A stretch of 63,463 nt of DNA, counting the filler, from Asterionella formosa (lineage: Eukaryota), in the NCBI GenBank assembly GCA_002256025.1. It is 7 parts of 7 records of this genome, joined end to end, with 100 filler letters (N's around TTAATTAATTAA, not from the genome) between each part and the next. Parts side by side here need not be neighbours in the genome. Positions count along the whole stretch, not along the records: positions 1 to 8,990 come from NKIB01011315.1; 6 more parts are not named here. One strand, written 5' to 3'. Both the position numbers and the translations under genes were made by a program. How positions within the stretch are numbered: the first letter of the stretch is position 1; every line of letters begins with the position of its first letter. The notes under the pieces were generated by a model. It was not told the origin of the DNA. It saw only the letters and a list, made by a program, of their open reading frames with translations, and ran no database searches. Shown here piece by piece: positions 1 through 63,463 of this stretch.

Positions 1-74
1 ACATGTGGCTGATGTAACATCATCAGACATTTTCCAAGAAAATCAGCTCATGTTATTTGTAACCGCTGTTGCTC

Positions 75-2069
75 ATGGCGATGAACGGTCACTGCACCAT
101 TCTTTGGTCAACTCAAAGTGGACGAGCAAAAGCATGTGCGAGGCGAGTGACGAGACTAGTAAAGGAGCGATCAACGTTGTCGGTTGATTATCATTCGACA
201 TTTGATGAGCTGGGCTGGGCCGGCCTACAATCGCAACGAAGTCGCGTTTGGATCCTGCTCGTCAGTACTACAGGAGACGGGGAGCACTGCGATTCGATTA
301 AAGATACGTGGAAGAATTTGTAAGTTATGCAATTAAATGGGGTCTTTTTCGAAAAAGCGACGAACCAACTCACTTTGTTGGTACAAACATTCATGATGTT
401 TTATAGACTAAATAAATCACTCCCGAAGGAATTGTTTTCCGAAGTACGATTCGCCCTCTTCTGTCTTGGAGATAGAGCTTATGGAGCTCAATTTTGTGCT
501 GCAGGAAGAAAGTTAGCCGCTAGATTGGTGCAACTTGGTGCCATTCCCTGCTGTGAGGTTGGGTACGGCGACGATGGGGCAAATGGTGGCGTCTTCGGGG
601 ATTTTGATCGTTGGTTAGACGAATCGCTTCTAAAAACGCTTCCCATGAAAGAGGAAGTTGAAGTTCTTAAAAATATAAGTAATTACTCAATTGAGGTTTT
701 ACCCGTGGTGGGTCATCAGATGAATCCCGAACAATTTGATGATTTTCGGTCAGGTGCATGTCCTTTGACGGCATATTCGTACCGTGGCGGAACGAGAATC
801 GACATTACCACCCAATCGACTAAAGTGCCTCGAACTGGCAGGGTAGTCTCTAACATCCGCATTACAGAAGAATCTTGGCAACAAGATACTCGGCACATTT
901 CCATTCAACTGATAAACGAGCCAAATGAAACAGCGCCGTTCCTTGCGGGCGACGTTTTGTCTGTGTTTCCTTCAAATTCGGTTGAAAATGTCATGAAGTT
1001 TCTTAGAGTGCTCCCCAAATCTATTCAATCAATGGCAGATTTTACGATTAAAATTAATGGCGAGTCACAAAGTGGTGCTGTTCCATGGCCTCGGCAATGC
1101 ACACTCAGAGGAATCTTGACACATTGTGCTGATATTCAAGCTTTTCCAGAACGAGAAGACTTGAGGTCCCTTTCGTATTTTTGTTCCGACAAAGAACAAA
1201 GCTCCAAACTTCTATCTCTGAGTGAAACAACTGGAGCACCACTATACAATGAATATATTGTTCGAGAAAAACGAACCTGGGCTGACGTTTTGCATGATTT
1301 TGATTCCATCAAGATTACTGTTGACCACCTTCTGATGCTCTTATCACCTATGCGACCGCGACAATTTAGTATCGCCAGTGCTCCTTCATCCATATTGGAC
1401 CTATGTGTGGCAGTCGTGGAAGGCAAGACGCCATTAGGAAGGTCGTACCAGGGACTTTGCTCAACATTTCTCAGAGAGCTTAGTGTTGGCGACCAAGTTA
1501 ACATGTGGATTAGCCCAGGATCGTTCGGTCGGCTACCCTTGATAAAAGCACCAAATGTTAAACAATTCGAGACTCCGATCCTATGTATTGGTGCTGGTAC
1601 GGGTATTGCCCCTTTGCGAGGATTGATCCAAGAGCGTGAGCGAGTACGGCGACTAATGAATGTTGATACCGACAATGACATCGACGAAAGTGCCCACGGT
1701 GGAGCGCCTGATAACATTTTAGTATTTGGTTCTCGAAAAGAAAGCATGGACTTCTACTACAAAGATGAGTGGAGCTCAATGGCCGAAAATAACAATTTGA
1801 AGCTATACACTGCGTTCAGTCAAGACAACCGGCTTAAGATTTACGTCCAGCAAGTGATTCGTGATGCTCAAGGAGGCAACTTTATTACAAGCCACATACT
1901 TGAGAATAATGGAGCTGTTTTCATTGCGGGTGGTGCCAAAATGGTACGAGCCGTTAAAGACGAAATTTTTGAGTGTTTAGCCAAGGCACTAGGTGACGCG
2001 GGGGAAGCCCAATCGTTCTTGAAAATGATGCAACGACAAGGTAAGTTTGCAGTCGAAGCGTGGAGTTAA
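75..2069 (+). CDS. NDOR1: NADPH-dependent diflavin oxidoreductase 1 (Tah18/NDOR1); exons 75-319 and 407-2069
   Basis: Exon 1 has flavodoxin motifs (ILWSTQSGRA, VSTTGDG). A GTAAGT...TAG intron at 320-406 restores the frame (WKNL-LNKSLP). Downstream motifs: LGDRAY..FCAAG, RPRQFSIAS, GLCS, IGAGTGIAP, VFGSR, KIYVQ and C-terminal EAWS. Confidence 0.9.
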
Positions 2070-2424
2070 TATACAGAAGTTTTGACTGCCGCAATAGCCT
2101 ATTTTTGCGGGTAGTGGTATGGTTGTCACTCCCATTCATCAGGCCAACAGTGCTATAATTAGGTTTAAGGAATTTTTTCCAAAATTAAAATTCTTTCTTC
2201 AATGCATCAAGCTGATTCCTTTCCGGTACGCTATCAAATTATCGAGAAATCGTTGAGGTCAACAGATGGCATCAATCTCATTTGAAGAAAGGCTTTGAAT
2301 AATAAAAGTTCTACATCCAGCCAAGATGATATGCGATACATCCCAGAATTGTTCACTATACCAAGCTAGCAGTCACAGGACCGTTCATTTCCCCCAACGT
2401 ACCTCTCCAGTAACATGTGTCTTT

Positions 2425-3174
2425 TTAATTTTTAGGAAACATATCCACTAAATTGTGAAATCCTGGTTCCAGCACGACTGCTGCACCACATGCCTTCATT
2501 GCAATGGATAATTGCGTTTCATGATGTGGCTTGCCTTGAGCTTTGCAAGCTTCAACAGCTTCCGGTAGTGCCACCCCAACAGCCGTACATCCCGCTGCCA
2601 CTGCCGCTCGAATGTCATCGGGTGTGTCTCCTACCATAATAACGCTACTAGATGGCGACACGCCCAGTAGCTCACATGCTTTGATGACGGGAAAGGGATT
2701 TGGCTTGGGTGGTCCATCTTCCATACAGACACACACATCAAAGAAGGATTCGAGTTTGAATTGTTTTAGAAAAGTTCTACAGTCCTTGCGGGGTCGGCCC
2801 GTTACTACTGCCATACCGGTAGAACGTCTTCGCAATTCTTTCATGGTTTCCATAGAAGGAATGAGTGTTTCCAATTCACACAGTCCCTTCGTCGAAGCTG
2901 TCCCTTGGTAGAAATCTTCAAAGGTTTCTGTGACCTGCTCTAAGGTGATATCCTTCGTTCCGTTCGGGTCTGATTGAATGAGATCCAATGATAGGACCCA
3001 ATCATTGTTGCATCCGCCTCTTGCCTTCCTGTCAGCAATAGTGGCCAATGTAATAGATGTTGCGCCATAGAAATGGCATGTTGCAATAATGGCCGCTCGG
3101 TAAGATCCAGAGACTTCGGCCATGACACCGTCCATGTCGAGGAGGAGAGTTGATCCAGTGATGATTGGAGTCAT
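2425..3174 (-). CDS. HAD-superfamily (subfamily IA) phosphatase, TIGR01548-like; candidate histidinol-phosphate phosphatase
   Basis: Motif I LLDMDGV followed by AEVSGSYRAAII, motif II VVTGRP, motif III KP, motif IV MVGDTPDD; intronless 249-aa ORF. Confidence 0.8.
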   Translation of the reverse strand: MTPIITGSTLLLDMDGVMAEVSGSYRAAIIATCHFYGATSITLATIADRKARGGCNNDWVLSLDLIQSDPNGTKDITLEQVTETFEDFYQGTASTKGLCELETLIPSMETMKELRRRSTGMAVVTGRPRKDCRTFLKQFKLESFFDVCVCMEDGPPKPNPFPVIKACELLGVSPSSSVIMVGDTPDDIRAAVAAGCTAVGVALPEAVEACKAQGKPHHETQLSIAMKACGAAVVLEPGFHNLVDMFPKN

Positions 3175-4320
3175 GGTGCTTCTGATGGCTAGTTTGTATT
3201 ACTGTCGTGACCAACACGAAGAACACGGCAGTGCTCTCGTCCGATCGTTAGTTACTATATTGAGGGTGATGTCGCCAACGACTCATAGCAAATGCGATTT
3301 TGCCTTCCATCAAGATCCTGGTGGGTCTGTGTCTGAGGAACGCAAAACCATGACGATAATTTTGAATCGTCATCACACCACTACTGCAAATGCTGACCAG
3401 CATGACGTCAACAAACGCTGTTAATATCTGAGTACGGCGCACTACAAAAGAGCAGCACGGACCGGATCATCAGATTAGGTATTATATGTGCGTATGTAAA
3501 CCAGCAATCCCCACCCTAGCTATCGTCTTGCTTTTCGATGAGAACTGTGGGTGTCTAAGTAATTTTTGGTATCTTTTAAGTAATTTAATATTTAGGGGCA
3601 ATATGGGGCACAGCGGATTTTCGGCAGTCAATTTTAGGTTTGAGCAGCAGGGACCATCGAGCAACGTCAGGAGTAGAATTTTCATGGGAAAAAGTTTGGA
3701 CACAAAACATGACAATAGCCTTCATCAATGTTCTGAAGAGGAAGAAATATGTTTCATAATTAGTATACTCAACCATGGCGGGAACTCAAATATGACAACA
3801 ACAATGAACAAGCACATACCTGTCCTCTCTTCCTTATTGAATATGAGTTAATGCAGAACACCGGTTCCATCATGTTCCGGCTGCTTTGTGGAGTTTGCAA
3901 TAGCTCATTGAGATTGACGACTTTTTGTTGTCATTGTAGAAGATTATGCAGAAGTAACAAAAGTAATATTGTGATTAGAAAGCAATGAAACAATACTATT
4001 GTAGAGTAGCGGAAAAAAGCCAACATATGAGCACTAAAACTTGCTGCCAAGATCTGATTTGAGATAGTGTGGGACACGTAGAAACATGCTACAAAATTAT
4101 AGTTAAAATTTAACGGCTGATCATATCTGACGAAAATACCGGTTCAATGACGAGATGGAAGCCTAACTTTGACCTACCATAACGTTTCGAGTTTTGATAC
4201 CCAACGACTGATTGAGGTCGCTTCTGAACAATCATTAATTATTTATCACTACATATCAAATCTAGCGAAGTATTTGACCGGAAAGGCTATCGGAAATCAA
4301 CTGAAAGGGGAACCGAAATT

Positions 4321-5286
4321 TTAGTGCCTAAATTTCCTTGTATCCAGTTCAGCCATAGTTGGAGACTGACCAAGCATCAAAACATCACATGTGTGTTGCT
4401 CACACATGTACACATTGATGACACGAAAATATGTGTTAGCACAAGTGACACTGCTTGGAGGAGTTGATTTTGCTACTGTAGCCTTTTTATTTTTTGTTGC
4501 CTTCTTTACAACAGGAGGAGGAACAGGCAATGACTTATCATCGTCATCACTGCTATTTTGCGATTTAAGAACAAAGTCAGGGTCTTTGTCTGCTACATCT
4601 GGCTTCCCTTTCTGTGAACAATCAGAGTCCATATCAACATTGCCACGACTCTTTTCTTCATCTTCAATAATAGATTCATCATTATTGCTGTTGTTGTTGT
4701 GGATGACAATCACTTCATTATAAGTGATCATAATAGAAGGGGGGTATAGTTGACCAACCAGCCAGTCTCTTTTCAGTAAACGGAAAATTAAGGAAATAGT
4801 GATGTCCTTCTTGCCATTCCTGTACCCTGACACTTTAAATCTCACGCAAATTTTTCGAAGTACCTTGACAGATATATGTTTTTTGTCAATTCCTTTTATA
4901 TGAATCAATCCCAGCCCAATTTCATCCAGAACAAAGTCATCTGGTACTATGAGCGAGTTGACGAACTCATCAATATTGGCTAGACAACCGGGAAAGGGTT
5001 TCCTCTTTTCAGGGGTACCCATCTCGTCAATGTCAAGAAGTGTAACAGCAGTCGTTGCAGGTATTTTATTTTCAGATGGATCCATCTCGTCAACATCAAG
5101 TGTACCAGCAGTTGGAGGTATTTTCTTTTAAGGTGGACCCATCTCGTCAATGTCGGTTGCACCAGCAGTAGACGACTCAACAATATCTTCGACGTCCTCA
5201 TCAGCTACAAGGCATTGATTCTTTTCCGAAATGGGAATATCGGCGGCATCAGAAGTTTCAGCTGTATCCACTACTTTGCTGCTCAT
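4321..5286 (-). pseudogene. Repeat-borne ORF (copy A), probable transposon accessory protein, with one premature stop at 5128-5130
   Basis: ORFs 5128-5427 and 4321-5085 are in the same frame and are separated by a TAA where copy B reads GAA. It carries DEMxP-ENKIP peptide repeats, and 4382-5678 is homologous to 61270-62690. Confidence 0.6.
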
Positions 5287-5485
5287 TGCGCCAATTAATC
5301 GAGATATACTGTATACACGGTAGTCGATGTTGGAAGACAGGTATAGAGATGAGCGGACTACTGATTCTTGTTTGACTGACAAAGCTGAAAGGTAGTGTAT
5401 ACAGAGTACCATATATATATTTAACAAAAAATAGTTGGCGCAATATTTAATAATGTTATGCTTGCGTATTTACAGTTATTTTATC

Positions 5486-5678
5486 AGTGCCAACGGACAT
5501 GATACACAGTGATCAACGGCTGTATCACTGATACAGCATTGGTCAGGGGTCGAAAAACTGTATCAGTGATACACCCATGATACACCGGTGATCAGACCAA
5601 AAAAACCATTGGTGATACACAAAAAAAACCAAACCGCCATTTTTGTATCATTTTTTGGCGATGATACACCAATGTCGA
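5486..5678. mobile_element. ~200-bp MITE-like module rich in TGATACA/TGTATCA repeats (second copy 61270-61469)
   Basis: Many TGATAC(A/C) units in both orientations. The copy at 61270-61469 has imperfect CAGT...ACTG inverted ends. Confidence 0.45.
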
Positions 5679-6060
5679 CAAATAACAGAATGATAAGAAC
5701 GGCCCTAAGTAAACGGCAGTCAATTGAGGGGCTATAGATATCAGTAATCAAATTCCCCTAAATAAATGGCAGTCGATTTCGGCAATAAAATCTAGGGGCT
5801 ATTGAAAATATTGAAGGTAGTTTGGCAGTCGAAAAACGGAGCATATGAAATATACAAAATATGTTTTATATGATGGGCAATTGAAGGATTGAGTAATCCA
5901 AAAACTGTACATATGAAATATACAAAATATGTTTTATATGATGGGCAATTGGCTAGTTCGCATCCAACATACAAACTATCTAAAATAGGTTTTCAATGTT
6001 AACTGAAAGGGCAATGTAATGGCGAAAAGCGCGCCGATAGCTAGTTTGTGAATTGCCTAG

Positions 6061-6209
6061 GTAATACCCTACTCGGGAGGAGTCTGCCTACTCGCAATCT
6101 TGTGTACTCGGCTTGGCGGGCGCCACTCGTTCGGTCAACCTACTCGCGCCTTCCAAGCCTCGAACACAAGAATACTCGCAGGCAGTCTCCACCCTCAGTC
6201 TTGTATTAC
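6061..6209 (-). other. 149-nt rod-like hairpin with periodic CGAG/CGAG tandem G-A motifs (putative structured RNA/ssDNA or foldback element)
   Basis: Nested inverted repeats GTAATAC/GTATTAC, GGAGnCTGCCT/AGGCAGnCTCC, TCTTGTGT/ACACAAGA, GGCTTGG/CCAAGCC and GGCGC/GCGCC, interleaved with (A)CTCG direct repeats on both arms. Confidence 0.75.
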
Positions 6210-7419
6210 TACCTTCAGCAATCATGCCGCAATGACAGCATGAATTTGCTTTGATTCTTCTGCCATTGTGCCCTACCATATTGTTCATGTTTTTATCTTG
6301 CACTTTTTAGATTTGATGGGAGTTTCTTTAATTGCTCTTTCCACAGCATATCTTGCATACCTGTTCTCATTCCCATGAAATAATTTCCTTGCTACCATTT
6401 CATTTAGTATCACTTCATCAGTATCCACTTTCTGGGTTTAAACAGTATCATGTAGGTCACTCCTTGCTTGGTAAGATCAATTCAGTATTGAATTCAGTAT
6501 TGAATTGATTGACCATTTCCTTGAACATTGTTATAAAAAGGAGAGACAATTATGTGGTGAAATAGCTTATATGTTTACAATTTCAGGTTCAAAAATCTAA
6601 CACTGGACAAGGCAAGCGATTGGGCCATCCTTTTGATGTAGCTACAATGATTGACTTTGAAATGATCCAGCTTTTCTCATTTCTGAAACCAGTTCAAATT
6701 CTGTTTTACCATTTGAATTCAAAGTTCGCAAAGAGTTCCTTCCAATTAGTCTTGAAGGTTCAGCACATTGGTGATATTGTTGAACCAGTTGTTGAGAGCA
6801 AGATTGAGTCCCTCATAAATTGTTATGATATTTGGGTCAAGATTGCTCTCCATCACTGCAAAGTGATCATGGCAATGAAAACCACTCACAACCCTTTTTC
6901 CATTGACCTTCAATTTCTTGCACGTTTGCGGTTCTGCATTTTCCATCGGTTAGAGACAATGAACAAGTCTCATGTCAAATCACAGAAGCTTTTCCGGTAT
7001 GCCAGTACAAGTTGAACGAATGTGAACAATCAATAGATTTGGTTGTGCATTGACTTCTATTGAAGATTCACTGCAAGTAGCTAAAAATGGCTACGCTACA
7101 GGTAAGCATTTGACAGAACAGATTGCTACCACCTGCTCATCCTGCTGGTATCTAAATAAATTTTGAGGTTTAATAGAAAAAAGAGGTTTTGGGTAAAAAT
7201 TACAAAGAATGAATCATGTGGGCTGTGTCAGAAATATATGAATATTCTTACATCTAATTTAATTTAAAGAACAAATTTATTCACCATATTTGGAGTGCTC
7301 ATATTCTTTCAACTGAAAAAAACAATTCAGCTGAAATGATGTAACAGACTTAAATCAAGTCAAAGGACGAGTTTGTAGGCAAGAATCTATAAATAAGCAG
7401 GGTGGAGTCTGCTATTACT

Positions 7420-7652
7420 CAAGGAAGGTCCGGTAATCGAAATATTTAGCTTAATCTTTTCTCTATTACAAAACGTGTATTACAGGACCTTCTCAATGGT
7501 ACCCTGCAAGTTGCGATAGTTTTGCTTAGATAAACAGTTTAATATTGGATAAAGAAGCAGCAAGTTGCGGTAATTGTTCTGAATCTAAAAAATTAGCTAT
7601 CGCTATACTGTGTTAAATGGTCTATTTAAGCAAAATGACCGCAACTTGCAGG
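7420..7652. mobile_element. Cluster of three short MITEs: 7420-7493 (family of 36135-36208), partial 7502-7556, and complete 96-bp 7557-7652 (family of 46621-46716)
   Basis: TIRs GCAAGTTGCGGTAATT / AATGACCGCAACTTGC and GAAGGTCCGGTAAT / ATTACAGGACCTTC; internal sequence is shared with copies on other contigs. Confidence 0.7.
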
Positions 7653-8990
7653 TTTCTGCATGACTTCAAGAATCACAAACACCTCCTCATCTGCAAGTTG
7701 CACATGTAACCTTCACCATAGTCAAACGTTTGTATTTTCTGGGTTTTTTTTAGTCCTTTTTCCTATACTAGGTAAAATTTCTTCTTCGAGTTTCACCGAA
7801 CTTTTCGTGGAGTCTCTCAACAAATGTCTACAGCACTTTATGGTACTTCTTGATTATTTTGGAAAAATCGGCCATTGAAATACCACTCAAGCAAAATTTG
7901 CCACAACAATGCTAAATCAACCAATTGATCGACAAAGGTGGCACTTTTGGTACTGCCGGTGACCTCATAAACATGGTAAATGATAGCAGACTAGAGGAAC
8001 TAATGATTAGCTGTTTGCTTATTGTATGTTTTAGGGCAGTTGGATGATCTGATGGATCAGTAAGCCGTTCACTAGATAATTTGCATGCATTTGGCAAATA
8101 AAAAGTACATCTCCGAACAATCCACCTGAGAATCGCGTTTGCCACTCCTCCATGGCTACATCTTTAGATACAATGACCCGTTGTTGCATCCTTTTTCCCT
8201 GCTGATCTGCTGATTATTGTGCTGCTTCAAACCTTCGCCAATCGTTCCCTTGTATGGTTGCCAATGTCCGACTTGAAGGATATTTCGACTTCCATTGCGC
8301 AGCTTATCATTCAAATCAACCCATTCTTCAAATCATAGTTATTGCTGCTTCCGCAGGAAAGAAGAGGAATGGAAATGTACAACTTCGTGAGATTCTGGTG
8401 GACAAAGTTGTGCAACAATATCCGGTCTGCTTCTTACTGTTGGAAGGTTACTCTGTTTGATTGTCACATCCGGGACAATGTGCACAATTCCCTCACCTTC
8501 AGACGACTATCTAAACACTAAAATTATGCTGCAAGACAAGAAACCAAGCAATCAAGCAAGACAAAGGGAGGACAAGGACATCAATTCCGGAGAGGTGTGA
8601 CAATGTAAAAATTTATGGTGGGGTTATATTATTCACTGCGCTAGCTATACCGTGTTGTAATCAGAGGGAGAAAAAAGTCTACAAAGGTTTCTACATACAG
8701 ATATATTATGATGAACGATGAATCTCCGAAATTATGAAATCACCGCGATTTGCGATTTTCGACTTCTTCATCTCTTGGTGAATCTTTGATGAGAGATGAT
8801 GAAGAGAAACAGCAGCAATCGACCCCTGCCTCATTTCGCTTTGGTCGATCGGCACCATGAAACAATTTTAATTTTAGTTCAGGAAACACAAGACTGATTA
8901 GGATTCTTTTTCTATAATATACAATTGCCCATTTTATCAACAAACGCTTGAAGCATAAAAGGTTGCATATGTGCACTATGGCTGGATGCA

Positions 8991-9090
8991 NNNNNNNNNN
9001 NNNNNNNNNNNNNNNNNNNNNNNNNNNNNNNNNNTTAATTAATTAANNNNNNNNNNNNNNNNNNNNNNNNNNNNNNNNNNNNNNNNNNNN
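8991..9090. other. Artificial contig linker (N44-TTAATTAATTAA-N44); equivalent linkers at 18070-18169, 27153-27252, 36234-36333, 45312-45411 and 54390-54489
   Basis: The same 100-nt spacer with stops in all six frames recurs every ~9.08 kb, and genes are cut at these points. Confidence 0.97.
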
Positions 9091-9915
9091 TCGGTGTCCA
9101 GAACAATTCCACTGCATTGACACAATCACCATTGTCTACCATGGAGTCGCTAGCAATACTAGATAAGACCTCCTTGGTACCAGCTCGGCTGAAGCCAGCA
9201 CCGTCGAATCTACAACAGTTGTGGTCAATACGGAATGGACAAGCAACACGCAATTCATGCAATCAGGATGACACTTACTTTGTGGAGTCACCTTGGATTT
9301 CAATAATCAAACTCACAACAACCAGTGTTGGCCCACCGCCTTTCTCAACATTTTCTCCACTTGGAATGTATTCCTGCACGAATTCTTAGTTTAGGTTGAA
9401 ACGCGACCGAAAACGTAGCTTCTAATGAGAACAAATGATTGCACTCTCACCTTTTCAAATTTTATGGCTTCCCTGTTAGACCAGTCGTTGAACAAGCTCT
9501 CTGCTTTGCCACCATCGTTCTGGCTGAACCACTTACTTTCGCTACAAGCGCCACACCAGTCATCGCTCTTTCTCAGCAATGCGAGGCAAACTTCATTGGT
9601 CAGCTTGGCCAAAGAACTGGAGGAACGAGAGCTCTTCTCCAGCATGCCAAAAATTGAACTTGAAGATCGATCGGAAGAAAGGAGACTGAGTTGGACCTTA
9701 CCGACTGTGATGCCTTTGCCCAGTGGCCCGCTTTCTTCGAAGATTTTGTCGAAAAAGTTCAACGCTGTGATGTCCTTGTTAGGGATTTGCACATTTGCAT
9801 TTCTGAAAAACGCTTGGTTCTTGGCGTTCGAATTGGCGAGAAATGCTGTTGTCGGATCAAAAATGAATCCAAGACCAACAAAGATGGTAAGTTTCAGGCC
9901 GTTGTAGATACTCAT
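9091..9915 (-). CDS. DUF1517 / FLAP1-like plastid-targeted protein; exons 9915-9451, 9373-9279, 9209-<9091 (3' truncated by contig end)
   Basis: Signal peptide plus TTAFL bipartite presequence. DUF1517-type motifs: VGKVQLSL, EVCLALLR, AESLFNDWSNRE..KFEKE, LVVVSLII, AVELFWTP. Two GT-AG introns keep the frame. Confidence 0.8.
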
Positions 9916-10939
9916 GGTGAACACGTTATCATGTGTCTTCAATCATTTGTGTCCAGTATGATATGGTGTTGTTGCTTTTGCCTACCGGTACCGGAAGGTC
10001 CGGTTGTGCACGTTTTATGCGCACCTTTCAGTTTCGACGGACCCCAAAGGATCGTCGCATGCCTGCCAGACAGGGTAGGCTGGCTTTTCATTCCAGTCTC
10101 TCTTTAGTAACTTTCTTCAATGTAAAATCCAGTCTCTCTTAAGTAACTTTCTTCAATGTAAAATCATCCTTCATTAAATCCAAGTCTTGTTCGGATCATC
10201 GAAATTGTGTCCACCTACTGCTGCTGGTAATGGTGTCAAGCAACTGGATGACGGTTCATCTGCAAATAAAAACTATCATCTTTCCATGATGTATCATAGG
10301 ATTGTGATCATCTGATCATAATTTTTCATTACATCATCTAATAATTTTGATAAATGCCCTTGCAATTTAAATAGTAACCCTTTTGAATATGTATATTTAA
10401 TTATGATATATATTGTTTCTATTAGATTCCTGTATTTGAATTTCTTGGTAGGATATTGTACCAGCTAAAGTAATGTAATTTGGCTCATCATCTCCATCCT
10501 TCATCACTCCGAATTTTGCAACAGCAACGAAATACTAGCGATGAAAAGTGGAATGATTGTTTGCGATAACGTCTTCAATCATTGGTCAAGTGATCATTAT
10601 ATCTTTGAGTAATCGTCATGTGCAGTGAACCTATGTTCATAATCATTGAAATTAAGTGTTCATTCGAACTCGGAATGCTTCCGCACACAGCGCACATAGT
10701 AAATCCGTTTGGTCAACCGCCAGCATTACAATCTTTCCAATCAACTCGTAAAGTAAACAAACACATTCTACTTGTTCTCATTGATATTTTCAATTCTCCC
10801 ATGATACTACATCTACAATTGAGATTCAGCATAGAAGTAGATACGAAAATGTAACAGACTGCTGTCCACATAGTTATAGTTATAGAATGATTCTGATTAC
10901 AATTTCTTTTTCATGTCGCTCGTTTCCGCATGTGAGATG

Positions 10940-11460
10940 CTGCACTTGTATTCAGTGTTGAACTTGTCCGCATCTTTGTTGCCATCAATAGAGCGACAAG
11001 TGGCTCTCATCATTATTGTTTGCTCATGGAAAACCCGCCCGGTATCCGCATCATCAACAATAGAGTGACAAACGTCCTTCATCATTATCATTGTGGTTTG
11101 CTGCAGGGAAAATTCGGTATCCGTATCGTCGTCATTTGCTTGTTGGAACTGTCTGTTTCCTCAAACCTGCTTAGCGGGCGCTTACACACCACACTGTTGA
11201 CTTGTTTTCATTGGTATGTTGTTCTTGTATTCACTGTTGAACTTGTCCGCATCTTTGTTGTTACCATCAATAGAGCGACAAGTGGCTCTCTTCACTGTTG
11301 TTTGCTCCTGGAAAAGTCGGTGTCCGTGTTATCCTCATCAATAGAGGGACAAGTGTCCTTCGTCGTTGTGGTTTGCCGCTGGAAAAATTGGTACCCGTGG
11401 TATCATCATTCGCTCGTTGGAACCACTGTCCGTTGCCTCAAACCTGCTTAGCGTGTGTGT
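10940..11460. repeat. Degenerate ~280-bp tandem duplication with ~65-bp subunits (CATCAATAGAGnGACAAG)
   Basis: CTTGTATTCAnTGTTGAACTTGTCCGCATCTTTGTTG...ATCAATAGAGCGACAAGTGGCTCTC occurs at ~10944 and ~11224; CCTCAAACCTGCTTAGCG occurs at ~11159 and ~11435. Confidence 0.75.
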
Positions 11461-12057
11461 ATGTACACTGTCGACTTGTCAACATTACAGCAGTGACTTA
11501 GCTACTACTTAAGTGCATGTTATAATATCATACTCAGTAGTACGATGCAGAATACAGTTCCCAATCAACATTGAATGATTGATAAGATGATAATGTCATA
11601 TCACGATAGGGTTACTTCGATGCATACATCACCAAAAATTGATACGTAATATTGAATAATGTTTATCACATAGCTATGATACATTGATCATAGGACCATG
11701 ATGATTTCATAAAATGTTTATGGTACTATAATTTTAATCAAAATATGATTATGTTAAAATTATACAATGATAATAAAATACGATAAAATATGTACGCAAG
11801 TGTTATCAATACATCATAGAAGAAAGATCAATCAATCATAAAGTATATTATTTAATATATATATATTCGACTTTTAATGTATACAGTAAAAGCAAATAGT
11901 TAAATTGATAGTATTATATAGTGAATAGGAGCTAAGTATATGGATGTGTTGATATGTACGTCACCAAAATATGATTTGTGATTTGGATTGATGCTTATCA
12001 CAAACCGGTATCCTCAACAACCAGCCATCATGTTCATCGTTGTGTCGTTTTTCCTTG

Positions 12058-12058
<1 letters not shown>

Positions 12059-12144
<86 letters not shown>
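12059..12144. repeat. (TA)43 microsatellite
   Basis: Perfect TA run. Confidence 0.97.
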
Positions 12145-12146
<2 letters not shown>

Positions 12147-12149
12147 TAT

Positions 12150-13380
12150 GTATTGTGTAAACACTACGCTGGCGCAAAATGCTCTGTTCAAGAATTACTA
12201 CACTTGGTTACCATCACACCAGTTGCACCTCCACAGGCGCTACAAAAAGCTCCGCGTTTCCCTTCCACTGCTTTACATCATTGTCTTCTGGCCCTTTGAC
12301 AACTTTCAAAGTAGCATCTCATGGATTTCAGGGAAAGGATCAGTCAAACAAGAAACGTGACTTACTTCCGTCGTTCATAGTACACGACCTTATGTTTTCG
12401 GAAAAGAAGATGAAGAAACTTATGAAATCAATCGAAGATTCCTTTGAATACACTCAAAGAGCGATCAGATGAATTTGAACAGATTTATAATACTCCAGAA
12501 AAAAATTGAAGCAAGTGTTTCAATTCAATAGTGCCAGAAATTGAAAAGAGGGAAAAATTGCTTTCAAAGAGCAAGAAAACCCAAACAGTTGTTCTTCGTG
12601 GATGAAGACTCTATTCCTACAGAGTCACAGTTCCATCCATTGTCGTATTTTGCTCGTTCTCCTGACATCGGTGATGATGATGAAGAACTCAGTGATTCTC
12701 ATTCATTTGATGAACAAGTTCATGCGATGAATGAAAATACCGGCGGAAATGTTGGAGACATCACTTTTGAAGTAGAAATGGTTGAAACGTTGCAAAACCA
12801 AGAAATATGTCTCACTATTCGTCCAGAACATCAAGAAGAACATCATAAAAGCAGAGAAACTATTGCATTTCTAAAAGAAAAGATATTCAAGAAAAATTCT
12901 GCCATAGATCAAGACCTCGAATTCAAGAAGATCAATGCTGACAGAGCTGTGATGCTGGCTAAGCAACAAGGCAGTTGATGCACTGAGTCGGGAACGAAGT
13001 TTGAAGCACAACATTGAATATTTTTCCAAATCATACATGGATGAAAAAGAAATTCTTTGTAAAATCATCGACAACAATCCCGAAGGCAGCTATTTTTGTG
13101 TTTTGTTAAGAGTCTGCATGATGCAACAAATGAATGAAAAAGTTGCTCCTTTCAAATAGTATAATCATGCACCTCTTGGTCACAATTTTGGATGTATCAA
13201 AATTGACAAAATGTTGAAAAATATTTTGTAACTGATGATAGCGCTTCTGGAATCAAATTGAAGAAGTTTGCAGACTCATATCGAACTGCAGTTGAAAAGT
13301 GGAGAAGCAAAATTTCGGACGAAACGAGAGGGACCATCTTAGGTTCTTTGGGAGTGAAAAAGAACAAATAATGGACCATT
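12150..13380 (+). pseudogene. Decayed ORF convergent with the Plavaka-like transposase (acidic tract plus coiled-coil)
   Basis: Chain of ORF fragments (12179-12472, 12541-12978) with coding-like composition, broken by stops and frameshifts; no family recognised. Confidence 0.35.
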
Positions 13381-13489
13381 GGATAATCATTTCTTAGGAA
13401 ATTGTAGTTTGTGAAAACCTCATAATAACCAATTTAGTATGCGAAACTATATTGTTACCATTATCATTTAAATTATTCTTATATATTTA

Positions 13490-16100
13490 TCAACGTTCGC
13501 TTGTTTGTTCTTGGTCCCACCCGATTGATTTCCATAAATGACGTGGAGGCATGGCAACATAAAAATTATCTTTCCGTATCTGTTCCAAAACTTCTTGCGG
13601 TTTCAGAGATTTCCTTGATTCCTGTGGGTTCAAAGCAGGAACAACAAATGCTGCCGAAAGCATGTTATGAAATTCAATAACGCTCAATTCAGTTGTATCA
13701 TTGCATAAGGTGTCTCCTCTTGCAAAAAACATACGTTTATGAATTTTCATTTCAGTTGAAATTTTCAAGGAACGAATACACGCTAAGAGAATGGTTGTTG
13801 TGTTGGAGAAAATAACATTTCTCCAAAGAAGTAGTTTTGCAGGAACTGTGTTGGAACTTGATCCATCTCCTTTCTCCCAGTTCACTTCGACCCAGTCAAA
13901 CCATTGACGAAAGGAGATTCCGGCATTTGAATCATTATTCCATTTCGGATGGCATCTGAAAATAGTATCTTGGCTGGGAACGATACTTTCAATTTTAACA
14001 TGATAATAAAAGTCGATCCTTACAATGGAAACAGCACCATGCCCAACCCCATCTTCAAGACTTTTGATTCTTGCTATTTCTATTGCTGAATTCGCAATGC
14101 TCTTTACGTAGACTAGTTGGCCCCCTTTGGTAAATCAGGATGAACCAATTGAGACAAGGGTGCATCCTTACTCCGTGCTACATGCCAAATCTTATTAGGG
14201 ACACCTGTTATAGTCCATAGACCATTTGATGATGAAGCAGAGAATTGAACTTTAGCAGGAAGGGATGGTGAATGGATCTTGGTAGGCGATATTCCCAAAT
14301 TATGAGGCGACATACTAGGCTACATCCTTGTATCCTGAATCATTCCCTCAAAATCAATTTCTGTGGAAATGCCCTCAGTTATATTCATATGTACTACGTT
14401 ACTCATCTTCTTTTGTTTGTTTTCTGTATGTAATGTATCACTTGCAAAAACAATTTTTCGTGCCAATGAAAGCTGCCTTGTTTCATATGACCTTGTTAAA
14501 ATGTCATGCTTTAATCGATGTAATTGTCCATTGACACGCTTACTGGGTCGTTTCAATTTTTCTTTTAAAAAAGACTTCAAATATCCACCAAAGAAATTAA
14601 GAGGAGATCCGAGCGAACTTCCTAATCAGATGAGGGTAATGTTTCATTCCGTGAAATTTGCCATTTGTAAGCCAATTTTAGATATCATTTCCCATTGGGG
14701 ACCAATCATAATCTTAGTAACTGACATAAATCTCTCAACCCTTTCCTCTAAAATATCAAAACATATTGATGTATACTGCGGTATGAATAAAGTGTCATTG
14801 ATAGATATACATAACCATAAAAGCGATGTGAAATCCTTTTCTAGGTGCATTGAAAAAATAGTTAACAGACATAATCCCGGAATTTCTTGCCCTGACATTT
14901 TTGACAAAGCTGTCATCCCAGATCTGTATGACAATTTTGGAATATCACGATCGCTTTGCCTTTCCAAATGACTATTGATATGAAATATCTAGCACTTTGT
15001 TCGAAGTATAGTATAGTTTCGAAAATAGCTACATTTCTGGTGCTGGTACAAGTGTTGGGTCTTGATTTTGCCAGTGTAGATATTTTTGATAACTGGCGCG
15101 TGTGTCCTTTTTGGTCTTTGCCCGTTTCTTCGGTTGCTCTTGATCAAGAAAAGCAGTGTCTGCTAAAATCGGGATTATCAGGATCTTTAGTAGAAACCAG
15201 GCAATCACGACAAACATATCGTCGATATAATCCATTACCACCCCTGAAACCACAAATTCTGTTGTGTTCTTCTGTATCACCAATGATCATTCCAATCTGG
15301 AAATAAAATTTTGTCATACCAAGACCATGAACCCAAAAATCGTGTAACTTGTTTGGATTGCTCTTCGAAAGGCGACAATAGAAATCCTGTAACAGAATGG
15401 TATAATTTGAGTGTACATAAGGAAAAGTTGTGACCAGATAGCATATTATTCATTTGTTTCTCCAGATCACTGACTTCAATGTCTGGCAAAAGAGATACTA
15501 ATTGCCATCCATCAACTTTTTTCCTTCCTTCTGACGTTAAGTTTAACATTGTCAACAAAAACGGATGCTCAGAATGTTTCATTTGTTTATCAATAGGTGA
15601 ACCGTCACTGAAAACTGCTCGGGCAACAAATAAACACCCTGTCTTCAACACTCCATTTTCTGATGCAGAAAAATTGTTGAATGAATTTTCAAACCAAGTC
15701 GCAGAAATTACTTCGTCATATATGCGTTCTCCACAAGTTGTAAATTTCACTTGTGGGTGACATACAAAATATTGGAGTGTGCGTGGGATGATCATGTTTG
15801 AATTGTTATCAATCTGTCTTTGTTTGGTCAACAATTGACCACCAGAAATGAAATATCCATGCGTTTTTTCAAAGTCTGGTAGGATGGAGCTTCATACGTT
15901 CCATCAAAACATTTCATTGCTTTTGCCTTGAAGAGTCATTTCATTAGATGATCAAAGTAAACTGGTGGAAGGTAATTCTCATTAAGAAATAACATGAGTT
16001 CTAATTCGATTGAATGCGCGCATGTTTAGGGAATGTTTACTAGGAATTTGAAATTGAGGAGGAAGGGGCATTTCCATTGCATTTTCAAGGAGAAAGCCGG
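13490..16100 (-). pseudogene. Plavaka-like transposase pseudogene
   Basis: Ordered fragments: IYDEVISATWFE; FSDGSPID..SEHPFLLTMLNL..GRKK..GWQLVSLLPD; LKLYH; MIIGDTEEHNRICG..VCRDC; RQSDRDIPKLSYRSGMTALSKMSGQE; WFDWVEVNW..PAKLLLW. This is the motif order of Plavaka (PF18759)-type proteins; many frameshifts. Confidence 0.7.
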
Positions 16101-17624
16101 TGTGATCTTGATATGAGTGTCAGTAGATGATATTTGTTGTGGAAGTAGCAATTCCACTAGGATTCCTTCCATATTCAGATCGACTCTTTTGTGAAAGTCC
16201 AGTGTATATTTCCTTAAAATAAACGATTAAATCATCAGTCCATTGATCAGTGAGACCGTTTGAAACTGAACTTTCTTCCCTCACACGTTTTTGATAAGTG
16301 GTTTCCCACAAATGTCGACAAAATCAGTAGAATGACGAATATCACTCTCTGAAATTTCATGGATATCTGGATTGAAACCCAAATATTTCATGGTTATCTG
16401 GATTGAGTCCCAAATATTTTGGTTGCAATCGGAATTTTCCTATCGGTACCAAGAAGCAAAAGGCTTCTGTACTGTCATTGATCAGCGAACCAACATAACG
16501 TGATTGATATTTACACTGCGCCCGAACGCACACTGAGTTGAAATTTGGCTTCTTGGTCACACCAGTTTTGTCTCCTGTTAAGAATTGTTCTCCACATCTT
16601 GTCCTGCCTATAAAATACACTGGAGCAAGAACATCACGCCAGCCTTGGTATCCTTGGCTTCCCCTGTCAATGTCCTTTGACTGCGCAAAACGATAAAGCG
16701 TGAACGCCCACCTAATGCCCACCTAATAAAGTCATCAATATCCATAGTCTGGAAGTTAGCTATATTCTGTTAGACCAGCTGGTGTGTCATGAATCATGGT
16801 AGCATTTTTAAATTGAAACATATTTGATAAGAATATAATCACCAAATGGATATATGGTGCATTGAATATTTTCGAATTATCTATATGCGAATATGATCAT
16901 CTCAACAATACCAGACGTGCCATATTAAGAGTGCTGTCTTTGAATTTTATAAATGTACGACACTTGATATATTTGAATATTTACAAATTTTATAACTATA
17001 TACAAGCGAAATATTTTGGAAATTGTTCTGTCATGTTAACAAACAATGCCTGCTTCATGAAAAGAAATATCGTAGTACAGCATATGACAAGGAAAGCAAG
17101 TTTACGCAATAACGAAAAACATTGCAGCTTCGACACATTGCGCCTTCGAAGGATGGTGGAGTATGTTTAAGTTGATGAAGCCATCATTGTGGTACTTGGA
17201 TGAAAATCATTGGGGGGCATGACACCACCATTTTGAAAACTAAACGAACGTTTCCTTTTTTCTCAGTTTATTCACTAGCCCGTTTCTCTTGTTGGGGAGC
17301 AGCATAGAGTTTAGCTGATTTTAGGATGCGTTGTAGTAACAAAGAGAAGGAATGACTTGTTAGCTAGTCATGTTACACTGACACAACATCACGCCATTCC
17401 ATCGTGGTTTTATCCTCTTGCTTCCTTCACTTACCACAAATCAAAGCAAGTGATGCAGAAGTCTGTAAAAGTAAATTGTCAGTAAATTCTTGAATACTAA
17501 GTAAGTTTCAGGTATCCAATGTTGTCGAATAAAACTTACCGATTCATTTTCTTTAGCTTAACTTTGAGAGACGGTAAATGTGGCGTGTCTGTCAGTTATG
17601 TGCCAACAGAAGTGAATAGGTCCC

Positions 17625-17925
17625 TGCAAGCACCCAAAAAAATGATACATGTGCATCCAGTAGTGTGGCCAGCGCTAGTTTGAACGACCGCGCAAACCAT
17701 TGCCAATCAAATGGAGTTAAGTAATTCATGTTGCTTAATCATATTATTATAGATGTGGAAGCGGGCACTTACAATGGAATTTTTTGTACAGGAGATTTTA
17801 TGACTATATATTTTAGAACAAGAATACCATTCCGATGATGACATTTCAGCGATTAGTGATTCTGATTCCGACATTTTGGAGACCGTTGAAAAGGCCGATT
17901 TTGTCGAATTTTTGGACAATGATAC
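17625..17925. repeat. Dispersed repeat, homologous to the reverse complement of 60780-61080
   Basis: Shared GATTCTGATTCCGA..GGAGACCGT.GAAAAGGCCGATTTTGTCGAATTTTTGGACAA.GATA and flanking sequence. Confidence 0.8.
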
Positions 17926-18169
17926 CTATACCTGTTACTGCGCTGGTACCACTTAAAAACTGTAAGCCACCGCTATGACGACTTTTGAACTGTAAGCCAC
18001 CGCTAAACGGAGTAAACGCACGGTTTGAACTTAGTTTGGAAGATACGTTAATTATTGTCACGAAGGAGTNNNNNNNNNNNNNNNNNNNNNNNNNNNNNNN
18101 NNNNNNNNNNNNNTTAATTAATTAANNNNNNNNNNNNNNNNNNNNNNNNNNNNNNNNNNNNNNNNNNNN

Positions 18170-19544
18170 TCATCCTACATTGAAACCGACATCTTCTCCA
18201 ACTGTTGATCCTACAATGATACCGACTAACGAACCCACAGCATCTCCAACTTATGATCCTACATTGAAACCGACTGCAGGCCCCACAACTGCACCTACTT
18301 ATTATCCTACATTGATGCCTTCATCAACGCCAACTGATTATCCTACATTGAAACCGACATCTTCTCCAACTGTTGATCCTACAATGATACCGACTAACGA
18401 ACCCACAGCATCTCCAACTGATGATCTTACATTGAAACCGACTAACGAACCCACAGCATCTCCAACTGATGATCCTACAATTATTCCTTCATCACTGCCA
18501 ACTGATCATCCTACACTGAAACCGACTGCGGAACCTACAACTTCACCTAGTTTTTCACCCACAATGATACTGACTGAATACCCTTCGCCCTCGCATATCG
18601 CTGCCAAAACGTTGACACCGACTGCTGACTCCAGTGCTTCTCGTACTGATCATCCTTCATTGTTAGCAACTGCTCTCACTGATAATTCTACATTGGTTAT
18701 AGTGTATGCTTTACAAGCCAATGTGTCGGTCACTGTGGCCCAGATGGTGGCTAAAATGGATGTCAGCTCTACGGAGACATTTCGAAATACCACCCAAGCG
18801 TTTTTGGCCAACTGGTTGCGACTTCGAGTACCTCCCGTGTCAAACGTGAAAGTTACGGTGCTTAATCAATCATTGTCAAAGTTAACACTACGACGACGGG
18901 TAGCACAGGCTACTGACATTGTGATAAGTATGCTTGTATCGGGAGATACAAAAGTGAGGGATTTGGATTTAGCAACAATATGCAATACCATCGTTGATGA
19001 CAAGGGGCATATCCTTGTTAACCGCCTTCAGGCGACCAATGACATTTCCTTCAGTCAAGTGGTGAATATTACGTCAACAAATCATACACCAGAAGCAGTA
19101 GTGGAAGGGGGATCTAAGATTTCACCTGTGGAAGGCGGAACCACAAGTACTGGTGCCTCAAATTTCTGGGCCAACTATGGTATTTACATCTGGGTTGGTT
19201 GTATTGCCTTTTTAATCGCCTCTTTTGGTACCATGCGTTTCATCTACAAAAGGCGTAGAGAGGAACAAGAAGAAGAAGAATACACAGCGCCTGTGGATTC
19301 AACAATAGTAAAACGCCATGTTGATTTTGATGATAACTTAGAGTATTGTTCAGTGATTGAAAACGAGAGAACGAGACCATTTCATCTCCCGGGTCATCCA
19401 TCGTTGACGCCACTTTTTGAAGATGTGTTCTCCCGCAACTCTGAAACTACAAATGCATTGTTGGGACAAAGTCCTCAATGTATTATATGTGAATGTAAGA
19501 CATTGGGATGTGCATGCACTTTAAAGATGGCTGAGTCGGAGTGA
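18170..19544 (+). CDS. Pro/Thr-repeat (mucin-like) single-pass membrane protein, 5' truncated by contig end
   Basis: PTxxPT repeats, a globular domain, a TM helix YGIYIWVGCIAFLIASFGTMRFIY followed by KRRR, and a Cys-rich tail CIICECKTLGCAC. Confidence 0.75.
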
Positions 19545-19849
19545 TTGTAATTCACAGAACCTGCTTTTGACGCTATCATTGACTTGAGCATATTTTGGGA
19601 TTACCACAAACTAACATCTCAAAAAGTTGAGACTAAATTTAGTTTGATTCATGATTTGAGCAAATATTTAATATATACATGAGCTGAAGTGCTAAAATAC
19701 CAACAAGTTGCAGTAAACGAGAATGTAGCTCCATTTTTGTCAAGGAATAAAACCCGTCTATTACTGTAACTCTCAGGCTTTGTGAATGAGTGTTTGACAT
19801 GATGGAAAGAGGGGCAAATGAATGAATGTTTGCCTATTAACTTTCTCAG

Positions 19850-20420
19850 CAAGCACTAAAGGAGTTTGGAAGGGTTTTTTTGTTTACTCAAAAACAAAAT
19901 GGCAGTACCGACACGAATGAAAATCTTGAAGCTTCATTCAACCAGCCAAATATCCCACATGTGACATACTGTTGCAGAGAGCATGGATGCGAGGTATAGA
20001 AAAAGGGTTTGGAACCAACCAAGTGCGACGAGACCGACATTGAGTTCGTGGTGCTCAAAATGGTCGGCCAGAACCGGGAGCTTCAATTGAATCAAGCCTG
20101 CAAAAAAAGCGTAAATTTTTTTTAAACATCGCAACTGAGGCCAGGACATGTGTCAAAGATTATATGAGGTGAAGAAACAATCCATCAAACGAAAGACAGT
20201 CTCCTCGACCACCAAACTATCATCAATAGCTTAATCATCAATCTGGGACAAATCCAAGACGTTCACATGGGGAACCTTCTCAGAGCCAATGATATCAGAA
20301 GGCAATGTGCCTTTCAAGGCGCACCATCGCACAGAATCTTGAGGGACACGAAGCAAGTGAGCAACCACATAGTCCATTCCTTGGCAACCCATTGGTGGTA
20401 CCTCTGAGGCCCAAGGATTT
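19850..20420 (-). pseudogene. Rab-GAP TBC-domain gene fragment with in-frame stops
   Basis: CQGMDYVVAHLL (YxQGM-type motif), EETVFRLM, KLPVLADHFEHHEL, GWFQTLF, HMWDIWLVE*SFKIFIRVG. Confidence 0.7.
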
Positions 20421-20834
20421 TGCTATCACAAATGTTGTATGCAATTCTCTTTGTGCTTGTATATATGTGACAATATTTTACAGGTGTTGATACTTTACAG
20501 GGAAAAGTAAGGTAATTTACAAAATGTATGTGTAGTAAATCAATGAATACTAGACCTTTATGTTGTCTTATGATACACATAAAAATTTGGGAGAGTTACC
20601 AAAATGTTCAAAATACGGTGCCTAAGGTGCAAGAAAATATGATCCACACATACCAGCAGTTAGCTACCGGTATAATAACTTCCGGTAGCTACTGGTACTA
20701 CATGTACGTATAGCGCTATCCGTTTTGCTTGATCCTCCTTCATCACACATTCCCTTTCCTGTCGAGGGAGCCCTCCTGTCTGTTGCTTGTATTGCCGTTC
20801 GCAACTACTCCATCGCACAATCATCATCACAACA

Positions 20835-21107
20835 ATGTCGGCATGCTGCTCGTCATTGATTTCTAACAGAATCAAAGTTCTATCCTTGTATCGACAATTA
20901 CTTCGTGGCGCAATGAAAATGCCAACCCCCAATCGTCAGCAATATGTCATTCATAAAACAAGAGATGAATTTAAAGCCAACAAATATTTAACTGATCCAG
21001 AACAAATTCATTTCCATATACGATTGGCAGATACTAATTTGGATACAGTGTTGGTGCAAGCGGCACATTTGACCACATTATTTCAAGATCCGACATATAA
21101 GCTTTAG
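20835..21107 (+). CDS. LYR-motif (Complex1_LYR family) mitochondrial protein
   Basis: VLSLYRQLLR...RDEFKANK..TDPEQI pattern; 90 aa. Confidence 0.85.
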   Translation: MSACCSSLISNRIKVLSLYRQLLRGAMKMPTPNRQQYVIHKTRDEFKANKYLTDPEQIHFHIRLADTNLDTVLVQAAHLTTLFQDPTYKL

Positions 21108-21953
21108 AACAAAGTTGCCCAGAGGTGGCAAATTGGATGATGACATTGAGGGAAGAAGGCAACAACCACAAAGTTTTGTTGGCGTGGTCTACAGTAATTT
21201 AGGAGTAAATCATCAAAATGTTAGAGGCGATACAACCAAATTCCATGTTTTCGTTCCAGTACTTTTATTGAATATATTGGTGCACTTCTTTCATGTAGCT
21301 ATGATAGTTGAGTATTCAAAAATTTGCCAAGACCTAACACAAGGAGGAACGAATCAGACATGCATGGCTAATTTATAAAGAAACTAGTATAGTGCGGCAT
21401 TGACATGGGATGCACATACTATGATAGGAGGGGCAAACGGAATGACCTGGCCACATTCTGAAATATGCAACATGTGATAGCAGTCGCAGTATTTCTAAAC
21501 AAAGTGGGTTGCGGTGGCTAGGTCAAACTTTCCTCTTGTCCACATTCAACAATCTAGAAGTTTATAAGCGAGACTGGGGTTCACAGCAAGGATAGACCAT
21601 GATAAAATCAAGAGATCCAAGCTAGAACGATCTTTGGCAGTGGACACAGGTCAATCGTACTAACTAAATACATAATAGTGCTATATTTCAAGGAAATTCC
21701 CATTTTACTTGCTTTCTTACCTCCTCCCACCTCCAATGCCACTCTATTCTCAACCACTGTCTTGACTCCAAGCACATCACAGAAAATGACAGTCATAGAC
21801 ACAATCAATCCAGACAATACAAACTACTATAATTACCTTTAACCTTATGGCATGTGCAAAGTGAAGTGGAACGAAAACTAAAAGAGTGGTGAGCAATAGT
21901 TGCTAATGGGTTAATTGCTTTGACAGGATACACAAATTACAGATGCTCATGCT

Positions 21954-23342
21954 TTACAGCAAAAGTGGATATTGGAAAACTTTCCCTTGGACCAATGGTC
22001 CCAAGTCATTTCCTGAATAACTGGTCAAGGGTGATATTTCTACATCTCCTTCATCACTCTGACTAAATTGTCCTCCAGCTTTAATGACCCATGCTTTCGA
22101 TCGAGCTGTCATCATGGCACATGCTGTTTCAGGAGAATCTGGTCCTGTAGCATTCTTGACTGGGGCAAATTCTTCTGATCGTTCCACATCCATCACTGCC
22201 ATGGATTTGCTCATCGGAAAAACATCAAAAATAAAACTTTCCAATTTCAATCCATTTTCGGAAGTTGGGGACACTGTAGAATGACCATTAAAATATGGAA
22301 TCTTCTTTCGTGCAATGTGATACATATGTCCCATCGTTGGCACAATGACATTTTGGATAAAGTCTAATGTATAAAAGTGATTGCAAATGTTGGCAGCTCC
22401 AAATTCAAGACGACCTTGAGAATCAGTGCGTTCTGCCATTTCTTTTGTAATTTCCGAATATTCGACAATGCATGAATGTCCATTTCGCTCTGCTAGGACT
22501 CCCACTTTTTCATGAGCATGGGCCTTCCATACAACCTTATTTCCACAATCAGCCTGCTGGGATATGCAATATCCAATAAAGATAGGATCTGCCGGCTTGA
22601 TCAAGGCATTGTCAATGCTGAAGACATGTAAATACTGAATCCCATGATCTGTCATTTTTTGGATCATTCCTGAATTTACCAAGGCTGGGTAGATTCCGCC
22701 ATTTCCATCAGGTGCCATTGCCACGCTAGACTTGGATTCCATAATAATAGTCCCATCGTCGAAAAGACAGGGCAACATCCCTTGAGGAAAGCAAGTGACT
22801 GAATTCAAACCAAAATTATGATTCTGTTCGAAGAAGCGCATGGTTTCCTCGTGATTCAGTGGGGATGTCATAACATAGAGGGGAATGGTCGGACTTAACT
22901 TGACCAATCTTTCTGCTAGCAATTGAAAGAGCGTTTTCCCACTCTGTAGTCCAATGTCGTACATTCCCTTGGGACCATCGAATCCAAGGCGCGTGCCTTG
23001 TCCTCCCGCCAAGACCAAGGCAGCAACGCTACCCTGATGAATAGCTTCCATTCCAACAGCATCATCGCAATCGCTGCTGGGTGCAACAGTTTTGGAAAAT
23101 GGTGCAATAATGGCGTCAGTACCGGTAGTTGTTGACTCCGTCTGACGAGCGGCATTCAAAAAGCCAGAAAGGGGTTCGACATCAAATGACATTAACTGGT
23201 GCAGCAACGCTGTTCGTTCCTCAAGAGTCAAGTCGTCCCAGTACTGGAAGACATGACCTTGACCAGCGGCATCGAAACGAGCACGAAGCTCGTGTTCGTT
23301 GGGGGAACTAGTATTTGTTGTTGTTGTCATTGTTGTTGTCAT
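21954..23342 (-). CDS. UAP1: UDP-N-acetylglucosamine pyrophosphorylase
   Basis: GQGHVF, LAGGQGTRLG..GPKG, MAPDGNGG, DNALIKPADP, EKVGV, VEYSE, NICNH, KLESFIFDVF, EEFAPVKNA, EISPL.SY.G. Confidence 0.95.
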   Translation of the reverse strand: MTTTMTTTTNTSSPNEHELRARFDAAGQGHVFQYWDDLTLEERTALLHQLMSFDVEPLSGFLNAARQTESTTTGTDAIIAPFSKTVAPSSDCDDAVGMEAIHQGSVAALVLAGGQGTRLGFDGPKGMYDIGLQSGKTLFQLLAERLVKLSPTIPLYVMTSPLNHEETMRFFEQNHNFGLNSVTCFPQGMLPCLFDDGTIIMESKSSVAMAPDGNGGIYPALVNSGMIQKMTDHGIQYLHVFSIDNALIKPADPIFIGYCISQQADCGNKVVWKAHAHEKVGVLAERNGHSCIVEYSEITKEMAERTDSQGRLEFGAANICNHFYTLDFIQNVIVPTMGHMYHIARKKIPYFNGHSTVSPTSENGLKLESFIFDVFPMSKSMAVMDVERSEEFAPVKNATGPDSPETACAMMTARSKAWVIKAGGQFSQSDEGDVEISPLTSYSGNDLGPLVQGKVFQYPLLL

Positions 23343-23700
23343 CAGCCAGTCGACAATTTCGGTAATATGAAAATATACAGATCCACCGTGCAATCACATT
23401 TATCGTGATCATAGGATCACAGGCAGCAACTGGATCAATCATCTTTCAGTTCAGTTCTACCGGACAAAGTACACGGATTCTGTGTACCTGGTAAAATGAT
23501 CAAACTGTTTATCATCAAGAAGAACACAGTGAAGTAAGTTACACATAACAGTGATTTTCGAAAACCGGTACCGCTAGTGAAGATCACCTTTGTTTAAAGT
23601 GAGCTCATCTACGTAGTTAGGACTCGGAGTCAAACGAGTCAACCGATTCGAATGAGTCAACTTTGATGTACCAAGCTCTCATCAACCACACATTATACCT

Positions 23701-24017
23701 TGTTACTCCGACTATAAGCAATGAGCCGGACAATATAAGCTATTTCGGAAGACCGATAGTTTGAAATGAATGATCATGGTTAAATACCTATGATCAGTAA
23801 GTGTGAGATAGACATGGGTCTATCTATGATTGTATGTTCCTAGAAATGCAAACAGCATTTGGAGAATAGTTCGTTTGTTTTGTTCAAACAGAACAACCTA
23901 AACTAGATTAGTAAACTCACAATAAGAATATAGAAACGGAAAGAGAAACAAACGTCTCTATCTATAGTCTTCTTTGTCTAACGATATAGATCTATACAAA
24001 AAGGTAATACTTTAACA
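23701..24017. mobile_element. Solo LTR (317 bp)
   Basis: TGTTA...TAACA termini flanked by TACCT / CACCT (5-bp TSD with one mismatch); no internal ORF. Confidence 0.6.
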
Positions 24018-25031
24018 CACCTTTAAGGTGTTCTCCCGGATGATTGATTGTCCGGTATCTGCCTGGTACTAGATCGTAGTAGCATCCTACCAAAGGCTAA
24101 GTAAATATATGGAATCCCATGTTGTTTACACAGATAAGTTTTTCGTGAGTTCCAAGTGTGTTGGAAAGAATTTTGATACATGCATCACGATCCACACACT
24201 TACCAGTACACACCATGGCTGGCATCATTGTTCCATCATTTCATTACTGCAAGACTTGATGGCAGCCCACATTAATCATCCTCTTGGCGAATGCTAATTG
24301 TGCTTGGAAGGCCTTGCAGGAAGTCATTAAATAATTGATGCAGAAATGCACAAGCTAAGCAACTTAAGTAGTAAAGCATGTTTGATAAAATTAAGATAAA
24401 TGTTTATTCTTTCATTTCCTGATTTGCTACTACAATATTGAAACTGTACCTATTAAATAATGAACTCAAATATTCAACAAATACTACTACTTCTAGTTAG
24501 ATACTTAAAATGGTACCATGTACAACAGGTGCCGGTACTTGGTAACCAGCCAGGAACAATATCACCAGCACATAGCATACCATATACCACTAAACACATA
24601 CGCTAAACCTAATGCATATAAATACATATTGTATACCAATTTAACATTTAACATTTCACAGGAACATGGTACATACCAGGTAGGGTACCTGATACCACTC
24701 TTGTAAGTACAACATGACCATATAATTTGACATGTCCATAGTATGCATAAACAACAACCAGTACTAACAGAATGCTTCCTAGAACAGTACTACCATGGGA
24801 GGATTACTCATACCATGTGCTGGGTGCTCTCTAGGGAAGAAAGGCGTCATCCCCAGACCCTAAACATTCACCAAGCATTACTCATCATTGTCTCATGCGT
24901 GACCAAAATTTGCTTTCACCTCCTGGTGCCCCTATGCAATTCACAATACATTTGCCTCTTAATATTTAAAGTATATTAATATGTTACATGTTTGAAGTCT
25001 GTGCATAAAAATATGTGCAACTCTTATGGAG

Positions 25032-25899
25032 TCAGCAGCAAAAATCTGCAGGAACTGAACTAGTTAATAAAGTGTTGCTCAATTCTAGTCTAATGTGACT
25101 TGTTTTAAGTCCAGGCCATATCTCAGCTGGCACTGTACCTGTGAATTTATTGGAGGAAAAAGATAAATAAGTGAGATTTGTCAAGATTCCGATCTCTGTG
25201 GAGGAAAAAGATAGATAAGTGAGACTTGTCAAGAATTCCAATCTCTGTGGAAAGTGTGCCATTGAATGTATTAGAGGGCAAATATAGATAAATGAGACTT
25301 GTCAAGAGTCCAATCACTGTGAGCAGTGTGCCGGTGAAATTATTTGAGCCCAAATATAGATCTGTGAGACTTGTCAAGAGTCCAATCTTTGTGGAAAGTA
25401 TACCATTGAAAGTATTGAAAGACAACCATAGAACAATGAGACTTGTCAACAGTCCAATCTCGGTGGGAAGTATGCCAATGAAATATTGTTTGTACAAAAA
25501 AGTAGTGTCACAAGGATAGTATGTTTGTCCAAACAAAACAACCACGGACTGGGTGGTCATGCACTGGAGGGTAGGAAAACGACTAGTTGACTGGGTGGTC
25601 ACTGGAGCAGATGTTATTGGGGATGATATCACTGTTGCCCAAGTAGGTCTTTGTGTCACTGGTACCCTAGTGGGTCTTTGTGTCACTGATTCCCCAGTGT
25701 GTTTTCGAGTCACTGGTGCCCCAGTGGGTCTTTGTGTCATAGGTGCCCCAGTGGGTCTTGAGGTTTCTGTTTTGTCTTTGGTAGGTCTTGGACTACTGGT
25801 GGCCAGGTAGGTCTTTGTGTCACTGATGCCCCAGTGGGTCTTGAGGTTTCTGTTTTGTATTTGGTAGGTTGTTGTGTTACTGGTGCCCAGGTAGGTCAT
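25032..25899 (-). pseudogene. Decayed PT-repeat plus leucine-rich-repeat gene
   Basis: GILPTEIGLLTSL..L.LS.N.F.G type 24-aa LRRs preceded by 30-bp TQRPTGAPV repeats; frameshifts and a truncated repeat. Confidence 0.7.
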
Positions 25900-26978
25900 T
25901 GGGCAAGTGGTGCTTTGTTTGTTGGTGTTGCTGTTCTAATGCAACTTGTTTTATCATTGATGAAAATGCATCGAGAGTTTTATTAGTAAATGTTGGAATT
26001 TGTGCATTGTTAGGTGACAATGTTTCATTTCCTACCAAAATATTTGGTTGAGTGAGTCTGTTGACGAAGAACTAGGGATTGACAAACTCGACATAATAGC
26101 AAATATGACACTGCCATCACCATTGTGACTAAAGAGGCTCAAATAAGCAGTACTGGAATTCTGAAGGCCATGCAGGAAACTTTGGACATTCCATTCGGCT
26201 GCAGCGCCATAACCAATGATGATAATGCATGACAGGATCAAATTCATTCAAATTTTGCAATGGATTGGCAATACCATAGTATATTTCCAACTTGAGTGAG
26301 CAACCTCTCCAAAATCTTAGGATCTGAAATTGATAATCAACCCTTGATTTTGATAATTTGAGGAAAAACTGTAAAGTGACAGCTACTACATGCACAAGAA
26401 AAAGTGTGTCATATTCCAATTTGGTATCTTTTTGACACTGTCAATTTCCCAAGAGGTTGCTTGGTTGAATTGTATCTGTGTTTGTTCACTCTACTCCAGA
26501 ATTTCTATTTGGCAATGGTAACTGGTATTCCCTCTCTTCAACTACCTGGTACTGGTGCTGGGTACCACCAGGTACCAGACAAGGTACCTGGCACAGAGTA
26601 CTGGTATACCCATAGTTGGTTAGCCATAGTTCCGAGGTGGCAGGTTCGATTCCCACATTCTTCATCTACCGGGACTTTGTTAATGCAGTCCTTATATACC
26701 AATAGTCTACCATGAGGCAACCTATTGGTACCAGTGTAATTGTTCCTATGCATTTGTGCATAATGTATGCATGTGGCTTATGATGTGCTCATTATTGTGT
26801 CAAGTCAGTCACAGTCTAGTATCATACCTGGTTTCACATTTCTCTGGTTTCAAGAAGTATGAAGAGGGAAGCACCACATAGACTACCAGGTACTCATGCA
26901 TATCATCAACCATCAATGACAAAGTAGTCTATACAATAAGCATACTGGGGATGACAAACAATGGAGTCAATCAATCTA

Positions 26979-27152
26979 TTAGATAGGCTTGCCTATTGGC
27001 TTTCCTGTTTGCGTAGGGACAGATGTTGGATTCTTGGTGATTGGAGCTGCAGTAGTAGGTTTCGATGTGATTGGGGCTGCAGTAGTAGGTTTAGATGTGA
27101 TTGGGGCTGCAGTAGTAGGTGAAGATGTGAATGGGGCTGCAGTAGTAGGTTT
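26979..27152 (-). CDS. 3' end of a gene with PTTAAPITSK repeats (30-bp tandem repeats); remainder lies beyond the contig end
   Basis: Four 30-bp units; the minus strand reads KPTTAAPFTSSPTTAAPITSK...GKPI-stop. Confidence 0.5.
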   Translation of the reverse strand, partial: KPTTAAPFTSSPTTAAPITSKPTTAAPITSKPTTAAPITKNPTSVPTQTGKPIGKPI

Positions 27153-27252
27153 NNNNNNNNNNNNNNNNNNNNNNNNNNNNNNNNNNNNNNNNNNNNTTAA
27201 TTAATTAANNNNNNNNNNNNNNNNNNNNNNNNNNNNNNNNNNNNNNNNNNNN

Positions 27253-27460
27253 GTTGTCGTGTGAATATTTCGTAGCCACCATTCATCATTCTTGTATCCG
27301 AGGCAAGCAAACAATAATCTTTCCCAGCGACAGCTGAAACTAATCCGCCATTTAGTTCGTATGGTTCGAAATCATTTCCTATCACAAGGACGGGAAGATG
27401 AGCAAATACTACTACTGCTACTGCTATTATGAGAGCATCAAGTGTACTATGAAGCAACAT
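27253..27460 (-). CDS. 20S proteasome beta6 (PSMB1/Pre7-type) N-terminal part with signal peptide; probable periplastid isoform; 3' truncated
   Basis: FEPYELNGGLVSAVAGKDYCLLASDTRM..GYEI matches the beta6 N-terminus and is preceded by hydrophobic LIIAVAVVVFAHLPVLV. Confidence 0.8.
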
Positions 27461-27786
27461 CGTTCTGTGGCTGTTCCCTCCTGGACAACAAAATATATAT
27501 TTATCATTACAAGTCGCCGATTCTTTGTGCAGAGGTATAGCGGTATACCGATATTTAAATAATTCTACCTGTCACCATATATGGAGAACTCCTCTCGCGC
27601 AAAAGAAAAAGGATGCCGTGAATATATTTTATTTATACCACCAGTACATAGTAAACTACTCTTTTTATATACCAGTACACCACCAGCAAAATATTTATAT
27701 GCATCAAATAAACATGAAAAAATACTAGACTATTTTGCAACATTGTTATAGTCAATGATCCACAATGAGCCATGAACATTGAAATT

Positions 27787-28120
27787 AGGCCGTTGCTAGT
27801 GGTGGACCAAAATGCCAACCAAACAGTGTTTTGGTTTCAGCAACCCTAAAAAACGATGCTATCAGGAGTGAAAACCCAACGCAAATGCAATATGTTTAGG
27901 GGATTAGGAATCATAATATTTCATTTTGTAAGAATAGTCTAATAGAAATAATTCACTTTTTTTATAATGGTTTTGTCATCCTATGTCACAGTAGATGGGT
28001 GGTTGACAACATTTAGGATTTCCCAAAAACCGATAGCATCGTTTTTGCGTCAGTCTGACCAAAACCAATCCAAAATTAAGTTTTTGGGTTTTGGTTTGGG
28101 TCAATGGTTAGCAATGGCCT
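27787..28120. mobile_element. ~334-bp MITE, PIF/Harbinger (Tourist)-like
   Basis: TIR AGGCCGTTGCTA / TAGCAATGGCCT plus internal inverted repeat AAAAACGATGCTATC / GATAGCATCGTTTTT; AT-rich core. The superfamily assignment is tentative. Confidence 0.6.
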
Positions 28121-28631
28121 TGATACCTTATAATGTATATGGGTAGACTAAAAATATTAGACTCTTTATAAAGTCTTATGTATGGATCACTTCATGTATC
28201 ACAAGGCCCTAAGGTGGTATGCAATTCATGAGTAAGTAAGATTTTGTGTTTCACAACAAAAGGCATAGTTTTGGTCTAGAGTACAGGTGTTGTACATAGA
28301 GTCATGAAGACCTTGAAACCTAAAGAGTTACCAGTAAAATCTTCAAATATTTTCTTTTGTTAATTTCACTGTTAGTTACATGGCTAGGATTTGCTATATG
28401 AAGGAAGACAATCACCTTCAGCCAATTAAGAAAGCCAGTACATTTGAGTTCACAACCTGCCCCCATTCAGCAATATCGGTTTCCTACTAGAGTACTGGCT
28501 GAAGTAATGTTCAACGTGAGGAGGGAGGACTCTATAACATTGATATTTCCCAATAGTTTTAGTACATAGGCTAGTATTACCTGTTCCACAATTGCAGGAG
28601 ATCAAACCCCATTCATGATTCTTTGCATGCA

Positions 28632-29528
28632 TCAGATTTTCCCTAAAGAGTTTGCATTCAAGGCAGTAATGGCCTCATCACGCTTTCTCTTGAAGATCCC
28701 GAGAGTTCGCTTTGCTTCCTTTGCTACTGACGAATCGGAATCGTACAACTCAGCGCGTTTAAGGTCAAGGAGCTCCTGGCGTATGTCCTTCACATTCTTC
28801 CTGTACGAGACCACCACTTCCAACAGTTCCTTCTCTTTGCGAATAGCATCTCTCTCCTTCTCCTTGCGCAAAGCGTCTCTCTCCCGAGCCATCAGCGTGG
28901 ACTTTTCGTTCGTACGGGACTGAGTAGTAGCAATAGCAGTAGTACTTGCCTTCTCCTTCTGGTTTGCCCGGGCGGAAGTAGTGGCTGTTACTCGGGCAAC
29001 AACAGCGCCATTGCAGATCGCCAATTCTTGTGCAGTAGTGGCAGCAGCAGCAGCAGCAACCTCATCAGTGGTTATTGCTGCTATGGCAGCAGCTGCCAAA
29101 TCATCATTATCATCCTGTTGCTGTAAGGGCGGCACTTCTGGATACACCAGGTCATTGTCACGATGATGCCGCCGGACAATGAGCGCACAGGTATATTCCT
29201 TTCTCTTGTTCTTGTAGCCAGGAATTTTATTCTTGACACAGAACCTGCGCAACGCTTGCAGTGTCAGCTGCTTCAGGTCCCAGCCATTGATGGAGATCAA
29301 TTCTTTCGTGACCTCGTCAAAGACAATGTCATTTATGGTCGTGGTTGATAACCATTGTTCAATATGGGGGCTTCTGATGGGATCAGCTTTCCCGTCGAGA
29401 GGTGTTGGTGGAGTTGGAAGAAGTTCTGGAGCTTCTTGCTTGGTATCAACAACATTTGCTCGATCGGCGATGTGAGTAACGACCGGCGGTGGCGGTGTTG
29501 GTGTTGGTGTTGGTGCGGAGGAGGACAT
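28632..29528 (-). CDS. Uncharacterised protein: Pro-rich N-terminus, LRxxC...GYxN helical domain, Ala-rich linker, C-terminal coiled-coil
   Basis: Intact ~298-codon GC-rich ORF; the domain is shared with ORF 4321-5286. Confidence 0.7.
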   Translation of the reverse strand: MSSSAPTPTPTPPPPVVTHIADRANVVDTKQEAPELLPTPPTPLDGKADPIRSPHIEQWLSTTTINDIVFDEVTKELISINGWDLKQLTLQALRRFCVKNKIPGYKNKRKEYTCALIVRRHHRDNDLVYPEVPPLQQQDDNDDLAAAAIAAITTDEVAAAAAATTAQELAICNGAVVARVTATTSARANQKEKASTTAIATTQSRTNEKSTLMARERDALRKEKERDAIRKEKELLEVVVSYRKNVKDIRQELLDLKRAELYDSDSSVAKEAKRTLGIFKRKRDEAITALNANSLGKI

Positions 29529-29689
29529 TGCAGGAGGAGACGTAGTTTTGTGAAGAAAGACACCGGACCGGCAATGGTTTAGCGAGGTAAACTCCACGAA
29601 AATTGAATGAATTCGAGGTACAAGATACAAATTTTACCAGGAAAAGCGACGGAGATACCAACAGATTTTAAATACGTAATCTACGGCAC

Positions 29690-30300
29690 CGGTAAACGTA
29701 CCGGTACATAGCTTCATCTTGATTGCTACCTGGTACCAGGTACCAGGTACCGTATGAAATGCTGTCCCCTGTACAGTATGGTACGTTCCAGGAACACGTA
29801 CCTTTGTACGTGGTACCAAGTAGAATTGCTGACGTCATATTGTCGCTGCACCACAATGCACCATTGTTACAGACCTACTGGTACTGGTTCTGGTACTGGT
29901 ACTGGTACCAGGTACCAGGTACCAGGTACCAGGTACCAGGTACCAGGTACCAGGTACCAGGTACCAGGTACTGGAGTTCCAGGGACTATGAGTGCACGTA
30001 GACTAACTGTTACCTTGCACCCTGGACCAGGTACCAGTACCCTGGTACCAGTACCATACTCTTCGGTACCTGGTACCAGGTACCAGGTACCAGGTAGTAT
30101 GTATGGGCGGAACCGTCGGATTCAAATTGGTGCACCCCTCTGGTCGTGGTACCTGGTACCTGGTACCAGGTACCTGGTAACATCACTGGTACCGGTACCT
30201 GGTACCAGGTACCTGGTAACAGTACCCTGTGCGTACCGGTTGGGCATGGTATACCTGGTAACCAGATACAACAACTGCCGACCGGCAGGTACATACATAC
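29690..30300. repeat. (TACCWGG)n heptamer-rich region including a pure array at ~29903-29970
   Basis: Runs of TACCAGG and TACCTGG with orientation switches; similar tracts at ~26545-26610, 46425-46750, 53020-53050 and 57535-58005. Confidence 0.9.
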
Positions 30301-30933
30301 GGGTTTGACTGGGAGTTTAACCACGTTCCCTGTAAATACAAGCCATTATATTCGACCGAGGGCATTGATCAATAAATTTTGACATCAATACCAGTGTAAC
30401 AACACAGTACGTACACATGTAATCTCTGACCAATAAGCAATAACCATACCGGTATACAAATATGTGGTTCAATATGTATTTATCTAGCATACTAACTATA
30501 GGAGTAATAATATCTCTTCGATGGGACAGGAGGGCACCTACCTGTGCTACTGGATATACTGACACAAAGAATAGCAGGAATGGCAAGTTGTCAAGATGTA
30601 CTCGGTATACCGGTAGGCATGTTGCTGAGCTCTTGCCTTCAAAGTAGACCTATGGGTAGTACAAGTGATTATAGAGGTACCTGTACATATGAGTCAACGT
30701 TCGAATGAGGACAACTGTCACGACAGCGCTTTCAACTTTGACCTCCGTCTAATGGGAAGGAAAACGAGTCAATGCGACGATGAAAACGGTACCAAAAGGT
30801 AGAGACTTAGAGACTTGAAAATTTTATAACATCATTTAGATCTAATACACGTGATAGTAGCTAGAGGATTAATTCCCTGGCTGGGAACTACAATTGCGTT
30901 TCTTGCAAATCGAGTAAGGAAAACTTTTTTGAT

Positions 30934-31998
30934 TTAACATGACTCCTCCAATTCTTCAGGATTGTCAGACTTGTTCGAATCGCCCATATCTTCATCGGAA
31001 GCCCCTTCGCGAGTCTGCGCTTCCACATCAGTTTCGTCAATAGTCTTTCCACTCTTTGAAACTGAACTAGCGAGGACAGCCTCTGCTTCAATGAGCTTCT
31101 TAGTAGCCCGCCACTTCAAGTAGTGAAGTGAACATCCAAACGCAAGAAACAACCAAAAGGTGCAAATCTGCATCACAGTTCGGGAGGACGAGAATCCAAA
31201 TGGCTTTAGCAAAACCATGGGAAGTCTACTGGTGCTCCAGAATGGGTTCGTAATATCGTACACTTCCCTAGATTCTCCATTTGGCCAGTACTCTTCGAAT
31301 TCATGAATGCCACCAACAAAGAGTCCTACTGCGAGAAAAAGAGTAAGGCCCCCCAAGAAAACAGCGATCCCTGTTTTGTTGGTCATTTTGTTGTTGGCAA
31401 TATACAAACCAATTCCGATGAACAGAGCGACCGCAGCACCCGCCAAGGCAGAAATGGGAATAGCCTTTGTTCCACTTCCTAGGAAAAAAGGGATGAGGAA
31501 GACACCACACTCGGCAACTTCACGCCAGATATTCCAAGAAACATTGAAGCGAATTTCTTGCACTGTCAAGCCAAGTTCCGCCTCCTTTTCTTCGTCGGTC
31601 AAGACAGGTTTAGGCTTTTTGCATGGGATGAGAGAGACCTTTCGGTAGATTCCCAGCCATCCAGGGACCTTTAAAGACATTTGAAGGATGCAAACAGAAG
31701 CAACAACTTTGGAGACTCCTTCAATGATTGCAACAGGTTTGTCGTCAAGATTCTTTGACAAAATGCCTAAAGGAATGGCAACGGCCAAGACAACAAGGAT
31801 GGCAACAAAACTGGCCCAGGAAGCCGCGACTGTCACTGCCCGAAGATTTCGCTTCTTCGTCTCCTCATCCATGTGTTCGGATTTGTTGATCACAGTTCTG
31901 TAGTTGCCGATGATAATGCTGGCTTCCAGAACCTCACGGGCAAAGATGGTGGCAATAGCCACGTTGAAGAGACTGTTCGCACTGCTGTCTGAACTCAT
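30934..31998 (-). CDS. FTR1: High-affinity iron permease, FTR1 family
   Basis: Two RExxE motifs (REVLE, REVAE), about 7 TM segments, GIHEFEE, PFGF and an acidic tail. Confidence 0.92.
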   Translation of the reverse strand: MSSDSSANSLFNVAIATIFAREVLEASIIIGNYRTVINKSEHMDEETKKRNLRAVTVAASWASFVAILVVLAVAIPLGILSKNLDDKPVAIIEGVSKVVASVCILQMSLKVPGWLGIYRKVSLIPCKKPKPVLTDEEKEAELGLTVQEIRFNVSWNIWREVAECGVFLIPFFLGSGTKAIPISALAGAAVALFIGIGLYIANNKMTNKTGIAVFLGGLTLFLAVGLFVGGIHEFEEYWPNGESREVYDITNPFWSTSRLPMVLLKPFGFSSSRTVMQICTFWLFLAFGCSLHYLKWRATKKLIEAEAVLASSVSKSGKTIDETDVEAQTREGASDEDMGDSNKSDNPEELEESC

Positions 31999-33329
31999 GA
32001 TTGGCAATGATTAGTTAACTTGGTAATTTAATGGGAAGGTGGATTAACAGGAAAAGTAGAGCAGATGTACAGAAATATGGGCAATCACTTGCTAAAACGG
32101 ACTCCACAATAAATAGACATGTGCACATTATGCCGATGCTTTTCATAGACTTGCATCCTCCTGACGTCATGCGTCGCGAGCCTATCGAAAAACTATGGAT
32201 ATCCTTTACATCCAAGTGGAACATAGGGGCAATTGGCTTCACATGTTTTATAGAATTAATAATTGAAGTGCATGGGTCGGGTGCGTGTCTGGAGCACTTC
32301 TCCGCACGCATTGCTCCTTTCACATACACCGGCGTCCATTTTAATTGTGAGCAACGACTGACTACCGTATGTTCATGACCACCGATATACCGGCAATTGT
32401 ATACCGTTTGGTACCCCAGCACCAGGTACCTACGTTTGTATTGATGTGCCGGTATACAAGAGAAAGTTGCTGTCATTTGGGTGCTTTGACACGATTGTGC
32501 TCTCTCTGGAAAGATTCATTTTTTCTGAAGATACAATAAAAAATAATAAAATTTTTTATTTGTATCTCTGTTAAGATTGCCCCTTTTTTACTTACGATAT
32601 GTAGCTATGTAGTTGTCACATGCAACATGTTGTTCCTCAAACTAGTTGCAACATCTAGATATGACAAAAATGCAATTGATTTTACTGGGCAAAAAAATTC
32701 TTTAATTCTTTTCATTGTTCACAGCTACATTAATATCATTTTGTCACTGCAATTGCTAGAATGGAAAAGAGGGTTGGTTGAAAATCTATTTCCTTCAAGA
32801 TGTCCCTGCCAATCCTGGTCACATTTCAAACTGAAGCTAAAAAATAAATACGGCGAGCTTAAGTCTGAAATGTGACAAGGATTGGCTGAGAGATGAAGAA
32901 GTTGACAATCATGAAGTGACAATAATATAAATTTATGGACTTTTATATCTCTTTTGACTTAAAAGCAGCATGTACAAGGAGTGTCATCATGATGATGATA
33001 CAGATACATACAAAGGATTGTCACAATGATGAGCCTGTTTCAAGTGACAATTACTCTACTGCTAATTGGGATGTTTGGCTACGCTTTTCCAGAGTGCTGC
33101 CTGTTGACCTTGAAGTATGTTAACGTATTGCGATGAGTGCTACTTTTTTACAGAAGAAAGCTCAGAGTTGTACATAACTCAATTGAATGCAGTTATTCTT
33201 TTTCGACAATAATCGGCAATCAAGAGTAGGTTGATAGTAGCACCCACTTCATCCACCAATCAACCAGTGCCGCAATGAAATGTTACCCACCAAAGCATCA
33301 AATCATGCTAGAATAAAACAAGCGCCACA

Positions 33330-33645
33330 ACAGCAACAAGCAACATCTACGAAATCAAAAACAAGACTGTTTTCAGTACACACAAGCGCCCACAATAAAC
33401 AACAAGCATGCAAGCACCATTGTGACAATGGTACCGGAAGATCTCACTGCCAAGAACCAACAGAAGGCATAATAAGCGCTGCAACAGCAATGACATCTAC
33501 GAAATCAAGAGCAAGACTGTTTTCACAACACACAACAAAAAAGCAACCACAACAAGCAACAAGCAACAACCAACAAGCACAATGGTACCAGAAGATCTCA
33601 CTGCCAAGAACCAAGACAAGGCATAATGATAATCACATCTACAAA
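33330..33645. repeat. ~151-bp tandem duplication
   Basis: ACATCTACGAAATCAA.A.CAAGACTGTTTTCA and AATGGTACC.GAAGATCTCACTGCCAAGAACCAA each occur twice, about 151 bp apart. Confidence 0.8.
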
Positions 33646-35134
33646 TTCATAAAGAAATTTATTGTTCAATTAATAATACTCCCTAACATGTAGCTTCGAA
33701 TAGGATTGTTTGATTGGTTTTCGACTAGAAACAGTCCAGCTTTACATACCATCATACCATGTCAAATATACATTAATCATACGTAATGACATTAGTAAAT
33801 TCTGGTCCCACAATACTATCCCTATTTTTGCATAGAATACTCACCCATGTACAGCAACAGTCATACTAGGTAGTCTCCAATAAATCCAAATAGACAGGCT
33901 TGTTGCCTCTAAAGTTTGTTTTTAGATCCATAATGGTCTTAAAGGTACTGCCATGGTCGCTTGAGAGTCACTACCTTTGCCGTGTGAATTGATTTTTGGG
34001 GTATCAAATCAATTTGTCCGATGATTACTTTGTACTATTCTTAAAAGTACTATAGGGCTTTATTGGAAAGACTCGGCAAAAACTGGGGGAAAGTAGCAGA
34101 ACAAGTTTTAGCTTTAATAACAAACTTGGAAAACTGGAAAAGTTTGACTACAGGCATTGTTGCATGTGGTAGGTATAAGGATTGATGCAACCCACAGGAA
34201 ACTTGACATCATCAGCCAATCATCATTCATCATACTCCGAACATGCTGCCAGAATGAACTTGTAGTCGCTCAAAGTTGAAGGCAAATCAATGTGTCTTGA
34301 ATTCATTGATAAGCCTTGTCAAGGCAACAGGGCCATATTTTGAATAGCCTTGTTGAGTTTGCATCTGCAAATTGAAAGTATCATACAGACAAATAAAACT
34401 GGTACTAATTGTGTCCATCTATTTGGTGGGCCCGAATGCAATTATTGGATGGCTGTAATGTACTTTAAAATTTCATTGACATTTTTATCATCTATAAAAG
34501 ATCATGGGTAGTATTGTACAGTGAGTGGCACAGAATTTTATTGCTACATGATGATTGTACTGCTATTTGTATCAAAATCGCATATCATAAATATGATCAT
34601 TTGATCATTTCTTCTTGATTTTAATTGCATATCTCATGATCACTGAATACAAGCTGTTTCTACAACGTGTATAAAGGCACTCCTGGTACCAGTGCGTTGT
34701 ATGAGGGTTGAATTACTTTGCTTCATATGCTGATTGTTACTGTTGTTGTCAGAATGCCTCTTGTGGGTGTCCAAAGACTTGATATAGTCTGAAGAGTGTA
34801 TGAATGGACATATAGAAAAATAGCATGGTATGTTTGCTGATCTTGCATTTCATAATGCTGATTTCTCTTTGTATGGTTTCAAATCTGCCTATAGCTATTT
34901 ACTTGCAGTTGAACTAAAGGTTTCTTCTGTATGCTAAGAGTACTATGTGACCGATTTGGTGATGCAAGTACCAATATGAAATGGGGTAGAAGGATTAAAA
35001 TTGAAGAGGAATTGACCATACTCAGTTCATAGTATTTTATCCTTACTAGTGTTGGCAGCCCAGTTTGATGACGCATCATCCTCAAATGAAAAGCTGGTTC
35101 GGAATCTCCTCCCTCACGTTGACAAGTCAGCTAG

Positions 35135-35797
35135 TCAGTCCTTCTTAGCTTTCACCTTTGTGGTACCTCCCCCCAGAGTTCCCAAGATGTACCCTATCAT
35201 GGTACCAAAGAATACCCCGATAAACAAAAGCAAGAGAGCTGCATTCTTGCGCAGCGCAATAATGTGCTCGAAATCGTCAGACAACATGGATAAGTGAGGC
35301 TTCGAATGGATAAACTTGATCAATTTTTTTCGGTACACTTCTACCCAACCAGGAGGAGGAGGGACAGCATCTCCGTTATCTTTCTTGTAGCCCTCTGTGA
35401 CAAACTCCACCAGGCTTTCGAGATCCCGACTTCCCTGATATCGATACATTCGCCCTTGAGCAAAGTATAACAATAGAGGATACCCCTGAACATGGAATCT
35501 CTTTGCAAGGTCGTAATTTTTGATGGCGTCAACGTTCGCAACATTGATTCCAAATTCTGAATGGTTCTCCTTGAGCTCAGCATCCAAAGCAACCCAGACT
35601 GGTTCAAGTTTCTTGCAATGACCACACCATGTGGCGTAGAACTTGACCATCCATTTTCCAGTTGTCTGCCCAGTGCTGGCTTGCGTCAAGTGTTCGAAGG
35701 TGTCGTTTGATAGCTCAATCACTTCTCCAGATGCCCGGGAGAGCAATAGAGATACTAGCAGGACAATCGTGATGCGAACTGGGTGAATAGAAATCAT
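35135..35797 (-). CDS. ER membrane thioredoxin (TMX/PDI-like)
   Basis: Signal peptide, KFYATWCGHCK, GYP, a C-terminal TM helix and the KxKxx retrieval signal (KAKKD). Confidence 0.92.
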   Translation of the reverse strand: MISIHPVRITIVLLVSLLLSRASGEVIELSNDTFEHLTQASTGQTTGKWMVKFYATWCGHCKKLEPVWVALDAELKENHSEFGINVANVDAIKNYDLAKRFHVQGYPLLLYFAQGRMYRYQGSRDLESLVEFVTEGYKKDNGDAVPPPPGWVEVYRKKLIKFIHSKPHLSMLSDDFEHIIALRKNAALLLLFIGVFFGTMIGYILGTLGGGTTKVKAKKD

Positions 35798-36134
35798 GGT
35801 TAATCCAAGAAATAGGGTACCGGTAAGTGGATATATTATTCACAAAGCAAAGGTGATATTTGGTCAATGATGCAACCTGCATTTTATGGACGAACTGTTG
35901 TATCATTTATTATGTAACCAAGGTACCAGGTAGTATGTACATAGTGGTATACCTCCTATATCCCCCACACATAGCCAAGAGACCGCCCATGATTCGTGAT
36001 GTTTCACAATGCTGTGATGATGATCCTGAAAAACACTGAGACCACCATCACAGCTAAAGTATCGGCATCATCACCGTCCCTTGGGGATCTATGGAACCCG
36101 AAATCATACTCAAATTTGTACCAACCATCAGGTA

Positions 36135-36208
36135 CCAGGGAAGGTCCGGTAATCGATTTAGCTTAATCTTTTCGTAAGTAAAAACCTTGTTTTACCGGAC
36201 CTTGCAGG
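36135..36208. mobile_element. 74-bp MITE
   Basis: TA|CCAGGGAAGGTCCGGTAA ... TTACCGGACCTTGCAGG; related copy at 7420-7493. Confidence 0.65.
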
Positions 36209-38442
36209 AACTCAGGAACTTCGTATCATGGACNNNNNNNNNNNNNNNNNNNNNNNNNNNNNNNNNNNNNNNNNNNNTTAATTAATTAANNNNNNNNNNN
36301 NNNNNNNNNNNNNNNNNNNNNNNNNNNNNNNNNTCTATTGTTCTTATTGTTGGAAACAAGGCGCTTTCTATTGTTTCATTGTGGTTACTGTGGTTGTATA
36401 CCCTTTTCTTCCTTGGTGTTATTCGCCCTGCGTTTGAACTTGAAAATGCATTGTTTGATATGAAATGGAAAAAGGTCTTGTTTGTTAATAACCAGCCATC
36501 ATCTGACTCTGTGAATCTTCTTCTTCGCTTCCAGAAAAAACGAGGACTCTGTTGCTAGCCGGTTCCTCTGGAAGAAACAGGCAGGCATTTTTTGTTTCTC
36601 CTTGTCATCACAGAAAGGATGCATCTGAAAGTTCGAGAAATATATGGTAAGCAGTTAATATTTTGGGAAATGGAAACAAGTCCTATGTTACATTGTTGTT
36701 TCTCTGCACCATCTTTTTCTTCATCTTGTGTTTGGAACTGTGATTGATTGTTGTTGTAGTTCCTTTACCTCCATTTTGTTTCTTCCTCTTGCTTGTGCCA
36801 TTTGGAATTGGAACAGTGGTCAGTCATGAGTTTACTCTGCGAACCTTGTTCTTTTTCAACAGACAATCAATCTGTTTTTGGCAGGGCAGGGTTGAAACTT
36901 GGGAATAATGAATTGCGTCATGCTCGGTGTCAGACAGGCTATCGATCATTTGTTATTCGCATTGTTGAAAGGATTCCTCTGGTGCAAACAAGGGGACGAA
37001 TGTAACAAGACATGGTAAGCAAGTGCAATGTTTTATTGCCTTTGGCTGATATTGTTTGCTGTTTCTGGTTGTGGTGGATCTACTCTCCTCTCCTATTCTC
37101 CTTCGTCTTGGTTCGGAATTGTTAGCGCATGCATTGATTTTTTGTAATGAATTAGAAAAATGGCTTGATTGTGTGCTTGTTACTTGTTGATCACAAGCAA
37201 ACTTACTCTGCAAACACTGTTCTTTGTCTACAGACAATCAATCTGTTGAGCGAGGGTTTTGTTGGGAATCAGGCGGCATGGTAAGAACAACGAAAACGAT
37301 GCCTTTGTAACAAATGCTTGTTCATGAACTTACTCTGCGACTGTTGTTCACTGATTTGCAGACAATCAATTCGATGACAATCAATTTGATGAGGGCTGGG
37401 TTGGCCATTGGGGAACATCCCTCTTTCTACAACAGACAATTAATTTGAGCAATGAGAATGAGCAAACAGCTCATTTGCTTTGAATTGATCTACCGGAAGT
37501 AGTAACATGGACTCCTGAAAGTATGATTAGCCAAGCAATCTTATGAATGGTTACAGCATCCAACTGCAAGAATGAACATGCATTGCTTGTCTTATTGGTT
37601 TGAGAATCGCGTTCTATAGAAAGTATCATTACAAACTACATAACGAAGCAATTAAATTGATTGACTTTGCGATTGTAGAATTAAATTGAAATGTTGATTG
37701 GTTACACATAATTATTTGTTTGACTAGCAAATATTTTTGTTTAACCTTGAGGTATTAATGTGATCAAAGTGAAGATAAAATGGGAGCAAACAAACAGAAC
37801 TAATTTTAGTCAGCCAGAGTGAAGAATATTTGTGAACGGAAATGTTTCGAATTGTAGAGAAAAGAAGTGTATTATATAGATTATTACTGAACTAATTTTT
37901 CTTCGTGTCACCAGAAAATATTGTCAGTTGGCCCCAAAAATTATGTGGGTTTCTATAATAATTATGGAAGTTATTGAAGCATTTCTAGTTCACTCCGTTC
38001 ATATATATTGTATGATGCATCATATTTTTTATGGATGTCCCCTTAAATTATGTACGAAGCTAAATCGTCGTATTGGGCCACCCAAATAATTAATTTGGGA
38101 GATCATATTTGACTAGCGGTTTTTTTGTGGCGGCTGTACCAGTAATCGGCGTTGTAGATGTAGAGGGCTTGCAAATACATATTGGTATGTACGCATGATA
38201 AATATATTTGATGGCTGCAAAATCAACAACCCTGACCGCCTGGTATTACTTCAATGTAGTAACTAGTAATACTGATGGTCGTACATTATTCACGTCTGGA
38301 TCCTTTTTGTTTCATTCCACCTCAATTCGACGTGGTTATGATGGATATACCGATTTTTTAATGTATACGGAAACTACAGAGGATGGCAATAAGCATGCAG
38401 CACATCACGAAACTGATTCCATTTTGAGTGAGATTGCTGAAC

Positions 38443-40203
38443 ATGAAAACTACGGCATTTACCATTTGGGTGCTATGCAACCCAGCGTTATCCTTTGCTC
38501 CTTCCTTCAGGCAACGCAAATCTATGCCCCTTTCCATGGCAAACCCAGAGACGTCTGTATTTCTTACTCCTGAAAGCGCCAAAGCATGTATTGATGCTGT
38601 TGGAGGTAGCCCTTTGTACGCCTATTCTCTTCCTCAACTGGAGAAATTTGCCAGCGACTGCCTTGACTTCCCGAACGCCTATGGCTTAACAGTCCGATAC
38701 GCGATGAAAGCTTCTCCAAATGCTGCGATTCTCAAGTTCTTCCATTCAAAGGGCATTCATATAGATGCTTCTTCCGGATACGAGGTGAGTACCTCCTAGC
38801 AACAAGTCAATTCCCACCGACAAGATCAACAAGCCTATAGCGATGTCAATGATGGTTATCTTCGGTTTTGATACTCTTTCACGCGCTAACTATTGATTGT
38901 TGTCATTGAATCCGCCAGTGTCGTCGAGCAATGGCAGCTGGAATTCCACCTGAGAATATTAGTCTCAGTACACAGGAGCTCCCTAAGGACTTTTCTGATT
39001 TGATCAACACAGGAGTCAAGGTGAATGCATGGTAAGCTTTAACGAATATGTGAATGTGCAGAAATTAGGGCTTCTGAATGAGTATACTGCTCAACTCTTT
39101 ATTCGTTTCCCCCCGCCCCTTCGAAACGTAGCTCAATATCACAGTTGGAGCGAATCGGACAACATTACGCTGGAAAGGGCCAAAAAGTTGGAGGTGTGTA
39201 GCTGCAGGGAAACCACTTTTGCATTATCACTATTTTAGTACTATTTAATCGTTATTTCGAGGCTGCTCACTCATTCATCTTTCTCCATCCAGTCCGTGTC
39301 AACCCTGGTGTCGGATCGGGTGGATTTTCGAAATCCACCACCTCCTTTTCGAAGACCAATGTCGGTGGACCTTCTTCCTCCTTTGGGATCTGGCATAAGC
39401 TCGTCGAAGATGGAACAGTCTCTACCATTGTTGAGAAATATGGTTTAGTAGTGGAAAAAATTCACACTCACATTGGATCTGGAAGCGATGCAGCAATTTG
39501 GCAGCAAGTTGCAACCAAGTCGCTGTCCTTTTGTGCTATTTTTCCCACTGTCAAGACTCTCAACCTAGGTGGCGGCTACAAGGTTGGACGCAACCCCGGT
39601 GAGCCCACGACAGACTTACAGGAAATCGGACAGCCAGTCGCTGAGGCCTTCCGTAAATTTGCCGCCGAAAATGACGGCCGCGAGCTTCAACTGGAAATTG
39701 AGCCTGGAACCTACCTAGTGGCAATGGCAGGAGCTGTTGTTACCACTGTTCAAGACAAAGTTTTCACTACCGGAGAGTCTGGACACACCTACTTAAAGTT
39801 GGATTCGGGCATGACTGATGTCCTTCGTCCTTCCCTGTATGGCGCTATCCACCCCATGACTGTTCTGCCGGGCTCTGGCAAATCCATTGATATTGGTGAA
39901 GAGACAGAGGATGTTGTTGTTGTTGGTCACTGCTGTGAAAGTGGAGATTTGATGACCCCCAAGCCTGGGGCGCCAGAAGATCTTGCTAGGCGCACCCTTC
40001 GCAAGGCAGAAATTGGAGATATTTTGATTATTGATGGAAGCGGGGCATATTGCTCCGGCATGAGTACCAAGAACTACAATTCCTTTCCTGAGTCGCCTGA
40101 AGTGTTGGTTGATAGCAATGGAGTGGTTCACGTGATCAGACAAAGGCAGACCATTCAACAGATTTATCAGAATGAAGTTGAAGCACCGTTGGTTTACCTC
40201 TAA
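38443..40203 (+). CDS. lysA: Diaminopimelate decarboxylase, plastid-targeted; exons 38443-38784, 38919-39031, 39132-39193, 39293-40203
   Basis: ALSFAP presequence; YAMKA (PLP lysine), [51 protein letters not shown]. Three GT-AG introns give a continuous frame. Confidence 0.95.
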
Positions 40204-40731
40204 CGGAATATTTATCCACCATTAGTGCTTCCCATCAGCAACTATTATAGAGTTCATCATGGATGCCCTTATGGAATAGATGCTTTTTCTCACACTGATA
40301 AAAGCATAGAAATAGAAAATACACACACTTGCAACTATGAGAAATCGTAGGTACATTCTCATATCCATATGTATAAAAAGAAACGGATGCCTTGGCTCGT
40401 GACGACAGAATCTGGGGGTAATCACAGAAACGAATCAGTCAGTTAGGAGCGAGTGTACGAATGCTATGTCATTCAAACATACGCAAAAATGAAGAATAAT
40501 AGAGAGCGCAGCGCCGGCTCTTCATATTGTCATTCGATACACGGTCAATGTTGGAAAATCTCAATGCACCCACGTGTCATAAACCAGGATTGACGCCCCC
40601 CTAGCGACAGCTTGGGCGAATGCATTGAAAAACGAGGCAGCATTCTCAACCTGGGCATATACTTTGAATTTACGTAACAAGAGTCTCCCTCTTTCATAAA
40701 TGGGCAACATTTGATTTTATTGTTTAGTGTC

Positions 40732-42219
40732 CTACTTGGTAACGATTATTTGCCGTGGACCGGGAAGTTCTTCGGTCGCTCGATGCACAGCGTAGTCTGC
40801 ATAAAATGGAAAATCACCTGCCCGATAGACATGAACAAAGTAGTTAAGTCGTGAGGATCCGTCTTCGTCAATGTCCATAGCGGCCAGGGCTTCTTGCACA
40901 TCTTCCTCGTTGGGTTCAACTGATTCGAGTCCTGGGAGACTTCCGCCAATCACATAGACTGGCACTCCATGCTTCTTGGCCAAACCAGTTACAGAAGTCG
41001 CCGCAGCGAATGCATTTCGTTCCGCACGAGTCAAAAATTGAAGAGCCTCTGCCTTGGCTCTTAGTGAGTCACCGGCTTTGGCCATTGCCATGGAAGCCTC
41101 GCGCAAATCAGGCGTAATTGCGATCACTGCTCCAACCATAGGACCACCAACAAGTGTTTCGACCCCAAGATCTTTTCGAGCCGGAGAGAACTCGTAATCA
41201 CTCAAAAAATTAGGTTTTTCCTCCGGCGATTGAATCATATCTGACACAATCTGAGCGGGGTTGAACTCACCAACCTTGTCACCGGTGACAACAGCAGCCA
41301 ATTGCTTGTTGAACTTTGGCTTCAAAGCTGCATATTGATCATTAGTAAAATAACGGTCTACCTTCGCAGGATCCATTGGCGGAGATCCCCCCATATATTG
41401 CTGCAGATATGCGTCCATATTTGCTCGAAAGTTCTCCCGATCTTCTTCCTTGCCAGCGAACTCAATGTGGGACTGATTCAAAGCAGCTGGGCGTGTGTCA
41501 GGATATGCCGCTGCATATGCCAACAGGTTCTGCTTGAAATCCTTCAAATATTGATCTGGATCGACAACGTCCATCTTGTCCCCTTCGATACAAGCTTCAA
41601 CGATATCAGCAAAGTTCTTTTTTACCTTCGCAAGCTCTTCAGGCACAGAGCAGCCAGGCTCGGGGCACAATCCCTTGACAGTGTCCATCAACTCATCAAC
41701 TCCCGAATGCTCTCCACCAACAACAGCAACAACAGCGTTACCAGAAGAGGCCAGCAACTGTGTAGCTGCCAATCCATTTGCTTGACTAGCACCAAATACC
41801 ACGACAGTTCCCTTCTTCCCCAGCGACGAAATAACCCGGAGAGCTGCAGCACCTTCTGACGCTGGTCGAAGCAAGGCCAGATACTCCAATGGAATTCCAT
41901 CAATAACTCCAAGGTCTCCATATCTGCCATGCAACACCGTTCCCGAAGGAGTCAGCGCAGCTGAATCCCTTGCACTAATCCCTGGCTTGGAGAGATCAAT
42001 CATGTGAGCGGAAGTCACAGGGTTTCGTACGTACGCCATCGGGTGAAGTTTATCTGGGGGTGGGTTCTTGAAGAGATCGTCCGGTGGTTTGATCGATTCT
42101 ATGCTGTAATTAGGAGGAAATGGCTCCTCTCGCAGAAAGCGTTCGCTGGGCTTCAAACCGAAGTGGCGAAACCATGATGAACGCGCTGCAACTCGCCGAA
42201 AGACGGAGGTCAACATCAT
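40732..42219 (-). CDS. Uncharacterised, probably mitochondrial protein with an MDR/enoyl-reductase-like Rossmann segment
   Basis: Intact ~495-codon ORF; Arg/Ser-rich N-terminus MMLTSVFRRVAARSS; GTVVVFGASQANGLAATQL..GNAVVAVV. Confidence 0.7.
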   Translation of the reverse strand: MMLTSVFRRVAARSSWFRHFGLKPSERFLREEPFPPNYSIESIKPPDDLFKNPPPDKLHPMAYVRNPVTSAHMIDLSKPGISARDSAALTPSGTVLHGRYGDLGVIDGIPLEYLALLRPASEGAAALRVISSLGKKGTVVVFGASQANGLAATQLLASSGNAVVAVVGGEHSGVDELMDTVKGLCPEPGCSVPEELAKVKKNFADIVEACIEGDKMDVVDPDQYLKDFKQNLLAYAAAYPDTRPAALNQSHIEFAGKEEDRENFRANMDAYLQQYMGGSPPMDPAKVDRYFTNDQYAALKPKFNKQLAAVVTGDKVGEFNPAQIVSDMIQSPEEKPNFLSDYEFSPARKDLGVETLVGGPMVGAVIAITPDLREASMAMAKAGDSLRAKAEALQFLTRAERNAFAAATSVTGLAKKHGVPVYVIGGSLPGLESVEPNEEDVQEALAAMDIDEDGSSRLNYFVHVYRAGDFPFYADYAVHRATEELPGPRQIIVTK

Positions 42220-42254
42220 GTTGCGTCGTTCTTGTAGATCTACCCGTTCCGACA

Positions 42255-42657
42255 NNNNNNNNNNNNNNNNNNNNNNNNNNNNNNNNNNNNNNNNNNNNNN
42301 NNNNNNNNNNNNNNNNNNNNNNNNNNNNNNNNNNNNNNNNNNNNNNNNNNNNNNNNNNNNNNNNNNNNNNNNNNNNNNNNNNNNNNNNNNNNNNNNNNNN
42401 NNNNNNNNNNNNNNNNNNNNNNNNNNNNNNNNNNNNNNNNNNNNNNNNNNNNNNNNNNNNNNNNNNNNNNNNNNNNNNNNNNNNNNNNNNNNNNNNNNNN
42501 NNNNNNNNNNNNNNNNNNNNNNNNNNNNNNNNNNNNNNNNNNNNNNNNNNNNNNNNNNNNNNNNNNNNNNNNNNNNNNNNNNNNNNNNNNNNNNNNNNNN
42601 NNNNNNNNNNNNNNNNNNNNNNNNNNNNNNNNNNNNNNNNNNNNNNNNNNNNNNNNN
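42255..42657. other. Internal scaffold gap (N run)
   Basis: N run without the TTAATTAATTAA linker. Confidence 0.97.
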
Positions 42658-43388
42658 TGTAGCGGTACATAGGAATGGGCTGCTGCAGATTATCGTACGA
42701 TGACTACAGGGCATTAGCGGCAGTTTTGACGACATCATACACCAGAGCAAATGCTTCAAATTTGCCGGCTTCTACAAAGACTATATTCAAGTTGCCCATT
42801 GGCAATCAATCAATTCACAGTAGATAATAGCCTTATTTCACATCTTTTGCTTTGATTATTCATGTCAATACTGTAGTTGTAGTCTCATTTGTTATGTAGT
42901 TACTGTAAAAGTGTCATATCTTTTACAATTGTAGTATCTATGTTGTGCTTGATATATGTATCAAAAAGGAAAGCATCGTTCTCATTTTTCGTCAAGATAT
43001 TCGCTATTTTCATCATGGTCAATGCTGTGACAACATGATGATGAAGTATTCTCCAGCCACTTGCAACTACAAAAAACTACTACACTATAGCATATTATCT
43101 ATACAAAATAATAGCAGTATTTCAGCTAAATGATTATTTTCCAGAGCCAGTACATATATTGTAACTTGGGCATGAGTCTAGCCATATGTATAATATAGAG
43201 TGTCTGTAACTATGAAATAGACATTGATCACTTCATCTTACATACTACCAGGTACCTGTGTATTCATGTTTACCAGTGCATATTCAGTATCATAGTAGTT
43301 AGGTACTACAGTATGATTATGTAGGTCATAGAAGACTGCGATGGCAGCAGCATTGAAATGATGACAGCCATCACAATAAGCAAAATTG

Positions 43389-43525
43389 CTACTTTAAGCC
43401 AACACACTTTAAGCAGACATACTTTAATCAAAACCACTTTAATCAACTCTACTTTAAGCAAAACCACTTTTAAGCAAAACCACTTTAAGCAAATCTACTT
43501 AAAGCAAAACAGTCCTACATTAAGC
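43389..43525. repeat. 15-bp minisatellite (ACTTTAAGCAAAACC consensus), about 9 units
   Basis: ACTTTAA(G/T)CA recurs at a 15-nt period. Confidence 0.85.
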
Positions 43526-44519
43526 CAAAAAAACGAGAAGCAAATGGTAGAAAAAGAAAAACAGATTGGCTTCAATGCTTAGGCTAAATTAGGTTAAAGA
43601 TAAATATATATATGGGAACAATAAACCATTCGGGTTGTTTTATTAAATAGATATCAAGAAGAGACACTTGTATGAATTTGGAATTGGAATCAGTAGTGCC
43701 AGTATGAAGCTATGTGTGTAACTACACATCGAAAAGTCTCCGCAACTTGCTGGTATACATATTACCAGCTAATACTCAATGCCCCGTGTGACTGGTAGCA
43801 GTACCAAAATCATGCTATCTCGAGGTGCTAGATTTGATATCTCATCACAACAACAAATAGCAATTCAGATCAAATCAAATTTCAGGTTTGGGCCTGCTAA
43901 GATTTAAAAATTAGGCCTGTTAACTTGACATGCAGCCAGCGCTTTCCCTTAGCATTGATAGCTAAACTCTGCTGGTCAACAAATGTAAAGAGGAATGTGA
44001 GGCACCAAAGCAAGTCCTTGCTGGTTCAATAACTACAATCTACTGTATTTTACTTTCTTTGGGTGTGCACCTTGAAACATCCATCAAAAGCAGCAGTTCC
44101 TAAACTAGCCGCTTGCCTTTGATACCCAAACTGATTCTCCCAAAAAGCAAAGAACAGAGTATATCAGATCCTGTGAGACAACTTTTGGGCAAAGAGTAAG
44201 TTCAAGAAAGTTGTTATGCTGAACCTGATTCCATTATGAAGTAGTATCGCAAGCTTTATTGGAAGTACTATCCCCAGAAGTATATGTTAGGCAATTTTGA
44301 AAATACTAGCAGGAGCCTGAATAAAGAAGCCGAACAGTTCACCAAGCTCCAGAATGCATACGATCGTTTGATTTCAAAGTTTGACGATCGAATGATTTAA
44401 GATCGTTAACAGAGACCTATTCTGCTTCATTCGTTTAATGAGCTGGCATGTGGCAACTCTTAACTCAGAATATGCACTTAAAAAAAAAGAAATTGGTCAA
44501 GACGAGGAAAGGAATTAGT

Positions 44520-45116
44520 TTATATATGTGTGGTACTGCCAGGAATACCAGCATTTGCAACAAGCATAGCACGCACTTCTGGTCTAGCTAGCTCGACATC
44601 CATGAGCATGGCGAGATGAAAGTCGTTGTGAGACAGTCCCTGCAGTACCTCTGTCTTGCATTTCACCGTCGTCACAACCAGCCATACCTTCTGCCGCGGT
44701 AGTAACCTTCTTTCCAGGGTGATGATAGGATAGTGATTGTTGATCTCGCCGACACATGCCATGTGATGGACAAACTTGGCTCCACTTAAATAATCAGGAT
44801 GATTGAATTCACGGAAAATGGAAATTGGTGGCATGCTACCTTCATGTTCCATTTGCCATTCGTTATCCAATGATTCCAACAACCTTGTTGCGTCGTCTGG
44901 CAGGAGAGGTTGTCCGCCTTGTCCATATGGATCACAAATTGTGCTGGGTCGTCTTGTAAAAGGATCAGCCCTTTTCTTACTCGAAAATCTTTGGCTTGAT
45001 CCAGCACAATGCGTGAAAGAAAAGCAAGACTGGAGATTCGAATGGAGCTCGTTTCGACTTAACCGAAATAATGCAAAAACATTTGATTGCCGCAAAATTT
45101 TGACTCTGGAAAGCAT
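44520..45116 (-). CDS. Pterin-4-alpha-carbinolamine dehydratase-like protein with probable mitochondrial presequence
   Basis: REFNH.DY..G..FV..M..VGEINNHYP.I, T...GLSHNDFHLAMLMD. Confidence 0.8.
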   Translation of the reverse strand: MLSRVKILRQSNVFALFRLSRNELHSNLQSCFSFTHCAGSSQRFSSKKRADPFTRRPSTICDPYGQGGQPLLPDDATRLLESLDNEWQMEHEGSMPPISIFREFNHPDYLSGAKFVHHMACVGEINNHYPIITLERRLLPRQKVWLVVTTVKCKTEVLQGLSHNDFHLAMLMDVELARPEVRAMLVANAGIPGSTTHI

Positions 45117-45568
45117 AATATCATGAGCTTGACTGCTGTGATGATGTGAGTCGATGGAAATGGGATACTTCTTGCCATCAGATACCTGGTCCGTACAATC
45201 AAAAGTTTGTTGATTTGTTGTTCTCCAGCTTTAATTTCATCTCTGAAGCAAACCTCGATTTTTTTGTGTACCAGGTGCCTCATAGTACCTCCGTACCAGG
45301 TACACGGGGACNNNNNNNNNNNNNNNNNNNNNNNNNNNNNNNNNNNNNNNNNNNNTTAATTAATTAANNNNNNNNNNNNNNNNNNNNNNNNNNNNNNNNN
45401 NNNNNNNNNNNGCTGTAAACGCTTAAATAAAGATTTTAACCATATCCTTCGATGCCAGCAAGCAATACCCTACTACAGGAATAAGTTGATGCAGCAGTTT
45501 AGTGAGTCGTGTCTCAAGAGAACATCCTCTTGCCCATAGTAAATTCAAGATAGGTATTGATCATCGGC

Positions 45569-46196
45569 TTATATCTTCAACTTTTCCTCTGCAACAAAAA
45601 ACCGCTTTTCATCTATATGGACCTGGTTGTAGAAGCGATCGTAATATCCAAACAGTCCCGGGTTGAAGTCAATGTCAGGGGAAGGATGTTCTTGATCTGG
45701 ATGGTTTAATTGTAAATGGTTAACACAATTCATAAAATGATTATTCTTACCCTCCTCTGAAAGCTTCGGCTTCAGCACACTTGAGTGCGGTCGTAATACA
45801 TCCCCTCTAGCTATTATCAAAAACTGTGGACTTCAGAAGGGCAAGCGCAGCTGCTAATTTACGATAAGTACTACGCTTGCGATAAGGGATATCTGCAATC
45901 GCTGTAATCATTTCCTCACGATTATATTTGAGAGGACGCCCAGACAAGAATTTGCGGGAAGGCGATGCAAAAACGTCAGTATCACCATTATAATAGGATC
46001 CGAGCGCGTGGTTTCTAATACATTGTATAGTTGTTTTATCAACTTTGAACCGGCCTGCCAAATATTTAACGGTTCCATGCACTAAAAGGAGCCAACCATC
46101 AATTTCGCTCATCGTCTCCATCAGGTCATTTTTGAATTTCCGTAAACCATAATCCAACACAAGTTGACGGTTTTCTGGTGTTAGATCCCTTCTCAT
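45569..46196 (-). pseudogene. Mariner-like (plant/oomycete DD39D-type) transposase relic
   Basis: HGTVKYLAGRFKVDKTTI, SGRP, IPYRKRSTYRKLAAAL..KSTV, then after a frameshift HSSVLKPKL and VHIDEKRFF; truncated after the first catalytic D. Confidence 0.85.
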
Positions 46197-46620
46197 ATGG
46201 CATCTTGATTTTGCTCGAGAGGCGCAAAAGTGGGAATCGAACAAGCCCAAAAACATTTTTTTCAAATGTAGTTGCCAATTTTTATTTTTCTCCATTTTAT
46301 CAACATGATCCTGTAGCTAAGGGCAAGCCGCACAATAGAGCAATTGAGCCGGAGAAAATCGTAGTATTCTAAATGGTCCCTGAGAAATTTGAAAAATCAA
46401 TGCAACCATTTTCCGACAGAGGGAGTACCAGGTACCTGGTACCATGGAACCTCGTCACCTGATTACGCAGACATGATACCTGTATGTAGAACCTGGTGAA
46501 GGTTCCTGTACGAGTGGTACCTCCCATAGTGCTTGATACCTGTTACCAGGTACCAGGTACAATCCCTAAATAGCGCCCGGTAAAAACGTGCTCCTACCGG
46601 GTGAGTGAGTACCTGGTATA

Positions 46621-46716
46621 GCTGCCAGTTACGGTAATTGTGCTCAAACTAGACGTTTAGCTTTCTTTATCCCATAATAAATTGTTTATTTAAGCTAAAT
46701 GACCGCAACTTCCTGG
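46621..46716. mobile_element. 96-bp MITE with TA target-site duplication
   Basis: TA|GCTGCCAGTTACGGTAATT ... AATGACCGCAACTTCCTGG|TA; same length and internal motifs as 7557-7652. Confidence 0.75.
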
Positions 46717-46888
46717 TACCTGGTACCTGGTACCTGGTACCAGGTACCAATACGTACCGCTCCTACCAGGTTTTTTAGCCACCCGTATTTACTGGTATGA
46801 TTGCATTCGAAGTAGTATTTCCTGGTTCCAGGTTCCGCCCTGGAATGGCATGATGGGGAAACTCTGGCATCAACAATGAGGAGAAAAC

Positions 46889-47154
46889 TGTTGAAATTGC
46901 ATCCCGAAGCACTCTATGCTTTCTTGTATCCTGTAAGGACACGTCAGGGACCAAATAGGCTGTAGATATAACAACGATGTCTCCGTGATCGATTGTAATC
47001 GTTCCTAAGAGTTTTAATAGAATTATGGGTTTTTACTGTTGGCGTAGATTGTTTTCGAATTCTCTGGTACCATATTCTTTCTTGATTCATTCGATTCAAT
47101 ATGTAGTAGGTAATTTATACCGGGATTTTCTTTCCTAAAATATTTTCTCCAACA
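46889..47154 (-). repeat. 3' LTR (266 bp)
   Basis: Direct repeat of 48457-48722; two substitutions seen by eye. Confidence 0.95.
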
Positions 47155-47176
47155 CACTCCTGCTGGACACGGATGC

Positions 47177-47325
47177 TTACTTTGAATTCATAATTTGCTG
47201 TCGAAAATGAATAAATTTCGTTCCAACCAGTGGTTTTGTCATGTAGTCTGCTAACATTGCATCCGATGGACAGTACTTGATTTGTACTTCCTTTCTTTCA
47301 ATAAGATCAGTAATATAAAAATATT
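47177..47325 (-). pseudogene. Copia RNase H C-terminal remnant
   Basis: KYFYITDLIERKEVQIKYCPSDAMLADYMTKPL (ADxxTK motif), out of frame with gag. Confidence 0.9.
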
Positions 47326-48323
47326 TCGTCTTCCTTGCCTGCATCCTTATGTTTCCTCTCTTTATCATTATCTCCTGGTTTCTTGTAGACAGATTTATTT
47401 GTTACGTCAAACCGATGGTTGCTGAGAACATTATTAGATTCGGTGATGGTCTTTGGGTATTGATTGTTGCCGAGTGATTGTTGAGTGTTCAGCCCGGTCA
47501 TAATTGAACCGTATTTAGCTTTATCGGCATTATCGAGATATAAATATGCCATAAATTGACTGAAAGCTTGTTCGCGAAATTTATCTCGTTGTTTGATGTC
47601 ATTCTCATTGTATCCTTCCATGGCTTCAACAAACTTGGTGAGGATAATGGGTCCTCCCATGTGTGACTTGAGCACATCTCGTGCCACACGAAATCTCTTG
47701 GTGTAGTCTTGTAGACTTTCTCCTTCCTTTTGCTTCGTGAACAAAAGAGTTCTCATTGCATCTAAAATGATCGACATTGAATATCGATTCTCTTGAAAAT
47801 TTAATGCGTGTTCTTTAATTGCCATAAGCAATGTTATTGGGTTATTTTCGATCCTATTGTAATCGGATCTCACTTCAATCTTGTTCTTCATGGCTTTGTT
47901 GCATCTTTCCCAGAGCAACGCATATGCCTTGGTATTATTATTTTCGTAGGCCTGTACCCTTTTACTGTAGTTGTCATAATCAGCCTTAAACTCGATCTCA
48001 AATTGTCGATTCTCTGCAGCGCGATCTTCTTCTGTTGTTGCAATGCTCACTTGCATTCTTGGCTTCCATGCCGATGTGTTGATTGGTTCTAATGACTTGA
48101 GTGCGCTTCCAATGTCACTGCCATAATCAAACACTTTCTTGATATGATTGATGAGGTACTCAGTAGTAGTCTCATAGTCAGATGCCTGCTTCGATGATCC
48201 GAGGTAGTAGTTATAGTCATTGACTGACTTCTTGATTGATTGAGAAGCAATATTGCTCCCTCCCTTGGCTTGAAACTTGCCCTTGGCTTGAGCCTTCTTG
48301 GTAAACTTTCCTTTGCCACTCAT
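47307..48323 (-). CDS. gag: Gag protein of the Copia element
   Basis: 338-aa ORF with KAYALLWERC..MKNKIE, QKEGESLQDYTKRF and LGNNQYPKT..L..H motifs typical of diatom Copia gag. Confidence 0.85.
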   Translation of the reverse strand: MSGKGKFTKKAQAKGKFQAKGGSNIASQSIKKSVNDYNYYLGSSKQASDYETTTEYLINHIKKVFDYGSDIGSALKSLEPINTSAWKPRMQVSIATTEEDRAAENRQFEIEFKADYDNYSKRVQAYENNNTKAYALLWERCNKAMKNKIEVRSDYNRIENNPITLLMAIKEHALNFQENRYSMSIILDAMRTLLFTKQKEGESLQDYTKRFRVARDVLKSHMGGPIILTKFVEAMEGYNENDIKQRDKFREQAFSQFMAYLYLDNADKAKYGSIMTGLNTQQSLGNNQYPKTITESNNVLSNHRFDVTNKSVYKKPGDNDKERKHKDAGKEDEIFLYY

Positions 48324-48456
48324 GATGCGCCTTGTGCGACTTCTTCAGACTCTGGATGGTCTGGTACCCTCAGATCTTGTCTCCGGACTCTCAATTGTCC
48401 GCTTGTTGTTGATTGTGGTATCACGGCTCTTCCTGGCTGGCTAATTCTATTAAAAC

Positions 48457-48722
48457 TGTTGAAATTGCGTCCCGAAGCACTCTATGCTTTCTTGTATCCT
48501 GTAAGGACACGTCAGGGACCAAATAGGCTGTAGATATAACAACGATGTCTCCGTGATCGATTGTAATCGTTCCTAAGAGTTTTAATAGAATTATGGGTTT
48601 TTACTGTTGGCGTAGATTGTTTTCGAATTCTCTGGTACCATATTCTTTCTTGATCCATTCGATTCAATATGTAGTAGGTAATTTATACCGGGATTTTCTT
48701 TCCTAAAATATTTTCTCCAACA
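48457..48722 (-). repeat. 5' LTR (266 bp)
   Basis: Direct repeat of 46889-47154; TATAAA on the minus strand near 48685. Confidence 0.95.
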
Positions 48723-48905
48723 CAAGGGGTCGAATTTTAACAATTAACAGCCAGGTCGATGTCGAATAACAATACTCTTTGACAACATAATCCCTTCTAT
48801 TTAAAGACTGTTTTCTGGACATTGTTGTCTTATGTCTCATAGACGCAGTTGAAGACAGTTGTGCCTATAGCTTGTGGTTTCAACGCTCCTATCATCGTCA
48901 TCAGC

Positions 48906-50356
48906 ATGGTGCAGGTACGAACTCCTCGGCAGCAGGGGAAAACAAGAACCAAGAAGTCGTTGCACTTGTTGCTTCCAATATCAGTTTTGTTTGTAGGTTT
49001 CATTGGTTTCCAATTGTTCTCGAGCGCAGGTTTGCTACAATCGTTTTTTGACCTGTTCGTTACCGGTAATAAAGCGCAACAAGATCCACTTGACATTTCC
49101 ACTCTACGAGCACAAGTGAAAAGATTGGAAGATGCAATTGCTGGCACTAGCACCAGCACTACACCAACAAAAACTATACAGACACTTCCCACCTGTCGAT
49201 CCTTAATGAATGCACCTAATTCTCCAGTAGCTGACGGATCGTTCCTGACAAATAGAGATTCTACACCAAATGTGTGGACCCTTCGAGCAGATGGCTCAAG
49301 GCAATTAAATCTACCCTTTACATGTCAGTTACATCGATATACAGCGTCAGAAGCACGCCAGTGTTTGTCCAAGAAACATGTGTCCTTTATTGGAGATTCA
49401 TTGACTAGATATCAATTCATAAGTTTGGCATATTTCATTGAGAAAGGGAAATATCCACCGAGATTTGGGAAAGAAAAGAATTGTACTCATTTCAATGAGC
49501 AAGGGGAAGCTACATGTTCTCCAAGTTCTGAACCCAATGTGTGTATGGAAGTTGATTGGAAAGATTTTCAAGTATACCATCGTGATTTGGGTGGTGGTAT
49601 AGATGGTGGAACATTTAATGGCAGATTTCAATGTTTATGTGCCAGAAAGGAAGATGACCCGTATGTCCCTGTTGAGAATTTTTTGTATGTATCTGATGAT
49701 GTTGGTGCTTCTGAAGGAGGAAAAGTCAATTGAGTTTCATTTCAGAACTTGGATGGGGATCAAAGCCCAACCTTGTTCGGGGATGGAATTTTACTGATTG
49801 TGCATATAAAGGGAAATGTCGAATGACCAAGGAGGATAATGAGAATCTCATTGGCCGTCAGCGTGCCAAAGACTTTGATTGGAGTGCACCATTGTATCAG
49901 GCATTGAATGAAAACAGTTCTACTAGTTCGCTACACCATATTCTTCCAGACGTGGACATAGTCATGTACAATCGAGGCCTTCGGGGCATGTTGACTGAAG
50001 ACCAAGTCGACACTATCATGCCACTGTTGCATCACTTTGCAGGTGGTGAACGTGGACGTTGTTTCTTCAAAACTACTACAGCCAGCCCTGATAGTAAACG
50101 AGGATTTCGAGACGAGGAGATGAAAACAGTAAGGGATGCAACCATAAAGTCGGGGTGTGGAATCTTTGATGCATCACATCTGACCAAGGATTTCTATGGT
50201 CTTCGTCAAATGCATCCTCAACCACCAAAACAAGAAAATGGCAAACTGTGGAATTATCGAGAATGGAGTAGTGTCTTTTGGGATGCTAATAATTTCACTC
50301 CATGGGTTTATGAGGAATTGAACAATATGTTTTTGAATGTTTTGTGCAATGCTTAG
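48906..50356 (+). pseudogene. Type II membrane SGNH/PC-esterase (TBL-like) protein, frameshifted near 49730
   Basis: N-terminal TM segment and CLSKKHVSFIGDSLTRYQ. The second frame has NRGL and WDANNF at the expected DxxH position. The two ORFs overlap by 4 nt; this may be a sequencing indel. Confidence 0.6.
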
Positions 50357-52039
50357 AAATAGTACTATTATAGACTAACATGGTGTGCAAGTGTGGTTCA
50401 ATATGCCTAGCTGAAGAGTCCATTGATTGCTTCATCAATATTCAAAGGAATTGTTCGCCAATCATCCACTCATCTACCTTGTTCTGCTGTTCTCCCCTTA
50501 TATATGTCACTCTTGCTCCTTGATTCTCTTTTCTCTATTTCCGGTCTTACAATTGCTTGTCCATTTGCTCTTTTCAATTTGGTCTTACCAAAAGGAGAGG
50601 CTGATCTGTTTATGATTTGTATTTTGTTATCCTTATCAAAGTGACAAACAGCAAAAGTGAGTTGTTAGTTATGTATTGCTTGTTTATGCCAGAACAAGCG
50701 CTTTGGTCTCTACATTGACCTACCACTTCTCAATGTATTTTCGACTATTTCTAAAAAAATTGTAAGTCAATTATTGCATTTATACACATCAATATTTTTT
50801 CCAACACTGTCGTTTATACCATTCTTATGCTGTTTTTTCCATTACCCTGAAAGAAGCAGCAATAAGTTTGAGTCATCTAAGTTACATCAGTTGTGAGTTG
50901 ATCCATTCTTTCTGTTTTTTCATGAAAGCACTTACCAACTGTCTTTTGTCCATATCAGTGGTCTCCCACGACTGAATGCAAGCTGATCAGCTGAATCACT
51001 TGAAGAAATAGTAGTCATTGAATTTTTTAAAATCCAACAATCAATCAGCCTGATATTTGCTCTCAATTTGTACCATATAATCCGTTCCCTTTTCAATAGT
51101 CAATCCTTTTCAAGCCTCGATGTGGTTTGCACTATTTTGTTGCATCACTGAATTTTCTGTTGTCATGTTTTCAGATCTTTTATTTCAAAAAGTTTGCCTG
51201 GAAACAATTGTTATAAACAAGATTTCAAATATATCAGATATGCATTCAATTTTCTATTTTTAATCCTTCTCAGCCACAAGGTTTATCACTTCAGTTTTCC
51301 TTGTCATGTGGCTGATGTCATTTCTCATTTCAGGAAATCCAATGCTACCTTATTCAGCTCCTCTCTAGGGGGATAGGTGAGAGATTAGAATACCTCACGA
51401 GGTGGCTGGTTCGATTGCTGAATTCTTCACCTGTCGTTCTTTTATGTAGTCCCTTGGGTTCTGGGGTGTGTGGCTGACAAGGAGACAGGTCCCGTTGTAC
51501 TGTACAGATGAATACAACCAGTACTAATTGTGTCCATTTATTTGTGCATGAGTGCGATTATTGGATAGCTTTAACATACTATAAGATTTGATTGATAATT
51601 TTTTTAGTTCCTCTCTACTCCAAAGATCTTTGAATGTGCCCTGTCATGCCCCTTTCCCCTCGGTAGAGACTCCAAATGCATATCAGATGTTACCTTGAAC
51701 TGCAGGATTGCCATGATAAATTATGCATATTTTCAATTGAAAATTCTTTATTGTCACTGTAGATCCTCCGTAAATCTTGTCCATAACAACAACAGCAAAA
51801 GTTCGTTGCAGCTCCTTCTGCCATGCGGAGGGAGAAAGAGCTTTCTTTGTTGGAAGGGGAGCTGGCGCCAAGATGGTAAGTGACAATCAGCAAGCAAATG
51901 AAGGATTTTGTGATGGTGTTGTAGCTGCTGTGTCTGCATATTTTCCAGTATATATATAGCTGTGTGTATGAACAGACTGTTTGATCGGTTTTATTGTCCT
52001 ATGCAGTTACAGTAACAATGAGAAGGAACGACTTGTTAT

Positions 52040-52948
52040 CAATGCAAGTGATGCATAAGTCTGTAATAGTAAATTGTCAGTAAATTCTTGAATAAGCAAG
52101 TTTCAGGTTTCCAATGGTGTTGTTGAATAAAACTTACCGATTCATTTTCGTTAGCTTAACTTTGAGAGAAGGTAAAGTGGCGTGTCTGTCAGTTATGTTC
52201 CATCAGAAGTGAATAGGTCCAATGACAAGAGCACTCACTAATTTTGTTTTGTTTTACATTGGTGCTCCCCAACAAGCGAAACAAGCTGTTGAATCAACTG
52301 AGAAAAAAGGAAATGTGCATTTAGTTTACAATTTGTTGTTGTCCTGCCTCCCAACGATTTTCATCCAAGTACCACATTGATGGCTTCATTACCTTAAACA
52401 TACTCCATACTTCGAAGGCGCAATGTGTCGAAGCCACAACGTTTTTCGTTATGTATTGCGTAAACTTTCCTTTCTTGTCAAGTGCTTTACTACGATATTT
52501 CTTTTCATGAAGCAGGCATTATTTTTTAACATGACAGAACGATTTCAAATATATTTGGCATATATATAGTTATAAAACTTGTAAATGTATAAATGTATCA
52601 AGTGTCGTACATTTATAAAAATCAAAGGCACGCACTCTCAATATGGAACATCTGGTATTGTTGAGATGATCATATTTGCATATAGATAATTCGAAAATAC
52701 TCAATGCACGGTATGTCCATTGTTTTCCACGATTTTGTGTACCGGTACTGTTTTTTTGAAATTTGTTTGCATCAATATTTTCTACATCCGTTGGAACTAA
52801 TTATTTAGACCATTCAATTGGTTTACTAAGTCATAACCCATTTGTATCATTATTTATATGCAAGGATTTTGGTAGCAAATTGTTTAAGCCCCTTTTTCTG
52901 GCGGAAATTCTTCATGGGTACAGGTACATCATATGGCAATAACATTTT

Positions 52949-52988
<40 letters not shown>

Positions 52989-53395
52989 GTACCAGTAGCA
53001 GGTAGGAAGTGATATACTGGGGGTACCAGGTAGTCAGAGTACCAGGTAGTAAGCAAGCAACAGAACACCATATGTTCATGACTGTTGCTACTGCAGTGGG
53101 ACAGTAAATCATCATAGTTTTAGGATCGTATGATCATAAAATCAGAGTGAGGACTGGAGAGGATGATGAGCCAAATTACATTACTTTAGCTGGTACATTA
53201 TCCTACCAAGAAATTCGAATACAGGAATCTAATAGAAACAATATATATAATTAAATATATGTAGTCAAAAGGGTTACTATTTAAATTACAAGGGCATTTA
53301 TCAAAATTATTAGATGATATAACGAAAAATTATGATCAGATGATCACAATCCTATGATGCATCATGGAAATATGATAGTTTTTATTTGCAGATGA
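52040..53395. mobile_element. Short derivative made of the flanks of the 10256-17622 element
   Basis: 52042-52200 = 17445-17622 (direct); 52258-52720 = 16840-17305 (inverted); 53145-53395 = 10256-10510 (inverted); (TA)n at ~52953-52983. Confidence 0.65.
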
Positions 53396-54553
53396 TCTAA
53401 AGTGGTTATCATTGAAAGTCAATATTATTAAATCTAGTACATCTGGTGGAATGTTTCGAAAATGTCATCGTCACATAGGGGCAATATTTTGTTCTTATAT
53501 ATTTTCTTTTTTATATTTTATTAGCCTATATAAAACCACCTTTATACTCAAATTCACCAGCATCCATCATACTTTTGCCTGATCAGCGATTTGGATGGGT
53601 GAGAAACACCAGCCAACGCATTAATTTAGTTGCCGCATCATCAGTAGTATCAAGAACAACAAAAAATCATCGCTGTGTGTAATCCCAACATGCCTACTCC
53701 ATCCAATCTTTGACACTAAGCAATATCTGTTGGGAGGATAGAGCTTTGGTGGAGGCCTGCTTGTCAGAAATGCAAAGATTGCTGAGGAGAAGGTAAGAAA
53801 ATTAGGGCTGATTTCAGAGTTATCAGAATCCTTGGCGCCTTCATTGTTGATTGTCAAATGTCATTGCTAGAATGTCCTCTAATGATATGAATGTCTACTT
53901 TCATAAACCTCCCGAAGTAGGCCCAGTTTGAGATTTACTTTATTATCAATACATACAGAAAGGCATGAATAAAAAATAATCTTGGCAATGGGGTCTTGGG
54001 TGTATCTTTGATCCATCATCATGTTTGGAGACTGGAGTGATTTGGGATTCCTGTATAGGAAGGAGGCTGCTAAGTGCAGGTGCATACACTTGCAAGCAAA
54101 TTTTCCTGCTGTTCCTTTGAGGTGTCCAGCCAGCCATATCCAGAAATCCTCTTGTTAGGAGGACACCATTTGTTAGGAGGACAAACTATTCACTCTATTT
54201 ATTTGTAGAAATTGAATTAACAAATATAGACTTTAAAGTGTTAATCAATGCATCTACTGCTCCTTGATTCACAACAGTAGCTGTATTGTTTGTTTTCATT
54301 GGCAAGCTTGATTCACAACAGTAGCTGTATGTTTGTTTTCATTGGCAAGAGCAACCACATGATGATGGACCTATCAATTTGTTGCAACGNNNNNNNNNNN
54401 NNNNNNNNNNNNNNNNNNNNNNNNNNNNNNNNNTTAATTAATTAANNNNNNNNNNNNNNNNNNNNNNNNNNNNNNNNNNNNNNNNNNNNATTTTGGGAGA
54501 AACTCGTCTCCTTTTGGTAAAGAACTGAAGTTCAATGTACCCAGAAAGGGAGG

Positions 54554-57307
54554 CTACAAATCAAAATCTTCATGCATGTGCTTCAACACATCAGTGAAGC
54601 AAGCCGCCAAAATATCATAATTTCGCGTGGTTTCTTTGTGCTCGACACCAAAGGCTTCAATTACACTTGTTGAGTACTTCAATCCAGTCTTTCGGGATGT
54701 TCCAACATTGTGAAAGCGAACCATTTCAGGCTTATATTTGGTCCCTCCTGGGTGACTGGTACCAGTGTCCCCATCTTCACCTTTCTTCCTTGACTCGTCA
54801 GCCAGTACCACCTTGATCGGCGGTGGCGCCCCTGATATCCATTTTGTGGCTCCCTTTGGTCTGTGACTCACGTCGACATCGTCGCTCAGTGTGTGAGTCA
54901 ATGGATTCCTCTTGTCTTCAGAATACCTCTTGGCGCGGATTGCATGGAGCAACCAAGTATGGGCCCAAGACAGCGATAGATACGGAATGGTTCCATCACC
55001 ACTATGCATCAGCTTTCCCTTGCCATCTTTCGTTTTGAGTGCCTCGCGTTTCACTTTCTTCTTAACAATGGCGTCCACGAGTTTGCCTCGGGCTTGGTCG
55101 ATCTTCTCCTCCGTCAACGCCCCGCCTGCTTCCTCCCAAATTACTTTTTCTAACACAGGTACTCCGTCAAACTCGGCTGCTTCGGCGTCGACAATGTACT
55201 TCTTCCTGTACGCGTAGCCAGCTTCCGTGGGGATGTCCACTCCGTACGCCATGATGATATTCTTGATGTGCGGTCGATCCCATGTCTGGTTGAGGATATT
55301 GGGAACACGAGTGGTCCACCAAGATTCTGCTAGTTGTTCCTTTTTGATAATTAGTTGTTTCCGTTCCTCCTTCCATATCCGACTAAAGTGAGAAAAAAGG
55401 TCGCCAGTTTGAGCATCCTTGGGGCCCAAATTCAATTTGACTCGCGATGCGCACGGCTCCTTTTCTTTCACTTCACACTTCTCTTGGACGATCCCAATCA
55501 TCGGAAAGTCAGAATCCCAATCAACTCGATCTTTCAACAAGGTACGAAGTTGGGGGAAATTCTCCCAAGGATCTTCGTCGGGACGAATGTTTTCAATTTC
55601 TCGTACCAAATCATCCAAACATTCCAAATCTCTTCGAGGTTTCCTTTCATCCTCCAATGAGTCCCAATTATCCCAATTGTCGCAAAATGCCATCTTGGAG
55701 GAAATGGGGTTGACAGTGTGTGTAGAGCCGAACGTAAGTTCCATGTTTCGAGCAACTTCGTCTGAAATTGGAAGGCCCATGTTTTCACCACTAATCACAG
55801 CACGCAGAGGATTAACGGCGCCCAACAATGGTGCAGACAATCCAACGTAGGTCCACACATGCTCTTCTAGCCACCCAATATAATTCTCATCACCCTGGAT
55901 CTGAGCCAGCTCCCACAGTTGGGCATGGCGCCCTTTCTTTTTGCCGGTTTCATCTATCTCTTCTTCGTCATGTCCAATGTAGGTATGAAATATCTCATCC
56001 AATCCAGACGTTGCTCCTCCCTTTCCCCATCCACTTGTGGATGAATCCGCGTCCATAAAAACTGTCGTTGAAGCCGCGGCCGCCCCGTTTTGTATCTTTT
56101 GGCGAGATTTGTTGGCCCGTCGTTCTGCACTTTTAATAATTTTTGCGTAAACTTCTTCTCGCATCTCTTGTCGTAGCCATTCTAAAAAGTAACGAAAGAC
56201 CGTATTCCCCATACTGTGTGCCACCATAATTCCTGGTGCGCCATTTGATTTCACGGCTGCTTCAATTCGGCGCCTCGTCAAGGTGAGAAATCCATCTCGC
56301 TTTTCCATCACATCTGGACTCAATCTCCAATCGTACGGCAGTCCAATAATATTTGTCACATCATATCCAAGATTATCTGCCAACCATTGAATCAACCATG
56401 CATACACTGTATTGGTCCCCCCGACCAAGAGGGTGCTGCCCAAACTCCCCGGTGCCAGACTCGAAATGGCATCCAACCCTTCGTCTGGTCTCAGTTTACA
56501 ACCCGTCTCAACATCATCTGTATCTGTTTGATTCCTCCCCAACATCATACACTCTTGCCAACACGCCGCATCGAGAGTTCCCATTTGTACCAATAGATTA
56601 ATATTCAACCACACATAGTCTTGTACTTTAATATCACTCAATAAGGGGTGCATTGGACATGATTTGAACCTCCATGCGACTAGTCGAGTACTGGCCAATC
56701 CTGGCATTAAGAAAATAGGTGGTCGGGTCCCTCCTTTTCGAAGTTTGTCTCGCATTCGTAGTATGTTTGGGTCGGATCCCCAATGCTTGTCAACGACTGT
56801 GGTGGGGCATGATTTTTGTTGTTGCTGTTCTTGCTGTTGTTGCAAGGAAGGATCTGTACCACCATAGGCACATGAGGCATCCATAATAAGTTCTGTTTCC
56901 ATTGTTGAATCTGGTGGAGCATAGCAGTCATCATCTACCCCACTACAAGAAGGGTCTGATTGAATTGGATCAAACATGCCATCATCGTGCTGATCAATGT
57001 TAGTAGTAGTAGTAGTAATACGACGATGATGCTGATTGCCCATAACTTTAGTGTCGAGTGATTCTTCTTGTTCTTGTTGTTGCATTGCACCTGTTGTTGC
57101 GGATAGCAACATGTTGTTGTTGGCATTGATACTGTCGTGTTCATCAAGATCTAACGCAAGGTTGTTCTTGTTGTTGAGCCCTTGCACATCTTGGGGAGAT
57201 ACATAATGTACATTTGTTTGTAATACCGGAACTACTATTAATAATGTATAATAACGAGTCAGAAGAAGGAACAGAGACGACAAATAGGGTGTTGAATGTA
57301 TTCTCAT
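54554..57307 (-). CDS. LCAT-family acyltransferase, closest to phospholipid:sterol acyltransferase (PSAT)
   Basis: PGLASTRLVAW..CP, CKLRPDEGLDAISSLAPG, PYDWRLSP..EKRD, AHSMGNTVFRYFLEWLR, MAYGVDIPTE.GY, SGDGTIPYLSLSW, EH; N-terminal hydrophobic segment. Confidence 0.88.
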   Translation of the reverse strand: MRIHSTPYLSSLFLLLTRYYTLLIVVPVLQTNVHYVSPQDVQGLNNKNNLALDLDEHDSINANNNMLLSATTGAMQQQEQEESLDTKVMGNQHHRRITTTTTNIDQHDDGMFDPIQSDPSCSGVDDDCYAPPDSTMETELIMDASCAYGGTDPSLQQQQEQQQQKSCPTTVVDKHWGSDPNILRMRDKLRKGGTRPPIFLMPGLASTRLVAWRFKSCPMHPLLSDIKVQDYVWLNINLLVQMGTLDAACWQECMMLGRNQTDTDDVETGCKLRPDEGLDAISSLAPGSLGSTLLVGGTNTVYAWLIQWLADNLGYDVTNIIGLPYDWRLSPDVMEKRDGFLTLTRRRIEAAVKSNGAPGIMVAHSMGNTVFRYFLEWLRQEMREEVYAKIIKSAERRANKSRQKIQNGAAAASTTVFMDADSSTSGWGKGGATSGLDEIFHTYIGHDEEEIDETGKKKGRHAQLWELAQIQGDENYIGWLEEHVWTYVGLSAPLLGAVNPLRAVISGENMGLPISDEVARNMELTFGSTHTVNPISSKMAFCDNWDNWDSLEDERKPRRDLECLDDLVREIENIRPDEDPWENFPQLRTLLKDRVDWDSDFPMIGIVQEKCEVKEKEPCASRVKLNLGPKDAQTGDLFSHFSRIWKEERKQLIIKKEQLAESWWTTRVPNILNQTWDRPHIKNIIMAYGVDIPTEAGYAYRKKYIVDAEAAEFDGVPVLEKVIWEEAGGALTEEKIDQARGKLVDAIVKKKVKREALKTKDGKGKLMHSGDGTIPYLSLSWAHTWLLHAIRAKRYSEDKRNPLTHTLSDDVDVSHRPKGATKWISGAPPPIKVVLADESRKKGEDGDTGTSHPGGTKYKPEMVRFHNVGTSRKTGLKYSTSVIEAFGVEHKETTRNYDILAACFTDVLKHMHEDFDL

Positions 57308-58135
57308 GATCGATTGCAACGAGAGGAGTGGCGCAGTTTTGCCAAAATATGTAAAATGGAACTATACCGGTATAGTCTACCATGTTCTTAGTTAAGTGTC
57401 AGGTTGAGATGGGTGGGTGAGTGAAGCAAGTGGTGACAGAATCTATACAACGTACTTTGCAGAGTATACCGGTATGTTATCATATATAGCTACTACCGGT
57501 AGTCGTGTGAGTGGTTTAAAAATACAAAGGTCAGCTACCGGTACTGGTACCGGTATATAGGAGTGTATAGTATGAAACATTGGATGATGATGGGAGGAGC
57601 GATGGATGGACCTCCTTCCTGATGGTACCTGGCTGATGATGCTGATCGTAGTTTTCGAGGTACCAGTACTGGTACTGTTGAGAAAAACCGATAATGACGT
57701 TGAGTTGTGCGAGTTCAGGAAAACAAGCCAGAAAGACAAAGTACCAGGTACCCTGGTACTCCGTACCTGGTTAAGGAGCCGTTTTGTGTCAGCGGAGAGG
57801 ACGACGAATGAAGAAGTCTGTCGAGAGCGAGGAGTATCGAAAGCAGTACCGGTACCGGTACATAGGTAAAAGTAGCTACATTCGCCTATTTGTGTATGAT
57901 AACAAGGAGAGAGGAGGAAGCAAGAGCTACCTCTTGGGTATACGAAGCCAATAAATGCATTGCTAACAAATACCAGCATGTACCTGGTATGGTGGTACCA
58001 GTACCAAAACCATAAGGTAAACATGTGTTAGGGACAACAACTGGTCTTTTGCATGGCTGATGTCATATCGTGACTTTTTGCAATTGAAAAAGAAAACATT
58101 TACAAATGTATACTTTCACCATTCCCACAACCGCG

Positions 58136-58207
58136 GCTCGTGTGGCGCAGTGGCAACGCATTTCACTTGTAATGAAAAGATCCCCGGTTCGAACCCGGGC
58201 CCGAGCT
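58136..58207 (+). tRNA. trnT-UGU: tRNA-Thr (anticodon TGT)
   Basis: Cloverleaf: acceptor GCTCGTG/CCCGAGC (one mismatch), D-loop AGTGG, anticodon arm TTTCA-CTTGTAA-TGAAA, T arm CCCGG-TTCGAAC-CCGGG, followed by TTTT. Confidence 0.93.
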
Positions 58208-58615
58208 CTTCTTTTGCTCATTTATCATTTTTTAAATACTTGAATTTCCTTTTTGCATGTACCTGGTACCAATAGTCAAAGTACCAGTACCCTTCGTATT
58301 GCTTGTAAATGGTAGACAACAATCTACTGGTATACCAGTACTTTGTTAGCAAAGCATCAATCAAGTTAAATAGGCTACCAGTATAGATGGTCTGCAAAGA
58401 CTAATAATACTTGATGCTTAATGGACATGCCCTTTTGCTACATGCTTTTCAACTTTTGACTTGCTTCTATTAATATTTCACTCCTTACCTTTAATTGCAG
58501 AATTGCTTAATTCCTGGCAATGTCATTATATAATATTTATACTACTTGAAACCTCCTCATGAAGTCATCAATCCCTAATTTTTGTTTTGTCACTTCTCTT
58601 GATGTAGTAGGTACT

Positions 58616-60056
58616 TCATTCCAAGTCCACCTTGTCCACAGCACCATTATTGTCCTGGTTTGTTTGCTGTTGTTGATATGCAGTCCCATCCAACCACGAT
58701 TCCAAATTATCAACATTGCAACCATTTTTTCCAAATTCTCCAACCACATGAGAAAAGGTTGTACAAAATTCTGCTGCTGATGTATAAGATGAGGTTGGGT
58801 ACACTTGACATGAAATCTTACGCCCTGTTGGTTCCATTCCATGCAATGGGTGCCACAAGGTGTGTACCCCATGGAGTGCCATCATACCAATAGGACGTTT
58901 GGACAATTTGGCCAAGGTAAAGGCTCCTGAAAAGACTGGTAGTAATCCTTTTTCTGGAGTAGGATTCAATTGTCCTTCAGGTAATAAGGCAACATCAAAT
59001 CCATCATCAAAGGCTTGTTTGGTTTGTTGCAAAAGAAATTTAAAGGATGCTCGATCATAATCATTGGCAACGCCATGACCATTGGCAGCCATTTGAACAG
59101 GAATAAAGCCAGATTGACGAAACAATAGTTTGGTAATGGGATTGTCTTCCAATTGTTTCCACTTGGTGTGTCAATGAATGGTAGTACATGTATTATATAG
59201 ATATAATAATAATGAGTTGAGTTGATGAGTAAGTTGTTTTTTGACGACTTGTCCAACTGCGTGAATCACAACCCAATGCAACAAACCATTTATATTCATG
59301 TGCACACACACATTATAACTTACATAAACAATTTTAATAGGTCGTTTGTTCTTACCACGTAATTTCCTATCCATGGCCAACAATACAAACACATCCAACA
59401 TACTGGTATGGTTACATACCCAAATGGATGGTTTGGGTAGATTTGGTTCAAAATGAGGGAAACACGTAATGTCACAAAATGGAAACAATCGCAACATCCA
59501 AATGGCACATGTTTGTCCAGTCCATAATGCCATGGTTTCTGATTGAACTCGATCAATGAGTCGGAATTTTAACAACAATCGTTGTGGCAATAACGTCAAT
59601 GGCAATGTAATACACATGCCAAGGATAAATGCCATCATGCCGTACTATAATAAATATAAAGTAGTGAGTGAGTGAGAAGGTTTGTAAACATGTTATTTAA
59701 ATAAATTCAAGCGACAGTCATCCTACCTTCGTTAGTATTGTTCGCACTTTTCCCATTTTGGGAGCAGCATTTGGAAATTCAAATGTATCACCATTAGTAT
59801 TATCAGTAGTTGCATCAACAGAGGCCACTGATGACGATGACAATTGAAGCAATGATTGTGCGGTATAGAAAAGAGGCGATTTCTTGTTGTGGCTCCCTGA
59901 CACGGCGGGTGATGAGGAGAAACATGGACGAGGTGTAAATGCTGTCACTGATACTGATGACGAATCATTAAGTGATGGTGTCGTAGTAGTAATAAATAAG
60001 AGCCAACCAACAAAAGTAGTATGGATCCAACTCTTCATCATTGTTTTTGGAATCAT
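58616..60056 (-). CDS. 1-acyl-sn-glycerol-3-phosphate acyltransferase (LPAAT/PlsC family), probably plastid-targeted; exons 60056-59727, 59644-59324, 59161-58616
   Basis: Signal peptide plus VTAFTP; NHTSMLD motif, GFIPV, LPEG, FSGAF.LA; two phase-0 GT-AG introns. Confidence 0.88.
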
Positions 60057-60570
60057 GGCGAGAGTTGAGAGTTGCGAGTCGATTGAGGATATTTTTTGCG
60101 GTAGAAAACAGATTGTTCTTTCTTTTCGGCTGTCCTGTGTCGTTGTGTTTTTTTTTCTCAAAACAAAAAGCAAACAAAAGCAAGCTTTGTTGTGTGATCG
60201 TCGGTATATTCAACGATGACTATTAATTTATACAGATGATACCGGTATATTTTGTATGCGTTGAAAATGGATTCACATGACGATGAATTGCTTGATGGAA
60301 AAATGGTCAAGTGCGTATGCATCTCCAATTAAGGCTTGAGCTATCTTTATCCCAGATTAAAATTTTAGTTTAAGGTTCCTGCATTTCAACCCTAGTTTAG
60401 AGGTAGGGTTAAAAATATAACATTGAGTCAGAGTACTCAAACACACACTTCTTACGACTAAAACATAAATGTGTATCGCTAAACGGAGCTTTCACCAATA
60501 TACACTCTTTCCATTTGCTTAGATACAGTCATTGACAAAAGTAGGGGCACAGGTCAACGCTATATATTGT

Positions 60571-60725
60571 CAGGATATAGGATCTGGCAAGAAACTGCAG
60601 AAAGGAACTTGGTTTTTTTAAACTATGCTATGAAGACCAGAAATTTCGGGGGAAATCACTTTATTTGGGCATAGTAAAAAAACCGAAGTTCCTTTCTGCA
60701 GCTTCTTGCCAGAAGTTATATACTG
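60571..60725. mobile_element. 155-bp foldback MITE with ~50-bp TIRs
   Basis: CTGGCAAGAAACTGCAGAAAGGAACTTGGTTTTTTT vs AAAAAAACCGAAGTTCCTTTCTGCAGCTTCTTGCCAG; outer ends CAG...CTG. Confidence 0.7.
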
Positions 60726-61269
60726 ATGCTATTTGAAGATTACCTATGTATCTAAATCGGCTTCAGACCCAGCCAACGTTGGGCTATCGTTGTCCAAAAA
60801 TTCGACAAAATCGGCCTTTTCTACGGTCTCCGAATGATCGGAATCAGAATCACTTAGCGCCGAAACATCATCATTGGAATGGTAGTCTTGGCTGTGATGC
60901 AATATTAAGTCGTAAAATTTCCAGTACCAAAAATCCATTGTAAGTGCGCGCAGTATTATATATGTACTGATTGGTCATGGCGAAATACTCGACTCCGTTT
61001 GATTGTGAGAGGAATTGCAAACCCACACCGGCCACATTGGATACACATGTAACATTTCTTTGGGTTCACTGGTAGGCCGGTACTATATCCAGTGCGGGCA
61101 CCAGCATATGATCATCATTGGACATCCTAGGTGTTGTGGTACCTGGTACCACTCATTGATTGCACTTTCAAATATTTGCTGGAGCCGCCGGGTCGTATAA
61201 AAAATACTTAACTGATAATCTGATGAGAAAATAGGAGCTAACTCTTTGGTTCAGCAAGATTTCGTCAAC

Positions 61270-62690
61270 CAGTCGTCATTGGTGTGGTATCATCGCCGAA
61301 ATATGATACAAAAATGGCGGTTTGGTTTTTTTTGTATCACCAACGGTTTTTTTGGTCTGATCACCGGTGTATCATGGGTGTATCACTGATACAGTTTTTG
61401 GACCCTGACCAATGCTGTATCAGTGATACAAATGTTGATCACTGTGTATCATCATGTCCATTGGCACTGATAAACTAACTGTAAATACGCAAGCACAACA
61501 CTATTAAATATTGCGCCAACTATTTTTTGTTATATATACAGTACTCTGTATACACTACCTGCTTTCAGCTTTGTCAGTCAAACAAGAATCAGTAGTCTGC
61601 TCATCTCTATACCTGTCTTCCAACATTAACTATATCCGATTAATTGGCACAATGAGCAGCAAAGTAGTGTATACAGCTGAAACTTCTGATGCTGCCGATA
61701 TTCCCATTTCGGAAAAGAATCAATGCCTTGTAGCTGATGAGGACGTCGAAGATATTGTTGAGTTTTCAACTGCTGCTCCAACTGACATTGACGAGATGGG
61801 TCCACCTGAAAAGAAAATACCTCCAACTGCTGGTACACTTGACTTTGACGAGATAGATCCATCTGAAAATGAAATACCTACAACTGCTGGTACACTTCTT
61901 TACATTGACGAGATGGATCCATCTGAAAATAAAATACCTGCAACGACTACTGGTACATTTCTTGACATCGACAAGATGAATCCATCTGAAAATAAAATAC
62001 CTGCAACGACTGCTGGTATACTTCTTGACATTGACGAGATGGGTCCCCCTTAAAAGAGGAAACCCTTTCCCGGTTGTCTAGCCAATGTTGATGAGTTCGT
62101 CAACTCGCTCATAGTATCAGATGACTTTGTTCTGGATGAAAGTGCCGGCTGGGATTGATTCATATAAAAGGTAATTGACATAAACATATATCTGCCTGTC
62201 AAGGTACTTCGAAAAATTTGCGTAAGAATTCAAGTGTCAGGGTACAGGAATGGCAAGAAGGACTTCAATATTTCCTTAATTATCCGTTTACTAAAAAGAG
62301 ACTGGCTGGTTGGTCAACTATACCCCCCTTCTACTATGATCATTTATAATGAAGTGATTGGCATCCATAACAGCAACAGCAATAATGATGAATCTATTAT
62401 TGAAGATGAAGAAAAGAGTTGTGTCAATGTTGATATGGACTTCTGATTGTTCACAGAAAGGGAAGCTAGATAAAAGGACAAAGACCCTGACTATGTTCTT
62501 AATTCGCAAAATAGCAGTGATGACAATGACAAGTCATTGCCTCTTCCTCCTCCTGTTGCAAAGAAGGCAACAAAAAAGAAAAAGGCTAACAGTAGCAAAA
62601 TCAAATCTTCCAAGCAGTGTCACTTGTGCTAACACATATTTTCGTGTCATCAATGTGTACATGTGTGAGCAACACAGAAGTGACATCTAA
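61270..62690 (+). mobile_element. Repeat copy B (homologous to 4382-5678), ORF broken by a stop and frameshifts
   Basis: High identity to the reverse complement of copy A. It has five ~60-bp DEMxP repeats versus three in copy A. Confidence 0.8.
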
Positions 62691-62734
62691 GACGCCGTTT
62701 ACGGCACTTTTTCGAATTTATGTCTAAAGTGACG

Positions 62735-62815
62735 TATTTATGCTACTTTTTTAAAATATTATGTTACTTTTCTAAAATATTATGTTACTTTTTTGAAATA
62801 TTATGCTACTTTTTC
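62735..62815. repeat. 22-bp tandem repeat (AAATATTATGTTACTTTTT..), about 4 units
   Basis: ATG(C/T)TACTTTT recurs at a ~22-nt period. Confidence 0.8.
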
Positions 62816-63463
62816 CCTAATTTATTCGGGTTAATCAAAAATTTATTTTACTTATCGAATAATTATGTGATCACACCAATAATTATGTGTGTTCGTGACA
62901 ATATATGTTGACTAACTAGCCATCGCAACAGTATAAAAGCGAAATTATGCTGCTCCGCCGCAATATTATGCTGCTTTCACCATTTAATGAACGAAAGAGT
63001 CGCCAATTCCGATACACTTATTATTTTTTCCGCTCCGACATATCACTTTGATCTGAACTGGCAAAGAATAACACATGCAAGAGGAAGATTCACACTGTAG
63101 AATTCAGCACACGTAGTAGTAGTAGTTGATGTTGTAGACACATTGTTTAGTCATTGTTGATTGTAGAGATTACAATAGCCTGCCAGATTAGGAATAAAGC
63201 ACCGTTGGTACTCGTTGAGCATCGTTTAGCATTGCATGTCTCCGTAGTGAATCGAAATTGAGATGTGCCGCAATGGCCTTCTCCGTTTCGGAGCAGCTAC
63301 AAATAGTCTACAGCAATAAGTCGAGCAAGTACAATATAGAAAAAGAAGGAAAGGATGCTGAGTAGCTGACAATAAGGAATTGAATCCGTTATTTCGTTAA
63401 GAAACAGCTGTTGCATATATTATCCTTGCATATCGCCGTAGTGAGTCAAAATTGAGATGTGCC

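Follow-up and report, generated by a model that had tools for sequence, protein, structure and literature searches.

A periodic CGAG-motif hairpin at the edge of high-copy DNA in Asterionella formosa: a candidate transposon end structure

A stretch of 149 nt in the diatom Asterionella formosa raises the question of why one imperfect hairpin should carry the same four-letter motif over and over on a single strand, and whether it is read as RNA, as duplex DNA or as a folded DNA strand. The DNA analysed (GCA_002256025.1) is a window of 63,463 nt made of seven parts joined by 100-nt fillers, and the hairpin-bearing part, window positions 1-8,990, is NKIB01011315.1. The window represents nuclear DNA of a eukaryote and contains ordinary genes, the families found in an ORF scan including FAD-binding reductase, LCAT, UDPGP, HAD and thioredoxin. 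A tRNA-Thr (TGT) gene at 58136-58208 is its sole RNA family match, and an Rfam search of the whole window at gathering score returned that one tRNA and nothing else. Paired 44-N runs 12 nt apart recur every ~9,080 nt (8991-9090, 18070-18169, 27153-27252, 36234-36333, 45312-45411 and 54390-54489) and one 403-N run lies at 42255-42657; these look like masking or scaffolding, not biology.

The fold and its repeated motif

Folding of the 149 nt at 6061-6209 gave one long imperfect hairpin on either strand, so that the hairpin claimed in a first-pass annotation of this DNA is real. The RNA fold of the - strand reached -83.0 kcal/mol (z -10.75) and that of the + strand -65.1 kcal/mol (z -7.76), with 0 of 200 shuffles folding as well in either case, and the DNA folds of the same stretch gave -32.7 kcal/mol (+) vs -39.0 kcal/mol (-). 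RNAfold formed 54 pairs in the - strand (30 GC, 22 AU, 2 GU) and 49 in the + strand. All four single-base mismatches of the - strand stem are same-base (three U.U, one A.A), and the longest unbroken helix of the fold is 8 bp.

A motif search found seven copies of CTCG on the + strand, at 6072, 6091, 6107, 6126, 6143, 6159 and 6175 (span 6072-6178), and none of CGAG on that strand within 6061-6209; the sequence also holds a degenerate eighth motif, CTCAG, at 6194-6198. The window's own rate predicts 0.23 CTCG per strand for this length (Poisson P = 5.6e-9 for the seven observed), and 100,000 mononucleotide shuffles of the 149-mer never reached seven, the highest count being 6. Successive motifs are 19, 16, 19, 17, 16 and 16 nt apart, and five of the seven are part of a longer TACTCG. 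CGAG, as the motif reads on the - strand, is a favourable context for tandem G.A pairs. In the - strand fold it stands squarely opposite another CGAG at two stem sites, 6091/6175 and 6107/6159. The same facing recurs at the apex, 6126/6143, though RNAfold favours another register there, and the outermost site is degenerate, with 6072 set against the CTCAG of 6194-6198 and a 1-nt bulge. The arrangement described at first pass, CGAG opposite CGAG on the - strand at 16-19-nt steps with a bulged fourth site, is therefore present in the fold. Steps of 16-19 bp amount to ~1.5-1.8 helical turns and place the motifs off any single helix face.

The hairpin had also been called strand-specific. The motif is indeed confined to one strand; the difference in folding energy between the strands, on the other hand, is unexceptional. 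Palindromes bearing 18 random substitutions served as a null, in which the strand difference has a standard deviation of 8.8 kcal/mol (RNA) or 4.6 kcal/mol (DNA), and the hairpin's own differences of -17.9 kcal/mol (RNA) and -6.3 kcal/mol (DNA) correspond to ~2 and ~1.4 of these deviations. Since it lies within ~2 standard deviations of what random mutation gives, we rejected the energy asymmetry as proof of strand-specific selection, and for the same reason strand specificity is something we infer. The non-random feature of the hairpin is the repeated motif, not the energy asymmetry.

The outer edge of a high-copy DNA family

Positions 5300-6900 were compared at 80% likeness with Logan contigs from three DNA runs, each of a different study (X1, X5 and X7), and from one RNA run (X20), which yielded 14,019, 628, 584 and 329 matching contigs, respectively. 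Contig depth summed along the sequence, which is not copy number, is high over 5300-6217 and falls abruptly between the bins 6164-6217 and 6218-6271. The fall in this summed depth (again not copy number) is from 473,110 to 4,676 in X1 (101-fold), from 6,478 to 37 in X5 (174-fold), from 933 to 6.5 in X7 (144-fold) and from 688 to 4.0 in the RNA run X20 (174-fold). The outer foot of the hairpin is thus a sharp outer edge of high-copy DNA. To the right, 6272-6900 is moderately repeated, at ~5-15x the depth of bin 6218-6271; it contains a 17-nt palindrome at 6476-6509, and 7 nt at 6460 are missing from most related contigs.

The contigs also reveal what other copies have at this edge. Behind 6209 they read CTTCAG(C/T)AAT, after which agreement falls to 0.53-0.6 (29 X1 and 8 X20 contigs), so other copies have in common a hexamer and differ in their flanks. 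On the + strand of our copy this boundary hexamer occupies 6215-6220 as TCAGCA and reads TGCTGA on the - strand. The window holds 41 such hexamers in both orientations, and the chance of finding one within 12 nt of either hairpin end is ~0.016. One X7 contig (record 32) covers 6171-6533 with 5 differences, showing that the same insertion exists in another study's sample.

DNA folds of the wider stretch 6040-6230 (-43.5 kcal/mol, z -6.5, for the - strand; -36.0 kcal/mol, z -5.0, for the + strand) carried the stem outward. Beyond a small internal loop, a closing helix pairs ATTGC (6052-6056) with GCAAT (6218-6222), and the full stem of the present copy therefore spans 6052-6222 with the hexamer at its base. 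An extra TAC at 6210-6212 (+) is absent from the loose-end consensus of the 29 X1 and 8 X20 contigs mentioned above and is probably a 3-nt duplication. Minus this TAC, the basal helix AGGTAATAC/GTATTACCT would reach 9 bp and come to 1 nt from the hexamer; both of its partners are conserved in contig snippets of other copies. The hairpin is 3'-terminal on the CTCG strand and 5'-terminal on the CGAG strand. A TA target duplication (6058-6059 and 6210-6211) was considered and rejected, since the extra TAC accounts for it. We also rejected a MITE or foldback element standing alone, because homology extends at least 355 nt further inward (5706-6060), depth is high there and only the right side is a boundary.

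Among the origins suggested at first pass was an intermediate of an unknown mobile element, and a hairpin at a sharp high-copy boundary beside a common hexamer fits that suggestion. We think it rather probable that the hairpin forms the end of a DNA transposon copy that has undergone truncation and an internal deletion, one of a family very abundant in this freshwater alga, and that it serves in cis as an end signal on a folded strand. Several points count against this reading: the window shows one element end, and neither a second terminal hexamer nor a full-length copy was seen there; no recombinase, Rep or helicase family turned up in the window ORFs scanned; the energy difference between the strands is within the range of the null; the motifs do not share a helix face; and their pattern could also provide duplex binding sites.

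Cover by the RNA run brings in another explanation, in which read-through transcripts of the transposon fold into hairpin RNA and the mismatches shorten the perfect duplex so as to escape or tune small-RNA silencing. X20 does have contigs over the element, its highest summed depth (1254.5) falls in bin 6110-6163, and the 8-bp limit on unbroken helix would agree with such a role. That bin is not the highest in any of the three DNA runs, a weak hint given that contig depth cannot rank parts. However, the repeat-to-unique ratio of the RNA run (174-fold) matches those of the DNA runs (101-174-fold), and DNA carry-over or background thus explains the RNA-run cover. The contigs reveal neither strand, ends nor level, and hairpin RNA leaves unexplained a constant four-letter mismatch on a fixed strand. 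We consider this explanation very unlikely.

The least probable reading, to our minds barely credible, is that of a free-standing structured ncRNA gene or a protein-binding RNA element, both of which had been put forward at first pass. The strong RNA fold of the - strand and the suitability of CGAG for tandem G.A pairs would speak for it. Yet the hairpin has no Rfam match: at E <= 1, a search of 5000-7500 returned only MicX, at 19.5 bits vs a gathering score of 75 and at 5551-5657, outside the hairpin. Moreover, the same high-copy repeat runs on inward from the hairpin for at least 355 nt, the hairpin terminates at the boundary of that repeat, and this copy has lost a whole arm module (described below), which is unexpected in a working RNA gene. 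With Rfam silent on the hairpin and the depth ratio of the RNA run the same as in the DNA runs, neither the ncRNA gene nor the protein-binding RNA element finds support.

Truncation, other copies and the lost arm module

Inward of the hairpin, contig cover and loose ends define a retained repeat body at 5706-6060 (+), and 5706-6116 is covered by many contigs ~85-90% alike. Ahead of 5706, 24 X1 and 9 X7 contigs continue into a different upstream consensus. The homology of the family to our copy starts at 5706, and the copy is therefore truncated there, abutting a different repeat; the upstream consensus had 0 matches in the window at up to 3 mismatches, which means that the neighbouring repeat has not divided the copy in two. 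The body contains three direct repeats of GGCAGTCRA at 5715, 5768 and 5824 (+ strand, motif search; 5715-5832, in steps of 53 and 56 nt). The whole window has 5 matches to this motif vs 0.75 expected, three of them in this cluster, and a fourth repeat of the element stands in the family consensus upstream of 5706. These repeats may be putative arm-type protein-binding sites. A tandem duplication with a 68-nt period at 5829-5951 (+) consists of two 55-nt copies, 93% alike; the duplicated block is single in most other copies, which have different sequence ahead of 5843 and 5911.

The other repeat, of high depth and adjoining the truncated element, occupies 4385-5700 and has an inverted second copy at 62683-61272. 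The inverted duplication (4385-5679 vs 62683-61272) is ~90-92% alike and ends at 5679, and since summed depth over 5300-5677 is very high in every run, this neighbour is itself a repeat family. Its section 5515-5680 holds a 19-nt inverted repeat (5518-5536/5558-5576) together with several TGATACAC-type direct repeats, and the highest depth of X1 falls on it. An ORF in the neighbouring repeat, 4324-5127 (-), encodes repeated D(I/V)DEMG-like units; it matched no Pfam family and just 10 homologues, all unnamed or hypothetical. We rejected it as a partner of the hairpin, to which it has no visible link.

Other copies of the hairpin are known from consensus snippets and from depth summed over contigs rather than from full sequences. 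The listing leaves a further 884 loose ends and 39 joint inserts outside it. Among the strings listed, ten of at least 10 nt fall within the hairpin coordinates (255 nt); by hand count they hold CTCG eight times and CGAG not once, and they represent about three sequence types and hence are not ten independent observations. In these snippets CTCG recurs on the same strand and at the same spacing, with different stems between the motifs. In the copy type that continues after 6076, for instance, the segment before the next CTCG equals the window's in length and differs largely in sequence. A lone X5 contig covering 6114, 6118 and 6119 has C at all three positions, and the change at 6114 would create an extra CTCG at 6112-6115.

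Another of these sequences is a 30-nt consensus found ahead of 6118 in 64 X1 and 8 X7 contigs, which consists of ACTCG, 12 nt, CTCG and 9 nt. Against window positions 6119-6150 it forms a duplex of -16.4 kcal/mol, a value equalled by 21 of 2000 shuffles and by 1 of 1965 random 32-mers from the window. Alignment by hand gave two helices, one of 5 bp at the apex (GCGCC/GGCGC) and one of 9 positions that includes a single mismatch, and put both CTCG of the consensus opposite those of the window at 6126 and 6143. From this pairing it follows that 6119-6146 is the inner right arm in most copies and that its left-arm partner of ~30 nt has been lost here, leaving 6119-6150 (+) as an orphan inner right-arm module at the apex of the present copy. 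The loss was likely a deletion between GGCG repeats, and by this comparison of sequences the present copy would derive from a ~180-nt hairpin with five motif pairs. Of the motif set reported at first pass, the facing sites hold; the apex site needs another account, for with the left-arm module gone the pair 6126/6143 is made of two neighbouring right-arm motifs. Several further deletion joints within the hairpin and one strand-switch joint were found among the contigs, indicating that such damage is common. What the present copy adds is the point that the hairpin decays by losing whole modules.

It could be argued from this damage that the hairpin is a functionless palindrome, one that arose through errors of replication at the end of the element and is carried neutrally: deleted and rearranged forms are common, and the present copy is itself deleted. 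Under neutral decay, however, a single 4-nt motif would not persist on one strand and in matching places in copies with differing stems, and we hold this explanation to be highly improbable. The earlier argument that random decay cannot set the same mismatch in register is borne out both by the motif statistics and by the other copies, which keep CTCG and differ in their stems.

More weight, if still an unlikely account in our estimate, can be given to a duplex iteron array, in which eight TACTCG-like motifs, spaced by 16-19 bp and all pointing the same way, are protein sites on double-stranded DNA and the stems are incidental. All seven CTCG are direct repeats on one strand, five as TACTCG; the motif is kept in other copies in which the inter-motif sequence differs; and the GGCAGTCRA triplet forms a second set of direct repeats 230-350 nt inward. 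An array of this kind would nevertheless leave unexplained the arm-to-arm complementarity between the motifs (54 pairs) and the complementarity of the missing module to 6119-6150 with the motifs in register, and the spacing of the motifs lacks the helical phasing that would favour it.

Searches for relatives elsewhere gave little. Within the window, blastn of the 149-mer matched only itself and its own reverse strand. A metagenome scan with the 18-mer 6042-6059 gave 8 loci, none related, the best blastn match being 26 nt at 92% (L004, L007). Motif clusters in three of these loci (L003, L005 and L008) are one unrelated sequence with irregular CGAG and no comparable hairpin, and scans of viral contigs and of prokaryote genome contigs gave 0 matches.

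A proposed folded-strand end signal and its possible relatives

The transposon end proposed above would act in cis for a site-specific DNA transposon and be recognised once a single DNA strand has folded back on itself. We infer folding because only in a folded strand do the two strands differ and the motifs meet in register. Each CGAG/CGAG site would present tandem G.A pairs on one strand and tandem pyrimidine mismatches on the other, producing two unlike hairpins, and the difference between them would fix the strand and the orientation used by the element's enzyme. Cutting or strand exchange by this enzyme would take place at the hexamer, at the foot of the stem, and the two-fold symmetry of each CGAG/CGAG site would suit a dimer.

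As to the enzyme, no recombinase, Rep or helicase family and no Phage_integrase-type match was found among the 47 window ORFs scanned. By analogy, a hexamer at the stem foot fits either strand exchange by a tyrosine recombinase or nicking by an HUH Rep beside a hairpin. A Crypton-like tyrosine recombinase acting on the folded site, as integron integrases do at attC, and an HUH Rep of the Replitron or Helitron2 kind seem to us equally plausible, each a real candidate that we would not put ahead of all others combined; an enzyme of some other class is less probable than either. A more detailed version of this mechanism, doubtful as a whole, has a giant folded single-strand site serving as an attC-like substrate of Crypton type or as a multi-site dock for a Y1 Rep, with the mismatches selecting the strand and TGCTGA as the exchange point. 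Were it true, a eukaryotic transposon would for the first time have been shown to recombine via a structured single-stranded site. If the design does select a strand, it would provide a concrete cis element for finding how an abundant diatom transposon family moves, and would offer a way to learn whether tyrosine recombinases or Reps of eukaryotes work on single strands in folded form. The present copy, truncated and deleted, is not the one to study.

Several known systems resemble this end in part. CRESS-DNA and Rep origins carry a conserved TAGTATTAC-like nonanucleotide in the loop of a short stem-loop. The nonamer TTGTATTAC at 6201-6209 is similar and was rejected as such an origin, as it lies in the stem, not the loop, and its terminal 7-mer varies among copies (left foot variants ...GTTAAGACCC and ...GTGAAGACCC). 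In canonical Helitrons a short hairpin lies subterminally on the 3' side, and a CTRR 3' end comes no more than ~10-12 nt after it. A Helitron1 end was likewise rejected: the sequence after the stem here, TACCTTCAGCAATCATG, is without CTRR, and the stem, at 149-171 nt, is not short. Closer in design are Helitron2 and Helentron (PMC3627910; see also Helraiser, PMC4778049), with which our element has in common a hairpin near one end of a non-coding, high-copy element; the present hairpin is 3'-terminal on the CTCG strand, ~11 nt before the end of the common sequence. Helitron2/Helentron elements have asymmetric terminal inverted repeats plus hairpins at both ends, and compensatory changes in the end hairpins have been reported (PMC3627910). 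Their hairpins are short, the ATIRs measure 8-15 bp and the 3'-ATIR lies ~20-30 bp from the end (PMC3627910). In contrast to these short features, so far as the published text describes them, the stem here is 149-171 nt long (~180 nt ancestrally) and carries periodic identical mismatches. A 6-bp boundary hexamer is likewise foreign to Helitrons, and no RepHel was found among the window ORFs scanned.

Cryptons occur in stramenopiles, CryptonS being found in oomycetes and a diatom. Their two termini bear direct repeats of 4-6 bp, regarded as the substrates of recombination, and they lack TIRs (PMC3212892). The boundary hexamer would fit such terminal repeats, of which one is seen here. As differences, the word 'hairpin' occurs 0 times in the available text of PMC3212892, and no tyrosine recombinase gene was found among the window ORFs scanned. 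Replitrons, which encode a Y1 HUH Rep, move by copy-and-paste, have abundant non-autonomous forms in algae, and carry, at or close to each terminus, short direct repeats such as TAAAGG, with a palindrome placed in the right terminal sequence (PMC10288648). HUH enzymes recognise hairpins (PMC10288648). The Replitron palindrome is one of 11 bp with two mismatches, and in the available text of its report the author states that none were detected in any diatom (PMC10288648). The present stem is far larger than that palindrome, and no Rep gene is present among the window ORFs scanned.

Elements of the IS200/IS605 type have imperfect subterminal hairpins that are read on one strand only. In the left-end hairpin of minute virus of mice, a bubble of GA opposite GAA makes the arms unequal for an HUH nuclease (PMC1185569). 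As far as these sources describe them, both systems differ from the hairpin studied here, whose motif is symmetric and recurs periodically, in having just one asymmetric bubble or one extrahelical base, and both belong to viral or bacterial replicons. The integron attC site is an imperfect palindrome that IntI recombines as a folded single strand, with variable sequence and a kept structure; unpaired features tell its strands apart and set the orientation, and crossover takes place at the stem base (PMC5027507). The comparison with attC is an analogy of mechanism only: attC sites are bacterial and shorter and, as described in the available text, have extrahelical bases and one central spacer vs the 4-5 identical symmetric 2x2 mismatches here. 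No eukaryotic case of attC-like recombination at a folded site was found in the open-access literature searched. The same literature yielded no description of a ~180-nt stem with the same symmetric mismatch each 16-19 bp, with motif and strand conserved and stems varying. End hairpins are already known as signals of rolling-circle and single-strand transposons, but those are short, and the end design of this family is an unusual form of a known kind of signal.
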